Shown here: piece after piece, positions 1 to 64,000 of the stretch
How positions within the stretch are numbered: the stretch's first letter is position 1
Layout: every line of letters starts with the position of its first letter
DNA from: a virus
Reading direction: 5' to 3' (one strand)
Length of the DNA: 64,000 nucleotides
IMG/VR virus record: IMGVR_UViG_3300013286_000501
Span: 1 to 64,000 of that record
Notes under the pieces: generated by a model
What the model saw: only the letters and a program-made list of their open reading frames with translations
The model's database searches: none
Told to the model about the DNA's origin: nothing
Position numbers and translations under genes: made by a program

Positions 1-58
1 CTCGAACCACTAACACTCTCCGTATGAAGGAGGAAGACTACCATTGTCCTACAGTACC
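1..58 (-). tRNA. tRNA with CAT anticodon (Met or Ile2), 3' part beyond window edge
   Basis: GGTACTG-TA-GGAC..GTCT, anticodon loop TTCATAC, T-loop GGTTCGAG truncated at position 1. Confidence 0.8.
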
Positions 59-64
59 ATATAG

Positions 65-195
65 AAGACAACTGCGAAAACAATGTTGCTGGCACGGCGT
101 TGGTCGCGAAAACCTTTCCTTTCTACTTGGCATTGTTAACTGCCAGTTACTAGACTACAAGGGCCCTTGTGCCTGTGTTCACTGTCAATTGTCTT
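65..195 (-). ncRNA. candidate structured ncRNA between tRNA genes
   Basis: Nested helices AAGACAATTG/CAGTTGTCTT, ACAGTG/CATTGT, GGCAC/GTGCC plus internal hairpins ACAAGGGCCCTTGT and TGGCA..TGCCA. Confidence 0.5.
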
Positions 196-200
196 TTATA

Positions 201-277
201 TGGTGGATTGCCAGGGAATCGAACCCTGAGTCTTACTCCTTAAAAGGGAGATGTTTTAACCGTTAAACTAGCAATCC
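201..277 (-). tRNA. tRNA-Lys(TTT)
   Basis: Cloverleaf GGATTGC/GCAATCC, loop CTTTTAA, TTCGA, encoded CCA. Confidence 0.95.
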
Positions 278-282
278 CGTAT

Positions 283-357
283 TGGTCCCTCCGGGCAGAC
301 TTGAACTGCCAACCAGCGGATTAAGAGTCCGTTGCGCTACCATTGCGCCACAAAGGG
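283..357 (-). tRNA. tRNA-Lys(CTT)
   Basis: Cloverleaf, loop CTCTTAA, encoded CCA. Confidence 0.93.
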
Positions 358-418
358 TTAGTTGTATTAAATTGATTTAATGTGCCAACCCTAGACCAAT
401 ACGGGATCTAGAGCGACA

Positions 419-439
419 CTAACGTTTAGCACGTTTCAT
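419..439 (-). CDS. putative 6-aa leader peptide MKRAKR
   Basis: GAGG SD 7 nt before ATG AAA CGT GCT AAA CGT TAG; own promoter upstream; strong hairpin immediately downstream. Confidence 0.5.
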   Translation of the reverse strand: MKRAKR

Positions 440-468
440 ATCGTTTCCTCTTTTGTGTTTAAGTTTAA

Positions 469-497
469 AGTATACAACCTTTTGCAGTAGTTGTCAA
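469..497 (-). promoter_or_regulatory. sigma70-type promoter
   Basis: TTGACA-17nt-TATACT. Confidence 0.8.
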
Positions 498-506
498 CTG
501 TTTTTT

Positions 507-582
507 TGGTACCAAGAGTCGGAATCGAACCGACCACACCCTATTCTTCAGACAGGTGCTCTACCAACTGAGCTATCTTGGC
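507..582 (-). tRNA. tRNA-Phe(GAA)
   Basis: Cloverleaf, loop CTGAAGA (G37), encoded CCA. Confidence 0.95.
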
Positions 583-588
583 ATTGAT

Positions 589-662
589 TGGGGTGAAAGC
601 GGGAATCGAACCCTGGTCAACTGATTCACAGTCAGCTATGTTACCACTACACTACTAACACC
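589..662 (-). tRNA. tRNA-His(GTG)
   Basis: G-1:C73, loop CTGTGAA, CCA; two mismatches in acceptor stem. Confidence 0.88.
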
Positions 663-674
663 ATAAATAAGTGC

Positions 675-1415
675 ATGAATAATATTCCTTTCCTACAGAA
701 AGTTGATAATCTAGGACAATGGGACATTCCTAAAGTTATCAATGATATCCGAAATTTATTTCAGTTATCTGGTTGTAACTGGGATACATGGCAAAGAAAT
801 AACAAATTAACACATGGTCAGTTTGTAGATTCAAAGTTACACGATAACCAAGGTTACTTAAACCTAACATACAATCCTGGATTGTCAAACTCTATTGAAG
901 ATCGTCTATGGTCATTTTCCGGAAGAAAGTTCCAAGAACGAAATGATGTAGCAGACGGTGATCTCCATACTCTGCAACCTGAACTAGCAGGAACATATAT
1001 TGAAGAGCTGTTTAAAAAACTAACACAAGAGCTAGGTCCTGTTCGGCTTCGTTTACATAACAAAGCGGATCAAAAAGGATTATATTGGCATCGAGATGAA
1101 TGGGACGATGTCTCACAATATCGATATCATTTAACCTTATGGACTAATCCTGGACATTTTATAGTCTGGACTAAAGATGAATTTACTTGGCAATATGGAT
1201 TTGATCCCAGAGAAACCAAGAAAGACATAAAAATCAATGCAGAATATATGCCAGTGAATGGCAATATATTTCAAATGGCTACCGGAGTATATCTCCATGG
1301 AGTATCTAGTATTGCAATAGGATGGAACGCTTCTCATCAAATGCAGAGTAGATGTCATCTTGTAGCAATACCTATGGTACCAAATAATAGGCATTTTGAA
1401 TATACTTACAAATAA
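675..1415 (+). CDS. putative Fe(II)/2OG-dependent oxygenase (aspartyl-hydroxylase-like cupin)
   Basis: WHRD (HxD) .. RYHL .. LHG .. RCHLV motif order; TAAATA 5 nt upstream. Confidence 0.55.
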   Translation: MNNIPFLQKVDNLGQWDIPKVINDIRNLFQLSGCNWDTWQRNNKLTHGQFVDSKLHDNQGYLNLTYNPGLSNSIEDRLWSFSGRKFQERNDVADGDLHTLQPELAGTYIEELFKKLTQELGPVRLRLHNKADQKGLYWHRDEWDDVSQYRYHLTLWTNPGHFIVWTKDEFTWQYGFDPRETKKDIKINAEYMPVNGNIFQMATGVYLHGVSSIAIGWNASHQMQSRCHLVAIPMVPNNRHFEYTYK

Positions 1416-1416
1416 G

Positions 1417-1494
1417 TGGCAGGGGTAATCGGATTCGAACCGATGATACTAATTTCAAAGACTAGTGCTTTAGGCCAAACTAAGCTATACCCCA
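1417..1494 (-). tRNA. tRNA-Gln(TTG)
   Basis: Cloverleaf, loop CTTTGAA, G73-CCA. Confidence 0.93.
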
Positions 1495-1504
1495 ACAAAT
1501 AAAA

Positions 1505-1561
1505 CAGGATGCTTATTTTTGAATTAAAAGTTCAATTGTATAAGTTGCTGAACGCATCCTA
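1505..1561 (-). ncRNA. mini-RNA motif copy 1 (AGGATGC-GTTCAGCAA..GCATCCT) carrying a tRNA-Lys-like anticodon stem-loop
   Basis: Terminal stem AGGATGC/GCATCCT; internal TTGAA-CTTTTAA-TTCAA; homologous copy at 1824-1885. Confidence 0.6.
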
Positions 1562-1566
1562 AAAAC

Positions 1567-1649
1567 TGGTGCTGCCTATAGGAATTGAACCTATGTTCTC
1601 TTTCGAGCCGCCTTATCAAGACGGTGCCTAACCATTCGGCCAAAGCAGC
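1567..1649 (-). tRNA. tRNA-Ile(GAT) with atypical long variable arm
   Basis: GCTGCTT/AGGCAGC, loop TTGATAA, variable arm CTC-GAAA-GAG, CCA. Confidence 0.88.
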
Positions 1650-1656
1650 ATTATAT

Positions 1657-1731
1657 TGGTACCGCCAAAAGGAATCAAACCTCTATTCCCACGTTCGTAG
1701 CGTAGTGTATTATTCATTATACTATGGCGAT
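1657..1731 (-). tRNA. tRNA-Arg(ACG), divergent D/T loops
   Basis: Loop CTACGAA; D-loop lacks GG; T-loop TTTGATT; CCA. Confidence 0.8.
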
Positions 1732-1736
1732 AAAAT

Positions 1737-1814
1737 TGGAAGTGCGGGCCAGATTTGAACTGGCGGTTTTACTGGTTTGCAATCAGTTGCCTTGGACCAC
1801 TCGGCCACCGCACT
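1737..1814 (-). tRNA. tRNA-Cys(GCA)
   Basis: Loop TTGCAAA, U73-CCA. Confidence 0.93.
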
Positions 1815-1823
1815 ATAATAAAA

Positions 1824-1885
1824 CAGGATCAACTTTTTAGTTTCTGGATAAAAGAAAGTTGTTTAAGTTTGCTGAACTGATCCTA
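1824..1885 (-). ncRNA. mini-RNA motif copy 2 (AGGATCA-GTTCAGCAA..TGATCCT)
   Basis: Same terminal stem with compensatory changes, same GTTCAGCAA core, internal hairpin TTTCT-TTTATCC-AGAAA. Confidence 0.6.
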
Positions 1886-1889
1886 AAAC

Positions 1890-1965
1890 TGGTCTCTCCT
1901 GTGGGACTCGAACCCACGAAATCCTCGCCCCAAACGAGGTGGCATAGCCGCTAACCGAAAGAGAG
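1890..1965 (-). tRNA. tRNA-Pro(TGG)
   Basis: C1, loop TTTGGGG, A73-CCA. Confidence 0.93.
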
Positions 1966-1972
1966 ATAAAAT

Positions 1973-2047
1973 TGGCATCCCCTGTTCGATTTGAACGAAC
2001 CCCGGTGATTTTGGAGATCACTGTGCTGCCGCTGACACTAAGGAGAT
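1973..2047 (-). tRNA. tRNA-Trp(CCA)
   Basis: Loop CTCCAAA, G73-CCA. Confidence 0.93.
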
Positions 2048-2053
2048 ATAAAT

Positions 2054-2143
2054 TGGTGGAAACGGTGAGATTCGAACTCACGGACCCCTTTCGGAGTCGA
2101 CTCCTTAGCAAGGAGCTGCCTTCGGCCACTCGGCCACGTTTCC
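2054..2143 (-). tRNA. tRNA-Ser(GCT)
   Basis: Loop TTGCTAA, long variable arm, CCA (A73). Confidence 0.93.
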
Positions 2144-2149
2144 TAAAAC

Positions 2150-2261
2150 TGTTACGACTGGTAGGTCTTGAACCTACAAAGGCTATGACTATGTCTTCGC
2201 CCCGTCCCCTGTCTATGCTATGAGCATAGCGGGAGGTCTTCCATATTCCACTCACAGTCGC
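2150..2261 (-). ncRNA. oversized tRNA-like RNA (about 110 nt)
   Basis: Acceptor-like GCGACTG/CAGTCGT, T-arm GTAGG-TTCAAGA-CCTAC, extended anticodon arm tipped by CTATG-CTCATAG-CATAG; ends AACA, not ACCA. Confidence 0.7.
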
Positions 2262-2268
2262 ATATATA

Positions 2269-2296
2269 ATTATACACGAGTTAAGTAGAATGTCAA
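2269..2296 (-). promoter_or_regulatory. sigma70-type promoter internal to tRNA array
   Basis: TTGACA-16nt-TATAAT. Confidence 0.75.
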
Positions 2297-2302
2297 GTTA
2301 TT

Positions 2303-2397
2303 TGGTGGAAAGCGGAGGAGTCGAACCCCACCCTGTTCTTCACAAGGACCCAGTTTTCAAGACTGGTCGGGGAACCAACTCCCCTGCATCACTTTCC
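2303..2397 (-). tRNA. tRNA-Ser(TGA) with 8/4, Sec-like cloverleaf
   Basis: 8-bp acceptor GGAAAGTG/CGCTTTCC, 4-bp T stem, 6-bp D stem with 4-nt loop, loop CTTGAAA, long variable arm, CCA. Confidence 0.85.
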
Positions 2398-2403
2398 ATT
2401 ATT

Positions 2404-2478
2404 TGGCGACTCGACGGGGAATCGAACTCCGATAATCGGATAGACAATCCGAAGTAATGACCTTTATACGATCGAGCC
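2404..2478 (-). tRNA. tRNA-Asp(GTC)
   Basis: Loop TTGTCTA (U37), G73-CCA. Confidence 0.92.
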
Positions 2479-2484
2479 TAAAAT

Positions 2485-2560
2485 TGGCGCCGTCGACGGG
2501 AATCGAACCCGCCTAAATCTGATAGACAATCAGGTGCCCTACCCAGAGGACTACAACGGC
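2485..2560 (-). tRNA. tRNA-Asp(GTC)
   Basis: Loop TTGTCTA (U37), G73-CCA. Confidence 0.92.
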
Positions 2561-2564
2561 AAAT

Positions 2565-2640
2565 TGGTATCGCGGACGGGAATCGAACCCGCCTAGCCAC
2601 CTTGAAAGGGTAGTGACCTAGCCCAGAAGTCAACCGCGAT
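2565..2640 (-). tRNA. tRNA-Glu(TTC)
   Basis: Loop CTTTCAA, CCA. Confidence 0.93.
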
Positions 2641-2646
2641 GTAATT

Positions 2647-2736
2647 TGGTGGATCATGAAGGAATTGAACCTAACTGCCAGCCACCCAACAATATTATGG
2701 CAACGATTTTACAGACCGCCGTTGGGAACATGATCC
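2647..2736 (-). ncRNA. D-armless tRNA-Tyr(GTA)-like RNA
   Basis: 8-bp acceptor GGATCATG/CATGATCC-ACCA, loop CTGTAAA, 3-bp T stem with TTCAATT, no D arm. Confidence 0.75.
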
Positions 2737-2975
2737 AAAACACACTCTAGCAGTTTATCTTTCTGCCTCTCTGTACTATGTACTCGGAACGAATGTGTGT
2801 ATTAAAATGCTCTACCGCTATGCGTTTAGACACCGTCGTAAGGTGAATGAAGAACACTTTAATACGATCTAATTTTTAGTCCCACAAGAGGGATTCCATC
2901 CTAGTCGCCGCCCGTTTGCTAGATGTTTATACTGCCTAGCGAGGACCTCGTTTCCTCATAACACAGTTTGCGATG

Positions 2976-3128
2976 TTAACGACCTCCGCAGAGTATCTCT
3001 CGCTTTCTCATAGCTTCATAACTTTGAGCAGCTCTTGCTAACTTGTTCTCGAACAACTGTTTAAGTTGTTCGGGGGTTAGAGTGTGCTGTTTAAGCCAAT
3101 TCACTTCTTTGATCTTTTTATCGTCCAT
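2976..3128 (-). CDS. small hypothetical protein (50 aa, MDDKKIKEVNWLKQHTLT..)
   Basis: Hand-translated ORF directly downstream of the attenuator terminator. Confidence 0.5.
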   Translation of the reverse strand: MDDKKIKEVNWLKQHTLTPEQLKQLFENKLARAAQSYEAMRKREILCGGR

Positions 3129-3140
3129 TTTCTTAATCGG

Positions 3141-3175
3141 AAAACAAAAAACCCCAGGGTTCTTAATCCTGGGGT
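3141..3175 (-). terminator. intrinsic terminator of putative attenuator
   Basis: ACCCCAGG-ATTAAGAAC-CCTGGGGT followed by TTTTTGTTTT. Confidence 0.85.
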
Positions 3176-3200
3176 CCTTGGAAGTTAAAATGTAATCTAG

Positions 3201-3344
3201 TTACACTTTGGTCTCCTGGGACCCCGAGTTAATCTCCGGTGTGCGATCATAACTTGACAGACTATTAATCGCTAACCAGCCGGCGGACATGCATCCAACC
3301 TGTTTGGCTATCGTATTAAAATGTTGTCTTTGTTGCGATTGCAT
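3201..3344 (-). CDS. putative attenuator leader peptide (47 aa, contains all 20 amino acids)
   Basis: MQSQQRQHFNTIAKQVGCMSAGWLAINSLSSYDRTPEINSGSQETKV; lies between promoter and terminator; 3' end carries antiterminator GGGGTCC. Confidence 0.7.
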   Translation of the reverse strand: MQSQQRQHFNTIAKQVGCMSAGWLAINSLSSYDRTPEINSGSQETKV

Positions 3345-3402
3345 TTTGTTTTCTCTTTAAACCTTTGTTTACATCGACAGCACCATTGCTGTCTATGTGT
3401 TA

Positions 3403-3431
3403 ATTATACATTTATTTAGTCTCGTTGTCAA
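3403..3431 (-). promoter_or_regulatory. consensus sigma70 promoter of tRNA array
   Basis: TTGACA-17nt-TATAAT; spacer also contains CTAAATA late-type motif. Confidence 0.85.
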
Positions 3432-3524
3432 CCACTTTTTGCAATTTTGGCAAAATATTTTAAAGTATTTTGTCTAGTTGCCTACAATGCTTGCTAACTT
3501 AACTCCATTGTACAGGTATTTACC

Positions 3525-4397
3525 TCACCTGTCAACCACTATTTGCAAATTTGGAAACATTGTTTTTGTAACTAATTCTGTTACATTTTTTGTTACCAGC
3601 TGTTTTCTAGCAGTCCACCAATTGTAACACCTATTTCTCAACTGGTCAAGTCCCACAGGATCTTGTATGTATTGATGTACTAGCGTAGGAACCAATGCCC
3701 AGTTGTCAATCTGTATAGCAGGAAAATCTAAACCATGCATGTTTGCCCAATAGTCACTGCGCTCAACTATAGGGATACATCCTGCTTCTAGAGCTTCTGT
3801 TACACGGAAGTTATCCATGATGATAGCACCACGAGGACAAGGAACAAACATACTGTCCCTATACATTTTGCTCATTTCGGCAGGAGTTAGTCTAGGACCA
3901 TGATGCCCTGCAACATATAAATTACCATTAGGTATAGAACTCATAGCCTGTGCCATGTTATTCCTATTTTGATCCCATCGTGCTCCCACGCAGGCCCATA
4001 TAAACTTACGTTGATCGGCTGGTGGATTTTCAGTATGTGCAGTGAATCCCGTATTGTAACCTAGCGGAATGTGCATGACATTATTGGGCACTGAATTGCG
4101 GTAGTAGTTTCTTAATACAAACTTGCAATCTTTGTAACTAGAAATGTCGTCAGCAGTAGATTCATCTGTTAAATGCACCATGCCAAAGTTTAAACCACGA
4201 CGAGTCATTTCTGCAACATATTCATTATGATACGGTGCCCAGCAAATTGCATCAACAATTACACTGTTGTCAATAAACTGTGTGTGATCTAGATTTTCAA
4301 CTGTGCGATGTGGAATATCTTGGAACAAGTATTCAACCCATTCATCTTCCCAAACACTACTTCTAGCACGTTGCCAAACAATTGTAAGTTCTTGCAT
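3525..4397 (-). CDS. exostosin/GT47-like glycosyltransferase
   Basis: SMFVPCPRG..FRVTEALEAGCIPI motif; start re-assigned to MQELT. Confidence 0.7.
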   Translation of the reverse strand: MQELTIVWQRARSSVWEDEWVEYLFQDIPHRTVENLDHTQFIDNSVIVDAICWAPYHNEYVAEMTRRGLNFGMVHLTDESTADDISSYKDCKFVLRNYYRNSVPNNVMHIPLGYNTGFTAHTENPPADQRKFIWACVGARWDQNRNNMAQAMSSIPNGNLYVAGHHGPRLTPAEMSKMYRDSMFVPCPRGAIIMDNFRVTEALEAGCIPIVERSDYWANMHGLDFPAIQIDNWALVPTLVHQYIQDPVGLDQLRNRCYNWWTARKQLVTKNVTELVTKTMFPNLQIVVDR

Positions 4398-4398
4398 G

Positions 4399-4947
4399 TT
4401 AATCTTTCTGAAATGCCCAAGTAACACCGTCAACTATCTGTGCATCTGGAACTAGTTCTTGAACAGCTTGCATAACACCGGGCCATGTGTGGTGATAATC
4501 GTCACCAGATAGTATACCACCGGATTTAACTTTTGGCATCCACGCTAGAATATCTGCCTTTACATCTTTGTATTCGTGGCTAGCATCTAACATGACAAAG
4601 TCTAGACTGTTGTCTTCGTATGAAGCTGCCGCTTCCAAACTGGTCATGCGTTTAGGATTATAATATCCTTCAACTGATTTCATATTGTCGATGAAATGAT
4701 TATATAGTTGGTCTTGTTGAACCATTTCGTCATTCTGATGTTCTAGAGATCCCGCCCATGTATCAACAACATCGAATTTAATATTCTTACCGCTGTTGGC
4801 AATTGCCACAGCAAGGTAAGAAGTGCTCTTGCCTTTCCATGCCCCTACTTCAACAAAGTGGTCGCCTTCATCTGCATTTTCTACAGCATAGGTGTAGATT
4901 GAGATGTAGTTAAACCATCCCTCGATTGTGTGATAAAAGTGATCCAT
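4399..4947 (-). CDS. class I SAM-dependent methyltransferase (Methyltransf_24-like)
   Basis: VEVGAWKGKS, LDASHEY, GDDY motifs. Confidence 0.85.
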   Translation of the reverse strand: MDHFYHTIEGWFNYISIYTYAVENADEGDHFVEVGAWKGKSTSYLAVAIANSGKNIKFDVVDTWAGSLEHQNDEMVQQDQLYNHFIDNMKSVEGYYNPKRMTSLEAAASYEDNSLDFVMLDASHEYKDVKADILAWMPKVKSGGILSGDDYHHTWPGVMQAVQELVPDAQIVDGVTWAFQKD

Positions 4948-5029
4948 TATATTTTTCCTTTTATTTTATGTATAAGATTTCTTAATAATTCTTCAGTTGG
5001 TGCAGAACACAGATCATGTGTGATTGTTT

Positions 5030-5113
5030 TTACTGTTTCAACAGGTATTCGACCCATTCATCTTCCCAGACACTATCTCTAGCACGTTGCCAAACTAAAG
5101 TTAATTCACTCAT
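5030..5113 (-). pseudogene. truncated paralog of the GT47-like gene (27 aa remnant)
   Basis: MSELTLVWQRARDSVWEDEWVEYL matches N-terminus MQELTIVWQRARSSVWEDEWVEYL of 3525-4397. Confidence 0.75.
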
Positions 5114-5661
5114 GGTTTTTTATAAATCCAGCAGCCATTTTCAATTTGGCAACCCGGAAATTGTTCGTCAGCGGCTTTCATTACTCCGGGAAAGTCTCTT
5201 TGATAGTCGTCCCCTGCTAGAACTCCGCCGGACTTAACTTTAGGTAACCAAGCCAAAATATCTGCTTTAACATTTTCATAATCATGGCTAGCATCCAATA
5301 GAACCATATCTAAGCTGTTATCTGCATATTCAGCGGCAGCTTCTAAACTAGTGGTTCTTTTTGGTGTATAATACCCTTCGACAGGTTTCATATTACTTAG
5401 AAAGTGTTCGTATAATGTATCAGCAATAACCATAGGATCAGTACAATGATACACTTCATCCGAACCACGCCATGTATCTACTACATCAAATTTAATTTGT
5501 TTGCCACTGTTAACAATTGTTGTAGCTAGATATGCTGAACTTTTACCTTTCCATGCACCAACTTCAACAAAGTGAGATCCGTCAACTGCTTCTGCAACTG
5601 CTCTGTTGTAGATATTGTGGAACTGAAACCAGCCCTCAATTGTTTCAAAAAAATGATCCAT
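5110..5661 (-). CDS. class I SAM-dependent methyltransferase, paralog of 4399-4947
   Basis: Same motifs; clearly high identity to neighbour. Confidence 0.85.
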   Translation of the reverse strand: MDHFFETIEGWFQFHNIYNRAVAEAVDGSHFVEVGAWKGKSSAYLATTIVNSGKQIKFDVVDTWRGSDEVYHCTDPMVIADTLYEHFLSNMKPVEGYYTPKRTTSLEAAAEYADNSLDMVLLDASHDYENVKADILAWLPKVKSGGVLAGDDYQRDFPGVMKAADEQFPGCQIENGCWIYKKP

Positions 5662-5678
5662 TATATTTTTCCTTTATG

Positions 5679-6518
5679 TTATAGGTATTCGTTAATTGAT
5701 TCTAACTCACCAGTGACAATATAGTCTTTGTATTTGTCTTGATTTTCTAGAATTGTTTTGGGGAAGTAATCGTCTAATGCAACTTTGACAAACGGACGGC
5801 TATCTAGTGGATTGAATCCCACACCCTTTTCCATCATCTCGTCAACGTTGATCTGTGCCAATATTTCTTCCTTGTTTAGTTCAGCGTGTGAAGACTCCTT
5901 GAGTTTAGTTTTAACCCATTCAGTATCGCCCATGTAGGTAAAATGCCAACCTGCGTGTTCGTACATTTTAATTCGGCCATCATCGTACTCATACTCGAGA
6001 TTATTTAATCCGAATCGTTGTGCTCTGAAATCTTCTGGCTTAATGACAAACTTCTTACGACCGCCTGTGATCCAAACACAATAGCTTTCGTGGTTGTCAA
6101 CTAACATGTAATTGAACTTGAAGTTAAAATAAGGAGTTCTGAATCCGTATAGGTCTCGAGGGTTTGCTCTAATGTCATCCATAATTTCTGGGCGTAGGAT
6201 TTCATCACAGTCACATACAATAACAATATCGTCATCTTCTGCACTAACTAGGCCTCGGACAATAGCATTACGTTGATGGTGGTCGTTGTCCCATGGACCT
6301 GTATTGGGCATGTCATCAACAACAACATAGATCATTTTATCATGCCATTGTGCAAATCGTTCCCAGTTATTTTTAAGAACAAGATCTTTTGGTTCACATT
6401 GGAATGTATGCGTAGCTTCTACAATAACAAAGTGATCAACATGATCATAAAGTTCACGTAGTCGTAGTTCCAATAGGTCTAGTTCATTTCTGAACAGTGA
6501 GCAGTCATATATTTTCAT
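5679..6518 (-). CDS. GT17-family (MGAT3-like) N-acetylglucosaminyltransferase
   Basis: IYDC..F.NELDLLELRL.EL..VD.FVIVEA, DCDEI, GWHFTY. Confidence 0.85.
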   Translation of the reverse strand: MKIYDCSLFRNELDLLELRLRELYDHVDHFVIVEATHTFQCEPKDLVLKNNWERFAQWHDKMIYVVVDDMPNTGPWDNDHHQRNAIVRGLVSAEDDDIVIVCDCDEILRPEIMDDIRANPRDLYGFRTPYFNFKFNYMLVDNHESYCVWITGGRKKFVIKPEDFRAQRFGLNNLEYEYDDGRIKMYEHAGWHFTYMGDTEWVKTKLKESSHAELNKEEILAQINVDEMMEKGVGFNPLDSRPFVKVALDDYFPKTILENQDKYKDYIVTGELESINEYL

Positions 6519-7213
6519 TTAATAATATCCATTCTATAAAGTTCGGGAGGGAATTCTTGCTGGTAATGATCTACATTACTATCAAACAAAGAATACGGGT
6601 TTAAGTTTGATTGTCTACCATACCAAAATTCAATATCGTACCTATAAAAATTCATAGGTGAAATAATTTGAGGATAAAATCTTACTGTACTTGGTAATTG
6701 TATTTTAGGCCAGCTGGCAATAAATTCAGATTTAGCCCAGTATTGATTACCGCTAAAATGAACAACTGGATCATACAACAAATTACAACCAACAATGTTA
6801 TATCCGTTATCTAATTGGTAGATGCATGACTGCCAATTTTCAATGCACCAATAGTCCATTAACCATCGCCAATGAGCCATTTTTTGCTCTGCATCAGTAC
6901 CTACGGCTGTTATACCCTTTTGATGTAGATACAATGCGTAGAATGGTTCATCGGCATCTACCGCATGAGTTTGCATTAGTATTGCAGTAGGATGTTCGTA
7001 TTCTTCTTTTGTTGCATCACAATGCACCCAATGAATATTTGGATGTGATTGTGATTTTATTAAATCGTTATAAGATTCTGGATCATAATGAAGATACACA
7101 TACAGTTCTGCATTATCTAGTAATCCACTAGATGTTAATTTATCAATACGTTCAGTTACTAACACTTCCCAGCCCGGCAAATTAGTAACCTGATAAAATA
7201 TTTTTAGTTTCAT
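6515..7213 (-). CDS. hypothetical protein, probable glycosyltransferase-like
   Basis: YLHQKG and HFSGNQYW motifs; glycan-cluster context. Confidence 0.5.
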   Translation of the reverse strand: MKLKIFYQVTNLPGWEVLVTERIDKLTSSGLLDNAELYVYLHYDPESYNDLIKSQSHPNIHWVHCDATKEEYEHPTAILMQTHAVDADEPFYALYLHQKGITAVGTDAEQKMAHWRWLMDYWCIENWQSCIYQLDNGYNIVGCNLLYDPVVHFSGNQYWAKSEFIASWPKIQLPSTVRFYPQIISPMNFYRYDIEFWYGRQSNLNPYSLFDSNVDHYQQEFPPELYRMDIIK

Positions 7214-7214
7214 G

Positions 7215-7778
7215 TTAGTTGGTTGTAAATGTTTCTTTTACAAAATCAATAAACTTTTCATTGTGTGAAAGAACACCTAACCCTGCCGAGTGAGTAAAAA
7301 ATACTTTATACATTGGAATTTCTTCAAACACTGCCATGGTCTCGGGGAACAGTGCAACATCGTGCATAATAATAACTGCATTGGGTCCTGATAGGAACTT
7401 TGACCAAGTTTTGTAATCATTCTTTACGGCATCATATGTATGTAATCCATCAATGTGTAAAATATCAATAGGAGTGGACCAGCCTAGTGCCACATCGTCA
7501 AAAAACCCTTTGATTAGTTCTATGTTATTATATTGATTTTCTTTTATAACATTTTTTACAACTTCATAAGCATCCGGATGATGTCCGGCATGTTCGTCGC
7601 CTTCAAATGAATCAATACCGTATACTGTGCCAATATCTGGTTCCGCTAGGCAGAATAGACTATACCCGTAGTCTACTCCTAGGTCAACAATAACTTTAGG
7701 TTGTAATTGCTCCACTAGCCAGTTGGCAAAGTATCTGTGGCCTTTCCATGCGCTATCTAATGTTTCTATATCAATCAT
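7215..7778 (-). CDS. class I SAM-dependent methyltransferase (Methyltransf_24-like)
   Basis: VDLGVDYGYS, LHIDGLHTY, MHD. Confidence 0.85.
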   Translation of the reverse strand: MIDIETLDSAWKGHRYFANWLVEQLQPKVIVDLGVDYGYSLFCLAEPDIGTVYGIDSFEGDEHAGHHPDAYEVVKNVIKENQYNNIELIKGFFDDVALGWSTPIDILHIDGLHTYDAVKNDYKTWSKFLSGPNAVIIMHDVALFPETMAVFEEIPMYKVFFTHSAGLGVLSHNEKFIDFVKETFTTN

Positions 7779-7783
7779 TTAAT

Positions 7784-8530
7784 TTACTCTATGCTATTTA
7801 ATTTTTCAGAGCATAGGCCCAATAGATTATTGAAACCTTGTTCTTGTAATGTGTTGGCAAATGCATTTACCTTGCTGTGATCTTTCCAAAAGCGAGTTGG
7901 AAGATTCTCTATGACATATCTAATGTCAGATTCTTTAAAAAATCTAGGTATGTTCCACGGACCATGGAATCCAAATGTTGGACCTAACCATTCATTCTCA
8001 GTGGCAAACTGTCTAGCTAGATCAACCGGAGCATACTCTATTCCATATTCTTCTTGCAACAGTTTTCTATGATCTACACAGATGGCAATGTCTTCGTTAT
8101 GTCCTGCAAAGCCACCTAGCTGAACACGCTGATCCCGGAGTGCCTCAATCAGCTTTCTTGAGCGCAAACTAAACCCACCATTACCCATTACAATACCCTG
8201 TTGAGGCCAAGGCCAGATTGCACCAATGTAGTCGTACTTTAGGAAATCGTCAGTCCATAGTTCCTGATTGACAGCCATAGCATCCCATTGTATGACCAAT
8301 GCATGTTCAGTTTCTACATGCAGCCAAAGGTGCTTGATCATAATCTCACTGTAGTCGTGTAGATTGATATTGGGCCTAATGGGAATGTGTTTAGCACCTT
8401 GGATGATCTCTCGGTCGCTAAACACCAATACTTCTTTACAATCTATAGTCTTTAGTGTTTGTTCAATAGCAAACTTGGCCAGCGTATGACTAGCGGTATC
8501 TACAATGACCAAAGAGATGTCTTTACTCAC
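7784..8530 (-). CDS. DUF5672-like putative glycosyltransferase
   Basis: QWD, FLKYDYIGAIW, GNGGFSLRS, NEDI, FGFHG. Confidence 0.75.
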   Translation of the reverse strand: MSKDISLVIVDTASHTLAKFAIEQTLKTIDCKEVLVFSDREIIQGAKHIPIRPNINLHDYSEIMIKHLWLHVETEHALVIQWDAMAVNQELWTDDFLKYDYIGAIWPWPQQGIVMGNGGFSLRSRKLIEALRDQRVQLGGFAGHNEDIAICVDHRKLLQEEYGIEYAPVDLARQFATENEWLGPTFGFHGPWNIPRFFKESDIRYVIENLPTRFWKDHSKVNAFANTLQEQGFNNLLGLCSEKLNSIE

Positions 8531-9303
8531 TTCCACAACTCCGGAACACTGTCCCACAATGCATCAAAGTCTAGGTAAGGGTCTTTGCCAGACGATTCCA
8601 TGATGTGAAATGCAAGTCCGGGAATAGGACTGAATAGCATGACATCTGGTTTGTTCCAAACTAGATTAATTGATTTGTTCTCAACCCAAGCTGCGTTCTG
8701 TGCAGTAAGTGTAACGACATCCTGAAAGTGATTAAGGTACTTGTCGTAAATTGCTCGGCTAGCTAAACAGGTGTAGGTAGTATGCTTGACTGTTCTATAA
8801 TGACGATATGGTCCTAACAACAAGATGCTTTCGTAAATCTCACTAACATAACGCCATATGTCATCATGTGGATTCATCGCAACCATTTGTCCAGTATTGC
8901 TTTCAAATTGGTCAACAGTATCAATCATGTCTTGGATTGTTTCGGGCTTGTGTATATAATCGTCCTCTACGTGATACCAAAGGTCGGAACATTTTTGTTC
9001 TACTAATTCATATACCTTTGACATAGTATAAGCATTGCCCGTGCCGCCCTTGACGGGTATAAAGGTCACTGGAACGCCACACCGATTTATTATAGTATTA
9101 ATGTCTGCTATGCAGGTGGGATCGCTATGGTCGTCCAATACAAATAGTTCTACATCGTGACCTTCAACCTGATTGATACTGTTAACCAAACTGCTAACAC
9201 ATACATTAATAATTTCAGGTTTGGTTTTATTAATGTATCTGCCGCCGTGTTGGGCAAATACCTTGCCACACGTTCTCAATATTATTGTTAGTTTTCTACC
9301 CAT
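8527..9303 (-). CDS. GT2-like glycosyltransferase
   Basis: VLDDHS and YHVEDDY DxD-like motifs. Confidence 0.7.
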   Translation of the reverse strand: MGRKLTIILRTCGKVFAQHGGRYINKTKPEIINVCVSSLVNSINQVEGHDVELFVLDDHSDPTCIADINTIINRCGVPVTFIPVKGGTGNAYTMSKVYELVEQKCSDLWYHVEDDYIHKPETIQDMIDTVDQFESNTGQMVAMNPHDDIWRYVSEIYESILLLGPYRHYRTVKHTTYTCLASRAIYDKYLNHFQDVVTLTAQNAAWVENKSINLVWNKPDVMLFSPIPGLAFHIMESSGKDPYLDFDALWDSVPELWK

Positions 9304-10307
9304 TACATTATTCTTTCAGACCATGTCTTTGGAGTTTGATCATTAATGATTTCCAAAGGATAGCTGTAGTCAAAAGGTCTTGCGCCGCGTGACTTAATGT
9401 AATCAATTGTACTGCGAATACCTTCGATTAATGTTGTAGTTGTTTTATACCCTAATTGCTCTCTTGCTTTAGTAGCATCGCAAGTTGCATAACGAATTTC
9501 TTTAGGGCGAGCCGGAAGATAGATAATTTGATCTTTAGGAAAGTTCATCTCATCACAAATAAGTTCAGCTAAATCTTTAATGGATACAAATTCTTCGTCT
9601 GGACCAATGTTAAAGGTATCGTTTTTAATGTTGGGATCTAATGCTAGTTTTTCTAAACAGTACACACAATCGTTAATAAAGCTAAAACATCTCATCTGAC
9701 CACCATCACCATAGACAATAGGAGCTTTACCTTGTAAAATACGATTAATAAAGATGCTCATTACATTACGGAATGGATCGTCATATCGTTGCCTTGGTCC
9801 GACAATGTTATGTGGAATAGCAACTATCCATTCCATATTATTCATCTCTGCAATACTCTTCAGAACATCTTCGCTTGCCACTTTGGCAATAGCATACGGA
9901 TCAACCGGGTGTGGAATTTGTGTTTCTTTGTAGGGGTATTCTTGATTACCAAAACGTGCCATACTTGAGCAATAGACAAACCGTTTTACTTTATTTTGAA
10001 TAGAAGCGCTGATAGTAGCTACACTGGCTTGGAAATTATTCTTAGTAATAAAGTTAGGACTAAAGATACTAAGTCCTTCGTGTGCGGTGGCTGCGGTATG
10101 GAATACAACATCGCATCCTGCAATGATTTTAGCCATTGCATCAATATCGCAACAATCAGCTTGATGGAATTCAACTCTCTTTGGTACATTATCTAGATAG
10201 CCTCCAATTAGAGTATCATTGCCTACAACTTCATGTCCTAGTGCTAACATTCTGTCAGCTAAATGACTGCCTAAAAATCCTGCAATCCCTGTAATAAAAA
10301 TTTTCAT
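9303..10307 (-). CDS. NAD-dependent epimerase/dehydratase
   Basis: ITGIAGFLGSHL Rossmann motif, YAIAK (YxxxK); start re-assigned to MKIFITG. Confidence 0.9.
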   Translation of the reverse strand: MKIFITGIAGFLGSHLADRMLALGHEVVGNDTLIGGYLDNVPKRVEFHQADCCDIDAMAKIIAGCDVVFHTAATAHEGLSIFSPNFITKNNFQASVATISASIQNKVKRFVYCSSMARFGNQEYPYKETQIPHPVDPYAIAKVASEDVLKSIAEMNNMEWIVAIPHNIVGPRQRYDDPFRNVMSIFINRILQGKAPIVYGDGGQMRCFSFINDCVYCLEKLALDPNIKNDTFNIGPDEEFVSIKDLAELICDEMNFPKDQIIYLPARPKEIRYATCDATKAREQLGYKTTTTLIEGIRSTIDYIKSRGARPFDYSYPLEIINDQTPKTWSERIM

Positions 10308-10325
10308 ATTTGTTGTTATTTTGTT

Positions 10326-10400
10326 TGGTCCGCCCACCAAGAATTGAACTTGGAATTAAGACTTAGAAGGTCCTTGTTATATCCATTTAACTATGGGCAG
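10326..10400 (-). tRNA. tRNA-Arg(TCT)
   Basis: Cloverleaf, loop CTTCTAA, CCA; TTGACA-16-TATAAT promoter at 10409-10436. Confidence 0.93.
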
Positions 10401-10494
10401 TTGTATATATTATACAGGATATTTAATACTTGTCAAGTTATGTGCGTATATTTCTATTGTTATATGCCCAGTAAATACACTTGAGGAGAACAAA

Positions 10495-10773
10495 ATGGGT
10501 GAATTTTTTAAATTAGTAGCAGAGTTAGGCTTCCCAATTGCAGGAGCAATGGCTGCGGGCTACTTTGTTTTCCTAACCCTGAAGTTTATTCTAGCTGGTG
10601 TGACTAGCAGTGTAAATGGTATGGGCGGCATTATCAAAGGCTTGGATGCTCGTGTTGACACTATGACTAATCAGTTGGTCCGTATTGATGTTAAAGTAAG
10701 CCATGCATTGGGCCTACAACCTGACTACGATAGATTAAGTAGAGCGGACCAAGCAAGCCAAAGGAAAGACTAA
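10495..10773 (+). CDS. small membrane protein, YvrJ-like
   Basis: GFPI..A.YF N-terminal TM helix followed by coiled coil; SD GAGGAG. Confidence 0.55.
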   Translation: MGEFFKLVAELGFPIAGAMAAGYFVFLTLKFILAGVTSSVNGMGGIIKGLDARVDTMTNQLVRIDVKVSHALGLQPDYDRLSRADQASQRKD

Positions 10774-11135
10774 TGGACAGTATTGCAGATCTAATAAACA
10801 GATATGGTTTTCCAATTGTGGCGGCGGCTGGGATGGGCTACGGAGTATTCTACGTATGGACCTGGGTGACCACAGAAATTAAACCCGTTATAGGACAAGC
10901 TAATGGAACACTTATTGCTCTTATTGATCGTATTCGTATGCTTGATAATGACCTTATACGACTTAACCAAAAAGTAGAAACTGTTATGGAGCTGCGTGGC
11001 AAGACTATCGAACGTGAACGTATTGAGGCTGAAAAAGATATCAATACTACTAAAAAGAAAGATGATACCGATATTCCAATCGGCAAGCGTAAAGCGTCCG
11101 CTAAAGAAATTAAAGAAACAGCAGGCGACGACTAA
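10773..11135 (+). CDS. small membrane protein, YvrJ-like paralog
   Basis: YGFPIVAA TM helix plus coiled coil; TAATG coupling. Confidence 0.55.
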   Translation: MDSIADLINRYGFPIVAAAGMGYGVFYVWTWVTTEIKPVIGQANGTLIALIDRIRMLDNDLIRLNQKVETVMELRGKTIERERIEAEKDINTTKKKDDTDIPIGKRKASAKEIKETAGDD

Positions 11136-11806
11136 TGAAAAAAACTATTGCCCTGTTCTTACACCAACCAATGTGTAGCATACAGTCGGGAAATGGGATC
11201 ATTAACGCATTACAATCCCATTACAATTTTAAAATTTTTACCAAACACGAGTTAGAAGACAGCTTCTTTGATGATGTTGATATGCTAGCCTTTCCCGGGG
11301 GCTTTGGCAACTCTGATAGCTATGACTATCTAATGAAGATCAACAGTAAGCCCATTACCAACTTTATAAACAGCGGTGGCTATTACCTTGGTATATGTAT
11401 GGGAGCTTACTGGGCAGGTAAAAATTACTTTAAACTGTTAGAAGGTGTTGATGCTGTCCAATACTACAAAAGACCCACAGCCTGCACTCGTCGTCCACAT
11501 ACTAAAAATATGCCAGTGACTTGGCAAGGAGTAGAGGATAAGATGTTCTTTAATGATGGATGTACATTTGTGGGCTCGGGCAAGTATGAAACCTATGCTA
11601 CATACTCAAATGGTGAGCCTATGGCTATCATTCAAAATAGATTAGGATTAATAGGTTGCCACCCAGAGAGTGAGAAGTTTTGGTATGATAGTTATCCGCA
11701 GCTTATCGGACAATATCACAATGGCGCTCACCATACCCTACTACTAGACTTTGTTAATACTTTATTTCGAAGTAGCTCTGAAGGTTCCGTCCCAGTCACT
11801 AGGTAA
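11135..11806 (+). CDS. class I glutamine amidotransferase-like (BPL_N-type) protein
   Basis: FPGG, GGYYLGICMGAY, HPE triad motifs. Confidence 0.75.
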   Translation: MKKTIALFLHQPMCSIQSGNGIINALQSHYNFKIFTKHELEDSFFDDVDMLAFPGGFGNSDSYDYLMKINSKPITNFINSGGYYLGICMGAYWAGKNYFKLLEGVDAVQYYKRPTACTRRPHTKNMPVTWQGVEDKMFFNDGCTFVGSGKYETYATYSNGEPMAIIQNRLGLIGCHPESEKFWYDSYPQLIGQYHNGAHHTLLLDFVNTLFRSSSEGSVPVTR

Positions 11807-13822
11807 GTCTTTGTTACGCATATCGGCAATGCGATCAATCCACAGTTCATAGTAGTGATCCATATTGCCATCAAAGCTACCTGTAAGTTCTTTACATAGC
11901 GTGATAGCTTTATCCCAATCCTGTTCGCGATAGTATTGTAACATAAGCTCATGTTGTTCTCTAGCACTGTTCCATGCTTCTGCTACAGTCTCATCTGGCA
12001 TGTAATTCACTGTAAAGATATTAACACCAACTGTCTTACCTTTAACTGCAATACAGTCCAGAGGTATTGTAAAGTATATATCGCTAACACGTTGCTCTGT
12101 GCTTTCACTAATAATGATCTTTTGTCCGTAATTCTTTGTTTGGCTTTCTAATCGTGCAGTTAAGCTGACACTGTCACCTAGTACGTCATAACCAAAGCGG
12201 TCCTTACTGCCAATATTACCAATTAGAGTTTGCCCAGTATTAATACCTAGTCCCATACCCACACGTGGTTTGCCTTCTTCTTCTAACTCAATGTTGAACA
12301 AGTCAACAGCATGAATCATTTCCAATCCAGTACGAACAGCAGCATGGGCATGATCAGGATCTTGTTCTTCTTGAATAGGAGCACCATGAACGTGCAATGA
12401 TGCATCACCAATGAACTTGATCAAACAACCGTTGTTGCGTAGAATAGGTTCAGAAATAGCAGTCATGTAACGATTCATTGTATTGGTAAATGCTACAACA
12501 TCCTCGCCGTAGGTCTCACCTAGGCCTGTGAAGTTACGCATGTCGCTCATTATAATAGTAAGCTCTTTCTTTTCACCGCCTAGTTTAATAAAGCTAGGAT
12601 CTTTCTGTAGACGTTCTACAATAACAGGATTGACATATGATCCAAACTGTTTTTTGATTGCAGACTTTTGTAAGTATTCGCTTACAAATTTGACACTATA
12701 TGCATGAATGTATACCAAACTAGTAGCAACAATAAACCAAGTGGCGTCCAATAAGATTCTGGAAGTTTCGTATAGGTATGATACAGCAAAGTGACTAGCA
12801 CCGAGAAAGATAATAATAGGAAGAAAAGCATAAGTCCACCTTGATAAAAATAATACCAACAGTCCTGCTACAAGAACGGCAAAGATCTCTGCATCATCGG
12901 CCCACTCCGGTCTCTTGATAGATGTTCCGCTCATTAACGTGCCCAACAAAGTAGCCTGCATATATTGGGGCCATACCTCGCCTCGAGCAGTAGCAACGGG
13001 ATTAACAAGCCCAGCAGCACTTAACCCAACAACAACAACTTCACCGTTAAAGGTTTGTGGTAGTTTAGCTAGACTGTATTCTTGCGGAGTCCTGCTCCAA
13101 TCAATCCATACACGGCTTAATGCATCTGTTTCAACTTTTCCAAATTTAGGAACACGTAGAGCTTCTACACCCATGTCTCCAATCTTAATTTGGAACTTGG
13201 GATCCTTGGCTGCAACACGCAATGTCTCCAATGCTAGGCTAGGATGAATGATGTTATCACTCATAATGACCAAAGGCATACGGCGAACAACACCATCAAC
13301 CTCTGGGAATGTATTAACAACTCCAACACCTGCGGCAGCTTGTTCAACTGCTGGCACGTTGGCAATGATACCAGGATACTCTACTATAGCACCACCCGGA
13401 TCTGCACCTACTACTTGGGCAACACTCTTGGAAGGTATGTTCTTATCCTTGGCTCCACCTAGTTCAGGCAGGACCACGGGCAACTGACCGAGTACCCTAG
13501 CCAGTTGGCCATCTTGACCAAATCGGTCTGGCTCTGGCATAAGAATATTAAACACGACAAGGCCAGCGCCACGGTCGTAAAGGTCTTTAATAATAGCCCC
13601 ATAGGTTGCCCTTGGGAACGGGAATTGTCCATATTTTTCTAACGCCTCTTCATCTATGTTAACTGTGTTTACGGGAATGATTTCTGCCGGCTGTGCGGTG
13701 ACTAACTGGTCAAAATAACGGAGTCTAACTGACTCCACAAAACTAGGATCGGCAAGTCTAATGCCTAACATTAAGGCCAGTGTCACTACAGCCAGCCACG
13801 GTGATAATAATATTTTCTTCAT
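11762..13822 (-). CDS. CHASE2-domain class III adenylate/guanylate cyclase
   Basis: N-terminal TM, CHASE2 (IDEEAL..GQFPFPR, DGVVRR.PL), 3 TM, cyclase SDMRNFT, KFIGDA, YDVLGD..ARLE. Confidence 0.92.
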   Translation of the reverse strand: MKKILLSPWLAVVTLALMLGIRLADPSFVESVRLRYFDQLVTAQPAEIIPVNTVNIDEEALEKYGQFPFPRATYGAIIKDLYDRGAGLVVFNILMPEPDRFGQDGQLARVLGQLPVVLPELGGAKDKNIPSKSVAQVVGADPGGAIVEYPGIIANVPAVEQAAAGVGVVNTFPEVDGVVRRMPLVIMSDNIIHPSLALETLRVAAKDPKFQIKIGDMGVEALRVPKFGKVETDALSRVWIDWSRTPQEYSLAKLPQTFNGEVVVVGLSAAGLVNPVATARGEVWPQYMQATLLGTLMSGTSIKRPEWADDAEIFAVLVAGLLVLFLSRWTYAFLPIIIFLGASHFAVSYLYETSRILLDATWFIVATSLVYIHAYSVKFVSEYLQKSAIKKQFGSYVNPVIVERLQKDPSFIKLGGEKKELTIIMSDMRNFTGLGETYGEDVVAFTNTMNRYMTAISEPILRNNGCLIKFIGDASLHVHGAPIQEEQDPDHAHAAVRTGLEMIHAVDLFNIELEEEGKPRVGMGLGINTGQTLIGNIGSKDRFGYDVLGDSVSLTARLESQTKNYGQKIIISESTEQRVSDIYFTIPLDCIAVKGKTVGVNIFTVNYMPDETVAEAWNSAREQHELMLQYYREQDWDKAITLCKELTGSFDGNMDHYYELWIDRIADMRNKDLPSDWDGTFRATSK

Positions 13823-13865
13823 TTCTTCTCCAGGGTGTATACACCTATTATCATTGTATTTAACA

Positions 13866-14366
13866 TTAACCCATAAAGCGGGTAAAGAATACCCAGGATA
13901 GTGCAACAACAGGAATTAGAACAGCAACACCGCCTACAAAGTATAGGAATACTTCCACAACTTTTGCTAGTTCTTCTCGCTTGATACGCTTCTGTCTTTC
14001 TATTTCAACAGCAGCAGCGGCACGCTCTTTGTAGATACGAATACGTTCTTTCATCATATCTTCCCAGACATCTCCATTACCGGAATAAATCAGTATATTT
14101 TTTAGTGCCCTTTCGTCTTCTCGAAGTTTCTTAGAAGCCATTGCTACCTGAAATGCTAGACCTCGAACATCTGAATCGGACCTGTTAGCACTTTCTATAC
14201 GCAATTTGGCATTTGCAGTATGTACCTCATCACTAGAACTAAAGAACTTACTGAAATCATTGTATAATTGCGAGATATCTTTACCTAGTGCTTGAGCTTT
14301 CTTAATGCCATCTACTGCGCTCCTGGCTGCTGCAAATGCTAAACTGATACTAACGGGATCAATCAT
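13866..14366 (-). CDS. hypothetical helical protein with C-terminal TM anchor
   Basis: ORF track; hydrophobic C-terminus. Confidence 0.6.
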   Translation of the reverse strand: MIDPVSISLAFAAARSAVDGIKKAQALGKDISQLYNDFSKFFSSSDEVHTANAKLRIESANRSDSDVRGLAFQVAMASKKLREDERALKNILIYSGNGDVWEDMMKERIRIYKERAAAAVEIERQKRIKREELAKVVEVFLYFVGGVAVLIPVVALSWVFFTRFMG

Positions 14367-14506
14367 TTTTTCTTGTCCTTATCCTCTTTGGGCTTGCTCC
14401 ACTCTAAGCATATGGACACACGGGTATAGTCTTTGCCTACCCAATACCACCGTAAGCATCGAGGCTCTGCTAACAAATAAATTGATAGCATTGCTGCGGA
14501 AAGCAT
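14363..14506 (-). CDS. small secreted-type protein (47 aa, two Cys)
   Basis: MLSAAMLSIYLLAEPRCLRWYWVGKDYTRVSICLEWSKPKEDKDKKK; coupled by TAATG upstream and ATGA downstream. Confidence 0.6.
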   Translation of the reverse strand: MLSAAMLSIYLLAEPRCLRWYWVGKDYTRVSICLEWSKPKEDKDKKK

Positions 14507-15927
14507 TATTTGTTCCTTATAACGGAAACACTACATCCAACTGGATTGGTGCAAATTTGTTGTAGGTTGTAGGCATCACCTGCGCCTGTTTGAATAACAC
14601 TCACTGTATTAGCTCCACCTGCATTTACAAGACTCAATACAGTCCCGTGATTGTTGCCAGTTTGTGATACGGTGGCCACATTGTTGTTTCCGTATAAGTT
14701 TGCTGCTGCAATGTTGCCATTACCAGTTTGCCCGAAAGATAAAGAATTATTATTTCCACTTATAGTACTGTATACTTGATTATTGTTACCAGTCTGGGTA
14801 GCTAATAATGAATTATAAGTTCCTGTAGAACTAATAATGGCGCTATTACTATTACCAACCTGTGAGTTGACTACTCCGTTAAAATTGCCCGATACTGCTA
14901 CAGCCGATAAGTTGTAGTTACTGGCATTGGCAGATTCTGTGGATGCCCCTGTAGTGTTGAATGTATAACCTTGTCCCAGTCTAACAATATTGTTAGACCC
15001 ACCCAGACTAACACTTTCATAGTTGCCACGCCCACTTTGATTGGTAGTTACTTTATTGCTAGCACCAGCATTTGTTTGTGTTATGTAAACACTGTTTTTA
15101 TTTGTGCTAGCATTGGGACTAACTGGAATAGTAGTAGGTCCAGTAACTGTGTAGTTCCAAGTAGTGTCGCTAGTAGTTGTAGGAGTACCTCTCGAAGTAG
15201 TCTTACTACCATCACTATATGTAGTAGTTGTTACAGGAGTAGTAGTTGTTGTAATTGTTGTGGGTGTGCTAGTTCCTACTACAGAATATGTGCCGCCGCT
15301 CCATTGATATGTGTTAGATGTAGTTTCTGTAGGACCTGTAGAACTACTTGACCCAACTTCGTTAGCTGTACTAGTTCCTGTTACAGTCGGCGACGCGGGT
15401 GCAGATGGTTGTGCTGTCTGTCCGGCGGCCAATGGGGTTGTACTACCATTGGCAGCGTATGCGTTAACCTGTGCTACGGTAGGGTTTAATGTTCCAGTCC
15501 AAGATACACCGCTAGTGTTGGAAAATCCTTGTGTCATACTAAACAACTGTCCAGTATTATTATCATTGCCCACAAAGAAGAAATAATCGTTGCCCATGTT
15601 AATAATATGGCCAGTACCCAATACTGCCTTCTGTGCTCCGTTGGCAGAGTATTGAATAGCATTGAATGGGTTAGTACTGTTACCTGTGGTTGCAAAGGCA
15701 ACGTAATCACCTGCAGCCCATGTTAATTTTCCACTAGTCCACGGAATCTTGTATACTGTTCCTGGATTCTTACTATAGATTTGACAAGTTGCTGTTTGTG
15801 TACAGGCACTGACATTCCATTGACTATCTGCTATTTGTGCTTGCCCAAATTTTAAATCCGACAAGCTGGTTGCCTGTGCAGTTAAACACATCATTAATGC
15901 AAAAATAAATGATAGAAATTTTTTCAT
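14506..15927 (-). CDS. secreted protein with globular N-domain, Thr-rich linker and C-terminal curlin-like repeats
   Basis: Signal peptide; repeats SQVGNSN, TQTGNNN, GQTGNGN, SQTGNNH. Confidence 0.75.
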   Translation of the reverse strand: MKKFLSFIFALMMCLTAQATSLSDLKFGQAQIADSQWNVSACTQTATCQIYSKNPGTVYKIPWTSGKLTWAAGDYVAFATTGNSTNPFNAIQYSANGAQKAVLGTGHIINMGNDYFFFVGNDNNTGQLFSMTQGFSNTSGVSWTGTLNPTVAQVNAYAANGSTTPLAAGQTAQPSAPASPTVTGTSTANEVGSSSSTGPTETTSNTYQWSGGTYSVVGTSTPTTITTTTTPVTTTTYSDGSKTTSRGTPTTTSDTTWNYTVTGPTTIPVSPNASTNKNSVYITQTNAGASNKVTTNQSGRGNYESVSLGGSNNIVRLGQGYTFNTTGASTESANASNYNLSAVAVSGNFNGVVNSQVGNSNSAIISSTGTYNSLLATQTGNNNQVYSTISGNNNSLSFGQTGNGNIAAANLYGNNNVATVSQTGNNHGTVLSLVNAGGANTVSVIQTGAGDAYNLQQICTNPVGCSVSVIRNK

Positions 15928-17063
15928 TATTTGTAGCTCTGGTTAATGATGATACTGCCTTGAGGCTTATTATAACCACCTGCAAAGTTATAGGCATCTG
16001 TTACACGATCCTGTGTTACTACGACTAATACTTTGTTGTCGTTAATTAAAGTTATGGCGGTAAAGTTATTACCGTTAGGACTCAAACTCATATATCCCCA
16101 TCCTAGTTGGTTTAAATTAGGGTTATCGTTTTTATACATTCCAACAACGTGTTCATTTTCATAAGGTTTATCCGAAACCTTAATGCCTTTGTTCTTGAGT
16201 TCATTTAACAGTGATAGGGCTCGATCTTCAGCAGCCTGTGCAGCCGCAGTCTTTTGTTGATTATCTTTTTGTTGATCAGCTGATGCTTGGGCTTCTGCTG
16301 CTGGAGGTTCTTTATTCTCTTTATCCCCACCATCCTTTTTAGAGTCGCCTGTCTTTTCAGCAGCTGATTTTGCAGCCTGCTGTATGGCAATACCGGACAT
16401 TGTCGATGGTGGTTTGATGATTAGATTATTGCCAATTGGTGTATTGCTTAAATTAACAACTACAGGAGGGCTTGGGGGAGTGCTTGCTGTCTCAACGATA
16501 GTAGCCTGGTATGGTTTGTCTAAACGGATTATAGTAGATCCACTATCTACATCAATTTTACCACTACCACATGTTAAGCCTTTTAGGTTAATGTTTTGGT
16601 CAACTTCACATGTTGGCATCAACATGATCATACTTTTGCCAGTTTCGTCAACAGCCATAACAAAGTCTGTACCACGTACAGCAATGGCCGCTGTAGGAGT
16701 ATTGATTTTTACACTGTTGGGATTGTTGTGTGCGATATTACCAGATACATAACGTACAGTTCCGGCAGCAGCCTTAAGACCTAGCTTGCCGCCTGCAGCA
16801 TTTTTAGGATCGTATACAAAGTCATCGATTATTAAAGTAGAGTTTTCTGTGACCTTAACGGTAGTATCGTCTTTGAATCGAATATTAACAACACCGTTTT
16901 TGGTTTCTACTTTATCATTGGTTTCGATAGGAGTACCGTTGGCTACTGCAATAGTTTCTTTGCCGCGTTTAATAACCGCTGTGCCTTTTAGTTCAACAAC
17001 TGAACCAATATCGGCAACAGCAGCCGTAGCAACTAACCATAACAGGATGGCCCATTTTTTCAC
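15927..17063 (-). CDS. FecR-domain periplasmic protein
   Basis: Signal peptide; F.DDT.V.V.ENS, INTPTAAIAVRGTDF. Confidence 0.85.
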   Translation of the reverse strand: MKKWAILLWLVATAAVADIGSVVELKGTAVIKRGKETIAVANGTPIETNDKVETKNGVVNIRFKDDTTVKVTENSTLIIDDFVYDPKNAAGGKLGLKAAAGTVRYVSGNIAHNNPNSVKINTPTAAIAVRGTDFVMAVDETGKSMIMLMPTCEVDQNINLKGLTCGSGKIDVDSGSTIIRLDKPYQATIVETASTPPSPPVVVNLSNTPIGNNLIIKPPSTMSGIAIQQAAKSAAEKTGDSKKDGGDKENKEPPAAEAQASADQQKDNQQKTAAAQAAEDRALSLLNELKNKGIKVSDKPYENEHVVGMYKNDNPNLNQLGWGYMSLSPNGNNFTAITLINDNKVLVVVTQDRVTDAYNFAGGYNKPQGSIIINQSYK

Positions 17064-17075
17064 AATAGCCCCTTA

Positions 17076-17930
17076 TTAACGGCTTTTCTGAATGATGTTA
17101 AAACTACCACCGGCGGCAGTTGCTTGGATATTAGCTACGTTAGAGAATGTACCAGTTTGGCTAACATTGAATGTTGTGCCGCCTGATCCATTCTGTGCCA
17201 ATACCAAACTGCTCATGCTTGCGCTAGTTTGTAATACATTTACCGTATTATTATCACTACCGGTTAAGTTGATCAACATCTGTTGACCAGCTGTGCTATC
17301 TTGTCGTAGGTTAAGTGTATTACCATTGCCAGTAACATAAACAGCAGCCTGTAGCTGTGATCCATTGCCAGTATAGTTTGCAGTGTTGCTATTACCGCTG
17401 AATCTTAAGTCTAACAGTGCATTAGTGCCAGCTTGTGCAGACCCAGTTGTGGTTACTGTTTGACCAGCACTTACATTAGCTGTGTTGCTATTGCCCGATT
17501 GTAACAAATAAACATTGGCTTGATCACCTTTAACTCGTAATGTGTTAATAAGGTTGTTGTTGCCAGTTTGGTTAAGTGTAATAATTTGACTATCACCTTC
17601 TAACTTCATACTGTTAATTGTGCCAGTTGCATCGCTACCAGCACGGTTGCTATTACCGTCTTGGTTGATACTAACTGTTGGCGCACTACCAGTCTGCTCT
17701 AGATAGATAATGTTAGTTGTAGCAGCATTGCGAGAAGCAGTTACGCCAGCCGCAAAACGTGTTGTCGATTGATCAGTAATAGCAGGTGCTGATGCCTGTG
17801 TAGGTGCTGTGGGTGCAGTTTGTGCATAAACAGATCCTACGAATATACCTGCTAGTAGTGTTGCTAGTAGTTTTTTAATCATAGTGTTTTCTCCGAGAGT
17901 TTTCATTTTTACTCCTGTTTTTTGGATCAT
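17076..17930 (-). CDS. curlin-like (CsgA/CsgB-type) repeat protein
   Basis: Signal peptide; NQDGNSN, NQTGNNN, LQSGNSN, SQTGTFSN repeats. Confidence 0.75.
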   Translation of the reverse strand: MIQKTGVKMKTLGENTMIKKLLATLLAGIFVGSVYAQTAPTAPTQASAPAITDQSTTRFAAGVTASRNAATTNIIYLEQTGSAPTVSINQDGNSNRAGSDATGTINSMKLEGDSQIITLNQTGNNNLINTLRVKGDQANVYLLQSGNSNTANVSAGQTVTTTGSAQAGTNALLDLRFSGNSNTANYTGNGSQLQAAVYVTGNGNTLNLRQDSTAGQQMLINLTGSDNNTVNVLQTSASMSSLVLAQNGSGGTTFNVSQTGTFSNVANIQATAAGGSFNIIQKSR

Positions 17931-18856
17931 CTGATCCCTGTACTTTCTTCTTTGTTTCCTCCAGCATCTTTTCTGATGCTGGGCTGCTGCGTTGCCTTGG
18001 TAGGTGTTTTGGTATCCCCTTCGGACGCGGTTTTACTTTGAACCAACTCATTAGACGCCTCCTTGTATTTCCATAATCCTAACTTCTCACCCTTCTTCAC
18101 CATTTCAACAACACCTTGTTCAATTGCCGAACGAAGTGCATAGTTTCCAGGTTCATTGAACGTCTGGCTTGAATCAAACTCAAACGACTTTGTTCCCTGA
18201 TCGTAAAATCTCATTGCAGTAGCACCATCTTGTGTACTCAATAAGTTCTTTTCAATAGTCACAGATGATAAAACTTCACCTGTTTGAACACTGATCAGTC
18301 TCAAGCTGATAACAACTTGATCTTGTGTATAGCTAGTATATGGACCGATACCTAATATAGCAAATCCAGTACCACCTGTTAGCACGTTACTATTGTAATC
18401 AATAACGCCACCTTCTAGGATAACACCTGCTAATGTTAGTGGCGGAAGCATTTTAGCTTCGGCGCCTTCATAAATTTCACGAGTTTGTTTGATCATCTGA
18501 CGCTCTTTTAAAAGATTGTCTAGATTGCTACGTTCTACAACTGTGAACCATTGACGGTTTCCAGCTTCCTGTAGACTCTTGATTAGATAACTTTCAGCAC
18601 CCTGTGTAACTGCTGTACTGAAGGAACTTAATGTTACACTTGGCTTACGTTGACCGGTAAGATCTTTGAAACTATAAACTGCCACCGCAATTTTTTGACC
18701 TGCAGGTGCTGGTAGTGTATTGATCTCTTTAACAATAGTTGTTGAAACTTTTGGCGCTTCAGTTAGACTAATGTGTTCGCCCCATGGACGAATTGAAGAA
18801 CAGCCTGTCATTGCGGCTAGTGCTAGGGCAATAGTTGTTAATTTTAGTAATTTCAT
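17927..18856 (-). CDS. csgG: curli secretion channel lipoprotein CsgG
   Basis: Lipobox MTGC; AVYSFKDLTGQRKP, FSTAVTQGA, WFTVVER..LDNLLKERQ. Confidence 0.92.
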   Translation of the reverse strand: MKLLKLTTIALALAAMTGCSSIRPWGEHISLTEAPKVSTTIVKEINTLPAPAGQKIAVAVYSFKDLTGQRKPSVTLSSFSTAVTQGAESYLIKSLQEAGNRQWFTVVERSNLDNLLKERQMIKQTREIYEGAEAKMLPPLTLAGVILEGGVIDYNSNVLTGGTGFAILGIGPYTSYTQDQVVISLRLISVQTGEVLSSVTIEKNLLSTQDGATAMRFYDQGTKSFEFDSSQTFNEPGNYALRSAIEQGVVEMVKKGEKLGLWKYKEASNELVQSKTASEGDTKTPTKATQQPSIRKDAGGNKEESTGIR

Positions 18857-18866
18857 CTATTGCTCC

Positions 18867-19349
18867 TTAAAAACTAAAACTTGAAATTGGCACAGTGATG
18901 GTCTGTGTAGGACTTTTATTTGCAACAAATGCACCGTTGACCGTTTTACCGTCGTATACAGTTAATGTAACTTGACCGTTTAATTTGGTCCATTGGATTT
19001 GTTGTGCGTCAGCAACCATAAAGTTGCCGGTACTACATGCACCTGTGGTACACTCTTTGAATAAGTTGTTAGTTAGTTGAGTTGCCAATTGGCTATAAAC
19101 TTGTCCAGTAAACAATGACATAAATTTCGCTAGTGGAGTATTTGCAGCAGCAGCACCGATAGCAGCGGCATCTGCAGCCTTTTTAGAATCAACAGCATTT
19201 TGTGCGCTGTTACGCATCTGTTCTACCGTAAGGACTTGACTAGCCCAACCTTGGCCACTAAATGTTGGATCTTTAAATTGTTGAACTAATTCTGCTTGTG
19301 CTGTAGCTACAATCACTATCAACCCAAGGGTTGCTAAAGTTTTTTTCAT
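18867..19349 (-). CDS. csgF: curli assembly protein CsgF-like
   Basis: Signal peptide then ELVQQFKDPTFSG (CsgF F.NP.FGG-like N-terminus); adjacent to csgG. Confidence 0.75.
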   Translation of the reverse strand: MKKTLATLGLIVIVATAQAELVQQFKDPTFSGQGWASQVLTVEQMRNSAQNAVDSKKAADAAAIGAAAANTPLAKFMSLFTGQVYSQLATQLTNNLFKECTTGACSTGNFMVADAQQIQWTKLNGQVTLTVYDGKTVNGAFVANKSPTQTITVPISSFSF

Positions 19350-19421
19350 TGATTCCTCCGAATGACCTTGTATTGTATTTACAGGGTTATATAGCGGAGT
19401 TATGTAAGCGGTTAATGCTGA

Positions 19422-19793
19422 TTAAGGAACTAACAAATACCATACCATCCACAGGTATGTTGCTTGGTGTGCTAATTGATCTAGACCAAATTGCGTCCAG
19501 AAGATAGGTTTTGTTTGATCTTTGCTTCCATATTTTACTTTAGTATAATCTACAAGGTAATGGATTGCACCCTCTGCTAATATCAAAAATACTACAAGAA
19601 ATGCATTAGTGGGTACAAAGAAGCTAAACAACAGCAAAGAAACGGCAGAGCAGATCATGTGCTCGGTAGTGTGGCTCATTCCAATTGGATCTAACCACAC
19701 TCCTTTTTTAATGGTCTGCATATAGGTCTGCAATACAAAGTCGGCATAGCAATGCTTAACCTGTAGCAGTAGGAGTAAGAGTAATATATCCAT
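19422..19793 (-). CDS. DUF3307-like membrane protein
   Basis: KH..ADF.LQ, IHYLVDY.K, GLDQLAH. Confidence 0.75.
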   Translation of the reverse strand: MDILLLLLLLQVKHCYADFVLQTYMQTIKKGVWLDPIGMSHTTEHMICSAVSLLLFSFFVPTNAFLVVFLILAEGAIHYLVDYTKVKYGSKDQTKPIFWTQFGLDQLAHQATYLWMVWYLLVP

Positions 19794-19838
19794 ATTATTA
19801 TTTAAGAGTATTTAACTCTTACCTAACAATTTCTGATA

Positions 19839-19985
19839 TTACTTTTTAGAATCTAAAAGCTCCGCTAGTGTAGTAGAAGTAGTATTTTCTGTCAAATTTG
19901 GATGAGGATCAGCTAAAGTGAATGCATTTTGGAGTTCTTTTTCCATATCTACAATTACTATGATTTTATTTAGATCTTCGTTCAT
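19839..19985 (-). CDS. small hypothetical protein (48 aa)
   Basis: Hand-translated MNEDLNKIIVIVDMEKELQN..; ATGA overlap with upstream gene. Confidence 0.4.
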   Translation of the reverse strand: MNEDLNKIIVIVDMEKELQNAFTLADPHPNLTENTTSTTLAELLDSKK

Positions 19986-21070
19986 ACTGCTGGTTCCTGT
20001 GGTATTGGTGCCGATCCCATTGGGATTTTCGGTCCTAGCGGCTTTTGAAGATTCTGGATACTGGCCGGAACTGGTGCTGGCGTCGGTTGTGCTGGGACAG
20101 GAGCTGATACTGTAAGATCATCTAACCACTGTACTTTTCGAGTTTCGTTCTTTGTATTGGTTTCTGCTCTAGCATTCTTAAGACCTAAATCTGGACGATC
20201 AGTCATAAATCTAACAGCGAGATACGGCTCGTATAAACCTGTAGGAGTTTTACCATTAAGAAATACAGTATCGGCGCCTAATTTAAACACTCCCTGACCT
20301 GCTGGTTTTATGGTAGCGTAACCTATTAGAACAGCATTGACATTAGAAAAGCCAAACGGGCCTCCAAAATCTTTCCCAAAGACGATTTTATTTTTAACCA
20401 CATCATCTTTAATGTGGTGGCCAAATGATTGTTTTGGTCCTAGTACTCCGCCTGTGATTTCTTTTATCTTTGAAATCCATGCTTGTATTTCTGGACTCGT
20501 TGGAATCAGGTGTTGAAACCCGCCCCACTTTTTAAAATTAGATCCTTTTAGGCTAACCCATGCAACAGCAGTACCATTCTCATCATATACGCTCATATCG
20601 CTCTTTGGTTGCTTGCCACCGACTAACTCGACGGTTTTACCAAATTTAGCAGCGTGGACTATTTTTCTGCCAAAAGCTAATTTAATAAAAGGTTGACCTT
20701 CTTTTAGTTTTTCTAATTCTTTAGATAAGCCGTCGATCTGTCCTTGTTCTATACCTTCTCGAGATCCGGCATGTTCGCCGCCGAACTCTTTTGTTTTAAT
20801 GATAGATCCAAATGGAATTTCTTCTTGAGAATCTTTTAACTTTAAGGATAATGATTTACGAGGAGCAGGAGTTTGTATCCATGCCGTAACCTTATCGAGC
20901 TCGTCGGGATCGATTACAACTTCTCGTCCGTCTTTTAGCTCAAACGGAGTACCTAACATAATTTTTTCAAGAAAGATAGGAACTCTATCCTTGGGAGTAT
21001 TTGTATACTTAAACAGTCCCGGACCACCAATTGGTGCCTTTTCTGTAAGTTTAAATTCATTAAATCGCAT
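19982..21070 (-). CDS. hypothetical late protein, possible PD-(D/E)xK nuclease fold
   Basis: PKSD..WVSLK motif; late promoter upstream. Confidence 0.5.
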   Translation of the reverse strand: MRFNEFKLTEKAPIGGPGLFKYTNTPKDRVPIFLEKIMLGTPFELKDGREVVIDPDELDKVTAWIQTPAPRKSLSLKLKDSQEEIPFGSIIKTKEFGGEHAGSREGIEQGQIDGLSKELEKLKEGQPFIKLAFGRKIVHAAKFGKTVELVGGKQPKSDMSVYDENGTAVAWVSLKGSNFKKWGGFQHLIPTSPEIQAWISKIKEITGGVLGPKQSFGHHIKDDVVKNKIVFGKDFGGPFGFSNVNAVLIGYATIKPAGQGVFKLGADTVFLNGKTPTGLYEPYLAVRFMTDRPDLGLKNARAETNTKNETRKVQWLDDLTVSAPVPAQPTPAPVPASIQNLQKPLGPKIPMGSAPIPQEPAV

Positions 21071-21080
21071 AATCTAATAT

Positions 21081-21746
21081 TTATGCCACTTCTGGGAACA
21101 ATACTTCACTTACAAATTGCTTCATAGTAGATTCGGGGACTCCCATAGCAACCATACTCTTGATCACGTGAGGATTCTGTTTTTGCCAATGACAGTAGCG
21201 ATTCTGCGCCATATGATAGTCTGCACCACTTTGTTGGTCAATGCCCACATTCTTAAGATAGAAATCTAATGTAGTCAATGCTGTAGCACACAGTTGATCT
21301 ATCTCCGCTTCTTCCTGTAGATTACCTGCGGCAACCATAGCGGTACTAAAGATTTGTCGAGCCCATTCTGGAAGTTCTCTGGGCTTATTCCACTCTAGTA
21401 CATTGACCTGCGCCTTGAACCAAAGATACATGAAGCTGGTAGGATCGCCCGAGATACTGAAGTCGTGGAACGCACCTGTTATTTTATTAGGTCCACATAC
21501 TGCATCAAACCCGTAGATAGGGCTAGGATCGTTATAATGTGGGAATACAGTGCAGTGTAGAATGTAGAGCTTGTGCGTATCACGCTTGTCTACAATTTCA
21601 ATGTGTGCTCTACGGAATCTAGGACTTGACCAAAGTTGGTTATGCCAGTCGTAATCTAGTTTACCCTCGATAGGCTCGCCGGCGGCATTGAATCGTTCTT
21701 CGATGTCTTTGGCCAGTTTGCTGATCTTATCCCAAGCTAGAGTCAT
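21081..21746 (-). CDS. ferredoxin-dependent bilin reductase (PcyA/PcyX-like)
   Basis: FRRAHIE, LHCTVFP, PIYGFD, GAFHDFS, RELPEWA.IFS, QNRYC..QKQNPH. Confidence 0.88.
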   Translation of the reverse strand: MTLAWDKISKLAKDIEERFNAAGEPIEGKLDYDWHNQLWSSPRFRRAHIEIVDKRDTHKLYILHCTVFPHYNDPSPIYGFDAVCGPNKITGAFHDFSISGDPTSFMYLWFKAQVNVLEWNKPRELPEWARQIFSTAMVAAGNLQEEAEIDQLCATALTTLDFYLKNVGIDQQSGADYHMAQNRYCHWQKQNPHVIKSMVAMGVPESTMKQFVSEVLFPEVA

Positions 21747-22263
21747 AATCCCTCATCATGCGGATTGCCCAGTCAAAGGCTATATTGGCTTCGTCGCCCA
21801 TGCTGTCATCTAGTTTAGCACGAATATTGGTCATCAGTGTGCGGGGATCTGCAAACTCTAAATTGCGGTGTGCGCCCGGAACAATCTTCTTAATCATCTG
21901 CCCACCGAACATATCGCCCATGTGCCAGGTGTATAGGTGTGCCATGATCTTGTCGGGCTCTTTGGCAATAGAAATTAAGTATTTGTAGTAGTCGACTACC
22001 ACAGGACGAAACTGATGCTTCTTACTATCAGTGTTCATTTCATTGTAATCCATGAACAGGTAAAATGTTCTGCGTAGATCTGGCAAATCACCTAACAACT
22101 GATTAGCACCTGCGGCACCTTCGATAGCTCCGTAGAACAACCATTTCTGATATGTCCAATCTATCCATAGGTCTTGGGGCAGCGTCTTGGCAAACACCGC
22201 TTTCATAAAGGGTGTTGATTCAGCTTCTTGATGTTTTTCTACTGTAAGGTCTTTGAGGCTCAT
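21727..22263 (-). CDS. heme oxygenase (HemO-like)
   Basis: LKDLT..KH.EAE, AHLY..HMGDMFGGQMI, EANIAF. Confidence 0.9.
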   Translation of the reverse strand: MSLKDLTVEKHQEAESTPFMKAVFAKTLPQDLWIDWTYQKWLFYGAIEGAAGANQLLGDLPDLRRTFYLFMDYNEMNTDSKKHQFRPVVVDYYKYLISIAKEPDKIMAHLYTWHMGDMFGGQMIKKIVPGAHRNLEFADPRTLMTNIRAKLDDSMGDEANIAFDWAIRMMRDYDSSLG

Positions 22264-22565
22264 TCGGCCTCCGCTTTTAATACCAACGGATAGCCATTTA
22301 GCTTGGCCATGTTGGTAGCATCGATGACCTTTTGTTCGGCAATTTCGTATGAGTAGATACCTGCGACAGCACTACCTTTGTTGTGGATTGCCATGGTTAG
22401 CGAGATAGCTTGACGTTCTTCATGACTGAATACAGAGACCAACATGGCCACTACAAACTCCATAGGTGTGACATCGTCGTTGCAGACAATGACCTTATAC
22501 TTACTAGGCTCTTTAACTTTTCGAGAAGTGGTTGTTTTCTTTTCGATGATGGTATCAATGGTCAT
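22260..22565 (-). CDS. clpS: ATP-dependent Clp protease adaptor ClpS
   Basis: YKVIVCNDDVTPMEFVV, IHNKGSAVAGIY.YEIAEQK. Confidence 0.93.
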   Translation of the reverse strand: MTIDTIIEKKTTTSRKVKEPSKYKVIVCNDDVTPMEFVVAMLVSVFSHEERQAISLTMAIHNKGSAVAGIYSYEIAEQKVIDATNMAKLNGYPLVLKAEAE

Positions 22566-22614
22566 AATTCTATTTAATAAAAGTTTATAATGGGGGGCCG
22601 GGGCCCCCAACGCT

Positions 22615-23049
22615 TTACTCGGCTGTGATTTTCAACTGACGCGGCTTTAACGCTTCAGGAACAATACGAGTAAGGGCAATAGTAAGAACACCGTTCTTGA
22701 TCTTGCCTTCACCTACCTCCATGTGTTCGGCCAGTGTCCAACTACGAGTAAAGTCTCGTGTTGCTAGCCCACGGTGTAGGTATTGTGGTTCGTCAACTTC
22801 ACGCAGACGTTGCCCCTTGATTACCAGTTGATTCTGGTCGATCTCAACTGTAACTTCCTCTGGTGCAAATCCTGTGACTGCAACTTCGATCTCATAAGAG
22901 TCTTCGCTGTGCTTTAGGATGTTGTATGGGGGATAGTTGTCTTTGATTTGATTTGCAAAACGACCTTCAAAGTCGTTAAACAATGTGTCAAATCCTAGTA
23001 GGGCTCTGTTTAGAGCGTTCGTGTCGAAACGTACGATTTGTTGATTCAT
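22615..23049 (-). CDS. small heat shock protein Hsp20 (IbpA-like)
   Basis: YPPYNI, AVTGF, YLHRGLATRDFTRSW.L, NGVLTI. Confidence 0.95.
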   Translation of the reverse strand: MNQQIVRFDTNALNRALLGFDTLFNDFEGRFANQIKDNYPPYNILKHSEDSYEIEVAVTGFAPEEVTVEIDQNQLVIKGQRLREVDEPQYLHRGLATRDFTRSWTLAEHMEVGEGKIKNGVLTIALTRIVPEALKPRQLKITAE

Positions 23050-23104
23050 AATTTTCTCCTTAATAAGTAAGAATCAGGTGGGACCCTTTATAGGTATCCC
23101 ACTT
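23050..23104 (-). promoter_or_regulatory. ROSE-like SD-occluding hairpin (putative RNA thermometer) of hsp20
   Basis: CUU-A-CUU AUU AAGGAG preceded by hairpin GUGGGAU..GUCCCAC. Confidence 0.55.
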
Positions 23105-23111
23105 GTATTTA

Positions 23112-24992
23112 TTATACAGTCTCTGTGACCTCTGCGTCAACGATGTTATTATCCTTATCAGCTTTGGCTTTTTCTTCAGCCTCGTGCTTTTTACCAGTAA
23201 TAGGACCCATAGCTTCGTAAAGTTTTGGAATACTATCTTGGATGATCTTTGCATCGTCGCCTTTGATTGCATCTTCAACTGCTTTTACAGCATCTTCCGC
23301 ATTGGCTTTTTCTTCAGCAGTCACTAGATCGCCGTACTTTTCTACATCGCCTTTGAAGCCGTGTAGTGTGCCTTCTGCGCTGTTGCGAGCTTCAATCAAT
23401 TCACGTTGCTTCTTATCTGCTTCTGCATTAGCTTCTGCATCTTGAACCATACGTTCGATTTCTTCCTTGCTCAACCCACTGTCGGACTTGATAGTGATCT
23501 TGTTCTCTTTGCCTGTGCCTTGGTCTTTGGCACTGATCTTCATGATACCGTTGGCATCAACATCGAATGTAACTTCAATCTGTGGTGTGCCGCGGCGTGC
23601 TGGAGGAATACCATCCAACTTAAAATCACCAAGTGCTTTGTTGTATTGGAACAACTCACGCTCACCCTGTGCCACTTTGATATCAACAGCAGGTTGATTG
23701 TCTTCAGCAGTGCTGAACACTTGACTTGCCTTGGTTGGGATAGTTGTGTTCTTCTGAATCAACTTGGTAAACACACCGCCCATGGTTTCAATGCCTAAAC
23801 TCAATGGAGTAACATCCAACAATAGAACGTCAGTGCGGCCACCGCCTAGAACATCACCTTGGATAGCAGCACCTGCGGCAACTGCTTCGTCTGGATTAAC
23901 ATCCTTACGTGGAGCCTTGCCGAATAGTTGTTCAACAACTTCCTGCACCTTTGGCATACGTGTCATACCACCAACTAGAATAACTTCGTCAATATCGCTA
24001 GCACTAACACCTGCATCTGACATGGCAGTCTTGCAAGGGCCGATACTGCGCTGGATCAATTCTTCAACTAGCTGTTCTAACTTACTGCGTGTAAGTTTAA
24101 CATTCATGTGCTTGGGACCACTTGCATCTGCTGTGATGTAAGGAAGATTAACATCTGTCTGGGCACTACTTGACAGTTCAATCTTGGCCTTTTCAGCAGC
24201 TTCTTTCAAGCGTTGCAGGGCCAACATGTCTTTCTTAAGATCAACACCGTTGTCTCGTTTGAATTCATCGACCAAGAAGTCCATGATACGTTGGTCGAAG
24301 TCTTCACCACCTAGGAATGTATCACCGTTAGTGGATAGAACTTCAATTTGTTTGTCGCCTTCAACGTTGGCAATTTCAATAATGCTCACATCAAATGTTC
24401 CACCACCCAAGTCATAGACTGCAATCTTACGATCACGCTTGTCTTGTTTATCAACACCATAGGCCAATGCAGCCGCAGTTGGTTCGTTGATGATACGCAA
24501 TACTTCAAGACCTGCAATCTTACCTGCGTCTTTGGTTGCCTGACGTTGGCTATCGTTAAAGTAAGCCGGAACTGTGATAACAGCCTGTGTCACTTCGTGG
24601 CCCAAATAGTCTTCCGCAGTTTTCTTCATCTTGCGTAGAACTTCGGCGCTGATCTGTGGAGGTGCTAGTTTGTCGTTGTTTGCTTCTACCCATGCATCAC
24701 CATTGTCCGCCTTGATAATCTTGTAGGGCATCAAGTCAATGTCCTTCTGAACAGCCTGTTCAGTGAACTTTCGTCCGATCAAACGCTTGGCTGCATAGAT
24801 TGTATTCTTTGGGTTTGTGACTGCTTGGCGTTTTGCACTGGCGCCAACGAGGATTTCGTCATTAGCATAGGCAACAATACTTGGTGTAGTGCGAGCACCT
24901 TCTGCGTTTTCAATGATTTTTGTGATGCCGTTTTCGATAACAGCTACACAAGAGTTGGTTGTACCTAGGTCGATACCGATTACTTTGCTCAT
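23112..24992 (-). CDS. dnaK: Hsp70 chaperone DnaK
   Basis: [36 protein letters not shown]; full length. Confidence 0.98.
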
Positions 24993-25056
24993 TAATTTCT
25001 CCTTAATAAGTGAGCGGGCTTTGTGCCCATATAGAAGCCATAAGGTCTTCTACAGC
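24993..25056 (-). promoter_or_regulatory. ROSE-like SD-occluding hairpin (putative RNA thermometer) of dnaK
   Basis: CUC-A-CUU AUU AAGGAG preceded by two hairpins. Confidence 0.55.
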
Positions 25057-25063
25057 TTTATTT

Positions 25064-25092
25064 ATTATAGTAGCATACTATATAAATGTCAA
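25064..25092 (-). promoter_or_regulatory. consensus sigma70 promoter upstream of dnaK
   Basis: TTGACA-17nt-TATAAT. Confidence 0.8.
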
Positions 25093-25370
25093 GTGAGTGT
25101 ATCATCTATATGATCCGATGCCCGGGGCACTCGATCGATGAACTGTTCTTTATATGATTGTCTAGCCTTTTCTGCATCGTAAGTAGATTTAACGTTAGAT
25201 ATTGCTTTGTATATAGGGTGCATGAGTTTATCCATAATCCTACGTGCCATTTGTTCTAACACTTGATCCATATCTTTGCCCTGTGCAATCTGCATCATAG
25301 CATGGCCGTGTTCAAACATGCGAACACGTTCACTCCAAGACTCGTAGCTTTCACCCTCATTGATTTTCAC
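25089..25370 (-). CDS. small protein resembling the glutamyl-tRNA reductase (HemA) dimerisation domain
   Basis: A...IAQGKD.DQVLEQMARRIMDKLMHP resembles HemA C-terminal helices. Confidence 0.5.
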   Translation of the reverse strand: MKINEGESYESWSERVRMFEHGHAMMQIAQGKDMDQVLEQMARRIMDKLMHPIYKAISNVKSTYDAEKARQSYKEQFIDRVPRASDHIDDTLT

Positions 25371-25618
25371 TGCAATAGTTTTCCAACATGTTCCACTGTG
25401 AGCTTATCATCTGGAACAATTTCGGCATTCCACATGATAGCCATAACCAATGCATCTTTGTTGCTGTCAAACGTAAAGTCCATATACATCTCGTTGGCAT
25501 GGACAAAAAACTTGCCGCCAGGCAAACCAAATCGTTCAACGGCCCATGCACATACTTCGTTCCAATAGCCGCCCTTATCTGTTTCGATAGTCCAGGGTAT
25601 TCTTACGGTTGAGCTCAT
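25367..25618 (-). CDS. hypothetical phage protein
   Basis: ORF track, coupled to neighbours. Confidence 0.6.
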   Translation of the reverse strand: MSSTVRIPWTIETDKGGYWNEVCAWAVERFGLPGGKFFVHANEMYMDFTFDSNKDALVMAIMWNAEIVPDDKLTVEHVGKLLQ

Positions 25619-26373
25619 TTTGTAATCTTTATATTTTTAACATCGGCACACATATTGATATTTTGATCTTTTTCTAAAAACACTTCATGTAAAAAATCAA
25701 ATTGATATAACTCGTAATTGTTCAAGTCACCTTTAGGTACAATCTTTCTTATCATAGCTTGGTCAATGACAACATCATAATGTTGATAATCATAGGGTTT
25801 ATTTTTCATGTGTGATTTTGTATCAACATACTGAACCGGTGCTGTATAGAAGTTTACATATGTATCGTTTTGTATTTGTGGAGGATAATCGTCATACCGA
25901 TTATCAAAGAGTGCCCACAAGATTGCAGAATATTCATCTGTTATTTTGTTGCGAACGTAGATTCCTGCTGATAGTTGACCGATACCCGTGCCTGAAAAAC
26001 TACCGACCTTTGCATCAAAACTTAATACGTAACGATCATTTGCCGGCAATAATAAATTGGCGCTAAATGCTGTAGCATTGCCGCCGCCTGTTATCGTTTG
26101 AAAATCACTGTAATTTTGTTTAATACAACTACTATAGGCATGTGGTTCCCAATGTATTTGGGCAAGGTTATTTTTAGCGGTGTATCTATCTGATGTTGTA
26201 AAATATCCAAGATAATGTGCATGGGCGTTCCAACGATATAGTTCATCACCATGTAATACATCTCCAGAATTACGAACCTGCAATTCTGGATTAACATCAT
26301 ACGGTATATTCAGTTCTGTATTACCTCCACACGAAATCAAAACAGTAGATAACAATGCCAACAATTTTTTCAT
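25615..26373 (-). CDS. putative lipoprotein
   Basis: MKKLLALLSTVLISC lipobox. Confidence 0.6.
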   Translation of the reverse strand: MKKLLALLSTVLISCGGNTELNIPYDVNPELQVRNSGDVLHGDELYRWNAHAHYLGYFTTSDRYTAKNNLAQIHWEPHAYSSCIKQNYSDFQTITGGGNATAFSANLLLPANDRYVLSFDAKVGSFSGTGIGQLSAGIYVRNKITDEYSAILWALFDNRYDDYPPQIQNDTYVNFYTAPVQYVDTKSHMKNKPYDYQHYDVVIDQAMIRKIVPKGDLNNYELYQFDFLHEVFLEKDQNINMCADVKNIKITK

Positions 26374-26382
26374 TTTGTTTCC

Positions 26383-26778
26383 TTAATATAAATGTGGTTC
26401 TACTGTGTGTTCATCTTTTAGAATCAGCATGACTTCTTCTTTGTTGGTATAGATCAACTGATTGTACTCCAAAATAATCCTACGCTGTGCTGGATCGATA
26501 CCGCACCAGGCATTGATCTTGTCATAACTGCCATGTGCTTCTTCCGGCACAGTATCTCGGATCCAACCTACTAATGCTTTAAATGCTTCGATAGTATTGC
26601 AAGGATGGCTACGTGCTATTGCCTTGGCAAAGTCGTTGGCCAGTACTGCTTCAAAACAACTGCCTGGCCTGAATCCCCACACTAGGTAGTTGTAGAAAGG
26701 ATCGGCAAACTCCTTGGGCACATCCCAACGTTCAAATGTTTGCATCAGTTTGTTTTTACTATATTTTGTCAAGTTCAT
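26383..26778 (-). CDS. hypothetical phage protein
   Basis: ORF track; starts in 21-bp repeat junction. Confidence 0.65.
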   Translation of the reverse strand: MNLTKYSKNKLMQTFERWDVPKEFADPFYNYLVWGFRPGSCFEAVLANDFAKAIARSHPCNTIEAFKALVGWIRDTVPEEAHGSYDKINAWCGIDPAQRRIILEYNQLIYTNKEEVMLILKDEHTVEPHLY

Positions 26779-27011
26779 TCTTCAACTCCGAAATGTTTTG
26801 TAAATCTTTCTTGCCAATCTCGCAACCATTCAATATATTCTGTAGGTCGTTCGCCGGGCTCAAAACAATGATACGCATCGTCCTCTGCTTGTTCCATCAA
26901 CCCACACATTTCTTTCACAATCAACTGGGCGAGGATTTCATCATAGATACTACGTGTTTCGCTACATTTACGGTCAGCCTCTGCCATTAGTTCTTTAATT
27001 CGTTCGTTCAT
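26775..27011 (-). CDS. MNERI..HFGVEE family mini-protein
   Basis: Paralogous termini shared with 27008, 27528, 27897 ORFs. Confidence 0.75.
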   Translation of the reverse strand: MNERIKELMAEADRKCSETRSIYDEILAQLIVKEMCGLMEQAEDDAYHCFEPGERPTEYIEWLRDWQERFTKHFGVEE

Positions 27012-27256
27012 TCTTCAACTCCGAAATGTTTGTTAGGGCGTATGTTTAACATTACTCTATTGATTTCATCAACAATATAAAATGCATCGGGTGTACCATA
27101 TTGTTCAACGATTCCGACACATTCTCTCACAATCAACTCGGCGAACTTTCCCTTGTCGAACTTATAGTGTTTAACAGTTTTGTGATTATATTGATCAAAA
27201 GTTTCGTAAGCAAGTTCCGTAGCCTCATCAGCAAGTTGTCGAATTCGTTCGTTCAT
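27008..27256 (-). CDS. MNERI..HFGVEE family mini-protein
   Basis: FAELIVREC core. Confidence 0.75.
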   Translation of the reverse strand: MNERIRQLADEATELAYETFDQYNHKTVKHYKFDKGKFAELIVRECVGIVEQYGTPDAFYIVDEINRVMLNIRPNKHFGVEE

Positions 27257-27531
27257 AATGTTTTACAATAGTCCTTAACTGCCTGGTCAATAACTCGGTT
27301 TATGTTGTCGAACAAGTCTTGAGCTTCTTGTGACAGTGCTTTTTCGTATCCACTTTCCCATAGCAAGTGTCCCCACTCACGCCAGAACTGTACGGTACGG
27401 TACAATCCCTTGCGGGGAATCTTGCCAAACTCTCCGTAGCCGGAAAATTCACCATCATCGTCCCAGCCACGAAACTGTGGACACTCGCACATGGCCTCAT
27501 AGCAAGCATCGTGTAATTCTTGTGCTGTCAT
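27253..27531 (-). CDS. hypothetical protein
   Basis: Coupled ORF inside mini-gene array. Confidence 0.65.
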   Translation of the reverse strand: MTAQELHDACYEAMCECPQFRGWDDDGEFSGYGEFGKIPRKGLYRTVQFWREWGHLLWESGYEKALSQEAQDLFDNINRVIDQAVKDYCKTL

Positions 27532-27794
27532 TCTTCAACTCCGAAATGCTCTTTAATCGTTCTAACACATCCATTAGCGGCACTACGCACATCATTCAAT
27601 CGACCATCTTGGATAATAGCAGTAGCACATTCTCGCACAATCAACTCGGCGAACTTTTGATTGAATTGTGTATGCCAACCCACGTGTCCATCTTCCCAAA
27701 TCTTGCCCGGAGTTTTACTTCTAACAGGTCCGGTATATGTTTCATTCACATAGTCACCAGCCTGTTTACTAAGTTTTCTAATTTGTTCGTTCAT
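27528..27794 (-). CDS. MNERI..HFGVEE family mini-protein
   Basis: FAELIVREC core. Confidence 0.75.
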   Translation of the reverse strand: MNEQIRKLSKQAGDYVNETYTGPVRSKTPGKIWEDGHVGWHTQFNQKFAELIVRECATAIIQDGRLNDVRSAANGCVRTIKEHFGVEE

Positions 27795-27900
27795 TCTTCA
27801 ACTCCGAAATGTTTTTACATTTATGAAATGGCATAATGCGGCCAAGCCAGCCAATAAGTTCGCCACATGTTTGGCAACAATATGATGGATATTTGTTCAT
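27778..27900 (-). CDS. small Cys/His protein (40 aa, MNKYPSYCCQTCGELIGWLG..)
   Basis: Hand-translated; starts at repeat ATG; CxxC..HxC. Confidence 0.5.
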   Translation of the reverse strand: MNKYPSYCCQTCGELIGWLGRIMPFHKCKNISELKNERTN

Positions 27901-28139
27901 TCTTCAACTCCGAAATGTTTGTTAGGGCGTATGTTTAACATTACTCTATTGATTTCATCAACAATATAAAATGCATCGGGTGTACCATATTGTTCAACGA
28001 TTCCGACACATTCCTGAACAATCAACTCGGCGAACTTTTCTCTATCAAATTTAGCATAGGAACTTGAATAACCTTGTGAATTAACCGTATCTACAATGGT
28101 AGTAGCCTGTTCAGCAAGTTCTCGAATTTGTTCGTTCAT
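27897..28139 (-). CDS. MNERI..HFGVEE family mini-protein
   Basis: C-terminal half identical to 27008-27256. Confidence 0.75.
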   Translation of the reverse strand: MNEQIRELAEQATTIVDTVNSQGYSSSYAKFDREKFAELIVQECVGIVEQYGTPDAFYIVDEINRVMLNIRPNKHFGVEE

Positions 28140-28142
28140 ATG

Positions 28143-28967
28143 TCATACCTCAAAGTAAAAGCCAGGAATAAATTGATCACCTTCCCAAGGAAGGTATCCC
28201 CTAGGATTACTAATGATCCGTGTAGAGCCAATCATAAAATTTACCGGGTCATGCATGTGCCCGTGGCACCACACCTTGATGTTTTCGTTGTCAAGGATGA
28301 ACTCACTCATGTCACTGGCATAGGCACCATTGCTGGTAGTTTCATGTTTATACTTTTCATTTATACTCATGTAGCTGGGAGCCATATGTGTAATAACCAC
28401 AAAAGGTTTATCTCTGTTCATTTCCAACACAGCCTTAAAATACTGTTTGGTCTTACGATGAATAGCCACTGTATGTTCCGGTGTCAATTTATGATAGAGA
28501 CTTTTAGCAGGATAGAAGTTTTGAATAACCTGGTAGTCATTCATAAAACTTCTCATAGAATGAACAGTGATAGGATCACCCTTGTTCATATCGGTCCATA
28601 ATGTAGCACCCATGAACATAACACCTTCATACTCTACTACCTCATCTTCCAGAATGGTCACGTTGGGGGGCATCAAGGATTTTAAATCATTATAAGTTTT
28701 ATCCAATCTATGATGATAGAATTCGTGATTTCCCAGCACATAGAACACTTTCTTATATTTGGCACATTCGTGATAAAAGAAATCATAGGCATTCAATCCA
28801 CCGGGAGTATAGGGAATTACTCGAGTGCTATGAAAGTCCTTTTTGAGAGTTCGGTATTCACAGATATCTCCGGCCAATATCAATAGATCTCCCCCAGGAA
28901 GTGATTGGTATCCAAACTCAAGGTGAAGATCGGAAACAAGAGATATGTTAAGTTTAGTGTGCGTCAT
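28143..28967 (-). CDS. calcineurin-like metallophosphoesterase
   Basis: SDLHLE, LAGDI, LGNHEFY, THMAP, HGHMH; TTGACT-17-TATAAT promoter at 28974-29002. Confidence 0.9.
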   Translation of the reverse strand: MTHTKLNISLVSDLHLEFGYQSLPGGDLLILAGDICEYRTLKKDFHSTRVIPYTPGGLNAYDFFYHECAKYKKVFYVLGNHEFYHHRLDKTYNDLKSLMPPNVTILEDEVVEYEGVMFMGATLWTDMNKGDPITVHSMRSFMNDYQVIQNFYPAKSLYHKLTPEHTVAIHRKTKQYFKAVLEMNRDKPFVVITHMAPSYMSINEKYKHETTSNGAYASDMSEFILDNENIKVWCHGHMHDPVNFMIGSTRIISNPRGYLPWEGDQFIPGFYFEV

Positions 28968-29041
28968 GTTAATATTATACAGGAAAACCACAAAAAAGTC
29001 AAGTCTGATTTTACCAAGTTAAATAGTAAAAAGGATCTATT

Positions 29042-29461
29042 ATGGACAGAATTAAGCGTGGTATTTGGTTTGCATTAGGGATGATCTGCTTGGGCATTGC
29101 CTATATTGGAGTAGTAACACCCGGAATTCCGTGGTCAACTCCCACAGTCGGTGCTGCCTACTGCTTTGCCAAAAGCAATAAGAAGTGGCACGATTGGATT
29201 ATGAACCATAAACTGTTTGGACCCTTCCTCCGCAATTGGAGTGAGAAGCGTGTATTCCCCACATATGGTAAGTGGGCCATGGTCATCACTATGGATGTTA
29301 GTTTGATCATATTGTGGTTTACTACCTACAACTGGAAGTTGGTAGCAGGTGTTGGCCTAGGAATGGCACTCTGCGCTGTATGGGCATTACGTTATCCTAG
29401 CAGCCCAGAAGAGTATGACCAAAGAAAAGCCAATGGTCTACGCATTGGCTGGTTCAAATAA
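29042..29461 (+). CDS. YbaN/DUF454 family inner-membrane protein
   Basis: GVVTPGIP..P....AAYCFAKS...HDWI.NH.LFGP. Confidence 0.85.
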   Translation: MDRIKRGIWFALGMICLGIAYIGVVTPGIPWSTPTVGAAYCFAKSNKKWHDWIMNHKLFGPFLRNWSEKRVFPTYGKWAMVITMDVSLIILWFTTYNWKLVAGVGLGMALCAVWALRYPSSPEEYDQRKANGLRIGWFK

Positions 29462-29463
29462 AA

Positions 29464-29481
29464 TAGGACCCGAAGGTCCTA
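29464..29481. terminator. UUCG hairpin between convergent genes
   Basis: TAGGACC-TTCG-GGTCCTA on minus strand. Confidence 0.6.
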
Positions 29482-29562
29482 CCACTGGTTACGAGAATCC
29501 AGCGACACTCTATCTTGTGCCCGATTTAAATATGCTTCCAAAAAAACTTCGGAAGCTGGAAA

Positions 29563-30216
29563 TTACTTCCCCAATAGCGTATCAACCTTTGCTTCGGCAA
29601 CATCTAAACGTGCTTCGATAGTATCCAATTCTGGATCAGCTGGAGTTGCAATTGCTTCGGCAATTTCAGCGTGTACTTCGGGAGCAACTTCTTCACCTGT
29701 TGCGGCAGCAATAACTTCAGCAACTGCGCCTGCAACTTCTTCTGCAACTTCTGGAGCTGGGGCTGGCATGTCAGCAACTGCTTCCATGATAGCGGCTGTG
29801 ATTGCTACTGGATCTGTAACAACTTCTGGCTCTGCTGCAACAACTGCTTGAACTGCGGCTGAAACGATATCAGCAACTTCAGTATTCATAACTGGGTCTG
29901 CTTCTGCTTGTGCTGTAACAACGTCAGCAACAATGTCAGCAGCTTCTGCGTGGTCAGCACTAGGAGATAGTGCAACTACTTCTGCAACTGCGGCTTGGAT
30001 GCTCTCAACAGCTTGTGCTGCTGCGGCAACAATAGCATCAACGTGTTCTTGAGTTTTCACAGAGATCAATTGATCAACTGTAATTTCAACAAGTGTTAAT
30101 CTTGCGTCTAGTTCAGCAATGCTTGTGGCATTGTCTGTATTAACTGTTGTGCCAGTTAGGTTTGCTAACTTGGCTTCTACGGCTACTAATCTTGCGGCTA
30201 GGTCTTCAAATCTCAT
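29563..30216 (-). CDS. acidic Ala/Val/Glu-rich protein with terminal coiled-coil repeats
   Basis: L.ARL..VE.K/T repeats at both ends; SD AAGGAG. Confidence 0.7.
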   Translation of the reverse strand: MRFEDLAARLVAVEAKLANLTGTTVNTDNATSIAELDARLTLVEITVDQLISVKTQEHVDAIVAAAAQAVESIQAAVAEVVALSPSADHAEAADIVADVVTAQAEADPVMNTEVADIVSAAVQAVVAAEPEVVTDPVAITAAIMEAVADMPAPAPEVAEEVAGAVAEVIAAATGEEVAPEVHAEIAEAIATPADPELDTIEARLDVAEAKVDTLLGK

Positions 30217-30297
30217 GGGTTGCTCCTTGTTTTATGAGTGTGTGCCACTTCGGCACGCAATTATTTAACCATGTACATATTACATTGAGATTACAAT

Positions 30298-31305
30298 TTA
30301 ATGTTTTTCAACCAAATTGTCACGAAATATTTCCCAGGCTCGTTGCCAACTCCAACGCTGACTTACTCTATGCACATCAGCTCTATCAATTTTCAAACAT
30401 TTGTCAACAGCTACAGCTAGGCCTTCGCGATCTTCAACCATAAATCCAGTAACGCCTTGATCAATAACATCTTTGGGGCCTTGGCAGTTGTATGCCGCCA
30501 CAGGTGTGCCGCAGGCCATTGCTTCAATCATGACTATACCAAATGTTTCCCACTTGCTGGGAAATACAAATACTTCAGCATTGGCATAGTATCGTGCTAG
30601 ATCTACGCCGGTCTTGAATCCTGTGAATGTAACATCTGGATATTTCTTTCGATAGATTTCTAGCATCGGTCCATCACCTACCATAATCTTTTGGTATCCA
30701 GGGTAGTCTAATTCCAGGAATGCTTCTAAATTCTTTTCCTTACTAACACGGCTAACACATAACAGATACTTACTAGGTAAATTTTCTCTTAACTCCGGTT
30801 TAAAAACATTACGATCAACACCACGTGTCCAAGGAATAACTTCACCCTTAAATCCGTGTGCTTGTAATTCTTTGACCATACTATCAGTAGTGGTCAACAC
30901 CTTGCCACTATGCTTGTGAAACCAGCGCACAAAATGCCAGGTAAGAGTTTCGGGAATACCAAATAACAATTTTAACCCTTCAGGAAAGCGAGTATGATAA
31001 GCGGTATTGTGCCTAATACCAGCCAATGACAAATACTTTCTAGCCCAACAACCAAGAGGACCTTCTGTCGCGATGTGTATATAATCCGGAGAAATCTCCT
31101 CGATCTTCTTGCCCATGTTGCGCGGCCAGGCAAGTTTGACTTCGTTATATTTAGGGCAATCAATGTAGCCGAACCACCCGGGATGCAGCACCACAAACTT
31201 ATAACCATCCAGAATCGCACATGCCTCAATATTCGTGTAGGTCGTGACCACGCCATTTATTTGCTCCGGTAAATTATCTGTTATTATCAGTATAGTTTTT
31301 GACAC
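30298..31305 (-). CDS. GT4 glycosyltransferase (Agt-like glycolipid synthase)
   Basis: QINGVVTT, HIATEGPLG, YHTRFPE, ETFGIVMIEAMACGTP. Confidence 0.88.
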   Translation of the reverse strand: MSKTILIITDNLPEQINGVVTTYTNIEACAILDGYKFVVLHPGWFGYIDCPKYNEVKLAWPRNMGKKIEEISPDYIHIATEGPLGCWARKYLSLAGIRHNTAYHTRFPEGLKLLFGIPETLTWHFVRWFHKHSGKVLTTTDSMVKELQAHGFKGEVIPWTRGVDRNVFKPELRENLPSKYLLCVSRVSKEKNLEAFLELDYPGYQKIMVGDGPMLEIYRKKYPDVTFTGFKTGVDLARYYANAEVFVFPSKWETFGIVMIEAMACGTPVAAYNCQGPKDVIDQGVTGFMVEDREGLAVAVDKCLKIDRADVHRVSQRWSWQRAWEIFRDNLVEKH

Positions 31306-31326
31306 TTGCCGTCTACCTTAAAACTC

Positions 31327-32214
31327 TTAAACTTTAGATTCCACTTCATTGTGCTCAATACTTGTTCGCAAGTTTTTTGATCCTCGAACTTTAGTTCTAT
31401 CCTGCCTGGTTGATCCTGCGGATCCGTCAGGTGTACTGCTATTAATATCATCAGCCACATCGTCTTTCTCCTTGGTCCAAGTTATGATTTCCCAATGACC
31501 ATCCCAGTGTTCGACTAGGGCAGTGCATGACTCAACCCAGTCACCGTCATTCATATAAATGATGCCATCTATATCTTTTATTTCAGCATGGTGTATATGT
31601 CCACATATCACACCATCGAATCCACGCTTCTTGCAATAGGCTGCTAGATTATGTTCAAACTTGAACATAAAATCTACTGCCTTCTTTACTCTGTGCTTAA
31701 GATATTTGCTAATACTAAAGTACCCAAAACCAAAACGATGGCGTATCCAATTGAACTTACTATTGAGCGAAAGAATGACATCATATGCTTTATCTCCTAA
31801 AAATGCTAGCCATGGCGCTAGTCTTGTAATGCCGTCAAATAGATCACCGTGGACTACGAGGTAGTGCTTACCGTCAGCACCTATATGTTCTATTTGATTA
31901 TGTATTTCTACTAGACCAAAACTGAAACCGTATGTAATTAATGGACGAAGAAATTCGTCATGATTTCCTGCAACATATATAACACGGGTACCACGCTTAC
32001 TGTGCCCAAGGACACGCCTAACAACATTAGTATGGCTTTGTTTCCATCTCCATTTGTTTTGTTGGATTCGCCACGCATCAATAATGTCTCCTACTAAGTA
32101 GAGGGTATCACAAGTATTGTGTTTAAGAAAATTGTTTAACTTTTCCGCTTGGCTATCTTTGGTTCCGAGATGAATGTCAGAAATGAAAATGCTACGATAA
32201 GTTTTGGTTTTCAT
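31327..32214 (-). CDS. PlcP-like phospholipase C (LpxH-superfamily metallophosphoesterase)
   Basis: FISDIHLG, LVGDIID, GNHD, HGD.FD, CGHIH, NDGDWVES; adjacent to Agt-like GT4. Confidence 0.8.
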   Translation of the reverse strand: MKTKTYRSIFISDIHLGTKDSQAEKLNNFLKHNTCDTLYLVGDIIDAWRIQQNKWRWKQSHTNVVRRVLGHSKRGTRVIYVAGNHDEFLRPLITYGFSFGLVEIHNQIEHIGADGKHYLVVHGDLFDGITRLAPWLAFLGDKAYDVILSLNSKFNWIRHRFGFGYFSISKYLKHRVKKAVDFMFKFEHNLAAYCKKRGFDGVICGHIHHAEIKDIDGIIYMNDGDWVESCTALVEHWDGHWEIITWTKEKDDVADDINSSTPDGSAGSTRQDRTKVRGSKNLRTSIEHNEVESKV

Positions 32215-32257
32215 ACCGTATTTATCGTAGCAATGTGTGTAAAATATTACAGTTGTA

Positions 32258-32416
32258 TTACACCTGCACTATTGTCCATTTAGTTGTAAATGGTTTACCT
32301 TCGGCCTTGTGTTTCAAGATCTTGGCGAATTCCTTCTTGCGAAGTTCAAACTGTTTCTCGGCATTGTGGTCGAAGCAAGCCTTATACACTTTTCTAACTA
32401 ATTTAGATTGTTTCAT
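32258..32416 (-). CDS. small basic hypothetical protein (52 aa)
   Basis: Hand-translated MKQSKLVRKVYKACFDHN..; SD AGGAGG. Confidence 0.55.
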   Translation of the reverse strand: MKQSKLVRKVYKACFDHNAEKQFELRKKEFAKILKHKAEGKPFTTKWTIVQV

Positions 32417-32461
32417 AGATTGTCCCTCCTTGAAAACTATTTATACTGTTTTGTCAAACAA

Positions 32462-32863
32462 TTAAAATCTTTCAGCAAGACTCTTGTATCCAGCCCAGCT
32501 TGGGTGAATCTTGTCTGCCTGCCAGCGTGTTGTGATTAATACTGTGTCCCCAAAATGTTCTGCAACTTTACGGACATGCTGCACTGCTTCGAACTTACTT
32601 TCACGATTTGGCTCGATCCAGAACACTTTAGTATCCCCTTTAATTTTCGTGCGAATGTTTATTAACATACCATAGGTATCGGCTTTTTCCCAATCGTTGG
32701 TACTTAAACTAATGATAACAGTTTTGGCAGTTAAATCTTTATTACCAAACTTCGTGTTCCATCTGTGGCTAGTAATCCCACCCTGTGCGTAGGCTACACA
32801 ATCAGGTCGGAACTGGTGTGTGCCCACTGCAATGCTATCTCCTAAAATTAGGCACTCCAGCAT
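32462..32863 (-). CDS. SGNH/GDSL hydrolase-like protein
   Basis: ILGDSIA, STND, DKIHP. Confidence 0.75.
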   Translation of the reverse strand: MLECLILGDSIAVGTHQFRPDCVAYAQGGITSHRWNTKFGNKDLTAKTVIISLSTNDWEKADTYGMLINIRTKIKGDTKVFWIEPNRESKFEAVQHVRKVAEHFGDTVLITTRWQADKIHPSWAGYKSLAERF

Positions 32864-32991
32864 TAGATGGTCTCGTAGTCTTCTTTGCCTACACCGCATT
32901 CTGGGCACAGGAAATCATCGGGCAAAGAATCCCATGCGCCTTCTAGTTCTTCACTGTGGACATGGCCACAAACAATACAAACGTGTTCCAT
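32863..32991 (-). CDS. rubredoxin (42 aa, missed by ORF track)
   Basis: MEHVCIVCGHVH..WDSLPDDFLCPECGVGKEDY. Confidence 0.9.
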   Translation of the reverse strand: MEHVCIVCGHVHSEELEGAWDSLPDDFLCPECGVGKEDYETI

Positions 32992-33440
32992 TATAGTGAC
33001 TCCTTAACTTGTTGATACGCTTCTGCGTGACGCTGTTCTACTCGCTTCAATGCGGCAAAACGCTTTTCAGCTTTGGCTAGAACTGCGGCAAACTGATAAG
33101 CGTGTTCTTTACTTTCTTCAATTTGTGCTTTAGCTTCTGCTACGGCATTATCGTGGCCTTCGGCATTGGCGGCTGCTGCGAACTCTGGATACATTGTAGT
33201 GAACTCATATGTTTCACCTTCGATAGCCATTTCCAAACACTGCTTAACATCCGGCTTGCCGATCAGCAATTCCAAATGACCCCAAGCGTGTAGCAGTTCT
33301 TGGTCTGCGGTATGTTCGAAATGTTGGGCAACTTCTTCAAAACCTTGCGCTCTTGCCATCTTGGCAAAGTAGCGGTACTTGGTATGGGCCTGACTTTCAC
33401 CTGCGAAAGCGGCCTCTAAATTTTTAATTGTAACAGACAT
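32991..33440 (-). CDS. rubrerythrin-family protein
   Basis: NLEAAFAGESQA..KY, QELLHA, GETYEFTTMYP, ESKEHA. Confidence 0.9.
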   Translation of the reverse strand: MSVTIKNLEAAFAGESQAHTKYRYFAKMARAQGFEEVAQHFEHTADQELLHAWGHLELLIGKPDVKQCLEMAIEGETYEFTTMYPEFAAAANAEGHDNAVAEAKAQIEESKEHAYQFAAVLAKAEKRFAALKRVEQRHAEAYQQVKESL

Positions 33441-33685
33441 CAGAACTCCTTTAATTTTTTTATGTCTTTGTGCTTAACAATTATAAGATTGTGTATAGCA
33501 CCTTTATACTTAATCGGAAGATCTAAATGAATAGAAATTCTTGGACCTTCAATATCGTTTATCTTTGTATCATTACCGACAGTACCAACAAATGGAATTT
33601 TATTCCAGTGTCCAAATACTCGTTCACCTATCCAGTATTTAGGTTGGTATCCAATTTTGTTAAAGTAATCAGTTTGATTTCCCAT
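33440..33685 (-). CDS. hypothetical phage protein
   Basis: ORF track. Confidence 0.6.
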   Translation of the reverse strand: MGNQTDYFNKIGYQPKYWIGERVFGHWNKIPFVGTVGNDTKINDIEGPRISIHLDLPIKYKGAIHNLIIVKHKDIKKLKEF

Positions 33686-33703
33686 ACACTTCTCAACATT
33701 TGT

Positions 33704-33862
33704 TTATACAAATATACCAACTAAAATTACAATAAATCCTATGGCCAGTATAAGGCTTAAAAAGTTAATAAACCAAAGTTGCAAGATGCCGTGCTCCGAT
33801 GTACACCAAGGACAGCGTGTACTAAATGCAGGAGTAGACTTCGTGCATCTTGGGCAAATCAT
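33704..33862 (-). CDS. small Zn-ribbon membrane protein (52 aa)
   Basis: Hand-translated MICPRC..RCPWC plus hydrophobic tail. Confidence 0.5.
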   Translation of the reverse strand: MICPRCTKSTPAFSTRCPWCTSEHGILQLWFINFLSLILAIGFIVILVGIFV

Positions 33863-34089
33863 ATAGCTATTCCAATTACTTTATAAATTAACTGATCCAG
33901 CTCTGTTTGATAATCGTGATTACCTACTCTGCGCTTTAGCCAAATCTTTTCTACTAAATCTTTGGCATTGATATCTGTATCTGGAGGCAGCTCTCCACGA
34001 GATTCTAGTTCTTCCTTAAGGTCATCTGTGTCAAAATCAGAGAGATCAACATCAACTTCGACTTCTGTGTATACTGTTTTATAGGTCAT
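33859..34089 (-). CDS. hypothetical phage protein
   Basis: ORF track. Confidence 0.6.
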   Translation of the reverse strand: MTYKTVYTEVEVDVDLSDFDTDDLKEELESRGELPPDTDINAKDLVEKIWLKRRVGNHDYQTELDQLIYKVIGIAI

Positions 34090-34090
34090 A

Positions 34091-34621
34091 TTATCTTTCT
34101 CTTATTTTAAGTTTAGCGTAGATGTTTTGCACACCTACTGACTGTCGGATAGCATCTTGTAATGCATCGTGTTTACTACCTTGAGGCATCTCTGGATCAT
34201 ATCCTAGATCAAAAAGGGTGCGAGTATCACGTAGTTGCCAATAGCTCCAAGGCAATGGTTTGTTCAATTGCTGGAAAATATCTTCAATGATAACCAAATC
34301 GAATGTAGCACCGTGACTCCAAAACGCTGAACAACCCCAAGCAAACTTATGAAACTGATCCATAGCATCTACTAGGCTAATGCGATTGTCTGGGCTAAAC
34401 GCTTCTTCCATAACAGTAGGGTCTTGCTTGCTCCACCACAAAAGTGTGTTAGGATCAATTTCACGACCTAGCTTGTCTTGGTCGTCGATGCTGATACGGA
34501 AATACAGTTTATCTCCGTAACCATTTCCATAGGGATTAAAATGAACTGCTCCCAGGGATAGGACTACCGCCTTTGGAGACACTGCCATAGTCTCCATGTC
34601 AATCATCAAATGTTTTGCCAT
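34091..34621 (-). CDS. DEDD 3'-5' exonuclease (DUF5051/RNase AS-like)
   Basis: MIDMET, GATFD, RDTRT, HDALQDA. Confidence 0.85.
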   Translation of the reverse strand: MAKHLMIDMETMAVSPKAVVLSLGAVHFNPYGNGYGDKLYFRISIDDQDKLGREIDPNTLLWWSKQDPTVMEEAFSPDNRISLVDAMDQFHKFAWGCSAFWSHGATFDLVIIEDIFQQLNKPLPWSYWQLRDTRTLFDLGYDPEMPQGSKHDALQDAIRQSVGVQNIYAKLKIRER

Positions 34622-34671
34622 TTTGGCTTTCTATATGTAAAAGTATAGTTTAACAGGTTACAAGAAGTTTG

Positions 34672-35640
34672 TCAAGATTTAATTTCTTCAAACATACTAG
34701 GATTGAGTGTCGCTGGAACTTTTTTAACTTTAGGAACCTTTTTCTTTTTATGATTAGGAATTTCTCCACGTTCTTTAACACTTAAATGTTTTCCCTCAAG
34801 TGCTAGTTTAGCATCTAACACAGCAGAAAAATCTTTAATTTGCTCATTCTTAATTCTGTCTTCGGCAGTAGTACAGTAGTCGGCACTCAAGTCTATTCCT
34901 AAATAACGACGACCTGTTTTTTCTGCAACAAAGGTAGTCGTTCCTGCTCCATTGAATGGATCTAGAATAACATCATTTTGAAAAGAAAACATCTTTAATG
35001 CCCTGTATGCTAACTCTGTAGGGAACATAGCAGGATGTCCGTAATCTTTCATTTTGTGTTCCGGTGAAATACTCCATTTAGCATCTGCCCAAGTCTTGAA
35101 TTCATTACCTGTAATATCTGCTAGCTTGCTATCACCTTCGTGTTTGAGATCACCTTTGCAAAATACTTCTAAAAATTCCCAGGTATATTTAAAATAAGGA
35201 CCACTTGGACTTTTCCAAGAGCCCCAAGCGCAGTAAGCACAATTCCTATGATTCTTCTCCCATAGGATTTCTGCCTTCCAAATCAATCCTCTCTCCATAA
35301 ATCCTTTAGAAATAAGATGATGACTGGGAATATATTCACTGAACAAGGGTTGTGTATTAACAATGATTCTACCACCGTGTTTAACTACACGGATACATTC
35401 GTCAAATATAGCCCACAACATCTCAAAATATTTTGGCCAATCTGTTTTGTCATTATGCGTATCATACCCCATACCAAAATTATAAGGAGGAGAAGTGAAT
35501 ACCAAATCTACACAATTATCTGGTAATTGCTTTAATACAGACAAACTTTCTGCATTGATAATTTTATTTGTGAATGCCAGCGGAAATTCGTTGTTTGTTT
35601 TTGAAAATTCTTTAGTGTATGATTTGTAACCTTCTGCCAT
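34672..35640 (-). CDS. N4-cytosine/N6-adenine DNA methyltransferase (beta class)
   Basis: FTSPPY, HPAMFP, LDPFNGAGTT; TTGACA-17-TATAAT at 35660-35688. Confidence 0.92.
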   Translation of the reverse strand: MAEGYKSYTKEFSKTNNEFPLAFTNKIINAESLSVLKQLPDNCVDLVFTSPPYNFGMGYDTHNDKTDWPKYFEMLWAIFDECIRVVKHGGRIIVNTQPLFSEYIPSHHLISKGFMERGLIWKAEILWEKNHRNCAYCAWGSWKSPSGPYFKYTWEFLEVFCKGDLKHEGDSKLADITGNEFKTWADAKWSISPEHKMKDYGHPAMFPTELAYRALKMFSFQNDVILDPFNGAGTTTFVAEKTGRRYLGIDLSADYCTTAEDRIKNEQIKDFSAVLDAKLALEGKHLSVKERGEIPNHKKKKVPKVKKVPATLNPSMFEEIKS

Positions 35641-35695
35641 AATGAATCCTTAATTGTTTATTATACTGTAATATTTATATAGTGTCAATGCGGCA

Positions 35696-36547
35696 TTATA
35701 GGTATTGTGTTAGTTCCGGCGGAACGTAAACTCCATTGGAGTCAATTTGAGCTCGAAGGTACACATTACTACTAGCAGTAGATATTTTAATCAAGAAGTC
35801 TTCTTTGGATTTATTGGCCAAATAATTCAAACATATTTTTTCTACCAACTCGAATTTATCTGCATTGAGTTTAGGATATTTCTCATATACACCGTTAGTT
35901 CCACGTTGGCATACCAATAGGCCGCCTGCACCGAATACGTTTTCAACTAAACTAGTTTGACCAACACTTACATTATTGTCAGTAATACACATGCCCAATA
36001 CATTGGGGTTCATTGCCCTTACTCGACGCATAATTCCGTCAACTCCGGTACATGCTGTTTTACAAAAATGACCAGTTTTATCTTCCGCTACAACAATGGG
36101 CATGATGCATCCGTGGGTAGGATCTACTATACCAACACCGCCGTCGACATCTTTAAAACTTGTGGGACCATTGCTCCAACTTTCGACTACTTCTGTATTT
36201 TGAATAAGAGCAAGACTAGTGTTCCATTGGTTCTCAAAGGATTTCCTTACACGTTCAAACACAGGAGCCCATAATTGTTCTGTCCAGCTAGGACTAACTT
36301 TAATTTTTTTATAGGCAAAAATATTGGTTTTATCGCCCTTTTGACTTTGTTCCCAAACAAATTGATCATATGTTTCGATACTTTGGCAATACTTTGCCCA
36401 ATCACCGTCAACGACTGCATTCAACATAGCTTGGGCAACGACTGGATAAAGTTCTTCAGCCTGCCTAGCAAGAACATGATCATTGGCTGTTCGGTTATAA
36501 CCTGTGGTAGGTTTTTTAACTAAATTGATATGATAGTTTGTATCCAT
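35696..36547 (-). CDS. hypothetical protein, candidate restriction endonuclease
   Basis: KDVD..VAEDK (D..ExK-like); adjacent to MTase. Confidence 0.45.
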   Translation of the reverse strand: MDTNYHINLVKKPTTGYNRTANDHVLARQAEELYPVVAQAMLNAVVDGDWAKYCQSIETYDQFVWEQSQKGDKTNIFAYKKIKVSPSWTEQLWAPVFERVRKSFENQWNTSLALIQNTEVVESWSNGPTSFKDVDGGVGIVDPTHGCIMPIVVAEDKTGHFCKTACTGVDGIMRRVRAMNPNVLGMCITDNNVSVGQTSLVENVFGAGGLLVCQRGTNGVYEKYPKLNADKFELVEKICLNYLANKSKEDFLIKISTASSNVYLRAQIDSNGVYVPPELTQYL

Positions 36548-36646
36548 TTTATGCCCTGTATTGTTTCCGTATGTGTATATTATACACGATTTTACCAGAG
36601 CAGTCAAGAGAAAACGGACCTAAAATAGAATCCGTTTTACCAAATA

Positions 36647-36886
36647 TTAGAACATTTTTTTAGGTAGTTCGTTATCGCGTAGCTTCTTTAGCCAACGTGC
36701 CCTTGCAGCACCTTTCTTACGCTTACGTTCGGTAGTGGGTTTTTCAAAGTGAGTACGGGCTTTAAGTTCTTCCAACTTACCCGAATCATCTACACGTTGT
36801 TTAAATTTGCGAAGTGCTACAGGTAAAGGTAAGTCTCCTACCACTATTTTGGAGCCCTGAATTCCTTTGTCTTTATTTCTGCTCAT
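36647..36886 (-). CDS. rpsU: ribosomal protein bS21
   Basis: ALRKFK..V..SG.LEELK.R.HFEKPT.ERKRKK.AA..R. Confidence 0.9.
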   Translation of the reverse strand: MSRNKDKGIQGSKIVVGDLPLPVALRKFKQRVDDSGKLEELKARTHFEKPTTERKRKKGAARARWLKKLRDNELPKKMF

Positions 36887-38099
36887 TTGCTTTCTTATCA
36901 AATATCATTGTAGCAGGCTTTCCGGCTACGGTATCTTTAGTTATCACAATTTTGGTTAAACCACGTTCTACAAGATTAATAGCATCAAATTGATAAGGTA
37001 GCAATGTCTTTTCCAGGATATTTTTAAGACCACGGGCATTAGTTTTAAGTTCTTTGGCCTTTTCTGCAATATAAGTCAATGCCGAATCTTCAAATGTTAA
37101 TTCAATACCATCTAACTCAAAGATATATTGATACTGATTAATTAGGCTATTCTTGGGTTCTTTAAGTACACTGACAAGGCTTTCTATACTCAATTCATCA
37201 ACATTGGTAATAAGTCCAAATCGACCAATAAATTCAGGAATCAATCCGTATTGGATCAAGTCTTTAGTAGTAGCCTGTTGATACAGATCGTTTGATTTAT
37301 TCTTATCAATGATAGCAGAGTGAAATCCCACACTGCGAGCATCTGTGCGCTTTTCAATGATCTTATCTAGTCCAACAAAAGCACCACTGCAAATAAACAA
37401 GATACTACGGGTATCGATCTCTTGCATGTCACTTCCCGGATGTTTACGTTTTCCCGAGAAAGGCACACGCATAATTGATCCTTCGACCATCTTTAGTAAA
37501 GCCTGTTGTACACCTTCACCACTAACATCGCGGGTAATTGATACGTTTTCGCCTTTACGGGCAATCTTATCGATTTCATCAATATAAACAATACCGCGTT
37601 GTGCTTTTTCGATGTCTCCGTCAGCTTCGTTCATTAGGCGTGTTAGGATACTTTCAACGTCATCACCCACATATCCCGCTTCTGTAATGCCAGTGGCATC
37701 ACAAATAGCAAATGGAAGATCTAGGTATTCGGCAATCTTACGTGCCAACATGGTCTTACCACAACCAGTAGGACCTAACATTAGTACGTTGGTCTTTTCT
37801 AGTTTGATTGTTTCACTTGGATTGTTTACACGTTTGAAGTGCTGACTAACTGCTACACTTAGTGCAATTTTAGCATCGTCTTGCCCTATAACATATTCGT
37901 CTAGGAAGTCCTTGATCAGTGATGGATTTAGTGTGGCGGTATCAGATGGAAACTTTTTGATTTTTTCATCTTTTAGTATATCGACACATAGCTCAACACA
38001 GTCGTTACATATTGCACTGTTCTCACCTACAATAAGTTTCTCTACATTCTCTTTGCTTTTTCCGCAAAAGTCACAGGTATGTTCAGGTTGTTTGGCCAC
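36873..38099 (-). CDS. clpX: ATP-dependent Clp protease ATP-binding subunit ClpX
   Basis: Zn finger [44 protein letters not shown] loop. Confidence 0.96.
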
Positions 38100-38481
38100 T
38101 TAATGCTCTTTCTAAAAATTCTTCTATCTGGTGAACACGGTTACTATTAATATGACTATATACTGCCGCAATATTTTTGTCTGTAGTTTTATAAACGAAA
38201 TTATTCTTTCCCAGCACATAACCACTTAACGCGGAAGTAACATAATTATTTCCATCTAGGTCTATATACTTATGTTCACATGATCCAATGGCATGAAAAA
38301 ACCACGTGACATTTGGTTCACCGTTATAGAAATAGATGTTGATGTTTTCATCTATGTTAGTATCGGACAACCATTTACTAACTGCATCCTGATCTTGTTC
38401 AGATAAGTTTACGAACAGTAGACTAATATTACCGTTCTCAAATATGTCCGGCGGAGTGATTAGTGTAATTTTACCGTTCAT
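38083..38481 (-). CDS. hypothetical phage protein
   Basis: ORF track. Confidence 0.65.
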   Translation of the reverse strand: MNGKITLITPPDIFENGNISLLFVNLSEQDQDAVSKWLSDTNIDENINIYFYNGEPNVTWFFHAIGSCEHKYIDLDGNNYVTSALSGYVLGKNNFVYKTTDKNIAAVYSHINSNRVHQIEEFLERALSGQTT

Positions 38482-39866
38482 ACTCTGGCCTTAACTTCTG
38501 CCATCAATGATTCGGGTACTTCATCCATTGTCATCTTACCTTGTCTAACCAATTCTGCAATTTCATTAACGTGCAACTCAATCTTATCTTGGCTGGCCTG
38601 CATATATTCCTCATGCGATATAACACCTGTCCATAGACTACTTTCTTGTTGTTCCTCATTCTGAACAAACAATGGCTCATCTAGATAGGTGTCGTCCACT
38701 AGTGGGTTATGTACTGCTGAACGATCATCCATACTGTCGAGTTCTGGCTTGTATACTAGCGGCGTAAGATTTTCAAAATGTGCGAAACCTTTTGTCAAGT
38801 AAGGGTGTTGTTCTAGTAGGGTTGGTTCTCTCACCGGAGTTAACGCTTCTATAACTTCTTCAACCTCTGCATCTGTACCAGGATACGGAACAGGGATTTC
38901 ATCGAACATCCAACCTATGGGATGTGGATCGGATTCTGTGACAGTGGCTGTGCTGACTACATAAGATTTCTTTTCAGGGCTGTCACCCTCCGTGGCTTTT
39001 AGTTCTTCCGCAGTGGGTTTTTCAAAATCCTCAAATGTGTATCTTCCTAGATTATCTTCTGCGATCTGATCAAAATCGCGTTGTTCCAACCGCTTTCTAA
39101 AGTCCTGGAAACTGATCTGACTAGACAACAATAGGATAACAGCCATAGGATCAAACACTACAATCAATGTAATGATAACCCAGGTCACTGCTTTCTCTAG
39201 TATGCCTTCATTAGTCTCACCATAGACAAATGCTGCAATATATTTTATCGGACCAACTTCTGCTTCCACCTTGCGTACTTCAGCGGCGATGGGTGCCCGT
39301 TCTTCACTAAGCTGGGTAATTGTTTTCTGTTCGGTGGTAATCTCATAAAGTAATCTAGTGCGTTCTTTGGCCTGCCCTCTACGGAGCGCAACTGCCTTGT
39401 CCGCACCCTTTTCATCTTGACTTCGACCCATAACTTGGTCCACAGACTCATCCATCTGTTTGAGCGCCTTGCGATTAGCATCGATATTTTCCTTTGCTGT
39501 TTTAATCTTTTCGTCATACACACTAATCTTTGCCTGGACATCACCACTGACTAGACTTTGGTCACTGTGTGCTTTACTCAAGAATCCAAAGATACCCATG
39601 CTGGTGACCATCATGAGTACTATGATAGCGGCAAATAGATAGCCTCGCATAGTCCACGGGGCAATCTTCCAGTTTTGTTTTAGCCACAATGTAGCAGTGA
39701 CTTTACCCAGGCCCAATGCTATTCCCATAATAACAACGGGGATAACTGCGGCAGAGAAAATAGCGGTAAGGCCGAGAATACTATAATACTCTGCGACCAA
39801 GGATAGGAACAGTCCGCTAAACAGTGCTAGGTAGGCGAGGAACTTTTCATTTAATGTTGGTTTCAT
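38478..39866 (-). CDS. multi-TM coiled-coil membrane protein
   Basis: Several TM helices, TSMGIFGFLSKAH, coiled coil, acidic tail; TATAAATA upstream. Confidence 0.7.
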   Translation of the reverse strand: MKPTLNEKFLAYLALFSGLFLSLVAEYYSILGLTAIFSAAVIPVVIMGIALGLGKVTATLWLKQNWKIAPWTMRGYLFAAIIVLMMVTSMGIFGFLSKAHSDQSLVSGDVQAKISVYDEKIKTAKENIDANRKALKQMDESVDQVMGRSQDEKGADKAVALRRGQAKERTRLLYEITTEQKTITQLSEERAPIAAEVRKVEAEVGPIKYIAAFVYGETNEGILEKAVTWVIITLIVVFDPMAVILLLSSQISFQDFRKRLEQRDFDQIAEDNLGRYTFEDFEKPTAEELKATEGDSPEKKSYVVSTATVTESDPHPIGWMFDEIPVPYPGTDAEVEEVIEALTPVREPTLLEQHPYLTKGFAHFENLTPLVYKPELDSMDDRSAVHNPLVDDTYLDEPLFVQNEEQQESSLWTGVISHEEYMQASQDKIELHVNEIAELVRQGKMTMDEVPESLMAEVKARV

Positions 39867-39874
39867 AAGGTTAT

Positions 39875-40402
39875 TTATAACCAGTCAAACAATCCCGTAG
39901 ATCTCATTAGGGGAGTCTTCTTGATAGCAATAGTTTGAATTTTATTTCCTATAGGTCTATGCCCGTGATTTTTTACGTGAGACTCAACTAATTCGTCTTC
40001 GATACGTTGCAGTTCAGCACGAGGATTGTCAATTTCAAAAGGAGCAAGAGTATAATCCATCATAGTTAGCACTACATCATTCTTGTCAAATACTACATTA
40101 AATGTAGTTTCTATTTTGTTGATAATTTCGTCAATGTCTGCTTTTGTAGACGGCCCCCGTTTAAGATTCGGCTTTTCCCAACCGGGCATGTGTCCTGCCT
40201 GTGTATATGCACGTTCACCGTAATCATTTCCGCCATGTCCGAATTTATGTTGGATACCGTATTTTAATATGTAACCTTTCCATGTAAAACAATAAACATA
40301 GATTTGTATATCTTGTGACCGACAGAACCTCATGATATCTGTATAGTCATTGATATTTTTAAAATCTAAAGTGTAGGTAGCCGGAATATATTTTGTAATC
40401 AT
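39875..40402 (-). CDS. hypothetical protein, possible GIY-YIG-like nuclease
   Basis: YVY..ILKYG..R..E..L..N pattern. Confidence 0.4.
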   Translation of the reverse strand: MITKYIPATYTLDFKNINDYTDIMRFCRSQDIQIYVYCFTWKGYILKYGIQHKFGHGGNDYGERAYTQAGHMPGWEKPNLKRGPSTKADIDEIINKIETTFNVVFDKNDVVLTMMDYTLAPFEIDNPRAELQRIEDELVESHVKNHGHRPIGNKIQTIAIKKTPLMRSTGLFDWL

Positions 40403-40782
40403 CGTCGCATCCTTGAAATGTTAATTGCTTCTTCATCACTAAACACTGGTACAGCGTTTGACTTGTGCATGGTTCCGATGCCTAGAATTTTAGTCCCAGT
40501 GTACTGGGGAATATCTTTGGTGCGAACTGCACCTGTATGTCCTGTATCGCGACTAGGCATACGAGTGGTCTCGCGGCCTGACAGCGTATAGACAAGTGGT
40601 TCGGCCGACATGGCTCGCTTGCGTTTTTTATCTTCGGCCTCTACTGCCCACTTCTTCTGTAGTTGTTTCCAGGCCTCATCTAACTCGCGGGCCTTCTTTG
40701 CCTCTTCGGCATTGCGGAACTTGACCTTGCCACGCTTCTTACCAACGGTAGAGAGCCAAGGTCCTTCAAGATGCATTGTCAT
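40399..40782 (-). CDS. conserved-type hypothetical phage protein
   Basis: YTG.KILGIGTMHKSNAVPVF motif. Confidence 0.7.
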   Translation of the reverse strand: MTMHLEGPWLSTVGKKRGKVKFRNAEEAKKARELDEAWKQLQKKWAVEAEDKKRKRAMSAEPLVYTLSGRETTRMPSRDTGHTGAVRTKDIPQYTGTKILGIGTMHKSNAVPVFSDEEAINISRMRR

Positions 40783-41027
40783 TATTCGTCCTGTTCGTTT
40801 GTAAGTTGATCTCGAAATACCTGCAACTGCTGAATCAAATTATCAACACCTGTCCTATTCATTGTAAGCTCACTATAGCCTACTTGTAAAGATACAGTAT
40901 TGTCATCTGTCACGCCGATACGATAAAAGACTTTTGTTTCGGATTTGGGAGGCGGCATCTTCGGCGGCTCTGGAAACTTGACTACATTACTGTATTCACG
41001 TTTTCTAAAAAAATCAAAATCAAACAT
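40782..41027 (-). CDS. hypothetical protein
   Basis: ORF track. Confidence 0.55.
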   Translation of the reverse strand: MFDFDFFRKREYSNVVKFPEPPKMPPPKSETKVFYRIGVTDDNTVSLQVGYSELTMNRTGVDNLIQQLQVFRDQLTNEQDE

Positions 41028-41355
41028 GGGCTTCTTCTAATTTGGGGAAGTCAATAGGGTTGTTTGTATTTGTTGAGTGAGGTTCGAATGTCATCTGAAC
41101 CTTACGGGGCAGGCCTGTCCAACGCTGGATTACACCGTTCGGAGCAATCTTAATACTTCCAGCTACTACCCAAATCTTACTACCACTGGCATCTGTGCCT
41201 GCTAACTTTCGTACTACCCCGTTGATCAGTCCGCTTGCAGTATCCTTGCCGCGATTCCAATGATAGGTAGTACCCTTGTTTGTCCAAACTTGCTCATCGC
41301 CACTATCGGCTAGGCAATGTTGTTTAACTTTGTTCAATGTGTATTCAGCGTTCAT
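41020..41355 (-). CDS. hypothetical protein
   Basis: SD AGGAGG; ORF track. Confidence 0.6.
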   Translation of the reverse strand: MNAEYTLNKVKQHCLADSGDEQVWTNKGTTYHWNRGKDTASGLINGVVRKLAGTDASGSKIWVVAGSIKIAPNGVIQRWTGLPRKVQMTFEPHSTNTNNPIDFPKLEEAHV

Positions 41356-41473
41356 AGAACCTCCTAATGTGTATGTCTATGTTAATATTATACGGTAAAT
41401 CCAGTATTCACGCAAGAGGAATTTTTACCAAAAGAAAACCCACCGAAGCGGGTTTAATTGGGTTTCTGATATT

Positions 41474-42028
41474 TTAGAAACTAACTTTTAGACCTAGGCC
41501 CAAAGCGTTTTCTTGGATGTCTTGATAGCTCTTGCTTGCGTTAACATTAATTGCAACATTCTTGGCAACTGGAATGCTGTAGGTAGCAAATGCCAAAGTC
41601 TGTTTTGTGCGAGTGTGCTCATCACTACCGACACGAGTCTTAACACCAACTAGTGCAAAGCCTGGGCCAACTGGCAAGCCAGCAGTAGCGCCAACTAGAC
41701 CGTATGTGTAAGGAGCGCCCTTAACACCGTTGAAGCCATTGTCATGACCAACACCAACGAATGGAGTAACACCTGCAAAGCCAATTTTGTTGTTAGCGGC
41801 AGTTACTTCTGTGCTGTTTACCAAACCACCAGTTTTGAAGTTAGCAGTGCGAGACTGTAAACCCAATTGGTAGTCGCCGAAGCCTTTACCAGCACGAACA
41901 TATTGTGCTGTGCTGTCTTTTCCACCCTTAAGACCTGTGACTGCATCAACGTCGACAGATACATAATCAGCGGCTGCTGCCATACCGGCTGCTAGAGCAA
42001 TGGCTGTTGCGATTGCGATTTTTTTCAT
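41474..42028 (-). CDS. outer-membrane beta-barrel protein
   Basis: Signal peptide, amphipathic strands, C-terminal LGLKVSF. Confidence 0.75.
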   Translation of the reverse strand: MKKIAIATAIALAAGMAAAADYVSVDVDAVTGLKGGKDSTAQYVRAGKGFGDYQLGLQSRTANFKTGGLVNSTEVTAANNKIGFAGVTPFVGVGHDNGFNGVKGAPYTYGLVGATAGLPVGPGFALVGVKTRVGSDEHTRTKQTLAFATYSIPVAKNVAINVNASKSYQDIQENALGLGLKVSF

Positions 42029-42140
42029 ATATGAAATTTCCTTTAAAGAATGACTGTGTGTCATTGAACTATTATTTACTCTTTAGGCATAAAGGTCAAG
42101 AAAAAAGGCAATAAAATTGCCTTCTTTGAGCAAATTTGGA

Positions 42141-42713
42141 TTAAAATGCGTATTTTAATCCAGCAGTTACTCTATTACCGTTAAAGACACTAACAGTAGA
42201 CTGTCCGACCTGACGAGTAAAATCACCTGTCAAGTATACGTTTTTCATAACCGGAATGTCAACTCCGAGACCAGCAGTGGCTGCAAGTCCGGTATGGCTG
42301 TATGTATTATGTGTTAGAGAATACCTAGTGCTAACTGGATCAGTAACTAGTATGGCGCCGCCTACCTTTGCCACTAGTAATACTCCACGTACATTGGCTA
42401 GATCGAATGAAGTGATTAAACTATAACGATCTTGTTTAATATCTGGTAACAGCCCATCGCTGTCAACAGTTACGGGGTAACCCCCGGTTGATCGGCTATA
42501 ACCCGCAGTCAATGCAAATCGTCCAATCTGGTGTCCTACAGTAATTCCAAACTCGTTACGATTAGCACCTTGGTTACAACTCCTTGGGCCAACAACAAAT
42601 CCACAACTGCCAGTAGCAGAAGATAAATCTCGACCACCGATGATGCCAACTTCAACAGCATTGGATGCCATTGTAAATGCTGCCATTAACGATGCGATAA
42701 TTAATTTTTTCAT
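42141..42713 (-). CDS. OmpA-like outer-membrane beta-barrel protein
   Basis: Signal peptide, C-terminal AGLKYAF. Confidence 0.75.
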   Translation of the reverse strand: MKKLIIASLMAAFTMASNAVEVGIIGGRDLSSATGSCGFVVGPRSCNQGANRNEFGITVGHQIGRFALTAGYSRSTGGYPVTVDSDGLLPDIKQDRYSLITSFDLANVRGVLLVAKVGGAILVTDPVSTRYSLTHNTYSHTGLAATAGLGVDIPVMKNVYLTGDFTRQVGQSTVSVFNGNRVTAGLKYAF

Positions 42714-42789
42714 TATACTTCCTTTGTAATCTATACAGACTGTATAGTGTAGATATTTAATCAAAAGAAAAGCACCCAAAGGTGCTTTC

Positions 42790-43070
42790 TGGTTGTTTTG
42801 GTAACAAGGTAAGTCCTACCTCGGAGATCAAGCGGCTAGCGCCCAGACCTCATCGTTAGATGCGTTTGCATTTAGGTTTTTTGTGTCTTTGACCGGGTTC
42901 CCCCAATCCTAACGGCTTCTACATTGCCGGACAGTCCATTTCATTACTCTTGACCCAATCGATCCTGTGTCATCCCCACCTAAATATACAGCATACACTT
43001 AGGTGGAGATGTCGGGCACTGCCCCCGAGTCTTGAATCCTTTTCAATCTACTTCATACCATCATAACTTT
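42790..43070 (-). ncRNA. ssrA: circularly permuted (two-piece) tmRNA; outer ends approximate
   Basis: 3' acceptor half (TCGGG-GGCAGTG-CCCGA-CATCTCC-ACC, ends near 43002) precedes 5' half GGGGATG (starts 42977); G3:U70; tag ANASNDEVWALAA* at 42828-42869. Confidence 0.9.
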
Positions 43071-43075
43071 ACTTA

Positions 43076-43276
43076 TCATTTTACAAATCTCGGCATACGA
43101 TCTTCGGTGCCAGCGTATTGAAAGTTATCCAACATAGGCACAAGACTGGCCATGTCACTGGCAGGGTGGCGATAAATTTCTTTTAAGTCGGCACCGTCGA
43201 TCAACATGAAATACAACTTGGTTGTACCTTCATCAACTTGTGGCTTAAAAATATATTCCAAATCTTCTAAAATCAT
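43076..43276 (-). CDS. hypothetical protein
   Basis: ORF track with SD AAGGA. Confidence 0.55.
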   Translation of the reverse strand: MILEDLEYIFKPQVDEGTTKLYFMLIDGADLKEIYRHPASDMASLVPMLDNFQYAGTEDRMPRFVK

Positions 43277-43529
43277 AATGTTTCCTTAATAACACACCAA
43301 ATGAAAGAGCACTTGCATACCTTCTAGGGCATATACAACCCGTTTACAACTATACAACCTTACGCCTCTTTCCTGACCCAGGCTTCTCAGTGTGTGTTAA
43401 ATTTACTCATCATAGGGTTTCAAAAAATCGTCTCCCTCTGAATCTTCATCAAACTTTGACCAATCGTAAGTAGCTACGGCGTAGGCCCAATATCCTACCA
43501 ATCCGATCATTATTACTACCAGTAATAGA

Positions 43530-43844
43530 TTACTGAGAACAGGTGCGTTCACGGTAAATTGTTCCATCAGAATTTTGTATCTCTCTCCATTCTGTACAAA
43601 CGGTTTGACGTTGAATAATCACCGACTGCGGTTGTTGCACCACTACAGGAGGTTGTTGGACTACTACTGGAGCAGATTCTCTGGCAATTACTGCACCTGC
43701 AATACCGCCAAGGATCAAAGGTGCAACCCAACCACCTCCACCATAGTAGCCGCCGCGGTATCCACCGTAGCCATGATGGTGCCACTGTGCCATTGCGGGC
43801 AAGGTGGCCAATGTCAATACTGCAACTGCTAATACTTTTTTCAT
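43530..43844 (-). CDS. secreted Gly/Tyr-rich small protein
   Basis: Signal peptide, GYGGY repeats, glycine zipper, terminal Cys pair. Confidence 0.65.
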   Translation of the reverse strand: MKKVLAVAVLTLATLPAMAQWHHHGYGGYRGGYYGGGGWVAPLILGGIAGAVIARESAPVVVQQPPVVVQQPQSVIIQRQTVCTEWREIQNSDGTIYRERTCSQ

Positions 43845-43957
43845 AACTATCTCCAAAAATGTGACGGAATCCGAAGGGCTTGTGGAGTCTCCGCCTAACC
43901 TTCAAGGGCCTCTCACCCTGACAACCTGCTACGCAGATTTACCCCTTCCGGCGTATA

Positions 43958-44425
43958 TTATTTAACACTTTGCGTCTCTGCGGTCAATTTACACATCAAC
44001 ATAAAATGATCATATGCTTTACGCACAGCCTCATTTTGTAATAACTTTTCAGCTTCTACTGCCATGGCCTTAACACCTTCCTCGGCAATCTCACGAGCAC
44101 TAGGTATTTCGATATAGTAGCGATCGTTATCAAATGCTTTGGCCAATGCCGCCCAGGCCTTGCGTTGTTTTTCAGTAATGGGCTTGTTATGTGGCCGCAT
44201 TTCACTAGCCCGGACCACTGCCTTACTGATAGCATCCTCTGCAACACGACCGGCAGCAATCATTGGAGCATATGCTGCATCAATGTTAAAGCGACGACTA
44301 GACCCCCCAGGATAACACATAACCAAGTGATTACCTTTTGGAAAACTGTCGAGGTAATCATTGTCGTATTCAGCCACTGGAACATATCTACAACCAATTT
44401 TTTCATAGTAGATCTTCTTTGTCAT
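43958..44425 (-). CDS. hypothetical phage protein
   Basis: ORF track. Confidence 0.65.
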   Translation of the reverse strand: MTKKIYYEKIGCRYVPVAEYDNDYLDSFPKGNHLVMCYPGGSSRRFNIDAAYAPMIAAGRVAEDAISKAVVRASEMRPHNKPITEKQRKAWAALAKAFDNDRYYIEIPSAREIAEEGVKAMAVEAEKLLQNEAVRKAYDHFMLMCKLTAETQSVK

Positions 44426-44702
44426 TACTCAATCCGTTACTGTGCCGATCTGTGATCTTTTCCACATCTTGGAAAAGTCGTCTTTCCTGTAGTGTGGGCT
44501 CGTTAAAAAACTTTCGAGGATTGCCGCACATAACACAGTTTGGATCACCACAGGTAGTTCCACTTAATTTGTGTAAACGATGCGCTTCATCGTTCTTAAC
44601 TGGAAAGCCGTGTGCTTTGGCAATCTTTACCTGTTTGGCAATATGTGCATCGTCCTTGAGTAGACGCTTACTGTGTTTGAACTTGTCTTGCTCTATACTC
44701 AT
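44403..44702 (-). CDS. hypothetical phage protein (Cys cluster CG..C.MCGNPR)
   Basis: ORF track; SD GAGG. Confidence 0.65.
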   Translation of the reverse strand: MSIEQDKFKHSKRLLKDDAHIAKQVKIAKAHGFPVKNDEAHRLHKLSGTTCGDPNCVMCGNPRKFFNEPTLQERRLFQDVEKITDRHSNGLSNDKEDLL

Positions 44703-44745
44703 CTGCTACCTCTTTCATATAGTATAGCATCTTGTTGGTTGTTGG

Positions 44746-44994
44746 TCAACCGGCTAGTACATCCTGGCTTCCGCCATTTAATACTCTGCCTTTGGATGTA
44801 GCGGCACCCTCTACAACTAAATGTTTATTTTCCACAAATACAGTTGTCGGGCTACTGACAAATACTCCGCTACCTACTGTGTTCCCACCTTCGATAGCAG
44901 CTTCTTTATTATTAATGAACACAGTCTTTGCGCCAGTAACAATTAAGGTACCGGCAACATCAACTCCTACTCTACCTGCCGGATGATCAGCCAT
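44746..44994 (-). CDS. PAAR-like spike-tip protein
   Basis: PAGRVG, GAKTVFINNKEAA, SPTTVFVENK repeats. Confidence 0.7.
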   Translation of the reverse strand: MADHPAGRVGVDVAGTLIVTGAKTVFINNKEAAIEGGNTVGSGVFVSSPTTVFVENKHLVVEGAATSKGRVLNGGSQDVLAG

Positions 44995-44995
44995 A

Positions 44996-45673
44996 TTATA
45001 CCAGGTTAGAAATATCAGGAGTGCCCGACAATGCTGCTGCATTGTTGGCAATGGAACTAGGTTTCTTGAAGTTAAACACAGCAAGCAATCGATCTTTCTG
45101 TTTCTTCAACCAACCAGTAACTTCTTGATATATTGTCATTTCAGTAATCCAGGTACCTATCGATTTCATTGTATCTGTAAGTTTCTGATTCAAATAATTT
45201 CCAGCTACGGCCTGCTGATGGATCATAAACCCGTCTTTTAGTGCTGTCTTTATTTGTTCTATCACTGGGGGCATTGTTGGAACAGTTTTGCCAGCATCGA
45301 TCAATCCTTGTTTAGTCACAGCAGTCTGAAAGTTGTTGGTTTGGATAACACTTGCGGCCATCATCTCTTGAGTTCCAGCAGCATCGGCTATTGCTACCTT
45401 AACACTACCCATTGCCGAGTTAAGATCGCTAACAGCTTTACTAGCACCTTCTGAATTTTCTTTTATAGCATTAAGTGGAACTGCAAGATCAGCCAATGTA
45501 ATTCTAACTCTTTCTAATTGAGCCAACATGGCGGTATGCTGTAAAGCCTGCACTGCATATTGTTTTTCCATAGATGCCATTAAGGCTCCGACAGCAACAG
45601 CAGTTGTATCGGCAATAGTTAATGTTCCGCTGCCGCCTGGCGGGAATACGGTGGTTATGGTAGTTAAAGACAT
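44996..45673 (-). CDS. hypothetical late (virion-associated?) protein
   Basis: TATAAATA upstream; next to PAAR-like gene. Confidence 0.6.
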   Translation of the reverse strand: MSLTTITTVFPPGGSGTLTIADTTAVAVGALMASMEKQYAVQALQHTAMLAQLERVRITLADLAVPLNAIKENSEGASKAVSDLNSAMGSVKVAIADAAGTQEMMAASVIQTNNFQTAVTKQGLIDAGKTVPTMPPVIEQIKTALKDGFMIHQQAVAGNYLNQKLTDTMKSIGTWITEMTIYQEVTGWLKKQKDRLLAVFNFKKPSSIANNAAALSGTPDISNLV

Positions 45674-45711
45674 ATAAATGCTCCTAGTTTAGAGTATTTA
45701 TATGTGGATTA

Positions 45712-45999
45712 TTAGGCTAATGCAATTCCGGTAGTTCCCTGCATGTATTGATCAGCTGCGTCTTTCTTGCTGGGCAACATGACAAATACATGTTCTCTCT
45801 TAAGAGTCATTGTTTCTTTGTCAGCTAGAAAGATCCACGGCATCATGCCTAGTCCGCCACCACTCATTGTCAGTGCTAGTGGGCGATTAATGGTAATACC
45901 ATTTTGATCATCTTTTTCCAAACGAGCGATAATTTCGTCGCCGTTGACTAGTTTGATACTGACTACATCGCCTTCGGCGATTGGTTTGCTTAATAACAT
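45712..45999 (-). CDS. Sm-like-fold phage protein
   Basis: SIKLVNGDEIIA..MMPW..Y...TTGI pattern. Confidence 0.6.
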   Translation of the reverse strand: MLLSKPIAEGDVVSIKLVNGDEIIARLEKDDQNGITINRPLALTMSGGGLGMMPWIFLADKETMTLKREHVFVMLPSKKDAADQYMQGTTGIALA

Positions 46000-46000
46000 T

Positions 46001-46495
46001 TTATTCCTTTGTTTCTTTCGGTAAATCGCACAAGGCTTCTAGAGTCTTGTAATTGTTGTAGGCTTTTTTCAATGCCTCAAAGTGTTCTAACTTTGCAGGG
46101 TCCGGAACCAATATGGCTAACCGACTCTGTATATCATCTAATATTTTGGCAATACTAACACCTTTGATCTTAACATCTCCTTCAAAATCTGCATCGCCTC
46201 GGACACTTAATGATGAAGGATTAGATGATGATGTTATTATGCTTGGAGCAGTACTCCAAGTAGTTCCATTCATGCCGTTATATAGATATGATCCTGCACT
46301 ACCTATAGCGCCAGCTGTGGATATAGTAAAAGAGCTCGAACTCCATAATGACGAGTCAAGAGTAATAGTATCAGAATCTATTTCTCCAGTCTCCTGCGCT
46401 ATAAAACCTGGTTCATCTGACTCGTCTTTCCATTTAAAATCTTCTGTTTTAATATTGGACAGAGCCTCTTTGATTTTATCAAATCCATTAGCCAT
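46001..46495 (-). CDS. hypothetical phage protein
   Basis: ORF track. Confidence 0.65.
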   Translation of the reverse strand: MANGFDKIKEALSNIKTEDFKWKDESDEPGFIAQETGEIDSDTITLDSSLWSSSSFTISTAGAIGSAGSYLYNGMNGTTWSTAPSIITSSSNPSSLSVRGDADFEGDVKIKGVSIAKILDDIQSRLAILVPDPAKLEHFEALKKAYNNYKTLEALCDLPKETKE

Positions 46496-46712
46496 TTAGA
46501 TGCGCTTTCAATTCATTAACTCCGCCGATTACTATACCGTCAATAATAATTTGTGGAACTGATCGAGCAGTTGGGATTTCTTCTAGCAATTCTTCTCTGC
46601 TATATCCATCACCAATTTTACGTTCTTCAAATTTAATATCACGCTGGCCTAACAATGTTTTGGCTTGATCGCATTGGGGACAATTGTATTTTGACCATAC
46701 AACAACTTTCAT
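46488..46712 (-). CDS. glutaredoxin
   Basis: CPQC, SVPQI, IGG; next to nrdB. Confidence 0.92.
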   Translation of the reverse strand: MKVVVWSKYNCPQCDQAKTLLGQRDIKFEERKIGDGYSREELLEEIPTARSVPQIIIDGIVIGGVNELKAHLNG

Positions 46713-46724
46713 TTTTATTTTCCT

Positions 46725-47825
46725 TTATAGATCTGGTAGTTCGTCATATGTCACAGAGTCCGACATGGCCCCAATGACATAATTTGTACTTTCAGTTTCC
46801 TGTAAAGCACTTTGCTTTTTTCCGATATTGACATGCTTATTAAACCATGGGATAGGGTTAGATTTAGGATGCTCTCCTTGATACTTAACGCCAATGTCTT
46901 TGAGACGAGTAAATGCAGTATAATCAACAAAGTCACTCAAGATGGCAGCATTAAGTCCAATGACTGGACCTAGTTTAAACAAATAGGTGGCCCAATCTTT
47001 TTCTTCTTGGATAACAGACATATACATTGCATATACTTCATCAGCACATTCTTCAACTAAATTGGCAAAATCTGCATCATCTTTGGTCACATTGTTGATT
47101 AACCAGGCAGTCCATTCTGCATGTAGGATTTCGTCCTGTAGGATTAGACTAATAATATTACCATTACCAATATAAATCTTATTCTCTACCATGGCTAGAC
47201 TAGTAGCAAATGATACCATAAAGCGGAATGCTTCTAGTGCATAGCTGGCATGTAGTGCTAGCCAAATTGCTCGCTTGTGTTCTCGTATTGATATTTCCTC
47301 ACCTAACTCTTTACGACAGTTAAGAATATGAAGGTCCTCATAGTAGCGACCAATGTTAGCAGCCATACTAACAATTTCGCTTGTGTCGTGAATCTTGTTA
47401 AATTCTTCTTTAGGTACTCCATATACGTTCCTAATAATGTGACTGTATGACTTGCTGTGAATATTAGTTTCAAAGAAACTCCAGTTACTAACAAGTGCTT
47501 CTAGTTCAGGGATACTGATAACAGGACTAAACACTTGATTAGGCGCTCGCCCTTGAATACTGTCCAGTGCAGTTTGGCGCAGTAGGTTGCTGGTGAAGAT
47601 ATGCTTGATTGCATCACTGGAATCCTTGTGATCCATTTTGTCTTTGGTAAGACTAATTTCCTCTGGCACCCAAAAGAAACCACGTGCTGTTTCTTCATAT
47701 TTGGCGATCCGAGGATACTTGACTTCTTCAAACCGCTGTACAGTGACCGGACCTGCTGGATCCAAAAACATTGTGCGTTTTAGATAGTTTGTTTGTTTTG
47801 TTAAATTGTATTGTGCTTTGCTCAT
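46725..47825 (-). CDS. nrdB: ribonucleotide reductase class Ia beta subunit
   Basis: FFWVPEEI, LDSIQGR, ETNIHSKSY, EAFRF..SF, DEILH. Confidence 0.95.
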   Translation of the reverse strand: MSKAQYNLTKQTNYLKRTMFLDPAGPVTVQRFEEVKYPRIAKYEETARGFFWVPEEISLTKDKMDHKDSSDAIKHIFTSNLLRQTALDSIQGRAPNQVFSPVISIPELEALVSNWSFFETNIHSKSYSHIIRNVYGVPKEEFNKIHDTSEIVSMAANIGRYYEDLHILNCRKELGEEISIREHKRAIWLALHASYALEAFRFMVSFATSLAMVENKIYIGNGNIISLILQDEILHAEWTAWLINNVTKDDADFANLVEECADEVYAMYMSVIQEEKDWATYLFKLGPVIGLNAAILSDFVDYTAFTRLKDIGVKYQGEHPKSNPIPWFNKHVNIGKKQSALQETESTNYVIGAMSDSVTYDELPDL

Positions 47826-48067
47826 TGCTTATCCTGTTTTGTTAGTGTTGGATTGTTCCAAACATTTCTATTGTGTATTACACTGTCTTTCAGTAACCGC
47901 CAAGTGCGTTCTTGGAGTGTTTCTGTCCATTCAAAATACAAACTGTTCAAAGGCGGTCTGCCAGTTGATTCATCGTATAGGCTTTTGTGCTGGAGGTAGT
48001 ATTTAAGCCAAATACATTTTCCACTAGTTACTTTGGTGGGTAACCAGGCGAATTTTTTATTTTCCAT
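47822..48067 (-). CDS. hypothetical phage protein
   Basis: ORF track. Confidence 0.6.
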   Translation of the reverse strand: MENKKFAWLPTKVTSGKCIWLKYYLQHKSLYDESTGRPPLNSLYFEWTETLQERTWRLLKDSVIHNRNVWNNPTLTKQDKQ

Positions 48068-48115
48068 TGCACATTGGCTTTCTAGTAGTTCTGCCGCAGG
48101 TACATGTACTCATAG

Positions 48116-48334
48116 TTATCCTTTGTAGTATTGTACAATGCCTAGGAACCATACCGAAGCCAGCATGCCAAAGTTTGCGGCACTGGGCCAATCTCTTGTG
48201 CGTACAGCAGTGGCTAACCAAGCGGCATTGCCTATAAACAATAATTCAATGCCTAGGATAGGATCTAGTTGAAAACTAACCACAGTAGCGCCTGCTAGCA
48301 TGACACTAAAGCATAACCATTTGATTACATTCAT
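48116..48334 (-). CDS. small membrane protein
   Basis: Three hydrophobic segments. Confidence 0.55.
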   Translation of the reverse strand: MNVIKWLCFSVMLAGATVVSFQLDPILGIELLFIGNAAWLATAVRTRDWPSAANFGMLASVWFLGIVQYYKG

Positions 48335-48335
48335 A

Positions 48336-48461
48336 TTAGGCCATGGTGATGGCAATAAATGCCAGCATAAAACTCAACACTGCTCCTACGATGGGAATCA
48401 CAATGTGTATGTGTTTTACCACATCTTCTACTGGATCTTCTTCTTGATTTGGATCTTCCAT
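48336..48461 (-). CDS. small single-TM protein (41 aa)
   Basis: Hand-translated MEDPNQEEDPVEDVVKHIHIVIPIVGAVLSFMLAFIAITMA. Confidence 0.55.
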   Translation of the reverse strand: MEDPNQEEDPVEDVVKHIHIVIPIVGAVLSFMLAFIAITMA

Positions 48462-48464
48462 ATT

Positions 48465-48929
48465 TTAACTTTCTGTTATTCTTTTCACACGCACAGCCCA
48501 GTTGCCACGTAGGGCAAAATACAATCCACCAATCCAAAGACTGAAGTGTAAGTAGTCAGTGAGAATAAACTGTAGGATGCTTTCTGGTTTCAACACTGTC
48601 CAGATCACACCAGTGGCCACACAGCACATCACAATGCCGCTGAATCTGGTGACAACATCGCCCAGTTCTGCCAAGATGCTGATGTCTCTGATTCGGGGCA
48701 GGGTTGGCACAGCACCTGCCAACAGGCCCACACCAGCGCCAATCTCACTCACAATAACAAACAGCCACACCATGGCGGGCAAGCCAAATGCTTCTCCACC
48801 CCCAGCATCGTAGGGCAGTTTGCTGAGACCCTGCGTAATGAATACAAGGGCAAGTGGTATGCGTAACAAGATGTGGCTCCAGTCAAAGTCTGGTAGTCGT
48901 TGCCAATAGTTTTTAAATATGTTTGTCAT
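48465..48929 (-). CDS. DoxX-family membrane protein
   Basis: LLRIPLALVFITQGLSKL, EIGAGVGLLAG, TRF. Confidence 0.8.
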   Translation of the reverse strand: MTNIFKNYWQRLPDFDWSHILLRIPLALVFITQGLSKLPYDAGGGEAFGLPAMVWLFVIVSEIGAGVGLLAGAVPTLPRIRDISILAELGDVVTRFSGIVMCCVATGVIWTVLKPESILQFILTDYLHFSLWIGGLYFALRGNWAVRVKRITES

Positions 48930-49060
48930 GGTTCAACTCCGAATAGTTTCACTGGGTGCCCATTCATCTGAACAGTCCAATGATTCTTATAAAGTATAGG
49001 GACAAAACACAAGGTCATCCCAATCATGCAAAATACAAACGCCTTTAATAGTTCTTTCAT
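48926..49060 (-). CDS. small membrane protein ending FGVEP (44 aa)
   Basis: Hand-translated; partial copy of the array junction repeat at its 3' end. Confidence 0.45.
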   Translation of the reverse strand: MKELLKAFVFCMIGMTLCFVPILYKNHWTVQMNGHPVKLFGVEP

Positions 49061-49076
49061 TTTGTTTCCTTAATTG

Positions 49077-49610
49077 CTATATTTTGCGGCAAATGGCCAC
49101 TGCCGCTCTACTGCCCACACCAATCATGCCACACCATGCGCTTAGTATGGGATTGCTACTGACCACTCTAGCGCCAGCATCGTCCCTGTGATGAATCTCA
49201 TCTGCTTGACACTTGATCAGCACCTCAAGGATCTTGTTGTGATCCCTATACTCACTCAACTGATCGATCTGTTGCTGATAATGCTGGTCCACAAATGTTT
49301 CCACTGCTTGAATAGTGGCATACACAGTATTACGGCCAAACAGGGCAGGCACAGCACCAGTGAGCCAACCTGCCACTCGCCAAGGTGTTTCCAGTCTGCT
49401 ACGCTGTTCACCGGGCACCAACTGGTTCATCATGGTCAAATGCGCCTGTTCTACAGCACCGTGCTCATCAGCAAACCGCATGAGTTCATGGTCACCACGC
49501 CAAAGAGCCACGGCTTTGATACCACGATAGATTTCCACAGCACCCACTTCGCCAGCATGATCCGAACGCAGTTCCTGCTCTATGTATTTGGAGTCAGGAT
49601 GTGTGTTCAT
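49077..49610 (-). CDS. Coq7-like demethoxyubiquinone hydroxylase (di-iron)
   Basis: LRSDHAGEVGAV.IY.G, E..HL, VETFVDQHY..QI, DEIHHR. Confidence 0.88.
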   Translation of the reverse strand: MNTHPDSKYIEQELRSDHAGEVGAVEIYRGIKAVALWRGDHELMRFADEHGAVEQAHLTMMNQLVPGEQRSRLETPWRVAGWLTGAVPALFGRNTVYATIQAVETFVDQHYQQQIDQLSEYRDHNKILEVLIKCQADEIHHRDDAGARVVSSNPILSAWCGMIGVGSRAAVAICRKI

Positions 49611-49611
49611 G

Positions 49612-49908
49612 TTATTTCATTGTGGCTGTGTAGGCCGCAATGTTTTTAATATCGTCAGCGCTCAGCGCACCAGCCATACCCCACATGAGAGCACTTTGTG
49701 GACCACGCTGTTCTTTGTTTTTGTAGGCTGTGAGTTTTTGTACAATCACTTCTGGCTTCTGTCCTGCCAACTTGGGACCTGCTCCGCCTTGACCTTGAGC
49801 ACCATGACAGGCCGCACAGGTGGCATATTTGGCCTTGCCCAGATCGGCATTCTGTGCCTGGGCTGGAACTGATAACGCTACAAGAGAGGCTACTACGAGA
49901 TATTTCAT
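49612..49908 (-). CDS. mono-heme cytochrome c (c553/c4-like)
   Basis: Signal peptide, CAACH, PKLAGQ, axial Met. Confidence 0.92.
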   Translation of the reverse strand: MKYLVVASLVALSVPAQAQNADLGKAKYATCAACHGAQGQGGAGPKLAGQKPEVIVQKLTAYKNKEQRGPQSALMWGMAGALSADDIKNIAAYTATMK

Positions 49909-49928
49909 TTTGTTACCTTTATTAAAAA

Positions 49929-50312
49929 TTAATTACGAGACAGCATTTGGTCAGCTCGTGTTACTGCGGCAAGTCTTTGATCTTCAGTCAGCTCATCACA
50001 GCGACTGGAACGATCTGGTGCTCGCAACCAATCCACACCTGTACGTGGTGCATAGGTTCGTTCCACTGAACGAAACACAGCCCATGTGCCAAACACCATA
50101 CTGATAATGGCAATGTGCCCAATCATGTTGTAACCGATTGTAAGCAGTTCGCCCACATATAAACCAAATGCCAAACTCCAAAAGCAACCCAGCAAGATTG
50201 AGGCAAAGTATTTGATGTGTGCGGGAGCATGTCGTAGGGGATTGATGTTGGGATTCATGATGTTCCACGAGGAACGAGTCACTAACCAGAAAAATTTGAG
50301 TATGCTAAACAT
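49929..50312 (-). CDS. hypothetical membrane protein
   Basis: Two TM segments; sigma70-like promoter at 50338-50367. Confidence 0.65.
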   Translation of the reverse strand: MFSILKFFWLVTRSSWNIMNPNINPLRHAPAHIKYFASILLGCFWSLAFGLYVGELLTIGYNMIGHIAIISMVFGTWAVFRSVERTYAPRTGVDWLRAPDRSSRCDELTEDQRLAAVTRADQMLSRN

Positions 50313-50386
50313 AACAGTCCTTGAATGTTAAAATTTAATTATACTATGTTCAAGTACCTGTTGTCAACTGTTTTTGATAACAAATA

Positions 50387-51037
50387 TCAATATCTTCCGC
50401 TGGCAAGAACTATGCGGGCAATGTGCTCGAGGCGTTCTATGTGCTCATATGCACGCCACGGACTTGTGTCAATGGCCACAACGCCATGTCCTTTGATACC
50501 CACAATGTCGTAGGCAATGTTTCCGTCTTTATCTAACTGTAAGTTTTCGTGACAACGATCAGCAAGCTCTTGGCTGATTGGAGCAACATCACCTACGTTT
50601 GGTGCTACTTTTGTATAACGATTGAGTTCCGGGAACGCATCGCTGATAGTACTGAGATCAATGCCGGCATGCATAGCTGCAATGCAGTAGGTAGGGTGAA
50701 CGTGTACCACTACACGAACTTCACCACTATGCTGACCCATATTCTTTTGTAGGCCAAAGTGTAATGGAATCTCGCCGCTAGGTTCCAAGTTAGAACTGAT
50801 ATTAGTATAAAACTCTTCTTCCCACGATTTTGTTAAAAACGGCGGGGCTATATTAAGTTGATCTACTAATTTAATCTTCTTAAACTGGTCAGGCTGTAGT
50901 GTTTGCTTGCGGACGCCGCTGGGCGTGATATAAAAGTGATCACGGTCGTGATGACGAATGCTAACATTGCCATCACGACTGGTAATCCAATTGCGCTTAT
51001 ATGCGTCTTCTAATACTTCACAAATTGTTTCTAACAT
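50387..51037 (-). CDS. class II aldolase/adducin-family protein
   Basis: DGNVS.R, ITPSG, PSGE..LH, VHVHP, GHG. Confidence 0.88.
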   Translation of the reverse strand: MLETICEVLEDAYKRNWITSRDGNVSIRHHDRDHFYITPSGVRKQTLQPDQFKKIKLVDQLNIAPPFLTKSWEEEFYTNISSNLEPSGEIPLHFGLQKNMGQHSGEVRVVVHVHPTYCIAAMHAGIDLSTISDAFPELNRYTKVAPNVGDVAPISQELADRCHENLQLDKDGNIAYDIVGIKGHGVVAIDTSPWRAYEHIERLEHIARIVLASGRY

Positions 51038-51039
51038 TT

Positions 51040-51357
51040 TTATACTCTAAAACTTTCACCACATCCGCAACGGTCACGCTCGTTGGGATTTTTAAATTCA
51101 AATCCTTCGTTCAATCCATTTATTACATAATCTACTTCAACGCCATTAACATATGGAGATGATCTACCATCCACCCAAACTTTAACTCCGTAGCTTTCAT
51201 AAACAAATTGATCACGTGTAACAGGCACACTGTCTACATATTCTAACACATAGGCAAGGCCAGAGCAACCGGTAGTTTTAACACCTACCCTTATACCCAA
51301 TCCCTTGCCGCGTTTTTCAATAACCTGTGCTACTTTTTTGGCAGCACGTTCTGTCAT
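51040..51357 (-). CDS. iscA: Fe-S cluster assembly A-type carrier IscA
   Basis: GCSGLAY, F.NPN...CGCGESF. Confidence 0.92.
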
Positions 51358-51362
51358 TGAGA

Positions 51363-53720
51363 TCACAACTTGCAGGATTCGCAAGAATCATCTTCCAATT
51401 CAGTGTATAGTATAACATTATCTACGGCATTGATTGCAATAGGTGTGAGTGAATGTGTGCCGGTATCCGCCTTGGCACCAACTTTGTTGATCAAACTGTA
51501 GTAGATTGTTTTCAATCCCCACTTGTAGGCTAACATTAAATTCTTGGCAATCAGTGTGCCGGGAACTTTGCGATCCTGTTGTGTATCACTACTAGTGAAG
51601 TGTGCAGGATTGTAGAATGTATTGGTGCTTAATGATTGATCAATATACACTGCCAGTACCGCCGATGTCTTCAAATACTCGACACAATCCTTTTGATCCC
51701 ACATCAACTGATAACGATTCTTTAGGCGTTTGTACTCTGGTACTACCTGTACAAACGATCCAGCCTTTGATTCCTTAACACTAATTAATTCCATCGGCAT
51801 TTCAATTCCGTTGGTACTGTTTAGAACAACTGAGCTAGACTCTACAGGCGCAACTGCCATCAGTGTAGCATTACGGATACCATACTTCTTCATACGTGCT
51901 CGCAATGGTTCCCAATCTAGACTAGGAGTAAAGTCTGTTAGCTCATTAACACCGGGCGCACGGCGCTCCCAGGGGAATACTCCCTTACCGTAGTAAGTGT
52001 ATTGGCTACGCTGACATGGTCCACGCTCTTGGGCCAGTTCAACACTCGCTTCAGTGAGGTAGTATGCTTGATGCTCCATCCACCGCTTGACTTCTGCAAG
52101 TGCATCAGCTTCGCCGTACTTAAAACTCTTACGCGCATGCCAGTAGGCTAGATTAGTGATGCCAACGCCGAGAGGTTCGAAGTCTGTGTTGGCTAATTTA
52201 CTTTGTACTGATAAGAAGTCTTGATAGTTCAACAAGTTGGATAACGAGCGAACTAGCACACGACAGGCTTTTCTCATTTCTTGTGGGTTACGGAATGCGC
52301 CCCAGTTGATTGACCCAAGAGTGCAAAGAGCAATTCGTCCCTCTGGATCTTCAATTCTTTGGAAAGGCTTCGTGGGTAAAAGTATCTCTTGGCATAAGTT
52401 TGATTGATATATAGGGTCAAGCTGTGTATCAAACGGCCCCTGGTTGATAACATTGTCGATATTGACAAGATATATGCGCCCAGTATCAGTACGTTCTTTA
52501 AGGATTCCAGCTTTGAATATCGCATCCGCAGATACAACTTTCTTTTTAATTTTCTTGTCCTGCTCATATTGTAGATATAACTTCTCAAATTCTTTACTGT
52601 CTCTGTAGTAGGCTTCGTATAGGTCCGGGACCTCGTGAGGATCAAATAAAGAAATCATTTCGTTATTCTTATAACGATTCCAGAACATCTTATTAACTAC
52701 AACACTATAGTCCATTTGTCTTACACGAACTTCTTCAGTACCTTGATTGTTCTTTAGTACAATAAGGTCCTCAAATTGATAATGCCAAACAGGGAAGGTA
52801 ACTGTACAACTGGCGTTGCGTATGCCGCCTTGGCTGCATGATCTCAAATCAGCAAACCATTTCTTCAAGAATGGTATCATACCCGTATGTTTGATTTCTC
52901 CGTTGCGAATTGGAGCACCTAACGGTCTGATTCTGCCTATTTCGAGGCCGATTCCGGCTCGTTTTGAGGCATATTTGGCCATCATTTCCCCGGCCGCGAA
53001 AATACTGTCCAAAGTATCATCCGAACTAATGAGAACGCAAGAACTAAATTGTTTTGTAGTTGTTCCAAGCCCTGCCAAAACTGGTGTAGCCAACGTGAAG
53101 TGGCCTGCACTAGCACATTCATAATATTCTTTAACATATTTTAATCTTGTCTCTTTTAATTCATTATGGAATGCTGTTGCAGCCGCAACAGCATAACGCA
53201 CCTGCGGTGTTTCATAGATAGTATTATTGGCACGATTTTGTACAAGATATTTTTCACATAACTGTGCGATAGCCGCAAACGTGTAAGTTTCATCTTTGTC
53301 GTGGTCAATAAACAGGTCAATAATGTTCCATTCATCTTCTGTGTACCAGTCTAGCAGTTCACTGGTGTACATACCTAGTTCTACATTCTTTTTAACAATA
53401 TGGTAAAGTTTAGGCGGATCATATTCACCATATACTTCTTTACGCAACATACTGACACGTTGGCGACCTGCTACGTATTGATAATTAACGTTGTTGATTT
53501 CTGGGTTTTCAGATTCATCTATCAAATTAACCATAGCGTTGAGTAATAACTCATCTATGGTCTTTGTGCTCATTCCGTCGTGCAATTCTATTTGTGCTTT
53601 AATTTCAATCATACTAGGACTAACACCGTCAATGCCTTTGCAAGCATGGGCGACCTGTCTCTGTATTTTAGAAATGTTTAGTGGGACTTTTGTCCCATCT
53701 CTTTTGATCACGTTGATCAT
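51363..53720 (-). CDS. nrdA: ribonucleotide reductase class Ia alpha subunit
   Basis: ATP cone VIKRDG, QFSSC, SNLCQEI, KTIYY, C-terminal CESCKL. Confidence 0.97.
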
Positions 53721-53758
53721 TGTTAGTTGAACCTTCTTAAATGTGTCGAGGAAGATAT

Positions 53759-54196
53759 TTACCTAGCGGGCTCAAGTTCCACTAGATTTTCTAGTAAAAA
53801 CGAGTCTGGTATATTTTCTATGGTTACAGGGCCGTTATCAATATAGTTAATTGCCCATGTATCGTCAACACATACTACATTGTATTGCCTAGACTTTGAT
53901 TTGTCTACATAAGTTTTAACCATGATTACAGATTTGTTAAACCTATCAGTTAGCTTTAATGTCCATGCTATCATAACAGCTTTGGTAAAATCATCGTATT
54001 TGTTGTCCACAATGATTTCCCAAGGGCTAGGCCAACTAGCTTTATGGTAAGGGTCAATTTTGTTGTTGTAGGGGATATAGGGAGCCTGTTTCCAGAATGC
54101 CCATACATCCTCAAATGGTAAAGTGCTGTTATTTAATTGGGCACGGTGCTGTGCCCACAATGACAATCTGTCATCGATTGATTGGCTAAACATCAA
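53759..54196 (-). CDS. hypothetical phage protein
   Basis: ORF track. Confidence 0.65.
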   Translation of the reverse strand: MMFSQSIDDRLSLWAQHRAQLNNSTLPFEDVWAFWKQAPYIPYNNKIDPYHKASWPSPWEIIVDNKYDDFTKAVMIAWTLKLTDRFNKSVIMVKTYVDKSKSRQYNVVCVDDTWAINYIDNGPVTIENIPDSFLLENLVELEPAR

Positions 54197-56209
54197 TTAT
54201 TGTAAAATGTTAATATTAAATTCTATGCTAGAAATTGTTGCAGTTGAAGTCGAGTCATTCCTAGCAGTTAGTGTGACATAATTAGTAGTAGTAGACGATG
54301 TTGTATTCACATCTATTACAATAGGGCTTGATACAGATCTTGCCAAAATATATTGATTTAGATTATCAAATGTCATTACTGGAGCAGACTGTGTATCAAA
54401 TACTGCAACGTTTCCACTACTGGTATTAAAGTAAGTTATCTGTGCAGCATTATTGTTATTGGCTGTGTCTACAAGGAACCATGTTCCATCTGTTTCAACA
54501 GGTGTTCCCGGATACGGCTCACTAACTCCGATGATGTCTCTAAAATTGCGATGGTCAACTAAATTAACTACAAATTGTGTAGGACTATGTAGTACACCTG
54601 TAGATGTTGATATGTTTTCTTCAATAACAAGATCGCTAGAATTAAAATTGTAAGTATCTGTTAATGATGCAAATGCTTCCGTTGAAGTACTTGATGATCC
54701 TACATTAACTACAACGTTACCTTTTCTAGACAACACAGTATTAACCAACTGGTACTGAATAGTAACCATCTGGTCGTAATCATTCAAACCAATTTTCATT
54801 AAGTTTTGAATTCCGTGTGTAACTGAAGTATATGTTCCAATGGTTGCAGTGAATACAGCACTATCATCTATAATTGCTCTGCCTTTTACTAATGGGTAGT
54901 AATAAAATGCCGCATTGGTTGTAGAGTTAGCAACTGTTCTTCTATGGAAATAGTCATTAACAGTTTTGTTGCCTTCGGAATAAAAAGTGATAACAGATGT
55001 TGCTGTAGAATTAATAGTGGTGTGATCATCTAGTTCACGACCGTTGCCAACCTGTACAAAATAATTATTTTCGCTAACATGCATAGTCTTGTTGGTACTG
55101 GGTCCAACGAAGATAGCTTCACGTACAATACTCTTAAATCTATTAGAGCTAATCAATCCGTTAGTTGGACCTAACAATGCATCAGATGCATATAATGATA
55201 CACCTCTATCTAGATTACTAAACACGTTGTCAGTTATAACAGGACGAACAATAGTACCTGTACCTTCTACACCTGTGTACAACCTATCAAAATTACATCT
55301 GTGGATCTGTATATTTTCGCATAGGTTAACATCACCCGATTCAATGCCACCACCTGTTCCTCTAATAGAAATTCCAATACCACTACCTACAAGACTATAT
55401 GTAGCTGTGCTAGTTGTATCAATAGCTGTTCTAAAAGATACATTTTCAATAATAGTATTCAACACATTGTCGACAGATATCAATGCAGGACTAGCGGCAT
55501 TGTTAGTTGATGTAGAATACCGCAATGTCATACCTTTGATGGTGACTTGTCTTGCACGTTTTACACCACCGCTCATACCCACTTCATATGTATGCCCTTC
55601 TGCATCAACAGTTCTAAACATGTTGGTGATAGTAGATGCTAATGTTAATGTAGTTAATTCCTGTCCTTCACCTTCGATAGAAGTATATGGAGGCAAATTT
55701 ATAACTTCATTAATCAAGTAGTTGCCTGCCGGAACAATTAGTTTACGTCTAGCATCTCTTCTTTGTAGATCACTCCAGTTTCCATTCTTAAACAAATCAT
55801 TGACTGCTAGTTGAAATTTAGCAGTAATATCAGTAGCTGTGGAACTTACTCTAACATCATAGTCTGTTAAGTTAACTGTATTGTCTGACTTGACGGCAAC
55901 TGAAGAAATAGACGAATGTATAAAATTTACACCATCTCTATATTTGTATGAGCTAGTAGTAGCATCTTGACTATGAGGGCGGAATGTACTAAAAATACCA
56001 CCTAACTGATCAATAATATCAGCCTTGTCATTATCAGTTAAGATACGCGAGTTGTTATCGTTTGTAGCACCTTCTGATATGCGCTTACCAATATATAAGT
56101 GTTCAGTATCTTCTGCCCATCCAAATTCGCCGGGTGCTAGTTGCGGAATGCCCGTTTGATTTTCTTGTCCTCTACGGATTTGTATCTTCGCTATTTCTAA
56201 AATTGCCAT
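54197..56209 (-). CDS. tail fibre/spike-like virion protein with beta-helix
   Basis: N-terminal IQIRRG..L.PGEFG...D...LYIG; pectin-lyase-like VPAGNY..LPPY..GEG. Confidence 0.7.
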   Translation of the reverse strand: MAILEIAKIQIRRGQENQTGIPQLAPGEFGWAEDTEHLYIGKRISEGATNDNNSRILTDNDKADIIDQLGGIFSTFRPHSQDATTSSYKYRDGVNFIHSSISSVAVKSDNTVNLTDYDVRVSSTATDITAKFQLAVNDLFKNGNWSDLQRRDARRKLIVPAGNYLINEVINLPPYTSIEGEGQELTTLTLASTITNMFRTVDAEGHTYEVGMSGGVKRARQVTIKGMTLRYSTSTNNAASPALISVDNVLNTIIENVSFRTAIDTTSTATYSLVGSGIGISIRGTGGGIESGDVNLCENIQIHRCNFDRLYTGVEGTGTIVRPVITDNVFSNLDRGVSLYASDALLGPTNGLISSNRFKSIVREAIFVGPSTNKTMHVSENNYFVQVGNGRELDDHTTINSTATSVITFYSEGNKTVNDYFHRRTVANSTTNAAFYYYPLVKGRAIIDDSAVFTATIGTYTSVTHGIQNLMKIGLNDYDQMVTIQYQLVNTVLSRKGNVVVNVGSSSTSTEAFASLTDTYNFNSSDLVIEENISTSTGVLHSPTQFVVNLVDHRNFRDIIGVSEPYPGTPVETDGTWFLVDTANNNNAAQITYFNTSSGNVAVFDTQSAPVMTFDNLNQYILARSVSSPIVIDVNTTSSTTTNYVTLTARNDSTSTATISSIEFNINILQ

Positions 56210-56238
56210 GGAAATATCCCTTGTATGGGATATTTATC

Positions 56239-56964
56239 TTACTGTGTGAGCAATTGCTTCAAGCCGTTCATGCCTGTAGTATAGTATTCTTCTACTTTAC
56301 CCAACCAAATATCTTCATATTTGTTAAAGTTATCTTTAGTTAAATCAAATTGTTGATACTGTAGATCTCTGCTACACATAAAGATAACACCTCTACGAAT
56401 GTCAGTACCATATACTTCATTATGTGCTAGGATATAGGCAACTAACTGCACATAGTAATCTTCAACCCACTCTGCTTTTTTTGCCTTGTTTGATTGTTTG
56501 TGGTCGCAAACTGCTGGTTCACCTTCAAACACTCCTACCAAGTCTGTAGTTCCGCTGTACAGTCCTGGGAAGTATAATGACTGTTCCATGGCCCATACTT
56601 CGTTCATTTTGATTAGTCCGTTTTCGATAATAACATCGGCCATTTTGTTAGCCTGCACATGCACCGCATTATTGCCGGGCTGTCGTTGTTCGCCAATTAG
56701 GAAACGTTCTAGGTTGGCGTGCATACTTGTTCCTACAGAAGCGGCTTCGGTGGTAATTTGTTGTGCCTTTTCAACACCTACTCGTTTCTTCCATTCATTT
56801 AAATGTGTCATATCTTTTGTTGCACCTAGAATAGTTGTTACGCTAGGCAACGACTCACCATCCGGAGTTTGATAAACACGCTTCCTTGTTACGGGATCGT
56901 TTACCTGTACGCAGTTTTTATATTGGAATCGTTCAATGAACGGAGGAGGAGTATATATAGTCAT
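56239..56964 (-). CDS. PD-(D/E)xK exonuclease
   Basis: PSVTTIL, GT.MH, GTTDL, DHK, QL.AY; TTGACA-17-TATAAT at 56972-57000. Confidence 0.85.
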   Translation of the reverse strand: MTIYTPPPFIERFQYKNCVQVNDPVTRKRVYQTPDGESLPSVTTILGATKDMTHLNEWKKRVGVEKAQQITTEAASVGTSMHANLERFLIGEQRQPGNNAVHVQANKMADVIIENGLIKMNEVWAMEQSLYFPGLYSGTTDLVGVFEGEPAVCDHKQSNKAKKAEWVEDYYVQLVAYILAHNEVYGTDIRRGVIFMCSRDLQYQQFDLTKDNFNKYEDIWLGKVEEYYTTGMNGLKQLLTQ

Positions 56965-56996
56965 AAACTTAATTATAACTATATATTCTCATGATG

Positions 56997-57338
56997 TCAA
57001 ATTTTAGGAGTAAGATCCGAATTTGATTTTGCCATTTGATCTACGCTAGAGCCCGAAGATTTTTTAACAGCCGGATCTTGTGCATCGCCGGGCACTTTTG
57101 TTTTTAATACCACTGTGCCGTTGTCTAAAATATCTTGGATTACATCACCAGCTGGATCAACTTCATTCTTAAGTGCAATTAGTCCGTCCGGTGTGCTGAT
57201 GCCTAAACCAAATGGACGGATCATATTCATCACTGCAGGAAAAGGCAACTCTGATGGTTGCCCTTGCTTGTTTGCTAGTCCTTGGAATACTGCTAGAACA
57301 TCTCTAGCAGATCCCAAATCTACTTCCAGTAATCTCAT
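56997..57338 (-). CDS. hypothetical late protein
   Basis: TAATG-coupled ORF. Confidence 0.65.
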   Translation of the reverse strand: MRLLEVDLGSARDVLAVFQGLANKQGQPSELPFPAVMNMIRPFGLGISTPDGLIALKNEVDPAGDVIQDILDNGTVVLKTKVPGDAQDPAVKKSSGSSVDQMAKSNSDLTPKI

Positions 57339-58822
57339 TACTTGGCTAGTTTAGACATGATGCTGTGTGATTCAGCTAGCTTGCGAGCAAACTTGCTTTC
57401 ACGCATTGCGCGACCACTTGTCTCTGGTCCACCGGCAGCAGCATCAGCAGCGCCAAATTCATCACCAGCTGGCATTGGATTCATTTCATCAGGAGCACTC
57501 ATGTCCATTCCATCTTCTGGAGGCATACCTGGCTCCATACCCATTGGCTCTTCTGGCATACCGCCACCTGCTAGAGCAGCAACAGCAGCACTGATAGTTT
57601 CACGTTGTTGTGTTAGTACTTCTAGAGTAGCACTTAATGCAGGAGCAACTGCGGCTTTGAATGCTTCGGATTCAGCTTGACCAAAGTCTGCCTTGATACT
57701 ATCAGCTAATTCAATCATGCTCTTGGTTTGATATTGACCAACACGTTGCATCCAGCTTGTATAGTCATTGACCATGTCGCCAGCAGCAGTAATAGCTTTA
57801 GCTTTACCTTCTTCGTCTTCTGACAACAAGAACTGTAAGCTCTCATTTACAAAACGTACATTGTGTTTAAAATTGCTTTCTTCTAGTTGACCAGCTTTTT
57901 TCATCTTTTGGAATTGTGCGCCAGCAATTTTCTGACCTTTTTCACCTCCACCCGCTTTCTTGGCAAGTGCTTTGAAACCAGTAGTCTTGTTGTTGTGCTT
58001 GCCCATGTCGCCTTCGTACATGCCCATACATTCTTTGCAGTCACAATCATTAGGATGTGCTTTGCCTTCTTTCATTTTCTTATCGCTGTCAGGAGTCTTT
58101 GGAGCATCCTTGCCACCATAGTTCTTACCAGCAGTGTGCTTTAGGCCAGTAGCAGTCTTTGTGATTTCGCCACCTGTGCTAGACTTCTTCTTCTCGCCAG
58201 CTTTCATACCAGCTGTACCAGCGGCAGCTTTTTTAGCATCGTCAACAGTTGGGAAGCCTTCCTTAACTGGATATTCTTTACCGCCTACTTTAACTTTCTC
58301 GCCAGGTTGAATACCATCTTTCTTTGCGTTGCGAACAGCTTGGCCAAAGGCGTTACCTTCTAGTTCTTTTTCATCTTTCTTGATAGTCTCTTTGACTTTA
58401 GCACTCTTGGCCGCGCTTTTCATCGGTTCGGCCTTGTTACCGTCTTTGTCTAAATCAAGAAAGTCTGGTTTACTGCCTTTAGCTTTCTTGGCATGTTTGA
58501 TGTCGCGTACACCTTTTTTGGCCTCGCTTAATTGATCCATACGATCGCGTAGTTGTTGCATTTGTTCGCCTAGCATTTCTTTAATCCTTGTGTTTAGCAA
58601 ATCTAACATTGCTTTATCTTTTTGGTATGTCTCGTTGGTCAGCAGGTCATTAATACCAGCGGCACCTTCCTGTTGAAAAATACGTGTGCGTAACTTGTTA
58701 CGTATGTCTTCTAGCTGTTCTCTGTCATACTTGGCTAGATTAACACGAGCACCGAAACGCTTTTCCAAGTCCTCTTTGAGTTGAGCACTTGTAATTGCTT
58801 TGTTAAAATCTGTGGTTTTCAT
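57338..58822 (-). CDS. charged virion/head-associated protein
   Basis: Lys/Glu-rich low complexity, EF-hand-like DLDKDGN; TATAAATA upstream. Confidence 0.6.
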   Translation of the reverse strand: MKTTDFNKAITSAQLKEDLEKRFGARVNLAKYDREQLEDIRNKLRTRIFQQEGAAGINDLLTNETYQKDKAMLDLLNTRIKEMLGEQMQQLRDRMDQLSEAKKGVRDIKHAKKAKGSKPDFLDLDKDGNKAEPMKSAAKSAKVKETIKKDEKELEGNAFGQAVRNAKKDGIQPGEKVKVGGKEYPVKEGFPTVDDAKKAAAGTAGMKAGEKKKSSTGGEITKTATGLKHTAGKNYGGKDAPKTPDSDKKMKEGKAHPNDCDCKECMGMYEGDMGKHNNKTTGFKALAKKAGGGEKGQKIAGAQFQKMKKAGQLEESNFKHNVRFVNESLQFLLSEDEEGKAKAITAAGDMVNDYTSWMQRVGQYQTKSMIELADSIKADFGQAESEAFKAAVAPALSATLEVLTQQRETISAAVAALAGGGMPEEPMGMEPGMPPEDGMDMSAPDEMNPMPAGDEFGAADAAAGGPETSGRAMRESKFARKLAESHSIMSKLAK

Positions 58823-58850
58823 GTAAGTTCCAAAAAGTGTTTAGTATTAT

Positions 58851-59318
58851 TTATACGAGTTTTCGAAGTTTCTCGAAACTCTTGTTAATAGTAGTGCGAC
58901 ATTGTTCTTTTTTGGCACGAGCTACAGTACATTTACCCATCATTACTTCAAAGTGTTCTAATGATTTCTTCTTGCTTAATCGAACAGCACGTTCATGTAC
59001 CATTTCATCAAACAGGGCATAACCATAGTTTTGATCTTCTTTAAGTAGCGCATCATCCAAAAACTTGCCTAGTGCTAATCCGTTGGCTAGCAAAATAGCA
59101 GTATGGGGTAAATTAATTTGATCAACAATTGCATCACCACTGCGATTAACTATAGCATAAAATCCATCAGAATCTTTAGTTATAGTGAAATTATCTAGTG
59201 TTATTGATCCGTCTTTATTTTCTACAGGAATTACAAGTCCCTTACGGCGAAAATCTTGTTTGACTTCCGTAGAGACTTTTATCAACTTCTTATATAGTTC
59301 GTCAGTTAGTGGTTTCAT
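58851..59318 (-). CDS. hypothetical phage protein
   Basis: ORF track. Confidence 0.65.
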   Translation of the reverse strand: MKPLTDELYKKLIKVSTEVKQDFRRKGLVIPVENKDGSITLDNFTITKDSDGFYAIVNRSGDAIVDQINLPHTAILLANGLALGKFLDDALLKEDQNYGYALFDEMVHERAVRLSKKKSLEHFEVMMGKCTVARAKKEQCRTTINKSFEKLRKLV

Positions 59319-59511
59319 TTACATTATTGATCAGTGTAGTGCTGTCTTTACTTATTGCGTAAATGCCCTTACGAACTAAACTCTGGGCTAGCCACTTATC
59401 ATGCTCGTCTAGGCTTGTTAGTCTAACATCTTTCTCAAAACGTTCCATGAACTTTTGTTCTTCGTTAGTGACTGGGATTCTTACACCCGATAGGAGCTGA
59501 TGGATTTTCAT
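59302..59511 (-). CDS. hypothetical phage protein
   Basis: Coupled ORF. Confidence 0.6.
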   Translation of the reverse strand: MKIHQLLSGVRIPVTNEEQKFMERFEKDVRLTSLDEHDKWLAQSLVRKGIYAISKDSTTLINNVNETTN

Positions 59512-59852
59512 GGTGTAGGTTGTTGCATTTGCTGTTGCATCTGCTGTTGTTTCTGTTTGAGGCCTACAATCTGTGCTGCAATTTTATCAAGGTCTGTCAT
59601 TGTAGTTTTCATACCTTGTTGCAGAGCTGGATTGATAGGAACAGGTTGTGATCCAGTAGCTGTTTGTTGTTGCGGCTGTTGACCAATTTTAGGAGCATTG
59701 GGGTTAGGTGGTGTTGTTGCTACAGGCTGTGTTCCGGGCGCGGGAGGAATAGTTCCTGCAGGAGCACCAGTCTTGGGCAATCCATTTGGCTGCAAAGGAT
59801 CAGTGGTAGAACCAATAGTTCCTATAGCTTCGAATAACTCTTTAATTTTCAT
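59508..59852 (-). CDS. Pro/Gln-rich hypothetical protein
   Basis: ORF track. Confidence 0.6.
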   Translation of the reverse strand: MKIKELFEAIGTIGSTTDPLQPNGLPKTGAPAGTIPPAPGTQPVATTPPNPNAPKIGQQPQQQTATGSQPVPINPALQQGMKTTMTDLDKIAAQIVGLKQKQQQMQQQMQQPTP

Positions 59853-59853
59853 G

Positions 59854-60090
59854 TTAACTCATTTTTGTTAGTATAACAAGAACTACGCTTATAACACCAG
59901 TTACTACTGTACCTGCTGTACCTACTAATACTTTGAACATGCTATTGTGGCTGTCCTCGATTAGTTTTTGTAAAGAACCAACTTTGTTTTCAATAGTGGT
60001 CAATCTATTTTCTATTTGACTATAGCGTAATGCACACAGTTCTACGTGTGTTTCTAAATTCTCTTTTTCGATTTCCGTGGGTGACGACAT
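59854..60090 (-). CDS. small coiled-coil protein with C-terminal TM
   Basis: LETHVELCALRY.. plus hydrophobic tail. Confidence 0.6.
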   Translation of the reverse strand: MSSPTEIEKENLETHVELCALRYSQIENRLTTIENKVGSLQKLIEDSHNSMFKVLVGTAGTVVTGVISVVLVILTKMS

Positions 60091-60135
60091 GTATATGCTC
60101 CAAAATGACGCGCTAATAACCTAACTAACCGTTGC

Positions 60136-60564
60136 CTATATTGCGCCTTTGAGAGCCTTGATGATTGTGTTTTTATATTGACTATCTTTGAGATCGAAGA
60201 TAGCCTTGTCAATATTTATCGTTTCTAAAAGATTTTTGGTAAACGGCACTTGATTGAGGTCATTGACTAGTTCACCGACTGGATCATTTCTATCATCTGT
60301 ATATACTCCTTCGCGATCTGGGGTAATTCTAAATGTCCATACAGTATGTTTGCCTTTGTATGCACTGCCAAAGCCCATGTCTTTAATATCAACGGTGTCA
60401 AATGCAGGACGACTATCGTAGCTGACAATAGATCTAATCTCAATACACTGCATCAGTGTGATAAAGTTTCGTTGTTGATCTAACTGTAGCTGTGTGCCTT
60501 GATTGGGTCTTATCACTCTGGTGTTAGTGATATCAACTAGTGTTTGAATTTCTATGATCTGCAT
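60136..60564 (-). CDS. hypothetical late protein
   Basis: ATAAATA upstream; ORF track. Confidence 0.65.
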   Translation of the reverse strand: MQIIEIQTLVDITNTRVIRPNQGTQLQLDQQRNFITLMQCIEIRSIVSYDSRPAFDTVDIKDMGFGSAYKGKHTVWTFRITPDREGVYTDDRNDPVGELVNDLNQVPFTKNLLETINIDKAIFDLKDSQYKNTIIKALKGAI

Positions 60565-60642
60565 AATATACCTATATAATATATTTATGCCACAAAAAAA
60601 GGTACTTAAAAAAGCACCTTCTTTGTTTTCTAACTTTTAATA

Positions 60643-61044
60643 TTAGAATGCGTTACCACGAACACCAGCAGCTACAGTAGTAGAACCGTTAGCAATACCT
60701 TGTAAGGCACCAGTAACTGTACCAGAAGCCTGGATTAGAGTAGTTAGACGTTGAACAAAAGTCTGGCTGCTATTACCGTCATACATTTCAGTACCAAAGT
60801 CGCCGCCAAGTGCTGCAACAGCGATTGGCAATGTTGTTGTAGAAACTGTACCGATCAACTCAATGCTAGCAATTTGACTGATAGCTTCTAGAGCTTGTGC
60901 AACTGGACTCTTAACACCCGCAACAGTAGCAGTTAAAACACCACTAACATCACCTGGGAATGTGATTGTAACGAACTGTAGAGATACACCGTTCTTATAA
61001 AAAGGCGCTACAACCTTTTCGTTTTTCTTAATAATTTGAGCCAT
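60643..61044 (-). CDS. probable virion structural protein
   Basis: Strong SD AGGAGG, late motif, downstream terminator, Ala/Thr/Gly-rich. Confidence 0.6.
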   Translation of the reverse strand: MAQIIKKNEKVVAPFYKNGVSLQFVTITFPGDVSGVLTATVAGVKSPVAQALEAISQIASIELIGTVSTTTLPIAVAALGGDFGTEMYDGNSSQTFVQRLTTLIQASGTVTGALQGIANGSTTVAAGVRGNAF

Positions 61045-61145
61045 TTTGGCCTCCTAATCTTTTTATTTTTGAGCTTCCCTATGAAGCTCTAGTGTAATTA
61101 TTTATCAAATTGATAAAATAATATCCAATATGGGTATAAAACTGA

Positions 61146-61445
61146 TCAATCGTCGTCTTTAAGATCGCCTTCTATAATGGTCAAATGACGGGCGGTTTCT
61201 TTACTATCACGTAGTCTGCGTATGCTACGGACAAATTTGCTAGAATCACCACCTTTGATACTGTTGAGCAATCTACGTTCTAACTCGTAGGCCTGTTCTA
61301 GTGGAAAGTTTTCTTTGATCAGTGTCAATAAATTGATGGCACTGTCAATAACATGAGTAGCCCTAGCTTCGATGATAGCTTCACCATTCTTCTTTTCGGA
61401 TATGGAATTAAGTTCTTCTAATAGACTTTTAGTGGCTCGTTTCAA
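61146..61445 (-). CDS. hypothetical phage protein
   Basis: ORF track (TTG start). Confidence 0.6.
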   Translation of the reverse strand: MKRATKSLLEELNSISEKKNGEAIIEARATHVIDSAINLLTLIKENFPLEQAYELERRLLNSIKGGDSSKFVRSIRRLRDSKETARHLTIIEGDLKDDD

Positions 61446-61621
61446 GTTAGTGTCCTTTTTGATATTTAGTATTATTATAGCATAGATATTGTAAAACTAA
61501 CATTAGTATTGGCTCACTAAAGAAAAGACTTTTGCGGCGGCGCAACATATGTTATACTAAATACAATATCAGTGTTTACCATGAGTCGATACTGATAAAA
61601 CATAACACACAGGAGAAAATT

Positions 61622-61810
61622 ATGTTAAATGAATTAGCCCTATACTTCCAAAAGATGTTTAGCGCATTTGATAAGCCATTAACCTATGGCTCGGCACTAG
61701 AAAATTATATTGTTAGCCACAATCCACAAGACGGATGCGATGTTGACCGTCTAACTAGAGAGTTTGATCTAAAAAATTCAACTCGTACCACAGCAGGGTG
61801 GCCAGTATGA
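61622..61810 (+). CDS. small hypothetical protein
   Basis: SD AGGAG; start re-assigned to MLNEL. Confidence 0.55.
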   Translation: MLNELALYFQKMFSAFDKPLTYGSALENYIVSHNPQDGCDVDRLTREFDLKNSTRTTAGWPV

Positions 61811-61984
61811 TTATGAAAATATTAACTGCTATTTTTGATTTCCTAATAGAACTTGGCGAATATCGTTATGAAGTTATGAAGTCCCATGGTTATAAGGCAT
61901 GGTATTGATATGAGTAAAGATTGTTCTTTATTTTCAGTTGGTATTATGCTGTTCCTTTTTGGTATGCTTGTACTAGTAGTTTAA

Positions 61985-62542
61985 ATGCCACATGCTACCG
62001 TTAGACGGGTATTGCCACACGAATACCATAAGTATAGATCACACCTTAAGGCCTTGGATGCGGAATCTAAGACACTCCGGTTTGGTCATCCTGTCACTGA
62101 CTATGTGATAGACAACTTATGTGATAAGTTTGAAACAGATATCAGCAATCATGTATTATTTGCTATAGAAAACCGTAAGTTAGAATTTATTGCCGTGGGA
62201 CATATTGCATTAGATGGAGGTATGGAACTGGCATTTAGTGTGCTCAAGAAACATCAAGGCCGAGGCTTTGGTAATTTATTAATGAAGCGTTGCATACAAT
62301 ACTGCCGCACACACGATATACTTAACGGCAACATGATCTGTTTAAGTTCCAACTCTGTTATTCGTCATCTATGCAAGAAGTATGACATCAGCATAGAAAA
62401 TGATCACGGCGAAAGCCTTGCTAACATTCAATTGCCGCCTGCTGGCATCGATACCTACATCAGTGAAACTATAGACAACAACATGTCTGCATTAGACTAC
62501 ATTACCAAGCGGGCAAATAACAACACACTATTTTTATCGTAA
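61985..62542 (+). CDS. GNAT acetyltransferase
   Basis: ELAFSV..HQGRGFG..L motif A. Confidence 0.85.
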   Translation: MPHATVRRVLPHEYHKYRSHLKALDAESKTLRFGHPVTDYVIDNLCDKFETDISNHVLFAIENRKLEFIAVGHIALDGGMELAFSVLKKHQGRGFGNLLMKRCIQYCRTHDILNGNMICLSSNSVIRHLCKKYDISIENDHGESLANIQLPPAGIDTYISETIDNNMSALDYITKRANNNTLFLS

Positions 62543-62632
62543 AGATTGTTTTACACAGATAGTCTGTGTATAATAAATACATAGACAGCAATAATGCTGT
62601 TTACACATAGACATACACATAAGGAGAATAAT

Positions 62633-62905
62633 ATGTCAAATACATTCAATGCACCAAAACTACCAGAAGTTAAATTTAACAAGAATGGATACGAACTGAG
62701 AACAGATATCTTGGGCATGGCAAAAAGCCTAGTACAAGATGACTTTAGTGCTAAGTTCCAAGGATGGGAAATGACTGCTGCTCGTGATGAGAAGACTGGT
62801 CAAATCGTTAGTACAGTTAAGATGCCAGAGTTCCCAGGACTTGACAAAGTTCTAGAAACAGCGGAAAAAATGTACGCATTTGTCAACGCTGGCACAAAGA
62901 AATAA
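62633..62905 (+). CDS. hypothetical phage protein
   Basis: SD AAGGAG; KNGYELR.DIL.MAK..VL..AE.MY.FV. Confidence 0.7.
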   Translation: MSNTFNAPKLPEVKFNKNGYELRTDILGMAKSLVQDDFSAKFQGWEMTAARDEKTGQIVSTVKMPEFPGLDKVLETAEKMYAFVNAGTKK

Positions 62906-62956
62906 TATAATAAAAATAATATTAGGGCATAGCCCAAAAATAATATAGTAAGTAAT

Positions 62957-62982
62957 GAAAAAGGACCTTCGGGTCCTTTTTC
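62957..62982. terminator. bidirectional intrinsic terminator
   Basis: AAAAAGGACC-TTCG-GGTCCTTTTT between convergent genes. Confidence 0.85.
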
Positions 62983-62998
62983 TACGAGTCCGGAGTAA

Positions 62999-63415
62999 TT
63001 ATATAATAATTGGTTTAGAGGATAGATAGTTTGGGTATTGGCGGTTAAAATGGCGCATGATAATCCCCGCCATTTGGTTTGCTTGATTTTCTTCCGGACT
63101 ACCTGTGACGCCGCTTTGGTCGTTAAGTTGATGCTCCGAGTCCTGCTTGTAGTGAGTTAGTTCGTGTGCCACTGTGCGTAGTATGTCATTAGGATGACGG
63201 TCTGCTAGTGCAACATATAGAGTATGTTCACCATTGACATACATACCAAACGTTGGTTGATGTACGTCTTTAATATGCGAAGTGAAATGCATCTTGGGTA
63301 GATGATCTAACTCTAAATAGTGCATGGCTAACGGCAAGAATTTAGAAAACATTTCTACAAAGTCTTCTTTACTATTACCGTGGACGTTTTCAGTGAGGAA
63401 TTGTGCAGCTCGCAT
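62999..63415 (-). CDS. HExxH zinc metallopeptidase-like protein
   Basis: LRTVAHELTH..Q, E..AN. Confidence 0.75.
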   Translation of the reverse strand: MRAAQFLTENVHGNSKEDFVEMFSKFLPLAMHYLELDHLPKMHFTSHIKDVHQPTFGMYVNGEHTLYVALADRHPNDILRTVAHELTHYKQDSEHQLNDQSGVTGSPEENQANQMAGIIMRHFNRQYPNYLSSKPIII

Positions 63416-63561
63416 ACTTGTATTTAGTTGCCGCTTACTTTATGCGGCACCGCGTTTTTTAAGGCCCGGTAGTGTAATTACGCCAAGTGCTTACGGCACA
63501 ACTCGGACGCCCGGAGCAAGCTCCTAACCGTTGCGACAACGATCCCAAGGTGGGTGTTCTT

Positions 63562-64000
63562 TTAGTCGTCTGAAGCGTTTGCTCCGCAACGGGCCTTCTT
63601 CGCCTTGGTCAACGCACCGAAGTCAACTGGCCATTCTGCACCAGGTTGTAGTTCTTTAGCACCTGCTGGATATGCATACTTAACACCAGCAGCGGTTTCA
63701 ATCTGTGCAATAGGTAAACGGAACTTGGTCAAGTCATTGCCTAGATTAGGATACGGAGCTACGTGTGGGAATGCCCATCCAGCAACTTCATTAGTTTGAT
63801 TGTTGATAACAATCTTGTAGAAACCATGTGGAACAACTACGCCAGTACCGATCTTTTTATCGTTAGCATCATAGACACCGCCTACATAAACTGTATAACT
63901 TTGGTTATGTTGTACAGTCCATCCACGTACACTAGTTTCAAGTAATTTCCAAATGCCGCGATTTAATGAACCTGCTTGTGGGCTCATGTTGGTCATTAGG
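63562..64000 (-). CDS. DNA/RNA non-specific endonuclease (NucA/EndoG family), 5' part beyond window
   Basis: TNMSPQ...LNRGIW..LE..VR, VP..FYKI. Confidence 0.88.
   Translation of the reverse strand, partial: LMTNMSPQAGSLNRGIWKLLETSVRGWTVQHNQSYTVYVGGVYDANDKKIGTGVVVPHGFYKIVINNQTNEVAGWAFPHVAPYPNLGNDLTKFRLPIAQIETAAGVKYAYPAGAKELQPGAEWPVDFGALTKAKKARCGANASDD

Follow-up and report, generated by a model that had tools for sequence, protein, structure and literature searches.

A 90-nt gene in a virus contig encodes a tRNA-like RNA in which a pseudoknot takes the place of the D arm. From comparative sequence analysis, we put the probability that this gene specifies a functional elongator tRNA-Tyr, with a core threaded unlike that of a cloverleaf, at roughly 0.8. 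The gene occupies positions 2647–2736 on the minus strand of the window, the 64,000-nucleotide stretch analyzed here, which makes up the initial 64 kb of an IMG/VR virus record of 80 kb. CheckV estimates completeness at 22%, so the record is a fragment of a large phage. ARAGORN finds 15 tRNA genes within 201–2640 on the minus strand and a 16th at 10326–10400, and a truncated tRNA at 1–58 indicates that the array continues beyond the contig end. A tRNA-Glu gene follows the element after 6 nt on the same strand, and the element is the first gene of the array as preserved. Several small ORFs and a 246-aa ORF near the array have no Pfam or PHROG match.

Read in RNA order, the 5' half of the gene consists of GGAUCAUG, UU, CCCAAC, GGCGGU-CUGUAAA-AUCGUU, GCCA and UAAUAUU, and the 3' half of GUUGGG, UGGC, UGGC, AGU, U-AGG-UUCAAUU-CCU-U, CAUGAUCC, A and an encoded CCA. 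The acceptor stem pairs GGAUCAUG (RNA positions 1–8; 2729–2736) with CAUGAUCC (2651–2658) over eight perfect base pairs, and the discriminator A (2650) and CCA (2647–2649) complete its 3' strand (2647–2658). A linker, UU (positions 9–10; 2727–2728), leads into CCCAAC (positions 11–16; 2721–2726), the 5' strand of a helix that we call P2. This strand begins at the usual start of the D arm and runs straight into the anticodon stem. Only UU and CCCAAC lie between the acceptor and anticodon stems, and because the anticodon stem directly abuts CCCAAC, a D hairpin is impossible to draw. The anticodon arm (2702–2720) has a 6-bp stem, GGCGGU/AUCGUU, with two outer G.U pairs, which closes the 7-nt canonical Tyr loop CUGUAAA and places the anticodon GUA at 2710–2712.

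The unusual part of the molecule lies 3' of the anticodon arm. There the 5' strand of the variable (V) stem, GCC(A) (positions 36–39; 2698–2701), abuts the anticodon stem and pairs with (U)GGC (positions 57–60; 2677–2680), the second of two consecutive GGC triplets. Between these strands lie an A/U-rich connector, loop L2 (UAAUAUU; 2691–2697), then the 3' strand of P2, GUUGGG (positions 47–52; 2685–2690), which is complementary to CCCAAC 30 nt upstream, and then loop L3 (UGGC; 2681–2684). The T arm (2659–2673) consists of a U.U opposition, three pairs AGG/CCU and the loop UUCAAUU, and its loop segment, GGUUCAAUUCC at 2660–2670, is of the GTTCRANYC type. An earlier note, made from this single sequence, had described the perfect acceptor stem followed by ACCA, the Tyr loop, the 3-bp T stem and the replacement of the D arm by a strand complementary to the variable loop; each of these features is present as described.

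Standard tools do not recognize the element. Neither default ARAGORN nor its mitochondrial (armless) mode calls it, and the Rfam tRNA model (RF00005) gives no match even at E ≤ 10. Its best Rfam match is tRNA-Sec (RF01852), at 23 bits against a cut-off of 47; we rejected a tRNA-Sec identity on this subthreshold score and on the anticodon, which is GUA and not UCA. Matches to the Rfam families Plastid-ycf2 and mir-4774 are noise. At 80% stringency, ARAGORN draws a tRNA-Gln(UUG) cloverleaf that lacks U33, has only two pairs in its D stem and contains mismatches in its anticodon stem; we rejected this call because that fold is not conserved. A covariance model built from the relatives (R1) scores the element at 97.4 bits (E = 5e-29) and every ordinary tRNA in the window at 29 bits or less.

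Relatives were collected with four IUPAC patterns run over public collections, followed by structural parsing. The pattern that fixed both complementary hexamers returned 7 viral loci, and one with just the anticodon loop, a GGC and the T arm preset returned 52. A third, specifying the loop, TTGC, GTGGC and GGTTC, yielded 59 viral loci and 16 genome contigs, four of the latter with real members. In the least constraining pattern, GGTTC, the loop, two U following the stem, CGG and TC were the sole preset elements, and the 3' strand of P2 and the V stem stayed free; its yield was more than 116 viral loci together with 106 genome contigs. CTGTAAA was part of every collection pattern, and the anticodon loop is therefore invariant in part by construction. 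After parsing, the family comprises about 157 distinct members, 94 of which come from viral contigs plus four metagenome-assembled bacterial contigs and 63 from bacterial genome contigs. Neither an exact 25-mer looked up in viral contigs nor the neighboring glycosyltransferase-like protein used as a query gave a match. A blastn search of 50,697 cultured-phage records with three family members was likewise empty, and at that sensitivity this collection yields no isolate phage that is known to carry the gene.

To evaluate the proposed helices, we used three alignments: A1 (n = 39), from patterns without preset CCCAAC/GUUGGG; A2 (n = 97); and A3 (n = 55), which is mainly bacterial. The patterns behind A2 and A3 preset neither the 3' strand of P2 nor the V stem. 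All 1014 of 1014 cells in A1 form standard pairs, and four of six P2 pairs have changed on both sides. In A2, 97% of cells are paired compared with 75% in shuffled alignments (0 of 500 shuffles match the observed value), compensatory changes occur at 21 of 27 pairs, and sliding the partner columns lowers pairing to 43–66%. Helix by helix, the acceptor stem is 8 bp throughout and paired in 99.7% of A2 cells, with compensatory changes at 7/8 pairs; the anticodon stem is paired in 100% of cells (4/6 compensatory); and the three core pairs of V are 100% paired (3/3 compensatory). For P2, where the earlier note had named covariation as the check to make, 98.5% of A2 cells are paired and 5/6 pairs have changed on both sides. 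A3 repeats these results and adds a covarying fourth V pair. The fourth T-stem position, a U.U in the element, is a real pair in 36/97 sequences of A2 and 52/55 of A3, giving an 8/4 division of the acceptor/T branch; the subgroup to which the window's gene belongs has a T stem of only three Watson–Crick pairs plus U.U.

P2 occurs as CCCUAC/GUAGGG, CUCUGC/GCAGAG, CUACAC/GUGUAG, CCAUUC/GAAUGG and CUACGA/UCGUAG, among others, and V as GGC/GCC, GUC/GAC, GAC/GUC, GCU/AGC, ACC/GGU and CUGC/GCAG. A perfect 6/6 complement to the 5' strand of P2 is found in 85 of 87 distinct viral relatives, compared with about 7% expected by chance; these 87 comprise each distinct hit with an intact acceptor stem that the least constraining pattern gave, P2 pairing being unconstrained. 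The second U of the linker is invariant in A3 and at least 90% conserved in A2. L3 opens with YGG in nearly all parsed members, its second G being invariant and its first G at least 90% conserved in A2. From the third V pair to P2 there are 8 nt in the element and 7–9 nt in most of the family. GGTTC and CC of the T-loop region are invariant in A2, GGTTC having been preset by the search patterns. Comparative analysis shows that five helices exist: an acceptor stem of 8 bp, a T stem of 3–4 bp, an anticodon stem of 6 bp, P2 of 6 bp and V of 3–4 bp.

Two of these helices cross. P2 (11–16 with 47–52) and V (36–38 with 58–60) interleave in the topology of an H-type pseudoknot, and both covary, so the pseudoknot is genuine. 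P2 by itself is a nested helix around the anticodon arm, and the knot arises only through the V stem. RNAalifold, which handles nested structures only and was given no prior proposal, predicts P2 around the anticodon arm. Nearest-neighbor energies relative to the bare scaffold are −6.7 kcal/mol for P2 and −3.4 to −4.4 kcal/mol for V. The earlier note had recognized that GCCA and UGGC bracket GUUGGG and had left open which GGC is the partner; covariation assigns GCC to the second, and the pseudoknot it had proposed in place of the D arm is supported.

We considered a fully nested fold, in which P2 forms without the GCC/GGC stem or the variable arm folds into a G.U-rich hairpin of its own. Such a hairpin does replace P2 in the MFE fold of the window's sequence (−22.7 kcal/mol), and nested-only programs are unable to display both helices together. 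Across the relatives, though, this MFE hairpin is paired in 72% of cells compared with 71% in shuffles, and pairing of GCC with the first GGC (90.7%) does not rise above its shuffled level (90.0%); we rejected both as candidate pairings. The V stem, by contrast, is fully paired with all three pairs covarying, and its fourth pair covaries in bacteria. A nested fold is therefore strongly disfavored, with a probability of only a few percent in our estimation. A longer variable stem drawing on U34 and U35 was also rejected. It would compete for these bases with the two G.U pairs that close the anticodon stem, and where G17 or G18 has changed to A, as happens rarely (relatives L054 and L019), pairing with U is kept; this weakly favors the 6-bp anticodon stem. 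Within the reach of comparative analysis, the knotted structure is as well established as that approach allows.

The same data bear on whether the element is a decaying tRNA pseudogene that has lost its D arm. Default tRNA finders reject it, and one relative (L056) has a broken acceptor stem; both observations speak for decay. Set against this, the design is conserved in about 157 distinct phage and bacterial sequences whose helices are kept by compensatory changes and whose key positions are near-invariant. The covariation refutes the pseudogene reading, which we regard as barely credible, and upholds the earlier note's argument from perfect pairing against decay.

We next considered which amino acid such a tRNA would carry. 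Bacterial TyrRS recognizes its substrate through A73, G34 and U35. The family has GUA in all members, A73 in 154 of 157 and G1-C72 in 96 of the 97 A2 sequences. General features of the tRNA class are present as well, including an acceptor/T branch of 12 bp and an anticodon arm with a 6-bp stem and a 7-nt loop that carries U33 and, at 37, a purine; CCA is encoded in 81% of viral-set copies. A variable stem of 3–4 bp stands at the site where class II tRNA-Tyr has its own, with its loop tied into P2.

The gene content of the carrier phages points in the same direction. Across 61 carrier loci annotated with ARAGORN, each of the other 19 amino acids has a tRNA in 23–42 loci, and tRNA-Tyr is detected in only two (L033 and L042), where the gene is odd and has discriminator U. 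Among loci with at least 20 tRNAs, Tyr is missing in 14 of 16 and is the sole missing amino acid in five. A 343-kb phage record that is 99% complete carries 32 detected tRNAs, all within 20 kb, that cover 19 amino acids plus a CUA suppressor; its only GUA gene is the knotted one, directly upstream of tRNA-Asp. An anticodon-blind structural scan of 2.1 Mb of array-rich fetched loci recovered the fold with GUA only; as these loci had been collected through Tyr-loop patterns, the scan speaks only for the neighboring array tRNAs. Four of five large carrier phage records, two of them rated 99% and 100% complete, have no gene of the PF00579 family (TyrRS/TrpRS), so a dedicated synthetase is not needed and the host enzyme must do the charging in most carriers, if charging occurs. 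Taken together, the gene content strongly suggests that the knotted RNA works as a chargeable, decoding tRNA-Tyr.

Could the molecule instead carry another amino acid, for example serine attached by SerRS, with UAY codons recoded? SerRS reads a long free variable helix, and the variable stem here is only 3–4 bp long and tied into the pseudoknot. The Tyr identity elements A73 and G34/U35 are present, and the arrays already contain tRNA-Ser genes while lacking Tyr. These points outweigh two resemblances that would favor serine, namely the 8/4 branch and enlarged variable region shared with serine-accepting allo-tRNAs (PMC5389517) and the discriminator A of the tRNA-Ser genes in the same array. 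We consider mischarging of this kind very improbable, and tyrosine remains the preferred identity.

The gene is not confined to viruses. Some 58 bacterial genomes carry it, nearly all of them Planctomycetota, and in these copies CCA is not encoded. Carriers include the chromosome record CP030884.1 and the complete chromosome of Schlesneria sp. T3-172 (NZ_CP172346.1), in which the knotted gene sits inside a 40-tRNA array. Most bacterial copies reside in chromosomal arrays of 30–40 tRNA genes, with the conserved order Asp, Leu(CAA), knotted gene, Glu(CUC), Leu. A few are solitary among ordinary genes; in two genomes the order is C92 amidase, knotted gene, CheW and MCP, and no conserved special neighbor was found beside the solitary copies. 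All four carrier genomes that we checked also have a normal 7/5 cloverleaf tRNA-Tyr, which in two of them lies within the classical Thr-Tyr-Gly-Thr cluster. The presence of this canonical gene marks the knotted tRNA as a feature of accessory sets and not of housekeeping: the gene belongs to accessory tRNA collections, whether phage arrays or bacterial array units. The canonical genes also have a 3-bp variable stem at the place of V, a hint that a class II tRNA-Tyr gave rise to the knotted form by losing its D loop and the 3' strand of its D stem while its variable loop grew.

Because these bacterial cells are independent of the knotted gene, there is room for a role outside translation, in which the fold would be real but serve as a decoy or sponge for nucleases that target tRNA-Tyr, or take part in regulating or processing the array. 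Ownership of a normal tRNA-Tyr by the carrier bacteria fits such a role, as do the discussion of tRNA arrays as anti-defense units (PMC12803027) and the existence of defense systems that target tRNA-Tyr (PMC11555353, PMC13096335). A decoy, however, should retain the canonical variable arm that the nuclease reads, and exactly that part is altered. What charging and decoding require is conserved (A73, G1-C72, the 12-bp branch, a 7-nt loop with U33 and A37 and, in most phage copies, CCA), and no second Tyr tRNA is present in the phage arrays with tRNAs for all 19 remaining amino acids, among them that of the 99%-complete genome. A non-translational role is therefore unlikely in our view, although it is the least implausible of the alternatives, and we return to the reading of the element as an elongator tRNA-Tyr.

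How might a tRNA with this connectivity work? We propose that P2 stacks on the anticodon stem and replaces the D stem. Such stacking is expected because C16 (in P2) and G17 (in the anticodon stem) are paired bases that neighbor each other in the chain, and it would parallel the stacking of the D stem through position 26. The 5' strand of P2 would take the place of canonical positions 22–25 and the variable-arm strand that of 10–13. This second strand would run towards the elbow and then into YGG, as 10–13 precede G18-G19 of the D loop, making the conserved YGG of L3 a candidate stand-in for G18-G19 against the T loop. In UGGC variants of L3, a single nucleotide separates GG from the V stem, and the geometry would be tight if GG docks on the T loop. 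The UU linker would connect the acceptor stem with that end of P2 which faces the elbow, close to the normal U8-A21 site. The A/U-rich L2 (7–9 nt) would have to lead back from the upper end of V to the foot of P2, perhaps along a P2 groove.

The outcome would be an L-shaped molecule with a normal tRNA outline and a different chain path. Its 6+6-bp stack and 8/4 branch resemble the dimensions of tRNA-Sec and the allo-tRNAs. Host TyrRS would charge it through A73, G1-C72 and GUA, with the short variable stem in its usual place, and EF-Tu and RNase P would use the intact acceptor/T branch. The stacking, the contact between GG and the T loop and the path of L2 are proposals, inferred from the sequences.

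A possible selective reason comes from defense systems that attack this particular tRNA. Retron-Eco7 and Septu PtuAB cut the variable arm of E. coli tRNA-Tyr and thereby deplete it, the tRNA-Tyr of phage T5 is reported to be resistant through a distinctive variable loop, and T6 escapes by amplifying a tRNA-Tyr gene (PMC11555353, PMC13096335). A variable arm locked into a pseudoknot could plausibly escape such cuts, and we speculate that resistance to nucleases that cut the canonical tRNA-Tyr variable arm is the likeliest reason for the knotted form. The fuller account is one we offer tentatively and hold to be doubtful as a whole: that the element is the first non-cloverleaf elongator tRNA of bacteria and their viruses, a topological isomer with one D-helix strand moved into the variable arm, which spread with tRNA arrays by keeping TyrRS, EF-Tu and ribosome function while evading nucleases such as retron-Eco7 and Septu PtuAB. 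If nuclease evasion is true, the knot would represent a new kind of move in the contest between phage and host over tRNA.

The design appears to be new. Full-text literature searches for pseudoknotted, knotted and non-cloverleaf tRNAs returned no description of it, and according to a 2024 paper every known bacterial tRNA is a cloverleaf (PMC11551756). An IMG/VR survey of structured RNAs includes a candidate, 'DNAVirus_1423', that sometimes overlaps tRNA-Tyr calls and might be the same family (PMC10690425). Tyr is among the rarest isotypes in arrays in a published survey (PMC4758250). Our tRNA-finder results expose a systematic blind spot: the finders miss the knotted gene, and phage and array tRNA sets therefore appear to lack Tyr. 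The element is a new structural variant of tRNA, widespread in the tRNA arrays of phages and planctomycetes. A natural tRNA with a core rebuilt by a pseudoknot would break the all-cloverleaf rule for bacterial tRNAs, and the tRNA shape would then tolerate another path of the chain. It would offer a natural test case for whether shape, and not connectivity, is what TyrRS, RNase P, EF-Tu, modification enzymes and the ribosome recognize, and it is a candidate orthogonal scaffold for genetic-code engineering.

Among the closest described molecules is the canonical class II tRNA-Tyr(GUA) of bacteria and phages (RF00005), exemplified by the housekeeping genes of the carrier Planctomycetota (L261, L265, L267 and L268). 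The two share GUA in a CUGUAAA-type loop, A73, G1-C72, a GGUUCRAWUCC T loop and a 3-bp variable stem right behind the anticodon stem. The canonical molecule has a 7/5 branch and a D hairpin, CCC-GAGCGGCCAAA-GGG, whereas the element has an 8/4 branch, no D hairpin and a variable loop enlarged to about 17–20 nt that supplies the second strand of the D-like helix.

Among noncanonical tRNAs, allo-tRNAs of the (8/4) and (9/3) types and (8/4) tRNA-Ser and tRNA-His have been described from bacteria and alpha-proteobacterial phages (Mukai et al., NAR 2017, PMC5389517). The element shares with them a 12-bp branch split 8/4, a long variable region and residence in phage tRNA clusters. Those molecules are cloverleaves with a D hairpin, and the element has none, its variable loop being engaged in P2. 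The same paper contains no Tyr species and not the word pseudoknot, and 'Tyr' appears in it once, in the title of a reference. The window's array also contains an 8/4 tRNA-Ser(UGA) at 2303–2397, and the window holds a permuted tmRNA of alpha-proteobacterial type; the two together fit the phage group of that study. With tRNA-Sec (RF01852), the element has in common an 8-bp acceptor stem, a 6-bp D-type helix and a long variable region, but its 6-bp helix is not a hairpin and its anticodon is GUA and not UCA.

Metazoan mitochondrial tRNA-Ser(AGY) likewise has no D hairpin between the acceptor and anticodon stems (PMC9427863, PMC4394434). In D-armless mitochondrial tRNAs the arm is simply lost and the mitochondrial partners have adapted, whereas here, in phages and bacteria, the helix is rebuilt with a distant strand. 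Each of the tRNA types compared so far has kept its D hairpin or does without the helix. Natural RNAs that imitate the tRNA shape with a non-cloverleaf topology also include the pseudoknotted tRNA-like structures found in plant RNA viruses and the corresponding domain of tmRNA. These either form their acceptor arm through a pseudoknot or have no anticodon arm, and none is known to act as a decoding adaptor. In the element, by contrast, the acceptor, T and anticodon arms are ordinary, and only the core formed by the D and variable regions is knotted.

We next examined what surrounds and interrupts the array of 15 tRNA genes (window 201–2640, minus strand), which is headed by the knotted Tyr gene, a predicted pseudoknotted tRNA-Tyr(GUA) gene without a D hairpin. 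Four sigma-70 promoters that match the consensus TTGACA-N16/17-TATAAT perfectly or nearly so lie on the tRNA strand, at 3403–3431, 2269–2296, 3507–3535 and 469–497. Two fall within array gaps, and one is positioned ~670 nt upstream of the knotted Tyr gene. On the same strand, a hairpin and T run resembling a terminator (~3140–3175) separate two short ORFs (47 and 50 aa), neither of which has a family match. The motif ATTTTAATAC(GAT) is repeated upstream of the array (2795–2872 and 3300–3322, minus strand), with two copies in direct orientation and one as a near reverse complement.

Opposite to the tRNAs, a 246-aa ORF (675–1415, plus strand) occupies the 755-nt interval that separates tRNA-His from tRNA-Gln. 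Homing endonucleases are known residents of phage tRNA clusters, but we found no support for such a function in this ORF, which has no Pfam or PHROG match. At the contig edge, a partial tRNA (1–58, minus strand, 27.7 bits) is cut by the contig end, so the array extends past the record. Adjoining the array on its other side is a glycosyltransferase-like cluster (3525–10340 and 11762–13909, minus strand) with GT47-like and GT17 members, two Methyltransf_24 genes, one DUF5672 gene and one NAD-dependent epimerase/dehydratase gene, followed by a CHASE2-adenylate/guanylate cyclase gene. Together, the cluster and the cyclase are unusual phage cargo.

In other phages that carry the knotted Tyr gene, two related arrays each pair it with a second GUA tRNA (L033:4399–4486, minus strand; L042:10753–10841, plus strand). 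This odd, putative second 'Tyr' is a class II cloverleaf whose anticodon loop is atypical and whose discriminator is U. A CUA-anticodon tRNA, or amber suppressor, accompanies the knotted Tyr gene in the 343-kb phage G002 (L150:60–134, plus strand), where it may indicate stop-codon reassignment; locus L211 also has a CUA-anticodon tRNA. In the family member at L056:1141–1231 (plus strand), the acceptor 3′ strand is mismatched to its own 5′ strand. This gene, probably recombinant or dead, appears chimeric, with a 3′ end from another copy.

Back in the window, a permuted, two-piece tmRNA gene (42788–43116, minus strand; Rfam tmRNA_permuted 100.6 bits, alpha_tmRNA 64 bits) gives a hint that the host, or the origin, is alpha-proteobacterial. 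Within the array, tRNA-Ser(UGA) (2303–2397, minus strand) combines an acceptor stem of 8 bp with a T stem of 4 bp. Its discriminator is A rather than G, and its sub-cut-off Rfam tRNA-Sec score of 41 bits exceeds its Rfam tRNA score. It is a tRNA-Ser of the (8/4) allo-type, similar to those described in alpha-proteobacterial phage clusters (PMC5389517).

Follow-up and report, generated by a model that had tools for sequence, protein, structure and literature searches.

A candidate leader-peptide attenuator encoding all 20 amino acids ahead of tRNA arrays in uncultured freshwater jumbo phages

Upstream of a tRNA array in an uncultured giant lake phage, we describe a short open reading frame in which every one of the 20 amino acids is encoded and which runs into a predicted RNA switch. 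Comparison of the sequence with that of relatives, which are uncultured freshwater jumbo phages, indicates that the element is probably a ribosome-mediated leader-peptide transcription attenuator, in which stalling of the ribosome would lead to read-through. This reading had been put forward in the original prediction, and each of its predictions that can be tested at the level of sequence held in relatives. Coverage of the 20 amino acids is kept by selection while the residues themselves shift position. Phage tRNA arrays are usually viewed as constitutive codon-usage aids or as spares against tRNA-cleaving defences.

Source contig and organization of the leader region

The window, i.e. the whole stretch of 64,000 nucleotides analysed here, covers the first 64 kb of an IMG/VR contig of 80 kb, which is estimated to represent 22% of a jumbo phage genome. 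DnaK, NrdA and further large-phage genes are carried by this phage. The leader region is located on the minus strand and includes the following features, listed in the direction of transcription:

3525-7213, minus strand: run of GT47-like glycosyltransferase-like and class I methyltransferase genes, upstream of the leader
3507..3535, minus strand: upstream tandem sigma-70-like promoter, TTGACA-17-TACAAT, 11/12 (consensus scan)
3403..3431, minus strand: leader promoter, TTGACA-17-TATAAT, 12/12 sigma-70 (consensus scan)
3376..3393, minus strand: 5'-UTR hairpin GACAGCA..TGCTGTC, just past the expected transcription start
3201..3344, minus strand: leader ORF, 47 codons (stop included), all 20 amino acids encoded (ORF list and orthologues)
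3237..3278, minus strand: predicted ORF-internal hairpin, W-L-A-I-N segment complementary to Y-D-R-T-P segment (RNAalifold)
3213..3225, minus strand: antiterminator 5' strand GGGGTCC-CA-GGAG, codons 40-44 (complementarity and orthologues)
3187..3209, minus strand: inner hairpin AAAGTGTAA/TTACATTTT, 9 bp, with the TAA stop in its 5' arm (folding and covariation)
3171..3184, minus strand: antiterminator 3' strand CTTCC-AA-GGACCCC (complementarity and orthologues)
3141..3175, minus strand: intrinsic terminator with an 8-9 bp stem, ACCCCAGG (3175-3168), 9-nt loop, CCTGGGGT (3158-3151), U-tract TTTTTGTTTT (3150-3141)
2976..3128, minus strand: conserved small protein, 50-codon ORF, first gene behind the switch (ORF list and orthologues)

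The gene run upstream of the leader includes two paralogous methyltransferases of 182-183 aa. Its GT47-like gene matched no viral contig when used as a query. No similar sequence was obtained when the leader DNA and the leader peptide were searched against GenBank phages.

The consensus promoter claimed at 3403-3431 is present on the minus strand and matches at 12 of 12 positions. A promoter of the same type was found upstream of 106 of the 109 distinct orthologous leaders. In the window, both tandem promoters (3507..3535 and 3403..3431) are preceded by a GCAAA(T/A)AGTGG box. Compensatory changes were observed at all 6 pairs of the 5'-UTR hairpin among 14 orthologues, and protection of the 5' end or pausing of RNA polymerase are possibilities for its role. 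The whole leader RNA folds much better than its shuffled versions (z = -5.6). The Shine-Dalgarno sequence of the leader is weak, comprising an A-rich context with GAGA/GGAA 9-13 nt upstream of the conserved ATG.

Leader ORF and its relatives

The 47-codon ORF predicted at 3201-3344 was retrieved on the minus strand, and a recount bears out that all 20 amino acids are reached by residue 37 and that 34 distinct codons are used. The accompanying remark that many of the codons end in G or C holds in its direction, with GC3 of 0.42 in leaders versus 0.33 in phage genes, although the effect is modest.

To find related leaders, freshwater contigs in IMG/VR were reached through DnaK, and amounted to hundreds. 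A BLAST search with the leader against 46 DnaK-found contigs disclosed 17 orthologous loci with 67-99% DNA identity. A pattern composed of the ORF motif and a T-run retrieved at least 119 additional stretches (about 120 loci), and another, built from the terminator and the antiterminator 3' strand and independent of the ORF, retrieved 46 further distinct leaders without the ORF motif. In three complete genomes (349-525 kb) that gave no BLAST match, tRNA arrays were located by a tRNA model and the DNA upstream of them was read. Each of the four arrays in these genomes is preceded by a promoter-like site, an ORF of 45-53 codons and a terminator in the same layout, and the one complete genome with two arrays carries two leaders. 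The pooled orthologues comprise 151 distinct leader peptides with lengths of 41-55.

The same architecture was observed in every relative found, including the diverged complete genomes. Alignment of the first 18 sequences (the window and the 17 loci) shows a conserved ATG, indels in multiples of three and ORFs of 46-53 codons, each of them with all 20 amino acids. The conserved length anticipated in the original prediction is also seen in orthologous leaders at large, which have a conserved start codon, ORFs of 41-55 codons and a stop codon kept in position; this stop is TAA in 105 of 109 leaders.

Substitution patterns show that the amino acid sequence of the leader is weakly constrained. The dN/dS ratio is ~0.7-0.8 before the Trp codon, 0.5 in the W..DRTPE core, and 1.0-1.25 where the ORF overlaps the RNA switch. 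The core is conserved in many leaders, and diverged leaders without DRTPE exist; a pure "one of each" rule leaves the invariant W..DRTPE core unaccounted for. The RNA segments coding for WLAIN and YDRTP, the two most conserved stretches of the peptide, are complementary to each other, and from them RNAalifold proposes the ORF-internal hairpin at 3237..3278. Because none of its 11 pairs is changed on both sides and a swap test gave no covariation, this hairpin is unproven.

Codon choice in the leaders of 109 relatives departs from that of phage genes. In four-fold boxes NNT codons are avoided, the fractions of GCT, ACT, GTT and CCT being 0.05-0.08 versus 0.34-0.47 in phage genes, and in two-fold boxes they are preferred, with GAT, CAT, TAT and TTT at 0.86-0.92 versus 0.58-0.67. 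This bias may reflect a tuned decoding speed, or confounding by structure and ancestry. Since RNA structure, conserved motifs and common ancestry all confound it, codon choice was left out as evidence.

Coverage of all 20 amino acids

In a single sequence, coverage of all 20 amino acids is only mildly unusual. For a single peptide of 47 residues, the chance of 20/20 was computed as 0.024 if the amino acid frequencies of the phage are used, and as 0.115 if uniform ones are. The window has 75 six-frame ORFs of 40-56 aa; three of them contain all 20, and only the leader ORF is followed by a terminator. The weight of the argument therefore rests on the orthologues. Here, 124 of the 151 distinct leaders encode all 20 amino acids, 25 encode 19, and 2 encode 18.

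Residue counts per leader peptide are under-dispersed (108 peptides). Exactly one Cys is present in 92 of these 108 peptides and none in 8; every peptide has His, Tyr and Trp, and an internal Met is found in 107. The residues are nevertheless spread over many alignment columns, 20 for Cys, 15 for His and 14 for Tyr, and those lost at one position of the leader were evidently regained at another. Full coverage also persists in very diverged leaders that have no DRTPE motif. Codon runs for a sensed amino acid do not occur in the leader, which has about one codon per amino acid instead.

To account for phylogeny, a null was constructed in which each column was simulated on the leader tree with its own composition and a rate fitted to the parsimony count, in 300 runs. 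Full coverage under this null is 0.22 with a random root and 0.31 with the root forced to all 20 (sd 0.10, maximum 0.72). The observed value in the same set, 0.889, was matched by none of the 300 simulations. The null is conservative, since the composition it uses has already been flattened by selection. As a control, we used the small protein encoded behind the terminator, which is of similar length; 78 of its 83 versions have 14-18 residue types and 5 have all 20. The conserved coverage in orthologues expected from the original prediction is thus found in a proportion far above a phylogeny-aware null.

Coverage of Glu is a special case. In 62-80 of 109 leaders, Glu is located solely at or past the edge of the stalling window that leaves the antiterminator free. 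Usually its sole source is the E of DRTPE, whose codon lies 5-17 nt before the antiterminator strand. Because a ribosome stalled at this codon may already mask the antiterminator strand, Glu may escape sensing.

Terminator, antiterminator and inner hairpin

The intrinsic terminator and U-tract described at 3141-3175 were confirmed; a consensus terminator scanner missed them only through its loop limit of 8, the loop here being 9 nt. All leaders have a terminator with a GC-rich stem of 8-10 bp and a U-tract. Across 103 distinct sequences, 98.8% of cells in the terminator are paired, and 4 pairs show a compensatory change.

The predicted complementarity between GGGGTCC-CA-GGAG and CTTCC-AA-GGACCCC is likewise present and overlaps the 5' arm of the terminator, the last 5 nt of the antiterminator 3' strand being the start of that arm. 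The helix proposed to cover the stop codon corresponds to the 3209-3187 hairpin, with the TAA inside it.

In the MAFFT register, only 78% pairing was obtained for the antiterminator, because about half of the rows were shifted by one base. This alignment was rejected, and a covariance model of the antiterminator and inner hairpin was used instead to re-align 99 sequences. In the resulting alignment 80.6% of cells are paired versus 67.3% in shuffled alignments, a value reached by 0 of 500 shuffles. Changes on both sides affect 18 of the 20 pairs, and many compensatory changes are located in the inner hairpin. The antiterminator covariation anticipated in orthologues is expressed in a score of 0.39 versus 0.19 for shuffled alignments, and 0.09 or less with the partner slid by 1-3 columns. 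Compensated antiterminators are illustrated by leaders L122, with a perfect 13-bp helix of different sequence, L214 (GGGCUU:AAGCCC) and L097 (GGGUUCC:GGAACCC). A duplex-swap test on rare variants of the antiterminator 3' strand was ambiguous, since G-U wobble lets GGGUUC pair with GGACCC.

The two structures share the segment ACCC(C/U) and both helices covary, as is consistent with the mutual exclusivity originally claimed for them. The shared ACCC is nearly invariant across leaders, as would be expected if one strand has to pair with two partners. When the leaders are folded from DRTPE on, at the stage before the 3' arm of the terminator exists, 5-9 nt of its 5' arm are paired to the ORF in 110 of 110. 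The ORF partner of this arm is located 15-27 nt upstream of the stop, again in 110 of 110. Folding of the whole nascent leader gives the same antiterminator pairing, of at least 4 nt, in 109 of 109. The best folds with and without the terminator differ by a median of -0.7 kcal/mol, with a range from -6 to +4.

The geometry relative to the stop codon is regular. Between the stop and the AAGGACCC strand with which the terminator begins there are 22-32 nt; the terminator stem starts ~27 nt past the stop, and the U-tract ends 56-65 nt past it. RNAalifold also proposes a closing helix of 4 bp, GCC:GGG, without changes on both sides. A convincing anti-antiterminator (1:2 helix) was looked for by RNAalifold and by whole-leader folding, and none was found.

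In one true RNA run, an assembled contig of 293 nt extends over 3139-3410, and none is present over 3053-3133. Because contigs can show neither transcript ends nor levels, this pattern is no evidence for termination.

Downstream genes and tRNA arrays

Elements located behind the small protein gene in the window are as follows:

201..2736, minus strand: tRNA array with 15 called tRNAs and a tRNA-like RNA, ended by the contig end (tRNA calling and Rfam)
about 2647-2736, minus strand: tRNA-like RNA before the first called tRNA (weak 23-bit tRNA-Sec-like Rfam match; no call by ARAGORN)
2269..2296, minus strand: internal array promoter, 12/12 (consensus scan)
675..1415, plus strand: ORF of 246 aa interrupting the tRNA array (ORF list)
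419..497, minus strand: second internal promoter, 11/12 (497-469), with a GAGG Shine-Dalgarno sequence, micro-ORF MKRAKR (439-419) and an imperfect hairpin, ahead of a tRNA-Lys pair

In most relatives, the small protein is encoded by the first gene after the switch. It is characterized by the motif ..HTLTPEQ..KLI..K..(E)RA.. and a length of ~50-58 aa (50-59 aa in 71 of 83 distinct versions), and it has no match in Pfam, PHROG or Atlas. The ORF at 675-1415 has none in Pfam or PHROG.

A leader ahead of a tRNA array, as proposed from the single sequence, is a general feature, since a same-strand array follows in relatives with enough downstream DNA. Wherever this DNA suffices, the array is located 260-1030 nt past the leader stop, and none is on the opposite strand. 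The arrays contain up to 37 genes of 14-20 isotypes. In many relatives, the first array gene is called as tRNA-Tyr(GTA).

The internal promoter indicated at 2269-2296 was found at that position with a 12/12 match. Arrays average 1.7 near-consensus promoters on the same strand versus 0.08 on the other. The suggestion that the array depends only in part on the switch is borne out by this mean; because of these strong internal promoters, only the proximal part of an array would be strictly switch-dependent. In 18 complete arrays, no clear link was observed between an amino acid absent from the leader and a tRNA absent from its array.

The MKRAKR unit (419-497) directly precedes tRNA-Lys(CTT) and tRNA-Lys(TTT). 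Of 49 distinct relatives, 47 have a micro-ORF ahead of tRNA-Lys(CTT) that fits the pattern MKR.(.)K(R/L) and contains two or more Lys codons. In the window, the hairpin of the MKRAKR unit is not followed by a U-tract.

Proposed mechanism

Leader translation, the direction of control (from stall to read-through) and the physiological signal are suggested by structure and precedent. The host RNA polymerase would start at the consensus promoter, and the 47 codons of the leader would be translated by a ribosome. With rapid decoding, this ribosome would be at the last codons and the stop while the polymerase makes the terminator. A ribosome at the stop would cover the inner hairpin and GGAG and abut GGGGUCC, and in this way cover or unwind the antiterminator strand. 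ACCCC would then stay free, the terminator hairpin would form, and the transcript would end ~256 nt from its start.

If the ribosome stalls early, or if there is no translation, GGGGUCC..GGAG would pair with the emerging CUUCC..GGACCCC. The terminator 5' arm would be sequestered, and the polymerase would continue into the gene of the small protein and the tRNA genes close to the promoter. The same logic operates in trpL and in the whiB7 uORF. Since the leader holds about one codon per amino acid, a shortage of nearly any charged tRNA could trip the switch. More tRNA would restore fast decoding and thereby provide negative feedback. As no convincing anti-antiterminator was detected, an untranslated leader should also read through.

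Whether the purpose of the element is to sense the loss of any single tRNA is, in our estimate, evenly balanced, and a link to anticodon-nuclease defence is speculation. A wider reading, for which we see equal grounds for acceptance and for doubt, is that giant freshwater phages run a demand-driven tRNA supply. An all-amino-acid "test message" would open the operon of spare tRNAs and rising phage tRNA would close it, and short leaders matched to particular tRNAs, such as MKR.KR before the tRNA-Lys pair, would tune individual blocks. Under such a scheme, tRNA could become limiting through decay of host tRNA, codon mismatch, or cleavage by a host anticodon nuclease.

Alternative explanations

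The same RNA switch might gauge overall translation capacity and not individual tRNAs, with all-20 coverage as a by-product of an "average" message and with host shut-off, ribosome-targeting defence or antibiotics, or slow initiation as triggers. The untranslated nascent RNA favours the antiterminator in all 109 leaders, and therefore any failure of translation should give read-through. Attenuators of the whiB7 type answer many translation stresses, and stalling has less leverage at single codons than at the codon runs of trp, his and leu leaders, so that amino-acid-specific leverage is weak. However, an "average" message needs no full set of rare residues. Cys, His, Tyr and internal Met relocate yet are ever-present, and together with the excess over a composition-matched null this points to selection acting per amino acid. 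The regulated product, in addition, is tRNA. We consider a general gauge of translation unlikely.

It is very improbable that the ORF encodes a functional small peptide with a W...DRTPE core, that the hairpin is an ordinary leaky terminator of an early gene, and that the array is served by its own promoters. Conservation of the core in many leaders and the strong internal promoters of the arrays would fit this explanation. Outside the core, however, dN/dS is ~0.7-0.8 or higher, and the core itself is lost in diverged leaders that keep the length, stop position, coverage and switch. A functional peptide gives no reason for all-20 coverage, it leaves aside that the antiterminator covaries and overlaps the terminator, and the leader peptide has no family match.

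Hardly any credence is given to a protein- or ligand-operated switch, or to opposite polarity (translation leading to read-through), with the ORF incidental: the two folds lie so close in energy that any factor could tip the switch, and the conserved small protein downstream could in principle feed back, but the 5' strand is always 15-27 nt before a conserved stop that is itself inside the inner hairpin, a geometry that makes sense only if the position of the ribosome counts. In addition, Rfam gave no riboswitch or T-box match, and the terminator stem, ~27 nt downstream, can still form when a ribosome sits at the stop, which speaks against read-through driven by translation.

Comparison with known systems

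Attenuation by a translated leader, the reading we prefer, was compared with described systems. A cmscan search of window positions 1-5000 against Rfam (E<=1) gave only tRNAs and chance matches, with no leader family (Trp, His, Leu, Thr) and no T-box. Full-text literature searches turned up neither a leader with every amino acid nor attenuation acting on phage tRNA genes.

As a functional precedent, the uORF of whiB7 comes closest. In the whiB7/wblC attenuator of mycobacteria and other Actinobacteria, a uORF is also followed by an antiterminator/terminator pair, and stalls at single codons for many amino acids lead to read-through (PMC10274678). There, one Trp codon is sufficient for starvation of Trp to be sensed, and read-through rises when the start codon is lost (PMC10274678). 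In M. smegmatis, 19 of the 20 amino acids are present in the uORF, and removing its sole Trp removes Trp sensing; among species the composition of the uORF varies, it is Ala-enriched, and several amino acids are missing in M. tuberculosis (PMC10274678). The differences concern the target, which is a drug-resistance transcription factor for whiB7 and tRNA genes for the phage leader, and the coverage, which is incomplete in the whiB7 uORF but under selection across ~150 phage leaders. In addition, there is no sequence relationship, and the present element is phage-borne.

With the enterobacterial leaders trpL, hisL, leuL, pheL and the multivalent thrL/ilvL, the element shares a promoter, a short leader that would be translated, a terminator, and an overlapping antiterminator near the ORF end and stop. 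Four structural features of leader-peptide attenuators are seen in the sequence, namely a promoter followed by a short ORF, an intrinsic terminator, a helix mutually exclusive with it, and an antiterminator 5' strand close to the stop; the defining codon run is absent. Enterobacterial leaders have runs of codons that cover one to three amino acids, and their targets are biosynthetic enzymes, whereas the phage leader has about one codon for each of the 20 and its output is tRNA. They also differ in that no convincing 1:2 helix is seen in the phage element, which matches no Rfam leader.

An accessory tRNA array that is quiet until translation is impaired is known from the trn operon of Anabaena sp. 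PCC 7120 (PMC8421152, PMC10272220). In contrast to the phage arrays, it is cellular and controlled by the protein repressor TrcR, and its description mentions neither a leader peptide nor attenuation. T-box riboswitches similarly sense the state of the tRNA pool via competition between a terminator and an antiterminator, but a T-box binds one specific uncharged tRNA without translation, whereas the phage element is built around an ORF.

The element suggests that a large clade of jumbo phages uses one short message to gauge how all 20 amino acids are decoded, and obtains tRNA on demand. With it, the range of leader-peptide attenuation would extend from between one and three amino acids to the full set, and its targets from enzymes to tRNA genes. 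If the demand-driven reading is true, viruses would have re-invented attenuation, known for amino acid supply, to regulate the decoding machinery. The mode of selection is also unusual, as it acts on the presence of every residue type and not on sequence, and its signature could be used to find similar sensors. Because it is ~260 nt long and self-contained, the element is directly testable, and it could serve as a compact reporter of tRNA or amino acid limitation.

Occurrence in other genomes

The cultured jumbo phage XacN1, which has many tRNAs, was considered as a comparison and set aside; its tRNAs are scattered among ORFs, and 0 of its 74 small ORFs have all 20 amino acids. In a scan of genome contigs, the matches in Peribacteria and Clostridium were rejected as chance terminator matches without a leader ORF. 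The same type of leader, with all 20 amino acids and a terminator, is present at 5723-5926 in L287, on a 6.2-kb contig binned with a Polynucleobacter MAG. This is a weak hint to the host, or the contig is a mis-binned phage contig.

Follow-up and report, generated by a model that had tools for sequence, protein, structure and literature searches.

A curli–FecR–CHASE2 cyclase gene block on a contig of a probable jumbo T4-like phage

Background

What does a phage gain from curli secretion genes that lie beside a receptor-type adenylate cyclase, and do these genes form one system? The question is raised by a gene block in the window analysed here (the whole stretch of 64,000 nt, from IMG/VR virus record IMGVR_UViG_3300013286_000501). 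The first-pass annotation was aware of no functional account of the full module in phage; at the gene level it is already in print, FecR and cyclase included, and the block is an intact example of the viral type VIII secretion ('curli') region that aquatic phages carry. In pelagiphages, Wittmers et al. 2022 (PMC9599517) described the region as CsgF-CsgG-CsgA/B-FecR-CsgA/B-adenylate cyclase of alphaproteobacterial origin, with transcripts in ocean metatranscriptomes, movement as a unit from one phage family to another, and podophage copies that often lack the cyclase. The region is also treated by Zaragoza-Solas et al. 2020 (PMC7029224) and Buchholz et al. 2022 (PMC9004378), the latter observing no clumping in Melnitz cultures. 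Neither the CHASE2 domain nor a bacterial FecR-CHASE2 pairing is named in these three articles.

Source of the contig

The viral contig comprises 80 kb (CheckV completeness 22%), and 16 tRNAs, a phage RNR and other PHROG families confirm the phage context that had been assumed at first pass. Its relatives are complete T4-like genomes of 344-372 kb, and the contig is probably a fragment of a jumbo T4-like phage of ~360 kb.

Properties of the gene block

The block spans positions 19793-11762 on the minus strand, and its genes, given below in their order, overlap or are tightly packed.

19422..19793, minus strand: DUF3307 membrane protein, 123 aa, accessory block member in the clade (PF11750, E 2.2e-8)
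18867..19349, minus strand: CsgF-like curli assembly protein, 160 aa, signal peptide (PF10614, E 2.4e-12; phrog_35372)
17927..18856, minus strand: CsgG outer-membrane secretion channel lipoprotein, 309 aa (PF03783, E 2.2e-51)
17076..17930, minus strand: Cur1, curlin-repeat fibre subunit, ORF of 284 aa (curlin-type Q/N repeats, by eye)
15927..17063, minus strand: exported FecR-fold protein, 378 aa (PF04773, E 2.3e-9)
14506..15927, minus strand: Cur2, curlin-repeat protein with N-terminal head, 473 aa (Curlin_rpt, PF07012)
14363..14506, minus strand: small ORF, 47 aa, hydrophobic N-terminus (tblastn)
13866..14366, minus strand: small protein, 166 aa, C-terminal TM helix (phrog_32327, E 7e-7)
11762..13822, minus strand: CHASE2 receptor-type class III adenylate cyclase, 686 aa (PF05226, E 6.8e-37; PF00211, Guanylate_cyc, E 4.7e-19)

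Successive intergenic spacings from csgF to the cyclase gene are 10, -4, 12, -1, -1, -4 and 43 nt. The gene content, order and translational coupling read at first pass hold at these positions, as do the absences reported there: searches of the contig recovered neither CsgE nor CsgC, and CsgD was not found among the phages' genes.

The DUF3307 gene, which the first-pass annotation had not listed, is an additional block member in the clade of this phage. Its product matches phrog_2470 ('membrane protein'), it also lies directly upstream of csgF in survey loci L153-L166 and L073, and in Hyphococcus-type bacterial loci DUF3307 stands upstream of Slam-FecR-CHASE2 genes.

The block is annotated in Pelagibacter phage HTVC008M (KC465899 7562-13807) and Methylophilales phage Melnitz (MZ577097 50731-56876) with the same order of CsgF, CsgG, curlin repeat, FecR, curlin repeat and adenylate cyclase; identity to their proteins is 34-40% for the window's cyclase and 43-46% for its CsgG. 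Both the pelagiphage region and the window copy are of alphaproteobacterial-type origin. Unlike the pelagiphage copies, which reside in 140 kb pelagimyophages or in podophages, the window copy belongs to a phage estimated at about 360 kb, with DUF3307 upstream, two small genes before the cyclase, and a Cur2 head of its own.

Curli-type secretion genes

Phage CsgF carries the motif QQFKDPTFSG at its mature N-terminus, after the signal peptide, which we take to resemble the pore-insertion motif of E. coli CsgF. CsgG has a lipobox (LAAMTG/C), and its residues 10-266 match the E. coli CsgG structures 3x2r/6l7a (E 2.3e-44); in the alignment the Phe is retained and Ser takes the place of the Tyr and Asn of E. 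coli, these three presumably being constriction-loop residues.

The true start of Cur1 is probably the MIKKLL signal peptide at 17882. Its repeats are of the type LxQxGxxNxAxV; it has no Pfam match at E 0.01, and a profile built from it matches Cur2 and, among the matches listed, csgFG-adjacent curlin genes in about 75 alphaproteobacterial loci. The Cur1 homologue in Melnitz is annotated as 'curlin associated repeat protein'. Cur2 scores 21.7 bits against Curlin_rpt (cut-off 20.7) and consists of a head (about 20-165), a Thr-rich linker, C-terminal curlin repeats and a terminal Cys-pair motif. Across 26 aligned phage homologues the C-terminal repeats are conserved and the heads are swapped: PA14 in locus L107, F5/8 type C (discoidin) in L156 and L224, and a separate head type in the window. 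Such swapping fits the expectation for surface ligand-binding proteins.

The 47-aa ORF, whose start and stop overlap the adjoining genes, has counterparts at the equivalent position in L155, L156, L160 and L217 (44-51% identity by tblastn). The 166-aa protein, for which no Pfam family was found, is 40-44% identical in the same loci; the two ORFs are kept as a pair in these four related phage contigs, and the 166-aa protein is missing from most other phage copies surveyed.

FecR-fold protein

The FecR-fold protein comprises a signal peptide, a FecR-like beta domain (about 20-215), a low-complexity linker and a small C-terminal beta domain (about 300-378). In its AlphaFold model (pLDDT 77), residues 47-213 match the C-terminal signalling domain of PupR (6ovk, Z 14.3; 4m0n, Z 13.5), and residues 16-111 match the 'cell surface anchoring domain' of an adhesin (5ix9, Z 7.0, 25% identity). 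As modelled, the protein folds like the periplasmic signalling domain found in anti-sigma regulators, and this fold is shared with the FecR/PupR regulators of TonB-dependent cell-surface signalling. Unlike those regulators, the phage protein has neither a cytoplasmic N-terminal anti-sigma domain nor a TM helix in its sequence, and no STN-domain transducer or ECF sigma factor was found in the phages above cut-off; the proposed partner is the CHASE2 cyclase instead.

The absence of CsgE, the periplasmic gate, and the Ser residues in the presumed constriction loop would suit a CsgG/CsgF pore that is put to another use and makes no fibres. Such uses have been proposed in print, as a lysis-timing pore of pinholin or secretin-like type (Buchholz et al., PMC9004378), or for cofactor/iron import with FecR as iron-citrate sensor (Zaragoza-Solas et al., PMC7029224; Wittmers et al., PMC9599517). 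However, curlin-repeat genes with signal peptides are kept beside the pore in phage copies (Cur2 is missing in at least 13), so the claim that fibre genes are lacking fails; the block contains no iron-related gene, and the anti-sigma, transducer and sigma components of FecR-type signalling are absent as described above. We consider this the least probable of the explanations weighed here.

A role in periplasmic quality control, in which the FecR-fold protein would bind unsecreted curlins in place of CsgE/CsgC/CsgH and the cyclase would report secretion stress or jamming, appears very unlikely. It would agree with the missing CsgE and CsgC, with the translational coupling of FecR to Cur1 and Cur2, and with the similar C-termini (hydrophobic-x-hydrophobic-x-Q) of the FecR-fold protein, Cur1 and Cur2; but alphaproteobacterial curli operons likewise lack CsgE and CsgC and yet have no FecR, FecR-CHASE2 pairs exist without curlins, and profile comparison of the FecR C-terminal domain with curlin gave just 6.6% probability.

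CHASE2 adenylate cyclase

The cyclase gene starts at ATG 13822, and the ORF continues up to TTG 13909. The product has a first TM helix, a periplasmic CHASE2 domain, three TM helices, the cyclase domain and a conserved C-terminal tail of about 80 aa; its nearest solved relative is Cya2 (2w01, E 9e-26). Residues D427, K469, D473 and R557 (metal Asps, Lys, Arg) are invariant across 131 viral cyclase homologues, and the substrate pair is K469/D546. This membrane cyclase is predicted to make cAMP; the transition-state Asn is replaced by Ser553, within a co-varying D+S type found in 55/131 viral homologues, so its activity or product is not certain. In the cyclase tree the viral sequences group together as one clade (support 100), and their sister group is alphaproteobacterial.

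Searches for a cNMP-binding receptor came up empty in the contig and in five related phage genomes (Melnitz, HTVC008M and the three complete relatives of 344-372 kb), a result that weakens the trans-envelope signalling reading.

Linkage across phages

The first-pass reading depended on FecR and the cyclase being linked to csg genes elsewhere, and in phages they are. FecR is present in 64/64 and the cyclase in 43/45 viral CsgG loci with room, and CsgG in 39/39 viral cyclase loci, these being the best 80 matches per search and mutually related, so that the counts do not represent independent events. The CsgG/FecR/cyclase linkage is near absolute; two viral loci have no cyclase within 6-9 kb. The FecR gene is nested between both curlin genes, where stop and start codons overlap.

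The two halves could still be unlinked auxiliary cassettes of a variable island, one for curli adhesion or shielding and one a cAMP-making host-takeover enzyme. In pelagimyophages the region falls within a hypervariable stretch of the genome (PMC7029224), the gap between FecR and the cyclase ranges from 15 to 5280 nt and can hold unrelated inserts, and Cur2 or the cyclase is missing in some phages (see also PMC9599517). Against this, the linkage holds in both directions, down to CsgG identities of about 40% and over genomes of 140 to 372 kb; inverted, rearranged copies retain all parts, and the block moves between phage families as a whole (Wittmers et al., PMC9599517). We regard coincidental neighbourhood as highly improbable.

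Bacterial relatives

As judged from gene content, the block is a composite of two alphaproteobacterial-type cassettes, csgF-csgG-curlins and a FecR-fold protein plus CHASE2 cyclase with DUF3307. In alphaproteobacterial curli operons, 1-5 curlin-repeat genes come after csgF-csgG (Dueholm et al. 2012, cited in PMC7029224). These operons share the phage gene order and the lack of CsgE, CsgC and CsgD, and their CsgG is 40-49% identical to that of the phage; their curlins are much larger (400-900 aa), and neither FecR nor cyclase adjoins them among the matches listed (Erythrobacter, Hyphomonas, Qipengyuania and others).

A FecR gene immediately 5' of a CHASE2 gene is a widespread bacterial pair, seen in Parvularculaceae, cyanobacteria, Desulfocapsaceae and others, and reported also for Burkholderia and P. 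aeruginosa (PMC5192318) and S. meliloti (PMC5498481). As in the phage, an exported FecR-domain protein is encoded upstream of a CHASE2 membrane sensor. Unlike in the phage, no CsgG, CsgF or curlins occur within 10 kb, outputs vary (histidine kinase, cyclase), the loci also carry a gene for a response regulator or Crp, and the FecR proteins are about 150 aa or adhesin-like (800-2300 aa) rather than 378 aa. The Burkholderia 'BiofilmReg' operon, for example, comprises RR, LysM-FecR, CHASE2 histidine kinase and DUF4136 (PMC5192318). Cyclases of Parvularculaceae and other alphaproteobacteria are sister to those of the phages, with DUF3307 common to both; the nearest locus (L023, Parvularculaceae) encodes DUF3307, a Slam-like TPR plus outer-membrane barrel, FecR, CHASE2 cyclase and Crp.

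Among tested systems, the S. meliloti cascade NsrA-CyaD1/CyaD2/CyaK-Clr (Garnerone et al. 2018, cited in PMC13001267 and PMC7529298) comes closest. There, CHASE2 cyclases of the inner membrane are reported to need NsrA, a barrel of the outer membrane, to sense an external protein, and their output runs through Clr, a receptor of CRP type. An outer-membrane protein, inner-membrane CHASE2 cyclases and a cAMP output would be common to both systems. The outer-membrane part is a large beta-barrel in S. meliloti, as opposed to a CsgG secretion channel with predicted fibres, and the phages have no counterpart of Clr. A periplasmic FecR-domain protein, SMc02177, belongs to the same regulon or neighbourhood but is reported to be dispensable for signal perception (PMC5498481).

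That bacterial pairs occur without curli genes, and so can sense alone, favours regulation over sensing of fibres: FecR-CHASE2 would read a periplasmic or environmental condition unrelated to fibres, and cAMP would time curli, other phage or host genes. Wittmers et al. (PMC9599517) wrote of a 'putatively regulatory FecR and AC' and cite a cAMP-CRP input to csgD and curli expression in E. coli, and Crp adjoins the cyclase in the nearest bacterial locus. However, CsgD, Crp and cNMP-binding proteins were not found in the phages, the tight spacing suggests co-transcription of curli genes and cyclase and fits poorly with one controlling the other's transcription, and FecR is nested among the curlin genes, not beside the cyclase alone. 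We consider this explanation unlikely, though it deserves more weight than the other alternatives.

Insights from the gene block

The best explanation of the whole, to which we give about even credence, is that the infected cell builds surface fibres and reports their state to the cytoplasm via the cyclase. CsgG, CsgF, Cur1, Cur2 and the FecR-fold protein would be exported by Sec during infection, CsgG/CsgF would form the outer-membrane channel, and Cur1 and Cur2 would be secreted and polymerise as curli-like fibres, with the Cur2 head as a phage-specific ligand binder. The periplasmic FecR-fold protein may partner the periplasmic CHASE2 domain and tell the cyclase whether channel and fibre are loaded, bound or blocked; cAMP synthesis in the cytoplasm would change, and cAMP would act via a receptor of the host or one that escaped recognition. 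Against this explanation stand the missing cNMP-binding domain, the Ser at the transition-state position, the phage copies without Cur2 or cyclase, and the Melnitz cultures free of clumping.

The trans-envelope sensor proposed at first pass, running from an outer-membrane part over a FecR-fold relay in the periplasm to a CHASE2 cyclase in the inner membrane, is plausible by analogy, and the relay architecture gains comparative support from the FecR/CHASE2 adjacency, from the Slam-like barrel and Crp of the nearest loci, and from S. meliloti NsrA; its 'curlin-like sensor' could as readily be an adhesin or a fibre. The viral curli gene block was already known, and to it are added here the missing cAMP receptor, the swapping of Cur2 heads, the linkage counts and the bacterial FecR-CHASE2 pairing.

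Phage source and gene block

The block lies in an IMG/VR record of 80,059 bases with a CheckV completeness of 22%, so that the full genome would measure some 360 kb. The window contains genes for ribonucleotide reductase and further phage families, together with 16 tRNA genes, i.e. an array of 15 (201-2640), as is typical for large T4-like phages, and an isolated tRNA-Arg(tct) gene (10326-10400). The first-pass annotation had proposed one co-oriented run of csgF, csgG, curlin, FecR, curlin, small-ORF and cyclase genes, and this run was borne out by Pfam matches, coordinates and tight spacing (10, -4, 12, -1, -1, -4 and 43 nt, gene by gene from csgF to the cyclase).

Genes of the block (Cur1 and Cur2, first and second curlin-repeat protein)
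19793-19422, minus strand: DUF3307 membrane protein, 123 aa (PF11750, E 2.2e-8)
19349-18867, minus strand: CsgF, 160 aa (PF10614, E 2.4e-12; 47.6 bits, cut-off 25.8)
18856-17927, minus strand: CsgG, 309 aa (PF03783, E 2.2e-51), with lipobox; matches E. coli CsgG structures at 2.3e-44 over 250 residues
17930-17076, minus strand: Cur1, curlin-repeat protein, 284 aa; repeats visible, profile matches bacterial curlins
17063-15927, minus strand: FecR-domain protein, 378 aa (PF04773, E 2.3e-9), with signal peptide
15927-14506, minus strand: Cur2, 473 aa, curlin preceded by a ~145-aa head and a linker rich in Thr (Curlin_rpt, 21.7 bits)
14506-14363 and 14366-13866, minus strand: two small ORFs, 47 and 166 aa; pair kept in four relatives
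13822-11762, minus strand: CHASE2 class III cyclase, 686 aa (PF05226, E 6.8e-37; PF00211, E 4.7e-19)

A BPL_N/GATase-like protein of 223 aa (11135-11806, plus strand; PF09825, E 1.2e-10) converges on the cyclase gene and overlaps its 3' end by 45 nt. Scans for sigma-70 promoters and terminators gave 35 sites (26.5 expected), and no clear T4-late motif was seen by eye. A whole-region megablast against 50,697 phage records gave zero matches, so protein-level searches were needed.

Linkage and spread in phages

The best 80 viral loci by cyclase and the best 80 by CsgG were surveyed, and the same from bacterial genomes, and the loci were annotated with profiles built from the window's own proteins; in total, the searches found at least 584 viral CsgG loci and at least 424 viral cyclase loci. 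On the phage side, the survey that the first-pass annotation had called for upheld the linkage among the best 80 matches: the FecR gene was present in 64/64 CsgG loci with at least 2.5 kb downstream and a full-length cyclase in 43 of the 45 with at least 9 kb downstream, and all 39 cyclase loci whose upstream sequence reached at least 9 kb contained CsgG; these counts come from mutually related loci and top matches only, and express conservation rather than independent events. The core order in phages is CsgF-CsgG-Cur1-FecR-(Cur2)-cyclase. At least 13 loci lack Cur2, and there the cyclase directly adjoins the FecR gene; overall, 15 to 5280 nt lie between FecR and cyclase, and in the few copies with an inverted cyclase the adjacency is kept.

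Among the top-match loci, the closest relatives of the window are the viral loci L153 and L155-L160 (CsgG identity 68-85%, cyclase up to 78%), which share the upstream DUF3307 gene; the two small genes (47 and 166 aa) are shared with L155, L156, L160 and L217. Three complete, terminally repeated genomes (344-372 kb) carry the block along with a T4-type gp23 capsid gene, so it is not confined to the pelagimyophages of about 140 kb.

Searches of the phage collection at the protein level showed the genes in identical order in the Pelagibacter phage HTVC008M and the Methylophilales phage Melnitz, whose annotations read CsgF, CsgG, curlin-associated repeat protein, FecR domain protein, again curlin-associated repeat protein, and adenylate/guanylate cyclase. 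In the study by Wittmers et al. 2022 (PMC9599517), CsgF, CsgG, CsgA/B, FecR, another CsgA/B and an adenylate cyclase make up a single conserved T8SS region of viruses, described for HTVC023P-type podophages and pelagimyophages, alphaproteobacterial in origin and transferred between phage families, with transcripts in ocean metatranscriptomes and a share of about 0.1% of assembled viral proteins. The first-pass view that the full module was undescribed in phage is therefore wrong at the gene level, since that study covers FecR and cyclase; two other studies of pelagimyophages (PMC7029224, PMC9004378) treat the 'curli operon' alone and leave FecR and cyclase unmentioned. The literature search found no paper naming both 'CsgG' and 'CHASE2'. 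The module is real, intact and interesting, yet it is already published and widely seen; the window adds a copy in a jumbo T4-like phage, with lineage-specific extras.

A 'histidine kinase' is placed before csgF in PMC9599517. No counterpart was found here: the small upstream ORFs of other phages have no histidine-kinase domain at E<=1, and the 166-aa protein of the window has neither a Pfam family nor such a domain at the same threshold. In at least 15 other phages, a stand-alone protein of 100-138 aa, paralogous to the cyclase's C-terminal ~110 residues (profile positions 572-681), lies directly upstream of csgF (L076:19557-19907, minus strand; L082:5550-5918; L098:17758-18111, minus strand; L151:6496-6912; 11 more); these paralogues have no Pfam family at E<=1, and there is none in the window, where DUF3307 occupies that place.

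Curli genes

Three features of type VIII secretion are present, i.e. a CsgG channel, CsgF, and curlin-repeat subunits with signal peptides, visible in the sequences of both Cur1 and Cur2. Phmmer searches against PDB sequences found no CsgF for the phage CsgF and nothing significant for Cur1; the Cur1 profile matches curlin genes beside bacterial csgFG, and Cur2 scores just above the Curlin_rpt cut-off of 20.7 bits, with homologues up to E 4.6e-9. In contrast to gammaproteobacterial curli, the CsgE gate (PF10627) and the CsgC chaperone (PF10610) are unmatched in the contig and four related phage genomes, as the first-pass annotation had noted, and alphaproteobacterial curli operons likewise lack them (PMC9599517). 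The phage genes represent a complete minimal curli machine, with a channel, CsgF and two exported curlin-repeat subunits. It has been published that the phages have no genes for fibres; with its curlin-repeat genes, this block contradicts that statement.

The repeat region and the Cys-pair C-terminus of Cur2 are conserved among phage homologues. The heads are swapped between phages, comprising PA14 (viral locus L107), F5/8 type C (L156, L224) and several unassigned types including that of the window, as expected of a surface-exposed binding module. The window's head has no Pfam family and no feature match in the ESM Atlas, where all structural rows had TM<0.5.

FecR-fold protein

The model of the FecR protein (pLDDT 77) has the periplasmic FecR/CCSSD fold: residues 47-213 match the PupR periplasmic signalling domain 6ovk (Z 14.3, rmsd 2.9, 135 residues aligned) and BDI_1681 (Z 13.5), and a further match, over residues 16-111, is to 5ix9, a 'cell surface anchoring domain' of 76 residues (Z 7.0, 25% identity). 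Unlike FecR-type anti-sigma factors, whose periplasmic fold it shares, the protein has no N-terminal cytoplasmic anti-sigma domain and no TM helix, and a cleavable-type signal peptide is followed directly by the beta domain; in the contig, three complete relatives and Melnitz, there were zero matches for an STN transducer (PF07660) and none above cut-off for an ECF sigma factor (PF04542). It is therefore not an anti-sigma factor of the FecR type. Published ideas for the region, which are rivals to the sensor reading, comprise a pore, lysis timing, import or iron; nothing ties the phage FecR protein to iron.

The C-terminal domain of about 80 aa was modelled separately and with confidence (pLDDT 81); Foldseek gave no match at E<=0.001, and the best fits were Ig-like sandwiches (VIA, Z 3.6). 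It was also considered as a curlin-like repeat, which found no support (hhalign probability against Cur1, 6.6%; no structural support from the separate model).

The FecR profile also matches the N-termini of bacterial proteins of 800-2300 aa, e.g. at bacterial locus L015 (Pfam: cadherin-like, Big_9), and, before Desulfocapsaceae CHASE2 genes, short proteins with FecR alone, each with an OmpA-domain protein after it. At L055:8553-9948 and the Desulfocapsaceae loci L052, L053, L060-L063 and L067, a FecR-only protein of ~150 aa and then a protein of ~205 aa precede a CHASE2 protein of ~980 aa; the ~205-aa protein begins with a match to the latter half of the FecR domain of the phage and ends in a peptidoglycan-binding domain of the OmpA type. 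Judged by these matches, the phage protein looks like a fusion of both N-terminal parts.

CHASE2 cyclase

CHASE2 is a common bacterial sensor domain that is not known to have an assigned ligand. In the phage protein, a periplasmic CHASE2 domain, flanked by hydrophobic segments, lies between TM helices and is followed by a cytoplasmic cyclase domain. Of the six canonical catalytic residues, D427, D473, K469, D546 and R557 are present, and the position of the transition-state Asn is Ser553 (codon 12163-12165). Across 131 viral homologues, both metal-binding Asp, the Lys for the substrate and the Arg are invariant, and ATP is the predicted substrate from the Lys/Asp pair. Two co-varying active-site types were found in the 131 phage cyclases (L073-L231), i.e. 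Thr/Ser at the substrate position with Asn at the transition-state position in 75-76, and Asp with Ser in 55, the latter including the window and Melnitz. This co-variation argues for a predicted working variant rather than decay, and the two types may have altered kinetics or a different product.

Neither the contig nor five related phage genomes yielded a cNMP receptor (PF00027), which leaves a host protein or a receptor of some unrecognised type; in Hyphococcus, a CRP-type receptor adjoins the cyclase.

Bacterial relatives and origin

Among the best 80 bacterial matches, the CsgG genes closest to that of the phage come from alphaproteobacteria (Erythrobacter, Qipengyuania, Hyphomonas, Sphingopyxis, and others), where csgF and csgG share an operon with large curlin genes, one to five in number. 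FecR or cyclase genes were never found in these operons among the best 80 CsgG loci, nor was CsgG found within 10 kb of the bacterial cyclase relatives among the best 80 loci; a FecR-domain gene lies very often directly upstream of the latter (Parvularculaceae, cyanobacteria, Desulfocapsaceae, Sulfurimonas, and others). Phages thus pass the parts on as one unit, whereas bacteria have them in two separate cassettes. A rival explanation is that the two cassettes are merely co-located. Pairs of the FecR-CHASE2 kind have been described, namely a LysM-FecR protein with a CHASE2 histidine kinase in Burkholderia and P. aeruginosa (PMC5192318), and the FecR-domain protein SMc02177 with the CHASE2 cyclase CyaD1 in S. 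meliloti (PMC5498481).

In a FastTree phylogeny of 118 cyclases, all viral sequences form one clade (support 100), with an alphaproteobacterial sister (Salaquimonas, Roseibium, Hyphococcus/Parvularculaceae; support 100). Eight 'bacterial' MAG contigs (L004, L005, L006, L008, L010, L012, L031, L298) carry the phage block and nest in the viral clade; their labels are incoherent (Bacteroidota, Legionellales, Pirellulales, Rhodobacterales, and others), and cobS/cobT or radical-SAM genes of the pelagimyophage type are found in some of them. Mis-binning of phage contigs is the probable explanation; the incoherent taxonomy and the nesting rule them out as evidence for a bacterial origin of the fusion.

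The Hyphococcus luteus locus (L023:2676-15060) comprises genes for a cNMP-binding oxidoreductase, DUF3307, a TPR protein with barrel, a FecR-domain protein of 805 aa, the cyclase with CHASE2, a regulator of the Crp type and CNNM-CBS; the barrel (TPR with DUF2860/DUF560) is an outer-membrane barrel that resembles a 'surface lipoprotein assembly modifier' (Slam). No description of such a locus was found in the literature searched. It looks like a complete envelope-to-transcription cAMP pathway, and by its gene content the bacterial sensor cassette already has an outer-membrane protein translocon and a cAMP receptor, whereas the phage block has CsgG/CsgF and curlins in place of the translocon and no cAMP receptor. 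A second rival takes the FecR-CHASE2 pair for an independent sensor that regulates curli.

Possible mode of action

We infer that the infected cell would secrete curlin fibres displaying the phage-specific head. The FecR-fold protein would act as the periplasmic partner of CHASE2, and through it cAMP synthesis would follow what happens to channel or fibre, a proposal drawn from the comparisons that we regard as about evenly poised. Its best tested analogue is the NsrA system of S. meliloti, in which CHASE2 cyclases raise cAMP on exposure to an extracellular protein only with the outer-membrane barrel NsrA, and act via the CRP-type regulator Clr (PMC13001267, PMC7529298). The output is the main weakness: in contrast to the NsrA-CyaD/K-Clr cascade with its Clr-type receptor, the contig and the five related phage genomes encode no cNMP-binding protein. 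Periplasmic quality control over curlin export is a further rival. The comparative points sharpen the trans-envelope sensor hypothesis of the first-pass annotation without proving it.

A more specific arrangement, which we consider improbable, would make the FecR-fold protein a tether through the pore. Its N-domain resembles anti-sigma signalling domains and the periplasmic retention domain of giant adhesins, and would stay periplasmic at the CsgG mouth; the long linker would thread the CsgG channel, and outside the cell the curlin fibre would take up the small beta domain of the C-terminus. A pull on the fibre, or a ligand on the swappable Cur2 heads, would then shift the periplasmic domain against CHASE2 and so switch cAMP synthesis. 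If this were true, the phage would equip its host with an amyloid fibre that serves to sense touch or contact.

Biological significance

Few auxiliary modules of several genes are as widespread in phages of oceans and fresh waters as this block, and in hosts without curli it would supply an entirely new surface structure. The study of the window shows that bacterial relatives of the sensor half adjoin outer-membrane protein translocons. If FecR-CHASE2 reads the state of fibre or channel, no earlier case of an outside-in second-messenger sensor encoded by a virus would precede it; CHASE2 would gain a partner and a type of signal, and the finding would matter for how SAR11- and OM43-type plankton aggregate, undergo superinfection and export carbon.
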